Of a stretch of 50,337 bases of DNA, positions 1 to 50,337 are shown in pieces. This stretch comes from a virus. Every line of letters begins with the position of its first letter. Within the stretch, counting starts at the first letter, position 1. Where the stretch lies: IMG/VR virus record IMGVR_UViG_3300045988_027632; one strand, 5' to 3'. Position numbers and translations under genes: made by a program. The notes under the pieces are model-generated. The model saw nothing but the letters and a program-made list of their open reading frames with translations. It had not been told where the DNA came from and made no database searches.

Positions 1-93
1 CTCATGGGTCATGTGTCCAAGGACACGGGAAACCGGGTCTATAATCACAAGACTTTGGATGAACTGAAGGCCACGGTGGAACTTATCAAATAG
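1..93 (+). CDS. int: Tyrosine integrase, C-terminal 30 codons (partial; duplicate of 45910..46002)
   Basis: In frame with 44989..46002; reads LMGHVSKDTGNRVYNHKTLDELKATVELIK*. Confidence 0.9.
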   Translation, partial: LMGHVSKDTGNRVYNHKTLDELKATVELIK

Positions 94-159
94 GGTTCAG
101 GGCGGTGAACATTTGGGGCCGCTGAACACTGAACTATTAACACGGTAGTAACAAAAAAG

Positions 160-191
160 GCGGGAACCCCTGAAAAATCAAGGGTTCCCGC
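160..191. terminator. Bidirectional rho-independent terminator between int (+) and the endolysin/late operon (-)
   Basis: Perfect 10-bp stem gcgggaaccc/gggttcccgc with a 12-nt loop. A6 lies upstream (gives CTTTTTTG on the - strand) and a T-rich tract lies downstream on the + strand. Confidence 0.8.
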
Positions 192-320
192 TTCATCTGT
201 TTTTATTCTACCATGAATTAGTATGCTCTGCAACGCTCCGAAGCGCCCAAATACTGAACATTTCAGCCCGTTGAAAGTGGGGTAAATCGGGGGCGGTAGT
301 AACAAACTAATAACACGGTA

Positions 321-1133
321 TCACACCGGTTTTGCGTAGTCAAGGGAAATCCAACCGGCCCCGCTTTTCAGCTTGCCCCACTTGGTAGCGCCGGTGCCGG
401 TGCTTTCCGCCACAATGGTATAAACACCGGGCGCAATGAAGCCATTCTTCCCATAGTTGGTGCCGGGGCCTTTCCTGATATACGGATCAGAAATTGTCAC
501 CCGCACCAAGTACGGCTCCACCGTGGCCCCTGCGCCGCCCGTGGTGGCGTTTCCGGTGCTGGGGGTAGTAGTTCCCCCACCCCCGCCAGAAGTGCCGCCA
601 GAAAGCCGCCTGTTGACCTCTGCGGCGATCTTGTCATGAAGGTTATAAAGATAATCACCGGGGCAAGACTTGTTTGCAAACCACCGGTGAACCGTCATAA
701 CCATTTCATTTGCCTTGGGGGTATAGGCAAGGGTCTTGTTCTTATCCCCGAACCACAGGATTTTTGTTTTCCCATTGCGCTTGCAAATATCGGTGACAAG
801 ATCAAGAAGGGCGTTGTATGCCTTATCCGTCACCTTGTAGGGGGCCACGGTTTCACTTGCCGTTTCGATGGTCACGGCCCTATGGTCATTGGCGCTGTTG
901 GAACTGCACCAAGAACGATCCTTTTCTTCCACACACAGGCCAATGGAACCATCATAGCCCACAACATAGTTGCAAGACGCTTGCTTGCTGGTAGGCTGGA
1001 ACACTTCACAACCCCGCTTTGCCGTAACCTGACCAACGAAACAGTGAATGGTGATCCGATCAATGGCATGGTTCCGGGGGCTGTTCTTGTTCGGGGAAAT
1101 TTGGGTGACGGTGACAAGGTTACTGTTGCTCAT
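321..1133 (-). CDS. Endolysin: N-acetylmuramoyl-L-alanine amidase (Amidase_2/PGRP-like) with C-terminal SH3-like wall-binding domain
   Basis: 270 aa. Motifs ITIHCFVG, NYVVGYDGS, HRAVTIE, HRWFANKSCPG. Gly/Thr-rich linker, then an SH3-like tail (YTIVAES..WGKLKSGAGWISLDY). Last gene of the - strand operon. Confidence 0.9.
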   Translation of the reverse strand: MSNSNLVTVTQISPNKNSPRNHAIDRITIHCFVGQVTAKRGCEVFQPTSKQASCNYVVGYDGSIGLCVEEKDRSWCSSNSANDHRAVTIETASETVAPYKVTDKAYNALLDLVTDICKRNGKTKILWFGDKNKTLAYTPKANEMVMTVHRWFANKSCPGDYLYNLHDKIAAEVNRRLSGGTSGGGGGTTTPSTGNATTGGAGATVEPYLVRVTISDPYIRKGPGTNYGKNGFIAPGVYTIVAESTGTGATKWGKLKSGAGWISLDYAKPV

Positions 1134-1488
1134 TTTCGGTTTCCTCCTTCACGGGTTCAAGGGCGGGGATTTCCTCATAGTTCACAATCTTGGTCATGTC
1201 ACACAAGGAATCAATCAGGTCACCAAGGGCTTCAGTGTCCACGGGATAATTGATATACTCGGCGGAAGTCTGAACCATAGCCATTACCCATTCCTTGCGG
1301 GTTGCGCCATCTTCAAACTTCTGTTCCGCTTCCTCCATCAGCTTGATCACCAAGCCCAACAAAGCGGCCCAATTCTTTTCCTGCGTGGCTTTCTGGACAT
1401 ACTGCACCAGCTTATAGGCCAAGGGAATACAGGTGGACAGACCAGCAAGAATGGCAACGATCAGGGAAACAATCTGTTCAGCGTTCAT
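1120..1488 (-). CDS. Holin-like protein (one N-terminal TM helix, charged helical tail; resembles LL-H-type holins)
   Basis: 122 aa. TM segment IVSLIVAILAGLSTCIPLAY. Overlaps the endolysin start by 14 nt. Family recalled from memory. Confidence 0.6.
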   Translation of the reverse strand: MNAEQIVSLIVAILAGLSTCIPLAYKLVQYVQKATQEKNWAALLGLVIKLMEEAEQKFEDGATRKEWVMAMVQTSAEYINYPVDTEALGDLIDSLCDMTKIVNYEEIPALEPVKEETENEQQ

Positions 1489-1527
1489 GTTTTTCTTCCT
1501 TTCTGATTTTGTATTTTTGGCCGGGGG

Positions 1528-1797
1528 TCACAGTTCCTTGGTATCGTTGTAAATTTCCGGGCCATACTGTTTCCGCAACTTGATCCGGTTTTCAGCCTTG
1601 GCCTTGGAATAGTAAAAACCGGTTGCTGTTGCCAATTCAGCGAATATGGCCGGGATCAGATACGCAAGGGGTGAAGTGTCCCCCGTTTTCCAAACGATAG
1701 CAAGAGTGAAGGCCGTCACAACCAGCGTGACGGCCCCCACACAACCCAAAATGATTTTGGAAAATTCCTTTTTCGGTTTCTTCTTTACACGGCTCAT
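1528..1797 (-). CDS. Small membrane protein with two TM helices (holin/antiholin candidate)
   Basis: 89 aa. Lys-rich N-terminus; TM segments ILGCVGAVTLVVTAFTLAIVW and LAYLIPAIFAELATATGFYY. Located in the lysis cassette. Confidence 0.6.
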   Translation of the reverse strand: MSRVKKKPKKEFSKIILGCVGAVTLVVTAFTLAIVWKTGDTSPLAYLIPAIFAELATATGFYYSKAKAENRIKLRKQYGPEIYNDTKEL

Positions 1798-2105
1798 TCA
1801 TCCGGGGCTTCCGTGGGCAACTCCAAGAATTTCTTGTGTAGATCGTCCATTACCCCATTCACCCCCAACGAATGATATTGCTTCCAGCAGTTTTCAAAAC
1901 TTTCCCTTGCATAAATCGGGGCAAAGCCTTTTTCAGTGTACTTGTTAAAGTCACTGATCATTTGGCTTCTCAAAAGCGCCTGAATTCCAGCTTTCAAGGC
2001 TTTGGAATCTTCCATGTTGCGCTTGATCAGCCCGTGAAGGTATTTGAATACTCCCGCAATCAGGGCCGGAACCCCGATCAGGCACAACCATTGATAAACC
2101 GTCAT
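1794..2105 (-). CDS. Hypothetical protein with N-terminal TM helix (lysis-cassette associated)
   Basis: 103 aa. WLCLIGVPALIAGVF segment. 4-nt overlap with the downstream ORF. Confidence 0.55.
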   Translation of the reverse strand: MTVYQWLCLIGVPALIAGVFKYLHGLIKRNMEDSKALKAGIQALLRSQMISDFNKYTEKGFAPIYARESFENCWKQYHSLGVNGVMDDLHKKFLELPTEAPDE

Positions 2106-2125
2106 TGAACCACCCCTTCCCGCCT

Positions 2126-2539
2126 TTAGGCGCTGATCAGGCGGAAGATATATTGCAAATCTTCCACTTGGGCGTTGTAGAAGTCATAGTTCCAAATCCA
2201 GTGATCTTCATGCTCCGGCCTTTTGAACCTCTGACAGAAGGGATCTTCCCAAATCCGGTTCCAGCGTTCTTGGTAGGCGGGATCAGGCTTGTTGGGGTTC
2301 TTCTCCAACCGCAACAGGATAGCGGAAACCAGTTCCCCACGCTCTTTGCCCCGGCCATCATCATTGTGGCTGAAGTAGTCATAGGCAATTTGGCTGGTGT
2401 CCGCACACATCAGCTTGTTTTTCCACACAAGAAAACCGCCCTGAACAGTCAAGGCGGTTCCATAAGGAATATTGACATTTTCACCGCAACCGGCTTTGAA
2501 CCTTGCCCTTTTCCGGGCAATATAGGTTTTATGCTTCAT
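2126..2539 (-). CDS. Hypothetical protein
   Basis: 137-aa ORF on the coding strand. Translationally coupled to 2529..3146 (11-nt overlap). Confidence 0.6.
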   Translation of the reverse strand: MKHKTYIARKRARFKAGCGENVNIPYGTALTVQGGFLVWKNKLMCADTSQIAYDYFSHNDDGRGKERGELVSAILLRLEKNPNKPDPAYQERWNRIWEDPFCQRFKRPEHEDHWIWNYDFYNAQVEDLQYIFRLISA

Positions 2540-3146
2540 CGGTCACTTCCTCCCAACCATACACACCGGGTTCCCACACATTGTTTGCAATAGTGGAAGT
2601 CCAGTGCTTTTCATTATGGCTGACTTTAGCCCCCAAGGGGTAGGCATCATGCGCCCCAATGGGCTGAATCCATTCCGGCCATTCCTCGGTAGGATCAGCT
2701 GTCAGGCTCCACAGGCTGGGGGCGGCGGGGGGTGTCCAATCGGCTTGGGAAGTATGGGCCTGAACACACTTGTAAAGGGTTCCATTATAGCGCCGGATTT
2801 GCCCCACCGTGTAGGCGATAGGATAGGCCCATTCAGCGAACAGATCAGCGTGTTCCGCCGCCGTCACCGGGTCAATGCTTCCGGCTTCCGCCATCGTCAC
2901 AAACACAATGCCGTTGGTGGTATTGGCTTTGCTGATTTCTGCCCCTGCATCGGTTACTTCCAAACTGACGGTTTCCAAGCCCTCCATTTCATCCCGGCCA
3001 AGCAAATGGTACGGTGTCCCTTCAAAAACAATGCCCGAAGCATTTTGCTCCGGGCAAAGGACATAGCAACCATTTTCGGCCTGCACAATGTAGTTCAGAT
3101 TTTCCGTCAAGCCAAGTTCGGCCCCGTCTTTGATAATTCTAAACAT
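2529..3146 (-). CDS. Tail-associated carbohydrate-binding protein (two CBM5/12-like repeats)
   Basis: 205 aa. YKCVQAHTSQADWTPPAAPSLWSL and a second ..HWTSTIANNVWEPGVYGWEEV segment resemble chitin/carbohydrate-binding CBM5_12 repeats. Start overlaps the RT 3' end by 40 nt. Confidence 0.6.
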   Translation of the reverse strand: MFRIIKDGAELGLTENLNYIVQAENGCYVLCPEQNASGIVFEGTPYHLLGRDEMEGLETVSLEVTDAGAEISKANTTNGIVFVTMAEAGSIDPVTAAEHADLFAEWAYPIAYTVGQIRRYNGTLYKCVQAHTSQADWTPPAAPSLWSLTADPTEEWPEWIQPIGAHDAYPLGAKVSHNEKHWTSTIANNVWEPGVYGWEEVTDEA

Positions 3147-3904
3147 TTTGTAGCACCTCCGAAAAAGATAGCATAGTAAAGCCGCCGCAACCGCAACAAT
3201 CTTCCGTGATCATTGAAGTTCCGGTAGTATGCGCTTTGGCATTCCATATACTGTTCAATATCGGTGAATTGCCGTTTTCCTTCTATGAACTCTCGGTGGA
3301 ACAGCTTCAGTTTCCTTCTTGCCCGTTTCACACCATCCCGGCTTCCATTCACCTTGATCTTCCCGGTTTCCGTTAGTGTGAACCGGGCTTTGCACCATCT
3401 GAAGGGCTTTGTCAAGGGAATGATTTTGCATTTCCGTTTATTCACTCGAATTCCAAGGGCTTCAAACCGCCGAACAATTTCATGCCCAAGTTTCTTCAGG
3501 GCTTCCACATCGGGCAAAATCAAATAGTAATCGTCCATGTAATGCCCAAAACAGTGAACCCCGGCTTGACATTTGATCCAGTTATCCACGGCGCTTGGCA
3601 ACGCCACCATTTCCTGTTGTGACGGCTCCACACCCAAAGGCAAGCCCCGGCCCGGTGTCGGGCAAGGGGAAGTTTGGATCACCATATCAGCAAGCGCCCG
3701 AAGGTCAGGGTTTAAGATCAGTTCTTGGTGCCGCTGATACAGAAGCGCATGGGGCGCATTAGGGAAAAACCCCTTCAAATCCAATAGCAGAACCGCACCT
3801 TCCCGGCCATAGCGCCGGAAATGCCAATGAAGCTGATCTTTTATGCGGCGAAAATGCCAGTGAAGGCCCTTTCCCCTTTGGCTTGCCCCGTTGTCATAGA
3901 TCAT
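3107..3904 (-). CDS. DGR reverse transcriptase, C-terminal fragment (frame actually open back to 3961)
   Basis: IYDNGASQRGKG (motif 2-like), LGVEPSQ (DGR-type (I/L)GxxxSQ), GHYMDDYYL (YxDD catalytic motif). Confidence 0.9.
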   Translation of the reverse strand: MIYDNGASQRGKGLHWHFRRIKDQLHWHFRRYGREGAVLLLDLKGFFPNAPHALLYQRHQELILNPDLRALADMVIQTSPCPTPGRGLPLGVEPSQQEMVALPSAVDNWIKCQAGVHCFGHYMDDYYLILPDVEALKKLGHEIVRRFEALGIRVNKRKCKIIPLTKPFRWCKARFTLTETGKIKVNGSRDGVKRARRKLKLFHREFIEGKRQFTDIEQYMECQSAYYRNFNDHGRLLRLRRLYYAIFFGGATKCLELSKTGPNLA

Positions 3905-3924
3905 GCCGGGGTTGTAAAGGGGAA

Positions 3925-4308
3925 TCAGAACTTCATTACAATGGGTTTGTGGATTTGTCGGTCAGTAATGTGTGGCGCATCTATGGGGCGTACCTTCCCA
4001 CGCTCTCTTAAAGTGAAATGGGTACACTTCATAGGGTTCCACGCCTGATCCAAAACCTTCTTCCGCCGTCTTGCTGTCCCGGAAAACAGGTGAATTTCAA
4101 AGTTCTGAACACTTTGTTTCCACCGTACCCCGTTACAGCATTTCCGGCCATAGAAGAACATTTTGCGATAACTGAATACTTTGTTCATTGGCCCAAGTGC
4201 ATCACACCGGGCCTGTTTTCTTTCTTGCCGCTTGGCTTTGCGGCGCTGGTATCTCGCTTCATGCCGTTCTTGGCTTGTCATACAAAAAAGTATTCGCCCT
4301 CCGTACAA
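3925..4308 (-). CDS. DGR reverse transcriptase, N-terminal fragment (separated from the rest by a -1 frame change)
   Basis: ..GVRWKQSVQNF..RGKVRPIDAPHITDRQIHK, i.e. RT motif 1 (R.I......DR..). Stops at 3925-3927. The start could be ATG 4281 rather than TTG 4308. Confidence 0.8.
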   Translation of the reverse strand: MYGGRILFCMTSQERHEARYQRRKAKRQERKQARCDALGPMNKVFSYRKMFFYGRKCCNGVRWKQSVQNFEIHLFSGTARRRKKVLDQAWNPMKCTHFTLRERGKVRPIDAPHITDRQIHKPIVMKF

Positions 4309-4524
4309 ATATCTTGTTGGGTGCCGTCTAACTTGCTTTGCCCTTGCACATGAAATGGGTTAAGGCACAATCACCCACCATGCAAGAAGCGTCCGTGTAA
4401 GGGCATCAAAGGGCAGTTTTAGGGATTGGCTACCCAAGGAAGTACCTCTCCTTTTGCGAAGGTCGTCTTTCACCTGAAATCCAAAAGCCGGGTTTCTGTT
4501 ACTCCATTTGACCTCGCAATCGCA

Positions 4525-4655
4525 AAATCCGGGCCGCACGCCACCAGAATTGTTAGCGTTATTGTTGTTGTAGTTGCCGTCCGTATTGACAATGAGGAAG
4601 TTATTGTTGTTGTTGTTGTAATTAGGGGAACGCAACCACCACCACACCGCCGAAG
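4525..4655 (-). repeat. DGR template repeat (TR), 131 nt
   Basis: Aligns to VR 5339..5466. It has 36 adenines on the transcribed strand, mostly in AAC/AAT codons. It lies between the Avd-like ORF and the RT. Confidence 0.9.
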
Positions 4656-4693
4656 GACGAGTTATCAGAGGTACACCTAATTTTTTTTTGAAG

Positions 4694-5158
4694 TTAAGTT
4701 TTCAATTTTCCGCTTACATTTTTGATAGCCCCTTTCAGAAGTTCATTTTCCTTGTCGATCAACTCACCAAGGCTTTGTGCCATCTTATCCAATTTTTCTG
4801 TTGCGTCCTGCCCCTTCACCGGGTTCCCTTTGGAATTGGTGAAAGCCCCTTCAGGATTTTGGTTCAAAATCAGATATACATGGGTCAACCGAACATCAAG
4901 CGCCATCAGAGAAGCCCTTGCTTCAAGAAGGTGGGCTTTCCGAAGTTCTATGCGCTGGGGATCAGAAGGAAAAATGCTGTTGCCCTTTTCCGCATGGTCG
5001 ATAATCTCACCGGCCAGCTTTGCAATGGGTTCCGCTACAAGCCGGGAATATCGGGCGGAAAGACGGGTTAGAAAATTGATGGTTTCCACATAGATTTGAT
5101 TGGCGGTGTTGATGAACTCCGCCTTGCTGGTTGTTCGTTTCTGCTTCAGTACAGACAT
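4694..5158 (-). CDS. avd: Avd-like accessory variability determinant (helical bundle protein)
   Basis: 154 aa from ATG 5158 (RBS aaagggg, 7-nt spacer). All-helical, basic sequence. Sits in the canonical position between the target gene and TR. Assignment rests mainly on synteny. Confidence 0.65.
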   Translation of the reverse strand: MSVLKQKRTTSKAEFINTANQIYVETINFLTRLSARYSRLVAEPIAKLAGEIIDHAEKGNSIFPSDPQRIELRKAHLLEARASLMALDVRLTHVYLILNQNPEGAFTNSKGNPVKGQDATEKLDKMAQSLGELIDKENELLKGAIKNVSGKLKT

Positions 5159-5188
5159 TGGTTCACCCCTTTCCGGGCCATCCTGATT

Positions 5189-5199
5189 AGTATAGCACA
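5189..5199 (-). promoter_or_regulatory. Candidate extended -10 promoter (TGcTATACT) for avd-TR-RT
   Basis: The - strand reads tgtgcTATACT about 30 nt upstream of the avd start and just downstream of the tail-fibre terminator. No good -35 element. Confidence 0.35.
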
Positions 5200-5232
5200 G
5201 AAACGGGAAAAAGCCAATTTTCAAAAATTGCG

Positions 5233-5252
5233 TCGGGCGCTTACGCGCCCGA
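5233..5252 (-). terminator. Rho-independent terminator-like hairpin after the tail-fibre gene
   Basis: 8-bp GC stem tcgggcgc/gcgcccga with a 4-nt loop. On the - strand it is followed by cgcaaTTTTT. Confidence 0.55.
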
Positions 5253-5281
5253 ATTATTTTGCTATCTTCACCCCGGCTGTT

Positions 5282-5301
5282 CCGCCCCCTTGCGGGGGCG
5301 G
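5282..5301 (-). promoter_or_regulatory. GC hairpin downstream of VR (candidate DGR target-recognition cruciform)
   Basis: ccgccccc ttgc gggggcgg: 8-bp stem, 4-nt loop, about 37 nt 3' of the VR end. A smaller hairpin (aatcc/ggatt) lies at 5316-5331. Confidence 0.5.
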
Positions 5302-5329
5302 GATGGGGCCGGGATAATCCTGCGGGGGA

Positions 5330-7168
5330 TTAGACAGCAAAGCCGGGCCGCACGCCACCAGAAAAGTTAGCGTTAGTGTAGTTGCCGGTGCCGTCCGTAT
5401 TGACAACGAGGAAGCTATTGCTGCCGTTGCAAATAGGGGAACGCAACCACCACCACACCGCCGAAGCGGTGCTTGTGTGACGATAGGCAATACGGGAATT
5501 ACCAGCCTGATAATAGGCATATTGAACTTGGTAATTCTGTTCATAGCTGTTGGCCCAATTTCTTGTGCCGAACACTTCAAATTCCGCCAGCAAGAAAAGA
5601 TAATCTTGGGTAGAAGTCACATTGCTTTGAACATTGCCGGTATCGTTGCCCACATTGTCTGTGTACTTGGTTACGGCCTTCATCACGGCTCGCAAAGCGG
5701 AAGGCAAAGCCGCCATCAGACTGTTTGCCGTGGGGCTGGAAGGGGTGCCGCCGTTGCCCAAAACCGTATTCCGCATATAAGAACTTGCCCAACCCCCATT
5801 ATTGGTGTTGCTGGTATTCATGCGGAATCCTTGGCTGGAACCGGTGTTATTGTAGTTGTTATCACACAAAGCAACCGGAGTGGCTCCGATCTTGCCAATT
5901 TGGAAGTGAATGCGGTTACTGCCTTCACGGGAAGCATTGTGGTTGAACCCCAAGATGAAAACATTCACCGTCAGATTGGTGATCCCGAACCCAACCACAT
6001 TTCCGTTGATCACAATAGACTTGGTATCACCTACGGCCCAATAATCATCCGCTGTTCCTGCGGCGCTTGCCTCGCTGATCGTGTCCCAATCGTTATCATT
6101 CAAGGTTGCGGTGGGAAGGGTCACAGACACGGAACAGGTCTTATTGGCCGGGGCCGTATAGTTGGTGCCTTCTGCCACGCTGACAGTGATTGTGGCGTTA
6201 CCCTTGCCCACAGCGGTTACAGTTACCGTGGTGCCGTTTACATTGACCGTGGCAACTCCGGGATTGTTGGATTGAGCAGAAATAGCACCATCCCCGGCCC
6301 GTGTCACCGTGAAAGTGTCCGTCATTTTGGAAGCGCCCAAATCCATAGTGCTTTTACTCAAAGAAAGGCTTCCAGCGGCCTTTCCAATCGTCCAAGCAAC
6401 CGTCTTGGCTCCGGTGGTGCCATCACTCCACCGGTAGTTGTCCGTGGGCGTGAAGGTGGCGTTATAGCTTCCCGCATTGGTTCCGCTGGTGGTGCCGCCA
6501 ATGGTCAATTTAGAAGTATCATACCCATTCCAAGAAGGGCTTTGGGGCGAACCGGTATAAGTAAGGCTCCCGCTTTGGGTAGGGGCCGCAACCGTGGCTT
6601 TGTTGATCGTCCATTGAACCTGTTTGGCCGTGGTGGTGCCGTCCGTCCACTTGTAGGGGTCTTTCGGTGTGAAAGTTGCCGTGTAGGTTCCCGCATCGGT
6701 GCCGGTGGTCACACCCCCAAGGGTCAGGGTGTCGGGGTTATAGCTGTTCCAAAAAGGGCTTTGGGATTGTCCGTTATAGGTCAAGGTGCCATTTTGGGTG
6801 GGAACAACATCAATGGTATAAACGAACCCGGACACGGCTTCCAAGGCCGCATCTGCCGCATCTTGGGCATTTTGGGACGCTTCCAAAGCCGCCGCCACAT
6901 CTTCCCGAATATCGGCGTGGGCGGTTTCACTGGTGTTGTGTTCTTCAATGGCATCTTCAATATCTTGGGTGGGGTCAAAGGTGGAATCGGGAAGCTGTTC
7001 AGGCTTCACCTTTCCATCATCCCCAAGATCGGCTTTCCCGGCCAAGGAATCATCATGGGCTTTCAGGGCCGCATCAATTTTATCCATGTTGCGGTTCTGA
7101 TCGTCCACATTGTAGAAATCTTCTTGGGCCGGTTTGACCAAATCATAATTGGTGGTATATTCAGCCAT
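5330..7168 (-). CDS. Tail fibre / receptor-binding protein; DGR target with C-terminal WWLRSP...GGVRPGF lectin-like variable domain
   Basis: 612 aa. Tail-fibre-type N-terminus (YDLVKPAQEDFYNVDDQNRNMDKID). Two tandem ~70-aa repeats (aa 122-264). An Ig-like (Big_2-like) segment (VATVNVNGTTVTVTAVGKGNATITVS). C-terminus carries the VR. Confidence 0.9.
   Translation of the reverse strand: MAEYTTNYDLVKPAQEDFYNVDDQNRNMDKIDAALKAHDDSLAGKADLGDDGKVKPEQLPDSTFDPTQDIEDAIEEHNTSETAHADIREDVAAALEASQNAQDAADAALEAVSGFVYTIDVVPTQNGTLTYNGQSQSPFWNSYNPDTLTLGGVTTGTDAGTYTATFTPKDPYKWTDGTTTAKQVQWTINKATVAAPTQSGSLTYTGSPQSPSWNGYDTSKLTIGGTTSGTNAGSYNATFTPTDNYRWSDGTTGAKTVAWTIGKAAGSLSLSKSTMDLGASKMTDTFTVTRAGDGAISAQSNNPGVATVNVNGTTVTVTAVGKGNATITVSVAEGTNYTAPANKTCSVSVTLPTATLNDNDWDTISEASAAGTADDYWAVGDTKSIVINGNVVGFGITNLTVNVFILGFNHNASREGSNRIHFQIGKIGATPVALCDNNYNNTGSSQGFRMNTSNTNNGGWASSYMRNTVLGNGGTPSSPTANSLMAALPSALRAVMKAVTKYTDNVGNDTGNVQSNVTSTQDYLFLLAEFEVFGTRNWANSYEQNYQVQYAYYQAGNSRIAYRHTSTASAVWWWLRSPICNGSNSFLVVNTDGTGNYTNANFSGGVRPGFAV
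5339..5466 (-). repeat. DGR variable repeat (VR), 128 nt, last ~40 codons of the tail-fibre gene
   Basis: Differs from TR at 14 TR-adenine positions, at one TR thymine, and by one missing AAC codon. The A-free 5' 32 nt and the 3' GGTGGCGTGCGGCCCGG are identical. Confidence 0.9.
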
Positions 7169-7796
7169 CTTTCATTTCCTTTCTGATAGATTTATTGGAA
7201 ATCCCTGCAAGTTGGCCGTGGGTCAAAGGCAGAAGATCACCATACGGGGTGGGGACATGGGCCTGAAGTTCTTCCGTTCTCACTTCATAATGGGTGTACC
7301 AAGCAAGCTGGGCATGGGTGAAGCCCTTCAGGGTTTCATGGATATTGAACAACTGTTGAACTTGCAAAACCAAATTGACGGGGGCAACCCGTTCAAGAAG
7401 GTTTTGAACATCTTCAAAGTTCTTCTTTGCGGCCACGCCAACCTTCACAAGAAGGGTGTAATCCGTGACTTCCGCCGAAGAATTACCGGGGCCGCACAGG
7501 TTTTCCAAGATCACCCGAAGCTGGGGCAAGGTGTACGGAAGTTCTTCATTCAACCGGGCCAGCACACGAAAGCGCCGATCATCCAAGGTATCTGTTCCCT
7601 TGGGGGTAATACCCAAGATTTTTTCCCACCGGGACAACCCAAGGTTTCCAGCGGTTTTGATGAACTGGTTTACAAGAAGATCATCCGCCGCCGCCCAAGC
7701 GGTTTCAAACTCCGGTTGTTCGGCTCCGGTGATCCCTTGAAATTCCGCATAGTCCCGGACAACATAGGGAAGGTAATTGATTAGTTTGCGATCCAT
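7161..7796 (-). CDS. Baseplate/tail-fibre-proximal protein (XkdU-like by synteny)
   Basis: 211 aa. Sits between the baseplate J-like gene and the tail fibre. 8-nt overlap with the fibre start. Confidence 0.55.
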   Translation of the reverse strand: MDRKLINYLPYVVRDYAEFQGITGAEQPEFETAWAAADDLLVNQFIKTAGNLGLSRWEKILGITPKGTDTLDDRRFRVLARLNEELPYTLPQLRVILENLCGPGNSSAEVTDYTLLVKVGVAAKKNFEDVQNLLERVAPVNLVLQVQQLFNIHETLKGFTHAQLAWYTHYEVRTEELQAHVPTPYGDLLPLTHGQLAGISNKSIRKEMKDG

Positions 7797-7810
7797 TCAA
7801 TCACCTTCCC

Positions 7811-9040
7811 TTATAGGCTTTGGGTGCCAGTTGTCGGGGTAATCTCACCAAGAACCGGGATATAATCAAGGTTCAAGGTGTAGTTGGCCGCAAGGCCATT
7901 GATTTTGGTATCAGCAATATCCAAAATCCCGCTTACACCCAACAGGCGGCTTTCAATTTGGCTGACACGAACCACAAGGGCCTGTTCCTGATCCGCCCAT
8001 GTTTCGGACAGTTCTTCAAAGTACCCTTCAATGGTCTGTTCAACATAGGATTGAACATCTTCCCAACTCCACCCCTGCTGATAGGTCAGAGTAAAAGACA
8101 AATCCACGGTTTCACTTTTCACGCCTTCCACCTTCACCACATGGCCGATAGGGGCAGTTCCCAAGCCTTCCCCGGCGTTCTGAAGGGGGTCAACGGCGGT
8201 TTGTACCTGTTCCACAAGGGTTGTGGAAGGTACGCTGAAAGTGCTGTCAATGATAATCAGCTTCACGGTTCCGCCCACAGTCAGCTTGTTATTGATACCG
8301 GCTTCATACACCTTTACCAACCAAGCCTTGATTTCCTCGGACGCTTCCACGGTTGCCATCCATTCTGAAACCCCTTCCGGGGGAACCAGTTCAGCGGGGC
8401 GAATATCACCGTTCCAAGCCCGGTAAACCTTCACACCGCCAACGCCGGGGATTGCGTTCACCTTTTCGATATAGTCAATCCGGTTGCCGCCGAAGGCTTG
8501 GGCATTCAGGCTATCAAAATACCGCTGTCTGAAAACCTCGGTATCTTCTTCATCCTCACCGGGGATCAACAGGGCCGTAACCGTACAGGTTTCAAGCCCT
8601 TCAATGTATTCAATGGGAATCACTGTGGCCCCGTAGTCATTGCCAGCTTCCCCCGGTGTTTCACAGGTGATTTCATACACCCCTTCACCCCGTTCAGCGG
8701 AAACATAATAGTTCAGTTCCCCAATGGAAAAACGGGTGTTCAATGCCAAGTGCAAAGTGGCCGGGGTAATGGTCAACTGCAAAACAGCGGCGCTTGCGGG
8801 TTGGGGAGAAAGGCCCCGTTCCGCCGCTCTTTGGATCAGGTAAGGGCGGCTTGCCGTGTCCGCAAAGGTTTCATTCAAAACCGTGTCAAGCTGGATATAC
8901 AGATTTTGCAGTTCCACAGCGGCGGGGGCATTCCCAAGCCAAACCAGCGAACCTTCACGGGTGTCCAAATTGCTGTTGATGGACAAAGCCCGTTCCAGCA
9001 TCCGGGTCAGCAAAAGCGCATAGGTAATATTTTCATACAT
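7811..9040 (-). CDS. Baseplate J-like protein (XkdT-like)
   Basis: 409 aa. Position and size fit the PBSX-like baseplate block. Start overlaps the upstream stop. Confidence 0.7.
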   Translation of the reverse strand: MYENITYALLLTRMLERALSINSNLDTREGSLVWLGNAPAAVELQNLYIQLDTVLNETFADTASRPYLIQRAAERGLSPQPASAAVLQLTITPATLHLALNTRFSIGELNYYVSAERGEGVYEITCETPGEAGNDYGATVIPIEYIEGLETCTVTALLIPGEDEEDTEVFRQRYFDSLNAQAFGGNRIDYIEKVNAIPGVGGVKVYRAWNGDIRPAELVPPEGVSEWMATVEASEEIKAWLVKVYEAGINNKLTVGGTVKLIIIDSTFSVPSTTLVEQVQTAVDPLQNAGEGLGTAPIGHVVKVEGVKSETVDLSFTLTYQQGWSWEDVQSYVEQTIEGYFEELSETWADQEQALVVRVSQIESRLLGVSGILDIADTKINGLAANYTLNLDYIPVLGEITPTTGTQSL

Positions 9041-9447
9041 CAGATTTCCACCTCCATTTCCGTGAAAATGGGGCCAAAAATGCTGACCACTCGAAAAGTG
9101 GTCAGCACCTTTTTCTTGTTCACTTCAAATTGGAAATTGTCAACAGCGGTAATCCGGTCATCCTGAAGCAAGGCTTCTTTCACACTCCGTTCAATTTCAG
9201 GAATGCAGTAATCAACCGGCTTTCCAATCAGCCGCTTTTTTTCAAAACCATAATTCCAAGAGTAAATCAGCCATTCATACCGCTCCACATTCAGGATCAG
9301 GAAAACCGCCTGTTCCACGGCCTTTACTTGGTCAATGGTGCCGGTAATGGTCTTGGTATCATGGTTCATTTTGAATGTGCGGCTGGGAAGCACCGTAAAA
9401 GTGAAGTCCTGCCGCAAATCGTCTTGAACTTGTGGAATCATAGCCAT
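9040..9447 (-). CDS. Baseplate wedge protein (XkdS / gpW-gp25-like)
   Basis: 135 aa. Synteny within the Xkd-like baseplate block. Confidence 0.55.
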   Translation of the reverse strand: MAMIPQVQDDLRQDFTFTVLPSRTFKMNHDTKTITGTIDQVKAVEQAVFLILNVERYEWLIYSWNYGFEKKRLIGKPVDYCIPEIERSVKEALLQDDRITAVDNFQFEVNKKKVLTTFRVVSIFGPIFTEMEVEI

Positions 9448-9887
9448 TCCCCCTGCAAGGCCGGGTTCGGTGCAATCCGATCCAGCACCAAAAATTTCTT
9501 GCCCTTCTGAATCCGGGCCAAAACCACTTGATCCCCCACCACAAGGGCGTTGTGAACCTTGAACTTCTTCCGCCCCTGAATGGGGTGGTTGTGGTCAATA
9601 TCTTCAGCGGTGCCGCCCCCGGTGTAAGTGTCTGTTACCGGGTGGCCGTGGGTGATCACAACAGTTTGGTGGGAAACCGTCATATCAACTTCATAATCAG
9701 TCACATTGCGGGACAGCACCAACATTTTTTCAGTGTAAATTGCTTTCTGATCCACTTGGATTTTCAGCGGGGAAGCCGAAATCACCGTTCCAAACAGAAT
9801 GTGAACCGGCTTCCCGGCTTCCACCGCTTCCACAGCGGCCTTCTTGACCAGTTCCACAGCATTTGTCGGTTTAGGCAATGAACTCAC
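9438..9887 (-). CDS. Baseplate/spike-associated protein (XkdR-like)
   Basis: 149 aa. Synteny only. Confidence 0.5.
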   Translation of the reverse strand: MSSLPKPTNAVELVKKAAVEAVEAGKPVHILFGTVISASPLKIQVDQKAIYTEKMLVLSRNVTDYEVDMTVSHQTVVITHGHPVTDTYTGGGTAEDIDHNHPIQGRKKFKVHNALVVGDQVVLARIQKGKKFLVLDRIAPNPALQGEWL

Positions 9888-10833
9888 CCCCGATCAAGGT
9901 CAAATCCATGAAATGTTCATCCCCCTTGAAATTGTGAGTGACTTTTTCAACCATCAAATAGTTGTTGGTGATAATATCGCCCAAATCCAAGGAAACCACC
10001 ACAGCGGAACCGGCCCGAACCCGAACATCACCAAAGGCATTTTTCACAGTCAGCTTCCGGGTTTTTTGATCGTACAGTTTCAGAAGGGCGTTGGCTTTTG
10101 CGGCGGCTCCCGTGGCGGTCTGAAGTTCTTCATAATACTGAAGAACTCCCCAAGTGTTCATTTTTTCGCCGTCTTGGGCCACATACAATTCCCGCTTGCC
10201 GGTTTGCTCATTGTTATAGGCCAGCTTGATTTTATTGTAGGTCTGATCATCAATGCTGGAAGAATAATCAAAGGTTTCACCGGTTTCTGAATCAATCAGA
10301 AGGTTCAGTTTCATGGAATTGATATTCTTCAGGGTCAGCGCCCCGGCTTCATCGTACAAACAGTACAGTTGGCCGGTATTCAAAAGGGTTTCATCAAGGG
10401 CATTTTGGATCATGTCAAACAAGGTGCTGTTTTCTTCCACGATGGTTTCAATGGTGTACCCTGTATCTTCCACGCTCCCAAGGTTCAAGCGGAAATCCGT
10501 TGCGATCCGCTTCAGAAGGTCAGAAGCCTTCAGCCCTTCTTCTGTATAGGTGTCCTTGTTTTTCAGATACCGCAACTGATCATAGGCCACAACATCAATG
10601 GTAGGGCTATTCGCTTTCCGGCTCTTGGTGAACACAAAGCCATAGAACATGGTGGTTCCATCTACGGTGAACTTCACCGGGTTCCCTTCTTGGAAGTTCA
10701 AAACCCCGTCCTTGATCACCGTGAATTCCAGCTTGCCGGGGGTGCCTTTCCGCTCCAATGTCAGTGAAACCCCTTCTTCAACTACCGGATAATAGATGGT
10801 TGAACCATTCTGAATCAGAAGTTCAATGGACAA
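9871..10833 (-). CDS. Baseplate hub / late control D-like protein (XkdQ-like)
   Basis: 320 aa. Directly follows the LysM protein and tape measure, as in PBSX-like tails. Confidence 0.6.
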   Translation of the reverse strand: MSIELLIQNGSTIYYPVVEEGVSLTLERKGTPGKLEFTVIKDGVLNFQEGNPVKFTVDGTTMFYGFVFTKSRKANSPTIDVVAYDQLRYLKNKDTYTEEGLKASDLLKRIATDFRLNLGSVEDTGYTIETIVEENSTLFDMIQNALDETLLNTGQLYCLYDEAGALTLKNINSMKLNLLIDSETGETFDYSSSIDDQTYNKIKLAYNNEQTGKRELYVAQDGEKMNTWGVLQYYEELQTATGAAAKANALLKLYDQKTRKLTVKNAFGDVRVRAGSAVVVSLDLGDIITNNYLMVEKVTHNFKGDEHFMDLTLIGGEFIA

Positions 10834-10848
10834 GCGGAATCACCCCTT

Positions 10849-11520
10849 TCAGGAAGGCAAAGTAAGAACCTGACCGGCATAGATCAGGTTCGGGTTTGTG
10901 ATCTTATCTTTGTTCAGGTTATAGATTTCATTGTAGCGGGAACCATCCCCCAAATACTTCTTGGCGATATTCCAAAGGCAATCCCCGCTTTTCACCGTGT
11001 AGGTTGTCTGCTGGGGCGCTTGGCTGGTTTCTCGCTGGGGTTGCTCCACCGTGGCGGTGGGGGTTTCTGCGGGTGTTGGGGCCGGTTGAATGGTCACGGT
11101 TTTGGTGCCATAGTGCCTGTATTGCTTCAGGCTGACAGTAACCGTAATATCAAAGCCTTCTTCCGCATCGTCGGTGATTTGGTAATCCTCCATGCCCACC
11201 GTCAAATTGGTGTAGAACAACCGCTTTCCGCTGGGCATTGACCGGTTCAGGATGAATTGAAACGGTTCCTTGGAAGTTTTCAGCCGCTCGAACAGGGACA
11301 AATAATAATCGGCGGATTGCGCCCCGCCATTGGTGAAGGGATAGGAAACTTGGGGAAGAAGCAGATCAAAACTTACATCAGTCAACCCCGGTTCTTTCAG
11401 AATGTTGATTTCGTCACCATTGATCAGTGTCAGGGTATCATTCTGATTATTGATTTTCACCTTGACTTTAGAAGGGGTGATGGGCATAAGCACACCACCC
11501 AAATACATTGTGTATGCCAT
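10849..11520 (-). CDS. LysM-domain tail protein (XkdP-like)
   Basis: 223 aa. C-terminal LysM: YTVKSGDCLWNIAKKYLGDGSRYNEIYNLNKDKITNPNLIYAGQVLTLP. Confidence 0.8.
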   Translation of the reverse strand: MAYTMYLGGVLMPITPSKVKVKINNQNDTLTLINGDEINILKEPGLTDVSFDLLLPQVSYPFTNGGAQSADYYLSLFERLKTSKEPFQFILNRSMPSGKRLFYTNLTVGMEDYQITDDAEEGFDITVTVSLKQYRHYGTKTVTIQPAPTPAETPTATVEQPQRETSQAPQQTTYTVKSGDCLWNIAKKYLGDGSRYNEIYNLNKDKITNPNLIYAGQVLTLPS

Positions 11521-13661
11521 TACTCATGCACCCCTTCTTCAGACACATCAAGTTTGGTGGCAAAATCATTGGCCCAAGCGTCCATGATCCCGTCCAAATC
11601 AGTATCTTGGCTGATATAGTTGGTGTTTTGCTGTTCAACCCTGATTTCAGCGGTGGTGAACCGGTTGATTGCTTCCCGCTCGGCAATATCCCGCATATAG
11701 GCCAAATCTTCTTCAGCAATATCAAGGGCATCACTCATAGCGGCGGTATTTCCTGCCGTGTCGCCGGTGTTTCCATAGATACCATCAAGGGTGTTGCCAA
11801 GGCCGTAAGCGTCCAGCGCATCGGCTCCCAAGCTGTCCATTGCGGAAAAGTCAAACAAGCCGCCCACGGTATCTTCCACGCCTTGGCCGAACTCATAGCC
11901 CATATCAAAGGCGGCTCCATACTCGAAGCGCCCCAATTTCAGATCATCGGCGTTCAGCTTTTCCATGACTTCTTCACCCTTGCCGAAGGTGGAATCCACC
12001 CAACCGCCCAAGCTGTCACGCCAGCCTTGGACGGAACCGGCAAGGTTAGAACCGAAGATGGTATCAATGGCCGAAGCCAAAGCCTGAAGGACGGACAGAA
12101 CCGTGTCCGCCAAATCGAAAAACAGACGGGCCACAGCCGCAACCGGATCATTGAACACATTCCCGATGAAGTTTGCAACCGTAGCCACAAGGTTATAGAT
12201 CATCACGAACACATCTACAACCAAGTTCCACAGGGCCACAAAGATGTTCCCGATGAAGGCCAGCGCCGCCATAAATGCGCCACAGATCAGGCCGGTTGCG
12301 GAAACGCTGGTTCCGGCAAAGTGGTTGACCGCCGCCACAGCCGCATAGAACAGTGCTACAAGGGCAATGATCAGAATGATGATCCACACCAAGGGACAAG
12401 CATACATGGCCGCATTCAGGCCGTATTGGGCCGTTACTTGCGCCCAAGTCGCACCAGTAACCAACATGGTTGCCGCCGCCATAATGCCCTTGGCAACGGC
12501 CACAGCTCCGGAAACAGCCGCCGAAGCCAATTCAGCGCCCCTTACCAGAAGCAACCGCCCATAGTACACGCCAAGGGCGGCGGCGACACCAAGGATGATG
12601 GGGGACAGCCAAGACCAGTTATCAACCACCACGGAAGCAACATTGATCAGCAAGTCAAGAATCACAGTTGCCACAGAAGCAACCCCGGCCAGTCCGTTGA
12701 TGATCCCATCGGTAACTTTGGTAAACTGTTCACTGTTGGCAATCTGATTGATCTTTGTCAGAATAGGGTTGAAAATAGACAGGGCCTTATTTTGCATGGA
12801 AGTCCAAATTTGCGCCCAAGTCTTGGGCATACTCTCAAACTTGGCGTTGGTTTCATCAGCCGCCGCAAACATGGCATTTTTCACCACTTCAGCGGTGATC
12901 AACCCCTGTTCCGCATAAGACTTGATAGAACCTTCCGCAATGCCCATATAACTTTCAATGGCTCTTGCAATTCCGGGGGCATTTTCCAAAATGGAATTCA
13001 GTTCTTCACCACGCAACGCACCAGCGGCCATAGCTTGGGTAAGCTGAAGCATTGCGGCGGCTTGGCCTTGGGCAGAAGCACCGCCAATCACGAATTGCTT
13101 ATTGATTTGCTCCATGAAGGCAATGATTTCATCCGTGTTGGCGAAAGCGGCCCCGGCATTGGAACCCAAACTTGCAATGGCCGAAGCGGTGTCAAAATAT
13201 GCGGATCGGGAACGCTGGGCAGAAGCCATAATCTTCTTTTCCAGTTCGGAAACCGAACCGCCATCATCCACAATCAGGTTCAACCTTGCCCGTGTGCTTG
13301 CCAGATCATCAGAAATTCCAATGATTTTCTTTGCCGCCGCCAATCCGCCAACCGTGGCCGCAATGCCCTTTAGTTTGCTCCAAAGGCCATCAGCGGCGGT
13401 GGTGCCATCCCTGATCCGCCGATTGAAGCGGTCTTGCTGGTTGCCAGCTTCCCGGATATTCTGTTCAATGGAATCGAAGGCGGCCCCGGCTCTTGCCAGT
13501 TCTTCACGGGCTTCTTGGATGGACGAAACATCAACCGAATTCCCGGAAGCCCGTTGCATGGCTTCAAAGCTGTTCAACACAATGTTCATGGCCTTGTGCA
13601 TGGCCTGAAGGGGCGCTGTCACGCCATCATACAGGGCAATAGCGGTTCTGATAGTTGCCAA
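11520..13661 (-). CDS. Tail tape measure protein
   Basis: 713 aa. Ala/Gly-rich helical N-terminus and a hydrophobic central block. Follows the chaperone pair. TTG start with RBS gaaggtga. Confidence 0.85.
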   Translation of the reverse strand: MATIRTAIALYDGVTAPLQAMHKAMNIVLNSFEAMQRASGNSVDVSSIQEAREELARAGAAFDSIEQNIREAGNQQDRFNRRIRDGTTAADGLWSKLKGIAATVGGLAAAKKIIGISDDLASTRARLNLIVDDGGSVSELEKKIMASAQRSRSAYFDTASAIASLGSNAGAAFANTDEIIAFMEQINKQFVIGGASAQGQAAAMLQLTQAMAAGALRGEELNSILENAPGIARAIESYMGIAEGSIKSYAEQGLITAEVVKNAMFAAADETNAKFESMPKTWAQIWTSMQNKALSIFNPILTKINQIANSEQFTKVTDGIINGLAGVASVATVILDLLINVASVVVDNWSWLSPIILGVAAALGVYYGRLLLVRGAELASAAVSGAVAVAKGIMAAATMLVTGATWAQVTAQYGLNAAMYACPLVWIIILIIALVALFYAAVAAVNHFAGTSVSATGLICGAFMAALAFIGNIFVALWNLVVDVFVMIYNLVATVANFIGNVFNDPVAAVARLFFDLADTVLSVLQALASAIDTIFGSNLAGSVQGWRDSLGGWVDSTFGKGEEVMEKLNADDLKLGRFEYGAAFDMGYEFGQGVEDTVGGLFDFSAMDSLGADALDAYGLGNTLDGIYGNTGDTAGNTAAMSDALDIAEEDLAYMRDIAEREAINRFTTAEIRVEQQNTNYISQDTDLDGIMDAWANDFATKLDVSEEGVHE

Positions 13662-13702
13662 TGGGGTTCACCTTCTTTCCATAGGAAAACCGGGGCCAGC
13701 AG

Positions 13703-14328
13703 TTATTTTTTCCTGCGGCCCCGGCGCTGTTTCCGTTCAATTTCTTTCTGTTTCTTCTTTTCCCGCTCAACCCGAATATCAATAGCGGCAATAATAAAAG
13801 CCCGTTCTTGCCGGTCAAGGTTGAAAAATTGGGAAGGTGTCAAATGCAGTTCGTGAAGGCAATAGTAAGCGATATTCGCTTCACTATCACCTTCTTCAAT
13901 TAGTTTTTTGCCTCGTCCACCTCGTCTTGAAGGGTGGTTTCAAACCCGCAAACCTCCTGAACCTTTTGCAGATAGTCCGCATACTCGCCGGGGGTCAGCA
14001 TGGTTTTCAGAAGGGCTTCAGCGCCCATAACCTTGTAGCTGTCCTGAAGTTCCTTATTGTTCAAGTCGGGGAACACCGTACAGGCCACAGCCAGCTTCCC
14101 AAGGTACATATCATAGTCAGTTTCTTTCTGATACTGGTTCTTCTTACCGGGAACAGGAACCCGCTTGGCACAGGCTTTCCGAAGGGCTTCATCCTCGGTG
14201 CCGGTGATAGCCTGAATCTCCCATTCCATAGGCTTCTTGGTGTTTTCATCCACAAACCGCTTGGAAGGGACAAACTTCACATTCTCAACCTTCAGGGCGT
14301 TTTTCGCCAGAAAAGCAGTAAGGCTCAT
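13703..14328 (-). CDS. Tail assembly chaperone, -1 frameshift-extended form
   Basis: The -1 frame after A AAA AAC stays open for 66 codons (KKLIEEGDSEANIAYYCLHELHLTPSQFFNLDRQERAFIIAAIDIRVEREKKKQKEIERKQRRGRRKK*). It has no start codon of its own. Confidence 0.6.
13900..14328 (-). CDS. Tail assembly chaperone (XkdN-like), short form
   Basis: 142 aa from ATG 14328 (RBS aggagg). Lies between the tube and tape measure genes. Ends ..DEVDEAKN* on the slippery heptamer. Confidence 0.75.
   Translation of the reverse strand: MSLTAFLAKNALKVENVKFVPSKRFVDENTKKPMEWEIQAITGTEDEALRKACAKRVPVPGKKNQYQKETDYDMYLGKLAVACTVFPDLNNKELQDSYKVMGAEALLKTMLTPGEYADYLQKVQEVCGFETTLQDEVDEAKN
13903..13909 (-). promoter_or_regulatory. 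Canonical -1 slippery heptamer A AAA AAC
   Basis: Zero-frame codons are GCA AAA AAC TAA, immediately before the chaperone stop codon. Confidence 0.65.
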
Positions 14329-14364
14329 TGATAAAATCCTCCTATTTTGAAATTGAAAAAAGAA

Positions 14365-14400
14365 AAAACCCGCCCACATTTACAAAATGGGGCGGGTTTT
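14365..14400 (-). terminator. Strong rho-independent terminator after the tail tube gene (bidirectional shape)
   Basis: Perfect 11-bp stem aaaacccgccc/gggcgggtttt with a 14-nt loop. Followed on the - strand by a T-rich run (TTCTTTTTT). Confidence 0.7.
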
Positions 14401-14407
14401 GACAGTG

Positions 14408-14878
14408 TTACTCCATTCCCGCCAGCATGGTGAAGGCTTCCGGCATCTCGAAGTCCTCAAAGGTGAAGTCCATATCTTCATCCAAGTATTCTGCATCAGC
14501 ATCAAACTTGGCAAGAATACCGCCATCAATATTGCAATCCTTCAGGATCACGGTTTGACGGCCCACGGAAGAAGTGGGATCTTCATTGGTCACTTGAATG
14601 TCAAAATAGACATCCTCGCCGGTGTCCTTGTACTGCTTCATCATCTGCCGGAAGATGGAAGTGTTATAGTGGAAGGTTGCGGAACCCGTACCACTCCAAC
14701 CGGTGGATTTATTGCCTTTACCGGTCTTGCCCAAAATGGGGATTTTCGTCTTGTTCTTCTCGAAGTTGGCTTCAAGGTTGATAGCCTGCATGAAGTTATA
14801 ACGGTTGTCCCCAATGGTCACAAAGCATTCAGCCAAAGAAGCGGAAATAGCGTCTTTGGCGTGCATTACAGTTGCCAT
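14408..14878 (-). CDS. Tail tube protein (XkdM-like)
   Basis: 156 aa, directly after the sheath gene. Sequence resembles XkdM-type tube proteins. Confidence 0.8.
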   Translation of the reverse strand: MATVMHAKDAISASLAECFVTIGDNRYNFMQAINLEANFEKNKTKIPILGKTGKGNKSTGWSGTGSATFHYNTSIFRQMMKQYKDTGEDVYFDIQVTNEDPTSSVGRQTVILKDCNIDGGILAKFDADAEYLDEDMDFTFEDFEMPEAFTMLAGME

Positions 14879-14894
14879 TATCTACACCCCTTTC

Positions 14895-16211
14895 TTACTG
14901 AACATAGACGGTCATGTAAAGCTGGGCCATAGCGTTGACCGGGGTAACATAGTCCGTCACCACAACGGCCTTCTTGGTATCGCCTTGGGCAACCGTCACA
15001 TTGTCCGGGTTGAAATCCTCAATGGCTCTGATATTCTGAAGTTCTTGGTGGTGCTTCACAATATCGTTCCACAGGCTAATCCGCCCGGAAGCATCGTTGG
15101 GAACCTTGCCAATGTACTTGGTGCCGAACAGAACCGCAATATCATTGGCAATCTGATCCAAAACCCGGATGGTTTGGTTGCTGGAAAAGTCAGCGGATTT
15201 TTCATCCGTCACGGAAACAAAGGTGTTAATATCCTCCAACACCCTGACTTCATCATCAACCAAGTGGAACATGAAGGAACCTTCCAGAATACCGTTTTCC
15301 AGTTCGGTTTGCGTGTAGTCGGTATCAACTTCATATTCGCCATCATAGGTCATATTGGTGGCAGACTTGTTCACAGCGGTTCCAGCAACCACACCGGTTG
15401 CCCAAGGAATCAGGGCGGCGCTTTCGGTATTACCAACAATACCGTTCTTCACGCTCACCACGCCTTCAAAGTCCGCCAGATTGCGGAAAGTAACCACCTG
15501 AAACTTCTTGCCCACTTCATCCCGAAGGCGCTTGCAGTAGGACACGAACAGATCAGCCAAGGTGGATTTGGTGGCTGGGCAACCCATAGCGTTGAAGGTA
15601 TAGGCTTCCATCTTATCCAAATAGGTCTGATAGGTGGAATCTTCCACAGTGCCGTTGGCTCCATTGGTCAAGGGCGTGGTGGCAGTCAGGGCAATGGTAG
15701 CGGTGGAAACAAAATCCACAAAATCATTGCTTTTCAGATCAGACATTTGGGAAATACCCTTTTGCTGATCCACCTGAACCGTCCCAAGGAAGGTGGAAAC
15801 ATCATACAGTTTCGCTTCCGCTTGGCTATTCTCGTTTTCCTCAATGACAATGCGAAGATCATTGCCACGGGTGCCGGGGTATTTGGCCGTTGCATAGGTG
15901 CAAGAAGCCTTGGTGCCAGAAGCGTTCAAACGGAAGAAGTGGACGGTTTGGGCGTGTTTGAAAATCTCACGCATGGGCTTCAGTTCATCCGCCGTGTACG
16001 CATAGCCGAAAATCTTTTGGGAATCCTTCTGGAAATCCCCAAGTTCAACGGTGATAACCTCACCTTCAGGCCCCCAATTCATTTCAAGGGGGATGGTTGC
16101 AATACCACGATCAGAGAGGGTGGCGCTTGCGTTCGCAACCGAAATGAAGTTGATATATGCACCGGGCAGAATTTTGTTCTGCGTCAAAAAAGTGCCGCCG
16201 CCAAGGGCCAT
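14895..16211 (-). CDS. Contractile tail sheath protein
   Basis: 438 aa. N-terminus MALGGGTFLTQNKILPGAYINF is typical of phage sheath proteins. Confidence 0.85.
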   Translation of the reverse strand: MALGGGTFLTQNKILPGAYINFISVANASATLSDRGIATIPLEMNWGPEGEVITVELGDFQKDSQKIFGYAYTADELKPMREIFKHAQTVHFFRLNASGTKASCTYATAKYPGTRGNDLRIVIEENENSQAEAKLYDVSTFLGTVQVDQQKGISQMSDLKSNDFVDFVSTATIALTATTPLTNGANGTVEDSTYQTYLDKMEAYTFNAMGCPATKSTLADLFVSYCKRLRDEVGKKFQVVTFRNLADFEGVVSVKNGIVGNTESAALIPWATGVVAGTAVNKSATNMTYDGEYEVDTDYTQTELENGILEGSFMFHLVDDEVRVLEDINTFVSVTDEKSADFSSNQTIRVLDQIANDIAVLFGTKYIGKVPNDASGRISLWNDIVKHHQELQNIRAIEDFNPDNVTVAQGDTKKAVVVTDYVTPVNAMAQLYMTVYVQ

Positions 16212-16212
16212 A

Positions 16213-16431
16213 TCAATTCACCTTGCCTTTCTTGAAAAAATCTTGAAGCAAGCTGTCCACTTGCTCCATCGTGTATTCCTCCCCATCCTTCAGCAAGACG
16301 GACAGAAGATCACGCCGCTTGGCGTATCGCTTGAAGGTCAGGATATTCCGCTTGGTGAAAACCGGGACATTGGAAACAGGCGGGGCCACTTCCTCCGTCT
16401 TGGGTTTTCTGGTTTTGCTGGTTGTAGGCAT
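16213..16431 (-). CDS. Hypothetical small protein upstream of sheath
   Basis: 72-aa ORF, tightly packed between neighbours. Confidence 0.55.
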   Translation of the reverse strand: MPTTSKTRKPKTEEVAPPVSNVPVFTKRNILTFKRYAKRRDLLSVLLKDGEEYTMEQVDSLLQDFFKKGKVN

Positions 16432-16433
16432 TT

Positions 16434-16868
16434 TTAATCCCCTCCAATAGTTCCAACCTCGGTTTCCAAGGTTTCCATATAGGTTTCTTCTGCGGGGCGG
16501 ATCATGGGCAAGTTGTAGTTCACAAAATAGTGAAGAACATTGTCCACAACCTCATAATTCACACTGGTTCCATGAAGAAGATCACCGTTGGGAAGCGTGA
16601 TGAAGTCCAAGGCTTCCATCATCGTTTCCGCAACGGTGAACATTTCCGCATTATTGCGGGGGTTGGTCGGGAAATACTGAATGTCAAACGGGTTCACTTT
16701 GATGAAGCGCCGCCCAAGCATCGGGGTAATTTCCGGTTGCAAAACGGCAATCAAAAAACAGGGTTCTTGCAAACCCTGTTCCACATCATTCTGATAGATT
16801 TCATACCCATCCCCGAAGGCGGCGTTCAGTGTCATTGAAATTCCTTTGATAATTTCATTAAGCATCAA
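16434..16868 (-). CDS. Tail completion / tail terminator-like protein
   Basis: 144 aa. Assigned by position in the head-tail joining block. Confidence 0.5.
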   Translation of the reverse strand: MMLNEIIKGISMTLNAAFGDGYEIYQNDVEQGLQEPCFLIAVLQPEITPMLGRRFIKVNPFDIQYFPTNPRNNAEMFTVAETMMEALDFITLPNGDLLHGTSVNYEVVDNVLHYFVNYNLPMIRPAEETYMETLETEVGTIGGD

Positions 16869-17343
16869 AACACCCCTTCAGGAACTTATACAACTTCTTT
16901 TCCAGTATTTTAGGCGCTTGCTGTTCCAACTCTTGTGTGGAAATTGTCAGCATATAGCGCCCCTTCACCCAATTCTTCTTCAGCACCATCCCGCCTTCTG
17001 CATCGGGATCATAAACAAAGCGGTCACTTTCCCAATAGCCGGGAATAAACCGCCCCGGCTCCTGCCGGTGGCCGTACTCGACATAGGACGCATATTGAAG
17101 GTTGTTCAGCACAACAACGGTGTAATGGGTTCCACGGTGGCCCACGGGCATTACTGCCCAAGCATCCCGCAAAGTGCCATATACAACCGGTGTCCGCTTC
17201 ACAACCTTGTTCAGTAAGCGCCCCGCCAACTCTTGGGCGGCTTGGCGGCAAAACCGATCCAAGTCAGCGCCCATCAGTTTTTCCATGTTCTTGTTCAGCC
17301 GTTCCAGTTGCTTGAAATCGCATTTACCCCACTTTGCCATCAA
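16858..17343 (-). CDS. HK97 gp10-like head-tail joining protein
   Basis: 161 aa. ..LAGRLLNKVVKRTPVVYGTLRDAW.. resembles the HK97 gp10 family. Confidence 0.6.
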   Translation of the reverse strand: MMAKWGKCDFKQLERLNKNMEKLMGADLDRFCRQAAQELAGRLLNKVVKRTPVVYGTLRDAWAVMPVGHRGTHYTVVVLNNLQYASYVEYGHRQEPGRFIPGYWESDRFVYDPDAEGGMVLKKNWVKGRYMLTISTQELEQQAPKILEKKLYKFLKGCFDA

Positions 17344-25414: not shown

Positions 25415-25826
25415 CCCCCGTGATCACCACCGAGACAGCACCGCCCAAATCCATCTTGTCACTGAACAGGGCGTAACGCTTGCCAATCAATTCAGCGGCC
25501 TTCAAGCGTTCCTTTGCAGAAACATCAATATCCGCTATGGTCTGAATACCATCACCGGCCAGCTTCAACACTTGTTCGGTATGTTGGCCCCGCATTACAG
25601 CGGTCAAGTATTCAAGAACTTCTTGGGCATCAGCAATCTTGGCAGAATGCAGTTTTTCAAGTTCAGCTTCAATGTACTGTTTCAAGTCAGGTTTTGCAAG
25701 GTTTTCTGAACCTGTCTGCTTTGCGGTCTTGGGCGAATACCCCGCTTTGATTGCCGCATCGGTGGCATTGCCGCTGATCAGGTATTCATCACAAAACTTC
25801 CGCTGTTTCGGTGTCAAGGTATTCAC
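25395..25826 (-). CDS. terS: Terminase small subunit
   Basis: 143 aa. N-terminus LTPKQRKFCDEYLISGNATDAAIKAGYSPKTAKQTGSENL is typical of TerS (HTH). The start may be TTG 25817, which has better RBS spacing. Confidence 0.85.
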   Translation of the reverse strand: MNTLTPKQRKFCDEYLISGNATDAAIKAGYSPKTAKQTGSENLAKPDLKQYIEAELEKLHSAKIADAQEVLEYLTAVMRGQHTEQVLKLAGDGIQTIADIDVSAKERLKAAELIGKRYALFSDKMDLGGAVSVVITGDDQLED

Positions 25827-25849
25827 CCCCTTTGAAAATCAAAAGAAAA

Positions 25850-25874
25850 GCGCCGAAGGTTCCCCCTCGGACGC
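25850..25874 (-). terminator. Leader hairpin plus T-run between a promoter-like element and terS (attenuator/terminator candidate)
   Basis: The - strand reads gcgtccgagg gggaa ccttcggcgc (imperfect stem, about 9 bp with bulges), followed by TTTTCTTTT (25841-25849). Confidence 0.45.
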
Positions 25875-25887
25875 TTTTTCACTTTAT

Positions 25888-25917
25888 ATAATAGCCGAAA
25901 AAATACTAAACTTTCAA
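25888..25917 (-). promoter_or_regulatory. Candidate late promoter (TTGAAA - 18 nt - TATTAT)
   Basis: -35 at 25912-25917 and -10 at 25888-25893 on the - strand, between the regulator stop and terS. Confidence 0.4.
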
Positions 25918-25926
25918 CAGGTGAAA

Positions 25927-26397
25927 CTAAACTTTACTCGGTTCTTTCAAGAAATCGGCATTTTCCTTGGCAAAAGCAAGTAAAGCCTTCCCGTGGATTT
26001 CAAAAAGCCATTGGGTGGTGTACTCAAATTCAGCGGCTAAATCCTCCCACTTTTTCAGTTGGATATAACGGCCTACAAGAACATTTTGCTGGTCAAGATC
26101 AGGAATCTTGCTGATCATGCTGAAGGCTTCCTTCTTCATGCCCACAAGTTCATCAATCCGGGTGTTAATATCTTCTTCAAGGGACATGATTTTGACAATC
26201 GTTTCCCCTAAAGTGTCTTTTGGCCCGGAAGTCTGAACCTTGTCCGATTTCAGTTCATAATTTTGGCTTGTCAAACTGGATCGAAGGGTATTCACCGTAT
26301 CTGTCAACCGCTGGATCAATCGGTCAGTTTTTCGGATTTGGGCAAAATATTCTTTAGCCCGCTGGGAAAGTTCCTTATCAGTCACTATGTAGCACAC
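25927..26397 (-). CDS. Putative late-gene transcriptional regulator (sigma region-4-like / DUF1492-ArpU-RinA-type)
   Basis: 156 aa. C-terminal HTH-like segment QNVLVGRYIQLKKWEDLAAEFEYTTQWLFEIHGKALLAF. Lies immediately upstream of the terminase genes. Confidence 0.5.
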   Translation of the reverse strand: MCYIVTDKELSQRAKEYFAQIRKTDRLIQRLTDTVNTLRSSLTSQNYELKSDKVQTSGPKDTLGETIVKIMSLEEDINTRIDELVGMKKEAFSMISKIPDLDQQNVLVGRYIQLKKWEDLAAEFEYTTQWLFEIHGKALLAFAKENADFLKEPSKV

Positions 26398-26502
26398 ATC
26401 CTTTCACAATCATGTTGAAGGGCCTTAAACCCGCATCATACAAGGGCTTCCGGGATTTCCTTCAACATTCAAGATCAAAACGGCATTCTTCATCATTTAT
26501 AA

Positions 26503-26570
26503 TTCTTCTTTCTATATATTTTTTTTCTTATATTTGATTTGAATATCTGTCACATCTTGAATGTTGAAGG
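26503..26570. repeat. 68-bp AT-rich perfect direct repeat, copy A
   Basis: ttcttctttctatatattttttttcttatatttgatttgaatatctgtcacatcttgaatgttgaagg, identical to 44711..44778. Confidence 0.9.
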
Positions 26571-26622
26571 TTTTTCCCAAAAGTCCAGTAAACACAAGGG
26601 TTTGAAGCCCTTCAACATCTAT

Positions 26623-26880
26623 TCAATATCGCCACTTCAACCCCAACTTTTGAAGGATTTCCACGGCCAGCACCTTCAACCGGGCTTTGAAAATCCACCA
26701 CGCCAATTTCCACCGCAACCACCGGGGGCAATCCATCGTAACGGTAAAGGAAACATCGGTCAGGATTGGGGGAAAGTCTGACGGCTCCACTTCCATTGAA
26801 ATTTTGATTTCATCAACTTCAGAAATAGGTTCCCCGTTGATATATAGGGTTCCTTTCCCGGCATCACTATTCGGCCCCAT
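26623..26880 (-). CDS. Hypothetical protein
   Basis: 85-aa ORF on the coding strand; overlaps its upstream neighbour by 14 nt. Confidence 0.5.
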   Translation of the reverse strand: MGPNSDAGKGTLYINGEPISEVDEIKISMEVEPSDFPPILTDVSFTVTMDCPRWLRWKLAWWIFKARLKVLAVEILQKLGLKWRY

Positions 26881-27058
26881 ATTCGCAAACCCTCACTTCC
26901 ACATCTTCAGGATGAACCTTTATTTTTTCAATTAGTTCGCCCAAGGTATCTTCCAAGGTAAGCTGATCATTATAGCGATAGTCCGCCACTTCTTGGGCAT
27001 CTTCACCCCATTCATTTGGCACATCAATAACGCCAGTAATAGTCACACTTAATATCAC
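26867..27058 (-). CDS. Hypothetical acidic small protein
   Basis: 63-aa ORF, translationally coupled on both sides. Confidence 0.5.
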   Translation of the reverse strand: MILSVTITGVIDVPNEWGEDAQEVADYRYNDQLTLEDTLGELIEKIKVHPEDVEVRVCEYGAE

Positions 27059-27261
27059 CGGTATTCCCTCCCGTTCCGTTTGTCCTTTAGTTCAATCCGG
27101 TTCAACAGTTCAAACCCGGCCAAGCGGATAATGTACTTCAGAACAAAGATCAGGTTATTCAACCGCCGTTGCTGTTCTTCATCCTCTCGAATGATAGGCT
27201 TCAACCCCTCATAGGCGGTGGGGTCGGAATAGCCTTCACTATTTTGCCAAGGTTTGGGCAT
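27055..27261 (-). CDS. Hypothetical protein
   Basis: 68 aa from the internal ATG 27261 (MPKPWQNSEGYSDPTAYEG..). The track ORF begins at 27306, inside the upstream gene. Confidence 0.45.
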   Translation of the reverse strand: MPKPWQNSEGYSDPTAYEGLKPIIREDEEQQRRLNNLIFVLKYIIRLAGFELLNRIELKDKRNGREYR

Positions 27262-27595
27262 TGGTTTCCCTCCATTCCTGATACCATGCTTCCACATCAC
27301 AGCCAATTTCCTTCAGCTTTTGGCGGGAAATCCAAGGTTCATCCCCTTCATCAAGAAGGTAATATTCCCGCAACTTCTGACTTTCGGAATAGAACAGTTC
27401 CCAAGCTCGTTTCAGTCGCTTGGGGCCAAAGCCAAATTCCGTGTGAAGCATCCACAGGATCATGCTTTCTTTGTCCATATCGAAGCGGTGATCATTTTCG
27501 ACAATCTGCCTTTTGATTTCCTGATCCAAAGCCTTCTGTTCAGCCTTATTCAACGAAACCCCAAAGATACTGCCGCCAGCTTTCTTAAAATACAT
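27239..27595 (-). CDS. Hypothetical protein
   Basis: 118 aa from ATG 27595. The track start 27619 overlaps the thyX end more deeply. Confidence 0.5.
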   Translation of the reverse strand: MYFKKAGGSIFGVSLNKAEQKALDQEIKRQIVENDHRFDMDKESMILWMLHTEFGFGPKRLKRAWELFYSESQKLREYYLLDEGDEPWISRQKLKEIGCDVEAWYQEWRETNAQTLAK

Positions 27596-28223
27596 GGTAT
27601 TCACTCCAAATATCATCAAAGCAAACCGGGATCAGGTCATGAACCTTTTCCAACAGGATCAGGGCCACTTCCCGCATTTGCGGGTGTGCGGCGGGGGAAC
27701 AGCGAAGTTTCAGGAAATGCCGCCACTCTCGAATGTTGGCGGTCATAACCACTTCAGTTTTCAAGCTGTTGGGCAGAACTGACCGGGCTTCCTGCGGCGT
27801 GGCTCCCTGCTCCAAAAGAAGGAAATAGCTTTCTTCAGCCGCTTCACAGCCATCTCGCCAAATTACCCAAGGGCGGGAAAAGGTTTCCCAAAAACACGGT
27901 TCAATTACAGTGATTTCAGAACCAAAGCCTTCCTTGCTGTAATTGCAATACCGGGTGCTTTCCTGACAGTAGGAAGCCAGCCGGTGACGCACAAGTTCAT
28001 GGGAAACCCCACGATCACAAATGAACTTCACCGTGAAGGAACAGTGTTCAAGAACTGCTTCATGGCCCCGCTTGATGATACCAGCCACAAAAGCCGGGGC
28101 GCTGGTGTCAGTGATCTTGGCTTCAGACTTATAGCAAACCCGCCCACACTGTTCAAGGCGCTTCAGGATTGCGGCCCCATCAACCGGGGTAATAAATTCC
28201 ACATTGGCATTGATAATTTTCAT
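27585..28223 (-). CDS. thyX: FAD-dependent thymidylate synthase ThyX
   Basis: 212 aa with the ThyX signature RHRxxSxxxxSxR, seen as RHRLASYCQESTRY. Confidence 0.9.
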   Translation of the reverse strand: MKIINANVEFITPVDGAAILKRLEQCGRVCYKSEAKITDTSAPAFVAGIIKRGHEAVLEHCSFTVKFICDRGVSHELVRHRLASYCQESTRYCNYSKEGFGSEITVIEPCFWETFSRPWVIWRDGCEAAEESYFLLLEQGATPQEARSVLPNSLKTEVVMTANIREWRHFLKLRCSPAAHPQMREVALILLEKVHDLIPVCFDDIWSEYHVF

Positions 28224-28229
28224 AGCGGG

Positions 28230-28571
28230 TCAACCTCCAATATCATTTCGGTGTTGTGAACGGTAAGGATCAAACCCTTCCGGGTATCTCTTTTCCAGCT
28301 TTATCAGGTTTTCTTCCATCACGGTATGAAGATCGGAACCAATGGCATCACACAGAACGGCCAAATACCATGCCACATCACCAAGTTCTTCAATCATGTG
28401 GCGCTTGTCCAGCGTGTGGCCGTGGAAATAGTGCTTTTTCACCTGTTCGGCAACCTCCCCGGCTTCACCGCAAAGGCCCAACGCACATTCCAGCTTCAAT
28501 TTATCCTTGTCGGAACGGTCAGCGGTTCGCAATGCGTCCCGCATATACCTATTTGCATTCATCCGAAACAC
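28230..28571 (-). CDS. MazG-like nucleoside triphosphate pyrophosphohydrolase
   Basis: 113 aa. EXXE-type metal motifs LCGEAGEVAEQ and EELGDVAWY. Confidence 0.8.
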   Translation of the reverse strand: MFRMNANRYMRDALRTADRSDKDKLKLECALGLCGEAGEVAEQVKKHYFHGHTLDKRHMIEELGDVAWYLAVLCDAIGSDLHTVMEENLIKLEKRYPEGFDPYRSQHRNDIGG

Positions 28572-28761
28572 CTTCTTTCAGCTTTTCTTTTGTCCATTCC
28601 AAATACATCAGGGCATCAATCAATTCTTCCTGAATGTATTCAATCCGTTGAACGGCGTTTGGGGCGCTGAATTGTTCCAGCCCTTGGCCGTAGGTGGAAA
28701 TTCCCTTTGTTCTCTGCCGGTCAGCCATTTCAGTAATCCGATCCCAATAGGGGTTTCCCAT
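28549..28761 (-). CDS. Hypothetical helical protein (possibly a second MazG-like fragment)
   Basis: 70 aa. The ..IEYIQEELIDALMYLEW.. segment is weakly MazG-like. Confidence 0.45.
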   Translation of the reverse strand: MGNPYWDRITEMADRQRTKGISTYGQGLEQFSAPNAVQRIEYIQEELIDALMYLEWTKEKLKEGVSDECK

Positions 28762-28852
28762 TCAATCACCAGCCTTTCAGTTAAACCACTTTATCACCGG
28801 ATCACCGGTGAAACCCTTTTCCCACACATACCACGCATAGGCAATGGCGCTT

Positions 28853-29362
28853 TCAGGCTTGGCGCTCATATCCCCGTTTTTGTAGCAAGCCAACCGGGAA
28901 CGGGATATGTAAACGGTTCGGGGGGGGGGGGTCTTTGAAAAAGGCTCCCCGCTTTTGCCCCTCCAAGAACTGAACCTTCAGGAACATTGCCACTTTCCCA
29001 CCGGGACGGACGCTTTCAAGCGCCCTTTGAACAAATTCAAGCCCCGCTGAATATGGGGGATTGGTGATAATATCGCCTTCAAACCCTTCCAAGGTTTCCT
29101 TCAGGAAGTCCAGCGGTTCAGGATCACCAAACCCCCGGTAAACAAGATCGGTGCTGATCACTTTGTAGCCGTGGGCCTGAAGAACTTTGGAAATATGGCC
29201 TTCACCACAGGCCGGTTCCCAAATCACCGGGGCAAACTGTTCCAGTTCCAACAGCATTTCCACGGCTTTTGGGTCTGTGGCGTAGTAGTCAAAGGCTTCC
29301 CGTTCTTCAGGCACATGGTTTGAACTCCCAAGGGTGGTGAACACCTTCTTTGAAGCGGCCAT
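28853..29362 (-). CDS. N6-adenine-type DNA methyltransferase (NPPY), C-terminus out of frame after a G12/C12 tract
   Basis: EPACGEGHI (AdoMet-binding motif I-like) and IITNPPYS (motif IV). After ..FFKDPPPP the frame yields 25 unrelated residues. With 11 Cs the ORF continues to 28777 with a conserved-looking tail (..AIAYAWYVWEKGFTGDPVIKWFN*). Confidence 0.8.
   Translation of the reverse strand: MAASKKVFTTLGSSNHVPEEREAFDYYATDPKAVEMLLELEQFAPVIWEPACGEGHISKVLQAHGYKVISTDLVYRGFGDPEPLDFLKETLEGFEGDIITNPPYSAGLEFVQRALESVRPGGKVAMFLKVQFLEGQKRGAFFKDPPPPNRLHIPFPVGLLQKRGYERQA
28920..28931. repeat. G12 homopolymer (C12 on the coding strand) inside the methyltransferase gene
   Basis: Counted directly: g28920 to g28931. 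Confidence 0.9.
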
Positions 29363-31269
29363 TATGAATCACCATCCTTTCCAGACACAAACACCCGGCA
29401 TTTCCCAAGGCGACTGATCCACTTATCAACAATAATGAACCCACAGCGTTTGGTGATTTGCCGTGAAAATTCGATATTGGAAAGTGCCTGAAAGTTATTG
29501 GAAATGCAGTATTCTTTGTATTTTCGATAAACTGTCTTTGTGGGTTCATTTTCAATCCCTTCAAGGCCAACTTCCTTGATGAAACCAATAATGGGGTTGT
29601 TGTTCTGTTCGTATTCGTCCAACTGTCCCTGAACTCTGCTGGAAGTGGTGAATTGGGCATTCATCAGAACCCGGCGCAATGCCTTCAGGCCCAAAAGAAT
29701 CAGATATTCCATTGAATCCTGTTCACAAAGTTCATCTTTGATGAATGGACGAAAGTCAGGATCATTTGGGGTGAATTTGGCATCAAAGGGGACAATCACA
29801 AGCCGCCTTTGAACGGCTCCGGTTTTATCCTTCATGCGGGGAATGTTGTTGGCGCTGAATAAGAACTTGGCGTAGTTGTTGAACTCGAAGGGGTCTTGTC
29901 CTTTCCGCTCCACATTCACCCGATCACCTGTAACCAGCTTTTTGAACACTGACGCATTGGCAATGAATTCATCCCCAATATCATCACCGATGTTCGCCAG
30001 CTTCCCGAACAGTTCAGCGGTTTTGAACCTGTCCCCAAGTTCTTTCAGGTCAAGGGAAGCAATATTCCGATCCCCCAACATATTTTTGACCACATGAAGG
30101 AAGGTAGATTTGCCGTTGCTCTTATCGCCAATCAGAATGAAGGCTTTACCAAGTTCATTGCGCCGGTAAAGGCAATACCCCACCATTTCTTCCAGCAAGG
30201 CCCGAACTTCAGAATCATTACAGGCCAGCCGGTCAAGAGTGTGATCCAGCAATTCAGAATAGGCGGCGGGGTTATAGGGCCACGGAATCTTATTGGTGAT
30301 CACGATTTCCGGGGTGAAGTCAGTAAAGGAACCATCCCGGATATTGAACAGGCCATTGCTGAAAGCAATGATGTTCGGGTTGGTGGCCTTGGTTTCGCCC
30401 TCTGTTTGAAACATAACTTCCAAATAGGCCAAGACTTCTGACCGGTGCGCCCGCTTCAGGTTCGGAATATGCTTGATCATTTGGGCTTCAATTTCCATAG
30501 CACCGGGAACATAGATACCATCCCGGTAAATGTGAAGCTGGTTATTGATCTTCACAATATGGTTGTTGTTCTTCAGGTACACCGCAAACTTATCAAACAG
30601 GAAGGTTTTATCTTTGAAGAAAATGGGCTTTTTGAAGGCTTCATCCCGAAGAATCGTTTCAAGTTCCCTATCTGAAAGGGGTTCATCCAGCACATAGCGA
30701 TTGATCAGCCGGATAGTTTCACGGGCTTCTTCCTTGGTGAAATCCTCGCTTTGAAGGGTCAGAATATAGTTGAACAAGGCTTGGTTTCGCCCGTCCCCGG
30801 CTCTCATATCCAAGAACTTCATGCTGGTTTTTACAGGGGTCAACCATTTGGGAAGGTCTTGAATTTCATCTTCCGGCCAATCGTACAGAATGGGCCGTTC
30901 AACACCTTGGAACTTCAAAACCGAATAGCTGTTATTCCTGCCCACCTTGGCATCTGACACAATCCCAAGGGCCAAGGTCTGTTTTGTCCAGCTTTTTTCC
31001 ACCAGCCCTTCCGGGTTACGGAACAAGAAGTGTTTTCCCCGTGTGGTCTTATACACCCGGCATTTCAAGGAAAGGTCTTTGACGATTTGGAACAGAAGAT
31101 CACTGGTTTCCCCATCGTCCACATCAATCAAAATGGTTTCTTCCCCAAGAATTCCGGCGTATTCGTCAAGGTCTTGAACATCTTCAAGGCGGTTCAACCG
31201 TTTCCGCCCTTTGAACCGTTCAAGGCATTGTTTGTCTTTGGTTGGAACATAGCCCCGGAACAGTTGCAT
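29362..31269 (-). CDS. Primase-helicase (prim-pol N-terminus + D5/P4-type SF3 helicase)
   Basis: 635 aa. ILIDVDD acidic motif near the N-terminus. Walker A GDKSNGKST. Downstream ..VTGDRVNVERKGQDPFEF.. and ..RRLVIVPF.. are typical of P4-family primases. Confidence 0.8.
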   Translation of the reverse strand: MQLFRGYVPTKDKQCLERFKGRKRLNRLEDVQDLDEYAGILGEETILIDVDDGETSDLLFQIVKDLSLKCRVYKTTRGKHFLFRNPEGLVEKSWTKQTLALGIVSDAKVGRNNSYSVLKFQGVERPILYDWPEDEIQDLPKWLTPVKTSMKFLDMRAGDGRNQALFNYILTLQSEDFTKEEARETIRLINRYVLDEPLSDRELETILRDEAFKKPIFFKDKTFLFDKFAVYLKNNNHIVKINNQLHIYRDGIYVPGAMEIEAQMIKHIPNLKRAHRSEVLAYLEVMFQTEGETKATNPNIIAFSNGLFNIRDGSFTDFTPEIVITNKIPWPYNPAAYSELLDHTLDRLACNDSEVRALLEEMVGYCLYRRNELGKAFILIGDKSNGKSTFLHVVKNMLGDRNIASLDLKELGDRFKTAELFGKLANIGDDIGDEFIANASVFKKLVTGDRVNVERKGQDPFEFNNYAKFLFSANNIPRMKDKTGAVQRRLVIVPFDAKFTPNDPDFRPFIKDELCEQDSMEYLILLGLKALRRVLMNAQFTTSSRVQGQLDEYEQNNNPIIGFIKEVGLEGIENEPTKTVYRKYKEYCISNNFQALSNIEFSRQITKRCGFIIVDKWISRLGKCRVFVSGKDGDS

Positions 31270-31272
31270 TGC

Positions 31273-33090
31273 TCAAATCCCCCCCCCTTCTTTGTCAACT
31301 CCAAAATCGGCTAAACGGCTCCAAGCCGTATCAATGTAATATTGCTTGTCCAGTTCGTCAGGAATAGGAAGGCCGGTCACATCGTCATTGATAAAGAAGC
31401 AATGTTCCGGGGTGTTGGCAAACTGCTCCGGGTTCTTCTGCCGCCCTTTGACCACCTTCCCGGAAACTTTGAACAAGCCCCCTTTGGAATGATCCTTGGA
31501 CGCAAACACCCGGAAGGTTTTATCTGTCTGAACTTCACCGCCCCTGAACCTTTTCACAGTCTTTGAACGGCCCTTTTCATCCCTGATTTTCTCCATCGTG
31601 ATCACCGGGGAATAAAGCGCATATTTGTATTTGCTGGAAACCTTCACCACCTTCTGAAAATCTCGAAGGGAGTTGCAATTTCCAATGGTTTCTTCCGGCT
31701 TGGTGCCATACAGGAAGAAAGAAATAATGGCTTGATTGACAATGGGCAAATCATAATCAAGATCGGACAGTTTTTTTACATAGGCCCCCTTGCATTTCCA
31801 GCGGGGCTTCCCCTTTTCGTCCAGCAACGGGCCAGCGGGAACAATCAGATAGTTGTTCACATCTTTCTGAAAAACCTTCTGAAATTCATCAAATTCCAGT
31901 CGCATTCCGGTTCGTTCTTCCCACTCCCAACAAATATCATCAATCAAATCAAAATCTTCATAGCGCCGCAATTTGATCAAGATACCATCGGTATTGCTTT
32001 GGATAATGTCACAGTGATCTTCCAGCCGCTCTATCAGGTCAAGCAAAAGAAGCTGACCGCCAACACACACATTGTTTGCTTGCCGGGGATCATACATGGC
32101 ATTGTGGCGATCCTTCATGGCTCCATAGGTGCTGTTCAGAACGATTTTATAAGGTTGTTGCATGGGGTTCTTTTCCGCCTTCAGCTTCAGGCGGGTGTGG
32201 TAGATTTCATCATACTTGGTCGGGTCTGCAACATTCCGGCTGATCCACCCATACCGCAACATTAAGGAAGGGTAATAGGACGCCACATCAACATTGATAT
32301 ACCATCCTTCCCCAAAATACTTGGGAATGGCCCCGTGAAGCCCACCCCAAGCGAATACATGGGGAACACCGGCCACATCAATTTCAAGAGATTTGGAATA
32401 GTCCCGGTTCAGCGGATTTTTATACCAGTTCAAAACCTCTGTATAGCGTTCAATCCGCAAGGTGTCAGGAAATTCAATTTCAAATTCATCATTATGATCC
32501 CGCTGAATGGCTCCAAGGATTTTGGCCGAAAGCTGGGCTTTGGTTCGGCCAATATCGGATATGGGAAGGTTGAAGGTTTTCACAAGTGACATTTGGGCAT
32601 CGAATTCATCAGCCTTGCGCCGCAACCACACTTCCACGGTTTCTTCCACATCATGGCGGCAATATTTGACAGTTTCGGCCAGTTCTTCTTCCGTCAAGGG
32701 CCGGTTAATATCGAAGGGAACCGTGGTTTCTTTGATGGAATGCCCCATGAAGGCTTCCAGCGCCTTTAAGCTGATAGGTGGATTGGGCATCACATCATAG
32801 TTGATCAGGGGGAAGTTCCTGAACAGGCTGGAAAATCTGTAACCGGGCTTATCCTGCAAAATGATCCAGTCGTTCACCTGTTTGGGGTTGAACCCGCACA
32901 AGATACCTTTCAAAATGTACTGGTCATAGTTGCGGCTATTGTAACCGGCCCAAATCGTCCCTTTCTGCTTCTCATAGAAGCCTTTCAATTTTTCAGGGTC
33001 ATTGATGATCACGGTTTCCTCTTTGGCGTTCAGGTCGATCAGAACAACCAGCCAATCATAAGCGAAAACCTCAAAGTCATAGAAGATCAT
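31273..33090 (-). CDS. Family-B DNA polymerase with 3'-5' exonuclease
   Basis: ExoI FYDFEVF, ExoII NSRNYDQYIL, ExoIII YCRHDVE, motif A DVASYYPS, motif B KIVLNSTYG, motif C SNTDGI. ATG 33090 preferred; the track ORF starts at GTG 33144. Confidence 0.9.
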   Translation of the reverse strand: MIFYDFEVFAYDWLVVLIDLNAKEETVIINDPEKLKGFYEKQKGTIWAGYNSRNYDQYILKGILCGFNPKQVNDWIILQDKPGYRFSSLFRNFPLINYDVMPNPPISLKALEAFMGHSIKETTVPFDINRPLTEEELAETVKYCRHDVEETVEVWLRRKADEFDAQMSLVKTFNLPISDIGRTKAQLSAKILGAIQRDHNDEFEIEFPDTLRIERYTEVLNWYKNPLNRDYSKSLEIDVAGVPHVFAWGGLHGAIPKYFGEGWYINVDVASYYPSLMLRYGWISRNVADPTKYDEIYHTRLKLKAEKNPMQQPYKIVLNSTYGAMKDRHNAMYDPRQANNVCVGGQLLLLDLIERLEDHCDIIQSNTDGILIKLRRYEDFDLIDDICWEWEERTGMRLEFDEFQKVFQKDVNNYLIVPAGPLLDEKGKPRWKCKGAYVKKLSDLDYDLPIVNQAIISFFLYGTKPEETIGNCNSLRDFQKVVKVSSKYKYALYSPVITMEKIRDEKGRSKTVKRFRGGEVQTDKTFRVFASKDHSKGGLFKVSGKVVKGRQKNPEQFANTPEHCFFINDDVTGLPIPDELDKQYYIDTAWSRLADFGVDKEGGGI

Positions 33091-33224
33091 CGTGTCACCC
33101 ACTTTCTGAAATTCTTGGTGAATTGGTGAAAACAGCCCCGCCACGGGAAGGCTTCACCTTGGGGCCAACCGGGGCGCTTGCCCCGGCATTTTTGAAAGTT
33201 AAGGTTCAAATTTTTTACTTTGTT

Positions 33225-33243
33225 TGTAGACTTTTTGCCTACA
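33225..33243. promoter_or_regulatory. 19-bp operator-like quasi-palindrome TGTAGAC-N5-GCCTACA (site 1)
   Basis: tgtagactttttgcctaca; starts 3 nt downstream of the candidate -10 of the polymerase-operon promoter. Confidence 0.55.
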
Positions 33244-33246
33244 TTC

Positions 33247-33275
33247 ATTGTAAAAAAATTTGCGCTGGTTTTCAA
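33247..33275 (-). promoter_or_regulatory. Candidate promoter for the polymerase operon (TTGAAA - 17 nt - TACAAT)
   Basis: -35 at 33270-33275 and -10 at 33247-33252 on the - strand. Confidence 0.5.
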
Positions 33276-33739
33276 TCCTCAACTTCAAAAACTTCATCAA
33301 TGGAAACGGAATTGAAGCGGGTATCATCGTAATCAACCGCATACTCCAACTTACCATCAATGGCTTCCGCCACATCAAGCACCAACTGACGGAAAGGCTC
33401 ATAGCCGTTGAAGCTGATAGGAACACCGGAATCCAGCTTTTCAAGGAACCCGATTGCGGAAGCAATCATGTTCTTGTCGTTCTTGGTGCCGTACAGAACC
33501 CGGTTCATAAAAATCCGCTGGTTCTTGTACTCACCGGACAGAATCTTGAAAGACACAGACAGCATAGGACGGCCATCAGCCTTGGTGCCTTTAACCTCCA
33601 AGGTTTCCACCCTCACTTCATACTTGCCAGCGGGAATGGTGGGGAAATCCCCGCCGCCGTTCTTCTTGGCTTCCTCCACATCGGCCTGAAGGCCCTTCAG
33701 ATCAACGGTTTTATCAATCTTGGAAAAATCGAGTGCCAT
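33272..33739 (-). CDS. DUF669-like protein (phage ssDNA-binding-type protein that co-occurs with AAA_24 ATPases)
   Basis: 155 aa. ..IPAGKYEVRVETLEVKGTKADGRPMLSVSFKILSGEYKNQRIF.. matches my recollection of DUF669. Confidence 0.6.
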   Translation of the reverse strand: MALDFSKIDKTVDLKGLQADVEEAKKNGGGDFPTIPAGKYEVRVETLEVKGTKADGRPMLSVSFKILSGEYKNQRIFMNRVLYGTKNDKNMIASAIGFLEKLDSGVPISFNGYEPFRQLVLDVAEAIDGKLEYAVDYDDTRFNSVSIDEVFEVED

Positions 33740-33765
33740 AGTTTTTTACCTCCAAAATGTAATTT

Positions 33766-34125
33766 TTAGAAACGCTTCAGAATGTTGAACAGGCCGGAAA
33801 GGGCTTTAGCGGTTTCTTTTGCTTCCTCCATTTTGGCCCGTTCCTCGTCAGTAGGGGTGAACCCCTCAACCGGCTTGAACAAATCATCCGTCAGAATGGT
33901 GTCAAACAGGTTGTCGAAGGCCGCTTCTGCCATCAGGTCACAGAAATCATCATGCTTGTTGGCATACATGGTCAGGGCTTCTTTTGCGGCCAGCTTGTGA
34001 ATGGCAATCAGGGCTTCCGGCTCAACACCGGGCGGGGGGGGGATCAGGTTTGCGGCAACGGTAAGTTTGCGGAAAAGGCCCCGCTTTTCCATTTCCTCTT
34101 TGAACTTCTTCATGGAATCGCACAT
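33766..34125 (-). CDS. Hypothetical protein
   Basis: 119-aa ORF. A G9 tract encodes PPPP in frame. Confidence 0.55.
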   Translation of the reverse strand: MCDSMKKFKEEMEKRGLFRKLTVAANLIPPPPGVEPEALIAIHKLAAKEALTMYANKHDDFCDLMAEAAFDNLFDTILTDDLFKPVEGFTPTDEERAKMEEAKETAKALSGLFNILKRF

Positions 34126-34137
34126 GGTTTTTACCTC

Positions 34138-34491
34138 CTAAATCTGATTGGAAATGATCTTTCCGATTTCCCTCACGGAATGGGCGATCTTTTGACGGTT
34201 CACCCGGTTCCCTTGAAGAACTTCCATAATTGCGGCGGCTTCCGTCTGAATATCCTGAAAGGCCCTGCGGTTGCTCTCCAAGTCGCTTTCATAAGCGGTC
34301 AAGTCGGTGTCAACCTTGGCTTGGGTATAATCAGCGGCTTTTTCCGCCTGTTCTACATGAGTTCTCAACCACTTTGCGGCATCATACCCCATGCAATCTT
34401 CCACCAGTTCCAAGAAGTGGCGGAACTCAAACAGCGTGTGAACCGAACCATCTTTCAGGCTGACCACACAAGGGCAAGGATCAATCTTCAT
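34138..34491 (-). CDS. Hypothetical protein
   Basis: 117-aa ORF. ATGA start/stop overlap with the upstream gene. Confidence 0.55.
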   Translation of the reverse strand: MKIDPCPCVVSLKDGSVHTLFEFRHFLELVEDCMGYDAAKWLRTHVEQAEKAADYTQAKVDTDLTAYESDLESNRRAFQDIQTEAAAIMEVLQGNRVNRQKIAHSVREIGKIISNQI

Positions 34492-36374
34492 CAGGCATCA
34501 CGCTTCTTCCGGGTGCGCCGGGGCGGGTTCACATCCATCATGGGTGCGGGTTCCTGTTCCTCGGTCTTGGGGCGATCCCATAGGGGGCAAGCATCGGGGC
34601 CGCCTTCCTTGTGGCAATGGTGGCCGGCATCAATGTTGGGGCAAAGGGGGATTTCCGGGTTTTCGTTGTGCTGGGCAAAAATCCGATCCCCGTCAGGGCA
34701 TTTGGGAAGGACTTCCGGCTCGGTCTGTTCCTGCGGAATGTCAGGATCACCAGCTGCCGCCCGGTCAGCATCTTCCACGGCTTCCGGGTCAGGGGCCGGG
34801 GCTTCTTCCTCTTTGGGCTTCCGGCCCCTTCTGGTGGGCCGCTGTTCGCCGCTGTCAGCCGTTTCCGGTGCCGGGGTAGCTGGGGTATTACCGCCGTGTT
34901 TCATGGCTCCTGCGGCCCGCTGGTTGGCTTCCTCGTAGACCTCACAGAAGGCTTCATAATCCAGCGGGATTTCCTTATTGCGGACAGTCAGCCGCCCACC
35001 ACCAAAGATCACTTCCGAAGTCTTGAAGGACAGAACCCGGTCATTATCATCCGCCACAATCCGGGCCACAAGGTCAACCATACCAGCAACCTTGTTAGCA
35101 ACCTTTTCCCGAAGGTTCGGGCGGATAGAACTGATCTTGTCACCACTCTTGCGGGTCAGGTCACGGCTTCTGTCCTCATGGCTGATCAGGATGATGTTTT
35201 CATAGTCCAAATCCACCAGCCGCTTGATGGTGTTCAGGAATTCAGAAGTCACCATATCCCAAGCCCGGAAGGAATCATCACTTTCATGTTTCCAGCCCTG
35301 CCGATCACAGATATACACCCGGCAAGCCTCGTAGGTATCTTCCAACAGGTCAACCACAATGGTTTTGAAATCGTTCTGCTTCTTTTCCAGTTCGGCCACA
35401 GCATCGGAAAAAACTTCCCAAGCCAAGTGCCGCTTGGTCAACCGGCCTTCCACCGTCACCGTGTCCCGGATTGCGATATAGGGGGCATCAACAAACTTGA
35501 TGTTGCCATCCGTATTCAGCATCAGGGGATCAGGAAACTGGTTGGCAAAGAAGGTCTTGCCGCTGAAGGGTGCGCCATAAATCCACACAACCTTCTTCTT
35601 GGTGGCGTTCAAATTGCGCCGTTCATTTTTGGGGAGAATCATATAATCCCATCCTTTCTGACAATATTCTTCATACTCACACCACCCGCAAAAGTGGTTC
35701 GGGTTCTTGGGAAACTCGGTTTCTTCAACCATGTGTTTTACATCGGTCAGGAAATCCACAACCTTGTAAAGATTGAAGGGAACCTGTTCAAGCCACGGTT
35801 CAGCCCCGTTCAGGGCTTCCCGCAACCTATCCCGGAATTGGGCCAAGGTTTCTGTTTTCTTCTGCCTGATCTTCACCTTGGGAACAAACAGAAAATACAT
35901 ATTCCTGATCCGGTGTCCGGGGTGGGTCAGTTCATAGAAATACTTGTATTCATGCAACTGACCGGAAACCATGTAGCTTTTGGAATTGCTGGAATATTTG
36001 AAGTCGTACAGATCAAAGGTTCCTTTATCCACCGGGGCCAGATAATCCATGAACCCGATGAAGTCAGAATTGCCAATGGGAAGTTCAAAGGTTCCGCCCG
36101 GTGGTAACAGGGCCTTTGCTTTGGGGATCAGGGCTTCCAGCTTCATCATTTCATGAATGTGATCATCCGTCAGAATGGGGAAGCTGTTGGTGTAAAAGTC
36201 CAAAGCCTGATCCACGCCTTCTTCAATTCCAGTGTGAAGGGCCGTCCCCAAAATCAAGGCGTTGTCCGGCTCCATGTTCGGGATGGTGTCTAATCCCTCA
36301 ACATATCGCAACTGGTATTTGAAAGGGCAACGGTTGAAACTTTCAACACGGCTATGGGAACATCTTGTGGACAC
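34491..36374 (-). CDS. Fusion protein: PD-(D/E)XK (Cas4/RecB-like) nuclease + AAA_24-type ATPase + low-complexity Cys/His-containing tail
   Basis: 627 aa. N-terminus ..SRVESFNRCPFKYQLRYVEGL.. with a C-x-C-containing nuclease end (FCGWCEYEEYC). Walker A IYGAPFSGKT. Pro/Glu-rich tail with CPDG..CPNIDAGHHCHKEGGPDACP. Confidence 0.7.
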   Translation of the reverse strand: MSTRCSHSRVESFNRCPFKYQLRYVEGLDTIPNMEPDNALILGTALHTGIEEGVDQALDFYTNSFPILTDDHIHEMMKLEALIPKAKALLPPGGTFELPIGNSDFIGFMDYLAPVDKGTFDLYDFKYSSNSKSYMVSGQLHEYKYFYELTHPGHRIRNMYFLFVPKVKIRQKKTETLAQFRDRLREALNGAEPWLEQVPFNLYKVVDFLTDVKHMVEETEFPKNPNHFCGWCEYEEYCQKGWDYMILPKNERRNLNATKKKVVWIYGAPFSGKTFFANQFPDPLMLNTDGNIKFVDAPYIAIRDTVTVEGRLTKRHLAWEVFSDAVAELEKKQNDFKTIVVDLLEDTYEACRVYICDRQGWKHESDDSFRAWDMVTSEFLNTIKRLVDLDYENIILISHEDRSRDLTRKSGDKISSIRPNLREKVANKVAGMVDLVARIVADDNDRVLSFKTSEVIFGGGRLTVRNKEIPLDYEAFCEVYEEANQRAAGAMKHGGNTPATPAPETADSGEQRPTRRGRKPKEEEAPAPDPEAVEDADRAAAGDPDIPQEQTEPEVLPKCPDGDRIFAQHNENPEIPLCPNIDAGHHCHKEGGPDACPLWDRPKTEEQEPAPMMDVNPPRRTRKKRDA

Positions 36375-36715
36375 GATTTCACCCCCTTTATCATAGTTTT
36401 GAATGTGTTGAACCCTTCCGGGTAAAGCACCATTGCTATTCCGCCGCTGTTATTGATTTGGCGGATATTGCGCTTTTGAAGTTCTGAAGGGGTGCCGTTG
36501 GTGGCCTTCAGTTCCACTTCAAAGGCTATCCCATTCACAACAACCCGCATATCAGGAAGGCCACTTTTCACATACCTTCCGCCGCCCCAACGCTTTTCCC
36601 AATACCCACAGGGGGCAACGGGCATTTGGTCTTTTGGGTGCCCCAACGGATAAATCCCTTCACTTTCCAACCAGCGTTTCAGGCGGTTTTCAAAGTTCTT
36701 TTCACCGGCCATCAA
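36290..36715 (-). CDS. VRR-NUC-type nuclease
   Basis: 141 aa. GLPDMRVVVNGIAFEVELK fits the PD-(D/E)xK core of VRR-NUC. The 3' end overlaps the next gene by 85 nt. Confidence 0.65.
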   Translation of the reverse strand: MMAGEKNFENRLKRWLESEGIYPLGHPKDQMPVAPCGYWEKRWGGGRYVKSGLPDMRVVVNGIAFEVELKATNGTPSELQKRNIRQINNSGGIAMVLYPEGFNTFKTMIKGVKSCPQDVPIAVLKVSTVALSNTSCDMLRD

Positions 36716-36930
36716 TACACCCCTTCTTGGTGAAGCGCCCCGGCCCGTTCAAAGTGATCAAACACCAGTTTTTCACCATCCAGCGTGTAAACAGGGGCGC
36801 TTTCATTGGAATTGCAAAGGCGCAAAGCGGTTAAGTCAAGCCACATTTCCTTCCCGTTGCGCTCCAATCGGCAATACTGGTGGCGGCGCTTTCCTTCAGG
36901 GGGAAACATCTTCCTGATTTCATCTTCCAT
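36712..36930 (-). CDS. Hypothetical protein
   Basis: 72-aa ORF, coupled to neighbours. Confidence 0.5.
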   Translation of the reverse strand: MEDEIRKMFPPEGKRRHQYCRLERNGKEMWLDLTALRLCNSNESAPVYTLDGEKLVFDHFERAGALHQEGVY

Positions 36931-36934
36931 CGGC

Positions 36935-37219
36935 TCACCCCTCCAAAATCTTGATCAGGTTGTGAATCCCACGGGTTTGAAGGCCCTGAATTTTTCCGGT
37001 GCCAGCGTAGAACTGAAACAGTTGATCATCAGACTTCCGCCAGCAATGAAAGTGGCCGGTCTGCGGGTTCTTCAACTGGTATTCAATCCCGTGGGTTTCA
37101 AACTGCTGGATAGCATAGGCGATCCGGTCAGGGTTCTTGGAAACCCGGTCTTTGTGGTTTTGTCGGGCGTGTTCCTTCAAGGCGTCCCAAAATTCATCCC
37201 TTGGCATTGGCTCCACCAT
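36935..37219 (-). CDS. Hypothetical protein
   Basis: 94-aa ORF. Confidence 0.5.
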   Translation of the reverse strand: MVEPMPRDEFWDALKEHARQNHKDRVSKNPDRIAYAIQQFETHGIEYQLKNPQTGHFHCWRKSDDQLFQFYAGTGKIQGLQTRGIHNLIKILEG

Positions 37220-37661
37220 CCTTCAGGGTGATTTTCACATAACCGGCCTTGGGATTAGGTTTGGAGCATTCCGCCGCAATAGCGGGATATTTTTTCTTCA
37301 GCTTGGCGGAATCAATAGTGGTGGAATTGCTTGGTGCAACCAAGGTCAGGTTCAGCACATCACTTTCAAACTTCTTCACTCCAAACTTCATCATGGCATC
37401 ATACAGGGCCGCTTTCATGGCCTTTTCCTGTTCTTCAATGGCCTTCTTGTGGACAGTCAGCGAAGCAATAGCGTTCAGGGTGGCAAGCTGGGATTGCTGG
37501 AAAGCCTGAAGCCCTGCTTCTTCATCGAACTTGGCTTGTCCGCATTTCTCCGGGTTTTCCGGGCAACCATCAGCACAGGAAGCCCGATCCGGGCAGAAAT
37601 TGCAACACCCATCAAACTTGCCAAAGGGACACGGGTTTTCACATTTGGTCATTGTCTGCAC
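37194..37661 (-). CDS. Hypothetical protein with Cys-rich N-terminus
   Basis: 155 aa. CENPCPFGKFDGCCNFCPDRASCADGCPENPEKC, followed by a helical region. Confidence 0.5.
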   Translation of the reverse strand: MQTMTKCENPCPFGKFDGCCNFCPDRASCADGCPENPEKCGQAKFDEEAGLQAFQQSQLATLNAIASLTVHKKAIEEQEKAMKAALYDAMMKFGVKKFESDVLNLTLVAPSNSTTIDSAKLKKKYPAIAAECSKPNPKAGYVKITLKDGGANAKG

Positions 37662-38229
37662 CTTCTTTCATGTAAACATCGTGATATTGAAGCCCAAATT
37701 CAAGGGCGGCTTGGTGATCGTCAAAGTAAATATCCACAAGGTTTTCCCCGTACTTGTCCACCACCCATGAAGCGGTTCTATCCTGTACTATGTAGGTTCC
37801 AACCCCTTCAACCTTCAAGACAGTTCCGAAAGGCAACGGGGAAGCACAGGAAACACCAGCAACCAGCGGTTCACCGGAAGCCCCGTACACGATCCCATTA
37901 GGGCGGTTCTCTGCCCATTGCCCACAGCAGATTTCACAGGCACAGTAAGCCGTTACCCTGAATTCTCCCAAATACACTGGTTCCGGCTCCACAGGCTCCA
38001 AAGAAATTTCCGGGGTTGGGATCACAGTTTGGGTGGGCTGAATATCAACCGTTTGGGAAGGCTCGGTGTCCGGCTCTACCGTAGTTCTGCCGAAGGCATG
38101 GGCCGTGAACCGGCCAAGGAAGAAACCAACCACCAGCCCCATCAGAAGGGCCACGGTGAACATTCTGCGGAACCATTGGTTCCGTTTAGCCCTTTGGGTG
38201 CCCTTCCTCGTATTTTCTGAACAGTTCAT
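37639..38229 (-). CDS. Membrane-anchored 3D-domain (RlpA/MltA-like double-psi barrel) protein
   Basis: 196 aa. TM segment FTVALLMGLVVGFFLGRF. C-terminus FRVTAYCACEICCG...GTVLKVEGVGTYIVQDR...DIYFDDH is typical of 3D domains. Confidence 0.65.
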   Translation of the reverse strand: MNCSENTRKGTQRAKRNQWFRRMFTVALLMGLVVGFFLGRFTAHAFGRTTVEPDTEPSQTVDIQPTQTVIPTPEISLEPVEPEPVYLGEFRVTAYCACEICCGQWAENRPNGIVYGASGEPLVAGVSCASPLPFGTVLKVEGVGTYIVQDRTASWVVDKYGENLVDIYFDDHQAALEFGLQYHDVYMKEGADNDQM

Positions 38230-39535
38230 CGTTATAGTCCTTTCTCATTTGAAGGGTGGAATAAATATCTTCTTCCACCGTCCCCGGACAGATCATCCAG
38301 TAATAGAAGCAAGGGCGATTTTGACCGATCCGGTGAATGCGTTTTTGGGATTGCTCCCACAGTTCCCAACCTTGGGGAAGGCTGAAATAAATAATTTTGT
38401 TGGCTTTTTGGAAGTTGCCCCCCATAGCCCCGGCCTGATACTGAATGAAAGTCACGGAATTGGAATGGAAGTTGTAAGCGCCCAAATCCTTCACTTCACC
38501 AGATAGGATGGAAACAGGCCGGTTCATAGCTTTTACAATCCCCTTCATCCGCTCCATTTCTTCCGTGAAGTTATAGAACACAATCAGGCGATCTTCCGTA
38601 CTCTCCACCAACTCCCTAAAGGCTTTGTAACGGTGGGGGTTATACAGGCCGCAAAGCTGACGGGCATACAGGCGGCGGGTTAAACTGGTATCACCAATCA
38701 ATTCCCTTTCGGCATCTTCATTGGAACCCCAAAAATCTGAATCAAGTTCAAATTCCTGAAGCGTGGTGGTGTTGATACTCACCACCCGTTCCCGCCAGAA
38801 CTTCCAATATTCCTTTGCCGGGGGCATTTTCACCGGGATCATGGTCTTTTCGGGAAGGTCAATCCCGGCATCAGCGGTGGTCATAAACACGGCCCCATAT
38901 TCGGCCAGCTTCTTTTTCAGCCGGTCAACATTCTTGTAACCGGTGATTTTCTGCCGCCAAAAACCATCTTCTTCAACCCATTCCGTTTCAATGTACTGCT
39001 TCCAAAACAGTTCCTTTGATATGTTCCATCCCAAAAGGCGGCATTGGCTCCACAGCTTTTCATATTTGCCCCCGGTGGGGGTGCCGGAAAGAAGGATCAC
39101 ATTGTCAGGCTTCAGGCCAAGAATGAACTTTGACCGCTTGGCATTCTCATTCTGAATCAGGGAACTTTCATCAAGCATCAGCGTAAACCCGGAAAGGGTT
39201 TTCAGAATCTTCCGCCTGAAGGTCAGTTCATAGTTGATCACGCCAATCATCAGGGTTGGAACTTCACACCGAACCTGTTCCATGAACCATTTGAAGGTTT
39301 TGGGGTTGGTCAGATCAAAGACACAGTTCCGGGTGTAGTAGGCTTGAAAATGTTCAATCCAATCTGAAACCTTTGAACACTGACACACCACAAGATTGAT
39401 CCGGGTGTTCAGTTCCTTCATTTTCTCTGAACCAACAAAGGTTTTCCCAAGGCCCATATCAAGGTAATAGGCGCATCGGTTGTGGCCTTCTGTCAGGTCA
39501 AGGGCCTTTTGTTGGTGCTGAAACAGTGTGATCAT
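38186..39535 (-). CDS. SNF2-family helicase
   Basis: 449 aa. Motif I LDMGLGKTF, motif II LMLDESSLIQN, C-terminal helicase lobe (..QSQKRIHRIGQ..). Confidence 0.85.
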   Translation of the reverse strand: MITLFQHQQKALDLTEGHNRCAYYLDMGLGKTFVGSEKMKELNTRINLVVCQCSKVSDWIEHFQAYYTRNCVFDLTNPKTFKWFMEQVRCEVPTLMIGVINYELTFRRKILKTLSGFTLMLDESSLIQNENAKRSKFILGLKPDNVILLSGTPTGGKYEKLWSQCRLLGWNISKELFWKQYIETEWVEEDGFWRQKITGYKNVDRLKKKLAEYGAVFMTTADAGIDLPEKTMIPVKMPPAKEYWKFWRERVVSINTTTLQEFELDSDFWGSNEDAERELIGDTSLTRRLYARQLCGLYNPHRYKAFRELVESTEDRLIVFYNFTEEMERMKGIVKAMNRPVSILSGEVKDLGAYNFHSNSVTFIQYQAGAMGGNFQKANKIIYFSLPQGWELWEQSQKRIHRIGQNRPCFYYWMICPGTVEEDIYSTLQMRKDYNDELFRKYEEGHPKG

Positions 39536-40041
39536 TGAACCTGAACCACTTCACCCAAAACCTTCTTGGCGTGGGTGGTAGAACCAAACAGCTTCTTCAC
39601 CACGGCGGCACAGAACCCGGCGTAGTAGTCGTATGTATCACCAGCACCACAGGAAACAATGGTTTTAGTGCCATCCGCCCACAGAACAATAGTTTTCGGG
39701 CCGCTGAAGATAACCTTCTTCACAGGGGGAACCCCGGTATGATGAAGGCCGAAACTGCACCGGAAATTCCGGGACGGGGCAACGATTTTAGAAAGGCTCT
39801 CATTCAGGCTTCCCCAAAAATCGGGAACATAGGGGGCATCAGCCGGGGCCAGCTTATCTTCCGAAAACCAGAACAGGCCCTTGGAACTTGCGTCATTCTG
39901 AATCTGCTCCAACTCCACGCCAGCCTTCTTCTTGCTGGAATAGTAATTTCGAACCACACCGACACAGCCGGTATATTTGCCGCCATACTCGGCATTGGGA
40001 AGCACCTTCACGGCCATTCCAATATTCAACATCTTGATCAT
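39532..40041 (-). CDS. Hypothetical protein
   Basis: 169-aa ORF. ATGA overlap with the SNF2 start. Confidence 0.55.
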   Translation of the reverse strand: MIKMLNIGMAVKVLPNAEYGGKYTGCVGVVRNYYSSKKKAGVELEQIQNDASSKGLFWFSEDKLAPADAPYVPDFWGSLNESLSKIVAPSRNFRCSFGLHHTGVPPVKKVIFSGPKTIVLWADGTKTIVSCGAGDTYDYYAGFCAAVVKKLFGSTTHAKKVLGEVVQVQ

Positions 40042-40310
40042 CCTTTCTTTCCGGTCAGCCGGACAATATAGATACAGTTCTTCACACGGTAGGCATCATA
40101 CTTTTTCGCCGCCGTCTGGTTCCACTTGCGCTTGTGGCTGGAAATGGTGGCCAACTTGTTTTTGGCTCCCTGATCGGTTTCATACTCGAAACACATATTC
40201 TTTGCGTTGCCGCTGGTCAGAAAATCTTCAATGGCTTTGACTTCCTCACTCTTAACACCGCCATTGAAACTGCCCTTGGGCGGGGCCTGAACATTGTATT
40301 TGATTTCCAT
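40038..40310 (-). CDS. Hypothetical protein
   Basis: 90-aa ORF. RBS gaaggtga. Confidence 0.55.
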   Translation of the reverse strand: MEIKYNVQAPPKGSFNGGVKSEEVKAIEDFLTSGNAKNMCFEYETDQGAKNKLATISSHKRKWNQTAAKKYDAYRVKNCIYIVRLTGKKG

Positions 40311-40322
40311 TACTTCACCTTC

Positions 40323-40709
40323 TTACAAAATTTCCGGGGCCGCTATCGTGTCGATAAATAGCAAATCTTCAGTTCCGGGGATAGGATCATACAGGCTGAC
40401 GGCTTGGGGTTCTTTGGCCCTCTTGCGCCGCTCATTTCCAATGGCTGACCGCATGGCATTACAGGCCACAGTGACAAACTTCACTTTCTGAAGATCAGGA
40501 AGGGCAAACCACCGTTTCACACTGATCAGATACCGGAAGATCACCACATCAAACCATTCCGCCCGGTCAAGGCCCTGTTGATCCAAGTACCACCAAACAA
40601 TATTGATGTTGTCCGTGGCGAATTGGGCTTCTTTCGGGGTAAGGGGGCGTTCATAGAACGATTTAGGCAACCGCACACCGCCGCCCACTTCATTCTTTGC
40701 CGGTTTCAC
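40323..40709 (-). CDS. Hypothetical protein (weakly sigma-region-2-like)
   Basis: 128 aa. GTG start lies 5 nt after a G10 tract that acts as the SD. The functional guess is weak. Confidence 0.4.
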   Translation of the reverse strand: MKPAKNEVGGGVRLPKSFYERPLTPKEAQFATDNINIVWWYLDQQGLDRAEWFDVVIFRYLISVKRWFALPDLQKVKFVTVACNAMRSAIGNERRKRAKEPQAVSLYDPIPGTEDLLFIDTIAAPEIL

Positions 40710-40729
40710 TCATTCCCCCCCCCCAATCG

Positions 40730-41164
40730 TCAGGCAGTCAAGCCAAAGAAGTTGTTGAACACTTCAGCGCCCACATACTCCTTGAACTTGGTGGGGTTAA
40801 TATAGTAATTCCAGTTGTTCCCGGTGCCGGGAACCGCATTCCCAAAGGGAAGAAGCCCACGCTGAAGGCCGATCCGCACAAACTGATCAGATTTCCCCAT
40901 GCACCGGGCCGCTTCCTTCACGCTGATCTTCTTCACCGGGGGCGGGGCATCCTTCACCGGGGCGGCTCCATAGCCCATCAGAAAATCAAAGGTAACGCCA
41001 GTAGCATCAGCCAGCGCCTTGATCTTGTTCACGCTGGGGGTGTTCTTCCCGGAAAGATACTGACTGATTGCGGCCTTGGAAGCCCCGGCCTTCTCGGAAA
41101 GGGCGGATTGGCTCATGTCGGCCTGTTCCATTGCGTACTTCAAACGCTCTGCAAAAGTGTTCAC
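40730..41164 (-). CDS. XRE-family HTH DNA-binding protein
   Basis: 144 aa. ..MSQSALSEKAGASKAAISQYLSGKNTPSVNKIKALADATGV.. GTG start with RBS aggagg. Confidence 0.75.
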   Translation of the reverse strand: MNTFAERLKYAMEQADMSQSALSEKAGASKAAISQYLSGKNTPSVNKIKALADATGVTFDFLMGYGAAPVKDAPPPVKKISVKEAARCMGKSDQFVRIGLQRGLLPFGNAVPGTGNNWNYYINPTKFKEYVGAEVFNNFFGLTA

Positions 41165-41176
41165 GCTTATAACCTC

Positions 41177-42040
41177 CTATTTGTTTTTTTTTTGCGGGAA
41201 ACCTGCTTCTTCAAGCCGTTTCCGAAGTGCTGACATAAATTCACGGGTTCGGTTGATTGGAAGGCCAGCGGCCAACCGTTCTTCCTCAAAAGCAAAGCGG
41301 ATTTCCAGTTGGTCAACCGTATAATCCGCCCGGAAGGTTCTCCAAGTGCGGTGTTCCATATCCAGCAACCTTGCCCACAGATCAGGAAAATTCTTTCGTA
41401 GCTTTCGCAATTCATCAAGGCTCTGAAGGGGACAACACCAACAGGAAACCCGGTGAAAGACTTCATACAAGCCGCCCCAATCAAACCCGGCTTCATAGCA
41501 ATACTTCAGGCAATCCGCTTCAGTCCAACCCCATTCCGCCAATGGGTGACGGTGTTCCGGGTTCTGGTTATGTTCCCGTTTTAATCGGGCCTGTTCATCA
41601 GCGGCAAGGCCGATAAGCTGAATAATGCTGTATTGGCTCCGTAAATCTTCCAAATACTTATTGATCACTCTGGTTTTCAGTTCCTTGGTACACCATCTCG
41701 CCCTTGGCCCCGGCCAACTCCAACCGGATTTATCCTTCAAAGCAGGGTTGCTCCGCTTTGGTTGATACTCAAACATGAAATATTCAAAAGATTTTTCATG
41801 CTTCAGCCGTGTGAACTTAATCCCGGCTCCGGTGAAAATCTGTTCAAGGCGGTTGATATGCTCAACCATTGCGGGAAACTCCATTCCAGTGTCACAATAA
41901 ATGACTTCATGAAGGGGATATGTAACCGGGTCTTGCTGGTGGCGCTTCAGCCATTCAAGGCCAAGGGCCGTGGAATCTTTGCCGCCTGAAAGGGACAGAA
42001 CCCAATATTCAGGTTGGGGGGGGGTATTAGGTGCATACAT
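41177..42040 (-). CDS. PAPS-reductase-like PP-loop ATPase family protein
   Basis: PP-loop LSLSGGKDST. ATG 42040 has RBS gggaggg with a 6-nt spacer; the track start 42055 overlaps the upstream gene. Confidence 0.75.
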   Translation of the reverse strand: MYAPNTPPQPEYWVLSLSGGKDSTALGLEWLKRHQQDPVTYPLHEVIYCDTGMEFPAMVEHINRLEQIFTGAGIKFTRLKHEKSFEYFMFEYQPKRSNPALKDKSGWSWPGPRARWCTKELKTRVINKYLEDLRSQYSIIQLIGLAADEQARLKREHNQNPEHRHPLAEWGWTEADCLKYCYEAGFDWGGLYEVFHRVSCWCCPLQSLDELRKLRKNFPDLWARLLDMEHRTWRTFRADYTVDQLEIRFAFEEERLAAGLPINRTREFMSALRKRLEEAGFPQKKNK

Positions 42041-42042
42041 CT

Positions 42043-42411
42043 TCAACCCTCCCAATACTGATCAACCAGCTTGTGGGCCAGTTCCGGCCCAAGGGTCTGA
42101 ACCCAATCTTTTCGGGCTTGCTTGGCTTCATCTTCCTTTTCGGCATCTTCCGCCACATAATCCCGGTTCAAGGTGTCGGGGTGGTAATAGCGGACAATGG
42201 GGGTTCCACCATCCACATTGGCAATGGTCAGTTTGATCCGGCCATTGTGGTTGAACCAGTCGTTTTCACACCGGATTTCCAGCCCCTCCGGGCCGGTGGA
42301 AGCCTTGAAGATTGCCACATCAGACGGGGTGGCTTCCTGCTTGATATTCAGCCGGGGGTGAATCCGGCTGATCAGTTCCCAAGCCTTCCGCTTGGTCAGC
42401 TTCACATTCAT
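42043..42411 (-). CDS. Hypothetical protein
   Basis: 122-aa ORF. Confidence 0.55.
   Translation of the reverse strand: MNVKLTKRKAWELISRIHPRLNIKQEATPSDVAIFKASTGPEGLEIRCENDWFNHNGRIKLTIANVDGGTPIVRYYHPDTLNRDYVAEDAEKEDEAKQARKDWVQTLGPELAHKLVDQYWEG

Positions 42412-50337: not shown

What the first reader, a model, noticed from the sequence alone, without database searches (positions are those of the whole stretch)
3107..7168. Complete diversity-generating retroelement (target - avd - TR - RT) aimed at the tail-fibre tip
The - strand carries four parts in order. (i) A 612-aa tail-fibre ORF whose last ~40 codons (..AVWWWLRSPICNGSNSFLVVNTDGTGNYTNANFSGGVRPGFAV*) form VR 5339-5466. (ii) A helical 154-aa ORF in the Avd position. 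(iii) A non-coding TR at 4525-4655 that would read WWWLRSPNYNNNNNNFLIVNTDGNYNNNNANNSGGVRPGF. (iv) A reverse transcriptase with YMDD and the DGR-type (I/L)GxxxSQ motif (LGVEPSQ). My hand alignment gives 14 substitutions at TR adenines, 1 at a TR thymine and 0 at G/C. The A-free 5' 32 nt are identical. Adenine-restricted TR-to-VR divergence is the defining signature of DGR mutagenic retrohoming (Bordetella phage BPP-1 paradigm). The system would diversify the receptor-binding tip of a temperate myovirus. The WWLRSP...VRP scaffold looks like the DUF1566/DUF6273 lectin-like class rather than the Mtd-type CLec, and I cannot tell from here whether this exact lineage has been described.
Basis: partly seen in the sequence, partly recalled or inferred. 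Interest (0 to 1): 0.9.

Follow-up and report, generated by a model that had tools for sequence, protein, structure and literature searches.

The report
Phage tail-fibre hypermutation cassette, RT broken
This is a genuine diversity-generating retroelement that rewrites the tip of a gut phage's tail-fibre-position protein, but it belongs to an already described Faecalibacterium-phage lineage and, in this copy, its reverse transcriptase gene is split by a one-base deletion.

Summary
The sequence observation holds. The TR (4525-4655) and VR (5339-5466) align with 14 mismatches at TR adenines, 1 at a thymine and none at G/C (Fisher p = 1e-8).

The RT gene is split into two ORFs by a 1-nt deletion (AAAA to AAA at 3946-3948). 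The TR is one AAC codon longer than the VR.

The DGR reading is strongly supported. In 11 near-identical phage copies from other metagenomes the TR is conserved. All 34 TR-adenine columns vary among the VRs, against 2 of 94 other columns (p = 5e-29).

The RT's only solved relative by sequence is the Bordetella phage DGR RT. The TR-RT spacer is Rfam RT-2 RNA (167 bits). A GC hairpin with a 4-nt loop follows the VR. The VR sits at the C-terminus of a DUF6273 domain.

The "Avd" ORF shows no detectable sequence similarity to Avd. It is basic, and its model is a four-helix bundle that best matches Avd-like viral proteins.

The lineage is already published: FP_Taranis (2018) and Roos/Pioen (2024). 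Verdict: an ordinary new member of a known kind, probably frozen in this genome. The window is a wrapped 45.9-kb circular temperate myovirus.

The parts
5330..7168 (-). DGR target gene, 612 aa. It has a tail-fibre-like N-terminus, two Ig-like repeats and a C-terminal DUF6273 domain.
   Evidence: ORF. Pfam DUF6273 at residues 455-612 (E 3e-15), plus Big_2 and He_PIG. PHROG 37900 matches full length. The gene lies directly after the Baseplate_J (7811-9040) and Mu Gp48-like (7161-7796) genes. A 219-nt internal direct repeat at 6387-6802 corresponds to the Ig-like repeats.
5339..5466 (-). Variable repeat (VR), 128 nt: the last 42 codons of the target, ending two codons (AV) before the stop.
   Evidence: Aligned to the TR. 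There are 11 distinct VR versions in otherwise near-identical phages, and they vary only at TR-adenine columns.
5339..5362 (-). IMH-like 3' end of the VR (TCTGGTGGCGTGCGGCCCGGCTTT). It is A-free and GC-rich, identical to the TR except C5342 versus A4528.
   Evidence: The A/C difference is fixed in all 11 VR/TR pairs. Its function is inferred by analogy with BPP-1 IMH/IMH* (PMC5758913).
5282..5301 (-). GC-only 8-bp inverted repeat with a 4-nt loop (CCGCCCCC GCAA GGGGGCGG), 37 nt after the VR end. It is a candidate target-site hairpin/cruciform.
   Evidence: DNA folds. FP_Taranis and Pioen have a different stem (GCCCAC GGAA GTGGGC) at the same position. The feature class is described in PMC3240598.
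5233..5252 (-). Terminator-like hairpin followed by a T-run, after the target gene.
   Evidence: consensus match only.
5189..5217 (-). Sigma-70-like promoter match (TTGGCT-17-TG-TATACT) ahead of the accessory gene.
   Evidence: It is a consensus match only and no more frequent than in shuffled sequence.
4694..5158 (-). Accessory gene in the Avd position. It encodes a 154-aa basic (pI 9.45) protein predicted to be a four-helix bundle, in PHROG 30516.
   Evidence: There is no sequence match to Avd. A 34%-identical homologue also sits between a DUF6273 gene and an RT.
4525..4655 (-). Template repeat (TR), 131 nt here. It is adenine-rich (AAY codons) and non-coding.
   Evidence: In the 128-nt consensus TR, 33 of 34 adenines lie at codon positions 1 or 2 of the VR frame. 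The TR is 128 nt in most relatives, and also in another assembly of this same genome (L014).
4276..4516 (-). Structured RNA of Rfam family RT-2 (RF03077), filling the TR-RT spacer and overlapping the RT start codon.
   Evidence: 166.8 bits, E 5e-40, full-length model. It is present at the same place in Taranis, Pioen, MT839857 and L013 and in 14 of 14 further loci.
3925..4281 (-). RT gene, N-terminal fragment: 118 aa from ATG 4281, ending at a premature stop.
3946..3948 (-). Frameshift site. The run is AAA here and AAAA in intact copies (CACAAA[A]CCCATTGT).
   Evidence: The same deletion is present in L014, L016, L018 and L019.
3107..3943 (-). RT gene, C-terminal part in the -1 frame. It carries LGVEPSQ and YMDD. 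The longest ATG-initiated ORF is 3107-3904 (265 aa).
   Evidence: (RVT_1).
49016..50337 (-). Second appearance of the same RT and part of the RT-2 RNA. It is produced by the window's 4,428-nt wrap-around repeat and is not a second DGR.

Best explanation
The region is a diversity-generating retroelement of the Taranis-like temperate myovirus lineage, which infects Faecalibacterium and other Oscillospiraceae.

In intact relatives the mechanism is as follows. An RNA comprising the TR plus the RT-2 structured spacer is reverse-transcribed by the element's RT, presumably with the small basic helical accessory protein. Adenines of the template are copied unfaithfully. The cDNA then replaces the VR, guided by the shared A-free GC-rich 3' end and probably by the GC hairpin downstream. 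This re-randomises up to 33 nucleotide positions in 17 AAY or ANN codons at the C-terminal DUF6273 tip of the protein encoded just after the baseplate genes.

What is shown: the anatomy, the adenine-specific TR-to-VR divergence, and population-level diversification in this lineage. What is inferred: the priming role of RT-2, the role of the accessory protein, the role of the hairpin, and receptor binding by the target.

In this particular genome the RT is interrupted by a 1-nt deletion. The cassette is therefore most likely inactive at present, with its VR frozen in a previously diversified state.
For: - Window TR/VR mismatches: 14 at A, 1 at T, 0 at G/C, p = 1e-8.
- Eleven loci carry the identical accessory protein; ten of them have RTs 97-100% identical to one another (L013: 94%). 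They have essentially one TR and 11 different VRs. All 34 TR-A columns vary, against 2 of 94 non-A columns (p = 5e-29).
- Twenty further IMG/VR TR/VR pairs give 304 A mismatches against 39 non-A mismatches. Of the 39, 31 come from two loci (L031, L104).
- The RT matches Pfam RVT_1. Its only PDB sequence hit is 8ub7_A, the BPP-1 DGR RT (E 2e-8), and LGVEPSQ aligns to IGSLTSQ. It reaches no group II, retron or DRT family cutoff.
- RT-2 RNA fills the TR-RT spacer in every relative examined. This parallels the BPP-1 spacer RNA, RF03022.
- A hairpin with a GC stem and 4-nt loop follows the VR. Its stem sequence differs in Taranis while its position is conserved.
- The target C-terminus is DUF6273, as in the experimentally active Roos and Pioen DGRs (PMC11792537).
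- The closest isolate, FP_Taranis, has gp68 annotated as a DGR target (PMC5883640).
- RT frameshift.
Against: - No reads were available, so neither current VR heterogeneity nor the frameshift allele frequency in this sample could be measured.
- The accessory protein has no detectable sequence homology to Avd, and fold matches are marginal (Foldseek E 0.01-0.6).
- The hairpin loop is GCAA, which departs from the published GRNA consensus at position 2. It lies 37 nt from the VR, against a published range of 4-34 nt.
- The TR is one codon longer than the VR here, although another assembly of the same genome (L014) shows equal lengths.
- The tail-fibre role of the target rests on gene position and weak PHROG hits, not on demonstrated homology to a characterised fibre.
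Confidence: 0.9

Rival explanations
1. The cassette is fully functional in this genome. On this reading the 1-nt deletion in the RT is a sequencing or assembly artefact, or it is bypassed by ribosomal or transcriptional slippage.
For: The lesion is a homopolymer length change (A4 to A3). The rest of the RT differs from intact copies by only 2-3 base substitutions, with no further stops or indels. That means the lesion is very recent if real. The phage assembles as a circle, so it appears to be replicating.
Against: The identical deletion appears in four other contigs made by different pipelines (L014, L016, L018, L019), although these probably derive from one sample. No X XXY YYZ slippery heptamer surrounds the site, and a 3-4 nt A run is too short for efficient transcriptional slippage (sequence; general knowledge). 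At least some of these contigs are short-read MEGAHIT assemblies (k127/k141 contig names), and a consistent error in a 4-nt homopolymer is uncommon in such data.
Confidence: 0.2
2. The diversified protein is not the receptor-binding tail fibre. It would instead be another exposed virion protein, for example an Ig-like or lectin adhesin for mucus or other environmental glycans, so the DGR would tune adherence rather than host range.
For: The middle of the protein contains Ig-like domains (Big_2, He_PIG). The VR domain gives a PHROG hit to 'Hoc-like head decoration' (phrog_10993, E 8.5e-10). The best structural match of the C-terminal 256 aa is a domain of a bacterial IgA peptidase (9qa6, E 6.6e-5). 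The published papers state that the function of the Taranis, Roos and Pioen targets is unknown.
Against: The gene sits immediately after the Baseplate_J and Mu gp48/P2 gpI-like genes, the canonical tail-fibre slot of contractile-tail phages. [quoted passage not shown]
Confidence: 0.25
3. TR and VR are an ordinary diverged duplication, and the neighbouring RT belongs to an unrelated retroelement such as a group II intron, retron or Abi/DRT.
For: Weak generic RT-domain hits to group II and DRT models.
Against: The mismatch spectrum is adenine-restricted, both within the window and across the population. All group II and DRT scores fall far below family cutoffs (35 bits against a cutoff of 300). 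The only solved RT recovered is the DGR RT. No intron RNA domains or retron msr/msd were found; instead the Rfam RT-2 RNA lies next to the TR.
Confidence: 0.01

Closest known systems
DGR of Faecalibacterium phage FP_Taranis (NC_047914; Cornuault et al. 2018, PMC5883640), and of phages Roos and Pioen (PMC11792537)
   Same: The gene order is the same: DUF6273 target, small ORF, TR, RT-2 RNA, RT. Nucleotide identity across the cassette is 66-68%. The RT is 70% identical at the amino-acid level over its C-terminal 280 residues. The VR is at the C-terminus of DUF6273. A hairpin lies at the same position after the VR. All are temperate contractile-tail phages of the same host group.
   Different: - This is a different phage species, only about 66% identical at the nucleotide level.
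- Taranis and Pioen carry an extra small ORF between the target and the accessory gene.
- The RT here is frameshifted, whereas theirs is intact at 392-393 aa.
- The TR sequence differs.
Bordetella phage BPP-1 DGR (mtd-avd-TR-brt)
   Same: The order and strand logic are identical: target/VR, small basic accessory, TR, structured spacer RNA, RT. Both show adenine-specific TR-to-VR change. Both have a GC-rich A-free 3' homology block, a GC hairpin with a 4-nt loop after the VR, and an RT with YMDD and (I/L)GxxxSQ.
   Different: - The RT is only 27% identical.
- The spacer RNA belongs to a different Rfam family, RT-2 RF03077 rather than Phage_DGR RF03022.
- The accessory protein has no sequence similarity to Avd.
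- The target scaffold is DUF6273, not the Mtd/FGE-type CLec.
- The phage is a myovirus of a Gram-positive host, not a podovirus.
Legionella LdtA / DUF1566-class (CLec2) DGR targets (Wu et al. 2018, PMC5758913)
   Same: After the IgA peptidase, the next structural matches of the VR-bearing domain are the Legionella Lcl C-terminal (DUF1566) domain and C-type lectins.
   Different: Those matches are not significant (E 0.8-4, TM below 0.3). Pfam assigns DUF6273, not DUF1566.

Membership tests
Diversity-generating retroelement (DGR) | A TR/VR repeat pair whose differences are confined to TR adenines | tested here: met
   In the window: 14 A, 1 T, 0 G/C, p = 1e-8. Across 11 VRs: 34 of 34 A columns vary against 2 of 94 non-A columns, p = 5e-29.
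Diversity-generating retroelement (DGR) | An RT of the DGR clade, with YMDD and the motif-4 (I/L)GxxxSQ | tested here: met
   Both motifs are present. The only PDB sequence hit is the BPP-1 bRT 8ub7_A. All group II, DRT and retron models score far below their cutoffs. The RT is 70% identical over its C-terminal 280 residues to the RT of the published Taranis DGR. No formal phylogeny was run.
Diversity-generating retroelement (DGR) | An intact RT open reading frame, meaning the element is currently competent | tested here: not met
   A 1-nt deletion at 3946-3948 splits the RT into 118-aa and 265-aa ORFs. The RT is intact in 12 related loci. This bears on activity in this copy, not on family membership.
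Diversity-generating retroelement (DGR) | VR at the 3' end of a target gene, in a variation-tolerant ligand-binding scaffold | tested here: met
   The VR ends two codons (AV) before the stop codon. The scaffold is DUF6273 (E 3e-15), the same domain as in the active Roos and Pioen DGR targets.
Diversity-generating retroelement (DGR) | Unidirectional TR-to-VR transfer: the TR is conserved while the VR varies in the population | tested here: met
   Apart from AAC-tract length, the TR is identical in 11 of 13 loci, which together carry 11 distinct VRs. L013 differs by one substitution. L010 and a few IMG/VR contigs have partly VR-like TRs.
Diversity-generating retroelement (DGR) | IMH/IMH*-type 3' boundary and a GC hairpin/cruciform downstream of the VR | tested here: inconclusive
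   A shared A-free GC-rich block with one fixed A/C difference is present. There is an 8-bp GC stem with a 4-nt loop 37 nt after the VR. The loop GCAA deviates from the GRNA consensus, and the distance lies just outside the published 4-34 bp range. Function was not tested.
Avd (accessory variability determinant; Pfam 23S_rRNA_IVP-type four-helix bundle) | Sequence or profile similarity to the Avd family | tested here: not met
   Neither the protein nor 31 diverse homologues give a Pfam or NCBIfam hit to an Avd-type family, even at E up to 10. hhalign against BPP-1 Avd gives probability 0.1-0.3%. No PDB sequence hit was found. Cornuault et al. also found no Avd homologue in Taranis.
Avd (accessory variability determinant; Pfam 23S_rRNA_IVP-type four-helix bundle) | A small, basic four-helix-bundle protein encoded between the VR and TR of a DGR | tested here: met
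   The protein is 154 aa with pI 9.45, against 9.55 for BPP-1 Avd and a family mean of 9.5. The AF2 model has four long helices, pLDDT 79. In BFVD, 'Avd-like protein' entries rank 2, 3, 4 and 6 (E 0.01-0.04, TM up to 0.74). In PDB, 8ub7_C (the chain of the BPP-1 DGR RNP entry that matches Avd in size) gives TMt 0.74 and 2gsc gives TMt 0.79, but E is above 0.1. Synteny is conserved down to 34% identity.
Avd (accessory variability determinant; Pfam 23S_rRNA_IVP-type four-helix bundle) | Homopentamer that binds the RT and is required for cDNA synthesis | not testable with these tools
   This needs biochemistry or multimer modelling.
Rfam RF03077 RT-2 RNA | Score above the family gathering threshold over the full model | tested here: met
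   166.8 bits against a gathering score of 40, covering model positions 1-222.
Pfam DUF6273 | Score above the gathering threshold | tested here: met
   56.9 bits against a threshold of 23.5, covering residues 455-612.

The most novel reading that the evidence does not exclude
The 154-aa protein family (PHROG 30516) has 479 clusters at 50% identity and no Pfam annotation. Together with the RT-2 RNA it may define a distinct DGR subclass, in which an accessory factor with an Avd-like fold but no recognisable Avd sequence, paired with its own spacer RNA, replaces the BPP-1 Avd/Sp pair. That would explain the 'Avd-less' DGRs reported for Taranis-type gut phages and would assign a function to the orphan Rfam motif RT-2. 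In addition, length changes in the TR (AAC)n tract (125, 128 or 131 nt) appear to be copied into the VR in at least one relative (L008). If real, this DGR would generate codon-number diversity as well as substitution diversity.
Probability: 0.45. Interest if true: 0.45.

Novelty: new member of a known kind. Interest (0 to 1): 0.3.

Why it matters
The cassette adds no new principle. DGRs that diversify DUF6273-tipped proteins of Faecalibacterium and Oscillospiraceae phages are already published, and two were shown to be active.

Its practical value is threefold:
1. It is a very widespread gut prophage. Its exact accessory protein is indexed in 618 blocks of the metagenome collection, and the public data already contain a natural diversification experiment on it.
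2. It offers a matched pair of RT alleles, 2-3 substitutions apart, one intact and one frameshifted. That pair could be used to measure how fast a VR diversifies or freezes in vivo.
3. It links an orphan Rfam RNA (RT-2) and an unannotated protein family to the DGR core machinery. This is useful for DGR annotation pipelines that currently look for Avd by sequence.

Tried and rejected
- Second VR or second DGR in the window. A scan for TR-like sequence with adenines wild-carded found only the known VR. The second RT and RT-2 copy at 49016-50337 is the window's exact 4,428-nt wrap-around.
- Sequence homology of the accessory ORF to Avd. Pfam, NCBIfam, PADLOC, PDB phmmer and hhalign against BPP-1 Avd with two profiles were all negative.
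- The search for related loci with the diverse accessory alignment A5 failed because no conserved stretch was available. It was repeated with the closer alignment A3.
- Programmed frameshifting at the RT break. No slippery heptamer is present and the A run is only 3 nt, so it was judged unlikely.
- RT calls of 308-326 aa in related loci looked at first like further disruptions. tblastn showed these RTs are intact, and the short calls are only start-codon choices by the gene caller.
- Mtd-type CLec fold for the target. No significant structural match to Mtd or TvpA was found, only weak C-type lectin and Lcl hits.
- Literature search for a published link between RT-2 and DGRs. Only the general speculation in Weinberg et al. 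2017 turned up.
- The promoter scan found one site, which is no more than in shuffled sequence, so it is not used as evidence.

Full report
**1. The observation**

- a 612-aa ORF at 5330-7168;
- a 154-aa ORF at 4694-5158;
- an adenine-rich repeat at 4525-4655;
- an RT reading frame containing LGVEPSQ and YMDD.

A local alignment of the two repeats (coordinates) reproduces the hand count. There are 14 mismatches at TR adenines (7 A>G, 4 A>T, 3 A>C), one T>G, none at G or C, and an identical A-free 5' 32 nt. With 14 of 34 adenines changed against 1 of 94 other positions, Fisher's exact p is 1e-8.

- The TR is 131 nt and the VR 128 nt. The TR has one extra AAC unit in its (AAC)n tract.
- The RT is not a single ORF. 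A 118-aa N-terminal piece (ATG 4281 to a stop at 3925) and a 265-aa C-terminal ORF (3107-3904) lie in different frames.

**2. The RT frameshift**

tblastn with the intact 393-aa RT of Faecalibacterium phage FP_Taranis shows the homology switching frame at residues 106-113. An alignment with Taranis, Pioen and MT839857 shows one base missing in the window.

Copies from other metagenomes that differ by only 2-3 base substitutions read CACAAAACCC where the window reads CACAAACCC, an A4 to A3 change at 3946-3948. Those copies encode an uninterrupted 391-aa RT.

The deletion recurs in contigs L014, L016, L018 and L019. However, L014 and L016 are 99.97-100% identical to the window and carry the same VR. 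These are therefore probably several assemblies of one sample. The lesion is thus unlikely to be an assembler artefact, but it is documented for one population only.

No slippery heptamer surrounds it. I conclude that the RT is most likely a very recent pseudogene in this genome.

**3. Is it a DGR?**

The exact 154-aa protein occurs in 618 blocks of the metagenome collection.

Across the eleven distinct loci recovered that contain both repeats, there is essentially one TR and eleven different VRs. All 34 TR-adenine columns differ from the TR in at least one VR, against 2 of 94 non-adenine columns (p = 5e-29). The substitutions are A>G 74, A>T 46 and A>C 38. Of the 34 adenines, 33 sit at codon positions 1 or 2, the classical AAY design.

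One of the 34 (TR 4528 A / VR 5342 C) is C in every VR. It is therefore a fixed boundary difference of the IMH/IMH* kind rather than mutagenesis.

Twenty more TR/VR pairs from IMG/VR give 304 adenine mismatches against 39 non-adenine mismatches. Of the 39, 31 come from two contigs, L031 and L104.

The RT matches Pfam RVT_1. Its only sequence match among all solved structures is 8ub7_A, the BPP-1 DGR RT. BLASTP against Brt aligns LGVEPSQ with IGSLTSQ. Group II, DRT and other defence-RT models score far below their thresholds.

The DGR interpretation is therefore secure for the lineage.

**4.

- *Spacer RNA.* The 240-nt TR-RT spacer (4276-4516) is a full-length, high-scoring member of Rfam RT-2 (RF03077, 166.8 bits). 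The same RNA lies in the same place in Taranis, Pioen, MT839857 and L013. It is also present in 14 of 14 further loci that encode a homologue of the accessory protein, including one that is only 34% identical. BPP-1's spacer instead matches RF03022. Weinberg et al. 2017 tied only RT-10 to a DGR and speculated that other RT motifs might serve DGRs. By position, RT-2 is the counterpart of the BPP-1 spacer RNA, which primes cDNA synthesis in that system (my own knowledge of the BPP-1 literature, not checked here). Its function here is inferred.
- *Hairpin.* An 8-bp all-GC inverted repeat with the 4-nt loop GCAA lies 37 nt after the VR, at 5282-5301. Taranis and Pioen have a different stem with loop GGAA at the same place. 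This fits the target-site hairpin/cruciform of Guo et al. 2011: 7-10 bp GC stems, 4-nt GRNA loops, 4-34 bp from the VR. The loop deviates from the consensus by one base, and the distance is slightly larger.
- *Transcription signals.* A terminator-like hairpin (5233-5252) and one promoter-like site (5189-5217) separate the target from the accessory gene. These are consensus matches only.

**5. The 'Avd' ORF**

By sequence it is not an Avd. Pfam, NCBIfam, PADLOC, PDB phmmer and hhalign against BPP-1 Avd are all negative, for the protein and for 31 homologues down to 33% identity. Cornuault et al. likewise found no Avd homologue in Taranis.

Several lines nevertheless point to an Avd-like role:
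- It is basic, with pI 9.45. BPP-1 Avd is 9.55 and the published Avd mean is 9.5.
- Its AlphaFold model (pLDDT 79) has four long helices.
- Among predicted viral structures, entries named 'Avd-like protein' rank 2, 3, 4 and 6 (E 0.01-0.04, TM up to 0.74).
- Among solved structures, 8ub7_C (the chain of the BPP-1 DGR RNP entry that matches Avd in size) and the helical-bundle protein 2gsc give TM 0.74-0.80 on the target length. Their E-values are non-significant and they sit among generic helical bundles.
- The family has 479 representatives at 50% identity, and the DUF6273-ORF-RT synteny is kept at 34% identity.

I file it as an Avd-like accessory factor by fold, charge and position, not as a demonstrated Avd family member.

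**6. The target and the phage**

Pfam assigns DUF6273 to residues 455-612, with Ig-like domains upstream. The gene follows the Baseplate_J and Mu gp48-like genes.

The window also encodes a tail sheath, tube, tape measure, portal, terminase, a tyrosine integrase and an S24 repressor. 'Temperate myovirus' is therefore right, and the tail-fibre slot is right by synteny.

A model of the last 256 aa (pLDDT 81) has one significant PDB match, a domain of the Thomasclavelia ramosa IgA peptidase (E 6.6e-5). It is followed by non-significant matches to the Legionella Lcl (DUF1566) C-terminal domain and C-type lectins. The lectin-like idea is compatible with this but not demonstrated.

Close homologues of the accessory gene occur in genomes of Faecalibacterium tardum, Faecousia, Pseudoflavonifractor, Colidextribacter and uncultured Oscillospiraceae and Clostridia.

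**7. Comparison with what is known, and novelty**

The nearest isolates are FP_Taranis, Roos and Pioen, at 66-68% nucleotide identity and with the same cassette order. The RefSeq record for Taranis labels gp68 'DGR target'. The 2018 and 2024 papers describe these DGRs, their DUF6273 targets and read-level activity for Roos and Pioen.

The finding is therefore a new member of a known kind. The modest additions are:
- the frameshifted RT allele;
- the assignment of RT-2 RNA and of an unannotated helical protein family to this DGR type;
- TR tract-length polymorphism (125, 128 or 131 nt), which is mirrored in the VR in at least one relative (L008).

**8. Caveats**

- The 3-nt TR/VR length difference is not robust. 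L014, another assembly of the same genome, has a 128-nt TR.
- Some contigs (L010, L031, L104) have TRs that carry VR-type substitutions, which may be assembly chimeras.
- The window itself is a wrap-around of a 45,909-bp circle (1-4428 = 45910-50337). The RT therefore appears twice, but there is only one DGR and one VR.

Noticed in passing
window 1-4428 and 45910-50337: There is an exact 4,428-nt terminal direct repeat, so the window is a wrap-around of a 45,909-bp circular phage genome. Contig L014 (45,933 nt) crosses the junction. The integrase (44989-46002) therefore lies next to the lysis genes, as in an excised or attP form.
   Followed up: yes
window 21997-22238 (-): A cluster of three phage-encoded tRNA genes (Gln-TTG, Leu-CAA, Glu-TTC) lies between the Mu F-like and portal genes.
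   Followed up: partly
window 2529-3146 (-): A 205-aa protein with a CBM_5_12 carbohydrate-binding module overlaps the 3' end of the RT gene by 40 nt. It is conserved directly after the RT in all related loci, between the DGR and the holin/amidase module. Its role is unknown.
   Followed up: no
L010:6502-6629; also L031, L104 and several IMG/VR TRs: Some contigs have a TR whose 3' half carries VR-type substitutions. In L010 the VR equals that altered TR plus two further A>G changes. This is either an assembly chimera between the TR and a VR haplotype, or a real overwriting of the TR followed by new homing.
   Followed up: partly
TR (AAC)n tract, window 4607-4618; L007, L008, L014, L016: The TR is 125, 128 or 131 nt long depending on the locus. 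L008 has a 125-nt TR and a 125-nt VR, while L007 has a 125-nt TR and a 128-nt VR. Two assemblies of the window's own genome disagree (L014 128 nt, L016 131 nt).
   Followed up: partly
L015:4896-6798: In one metagenome contig a phage integrase gene abuts the RT at residue 116, and the structural genes, target, accessory gene and TR are all absent. This is an apparent deletion remnant of the prophage that retains only the RT C-terminus and the lysis module.
   Followed up: no
IMG/VR loci L029-L106: Of the 80 viral contigs, 35 end within 600 nt upstream of the accessory gene, at or just beside the VR. This fits assembly breakage caused by within-sample VR heterogeneity or TR/VR repeat confusion.
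   Followed up: partly
window 4360-4647 (-): This 95-aa ORF is simply the TR read as protein and continues into the RT-2 RNA. A gene caller annotated it as a DUF6273 gene in L016, which is an annotation trap.
   Followed up: yes
window 5330-6100 (-), model m14a78bc94bdf: The only significant structural match of the target's C-terminal 256 aa is a domain of the Thomasclavelia ramosa IgA peptidase (PDB 9qa6, E 6.6e-5). This suggests DUF6273-type domains also occur in secreted bacterial host-interaction proteins.
   Followed up: no
L004-L013 downstream flanks: Past the amidase gene, the same prophage abuts different host genes in different samples (rubrerythrin, a response regulator, DegV, an ECF transporter, transaldolase, SpoIID and others). 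This implies several integration sites or several host species.
   Followed up: no
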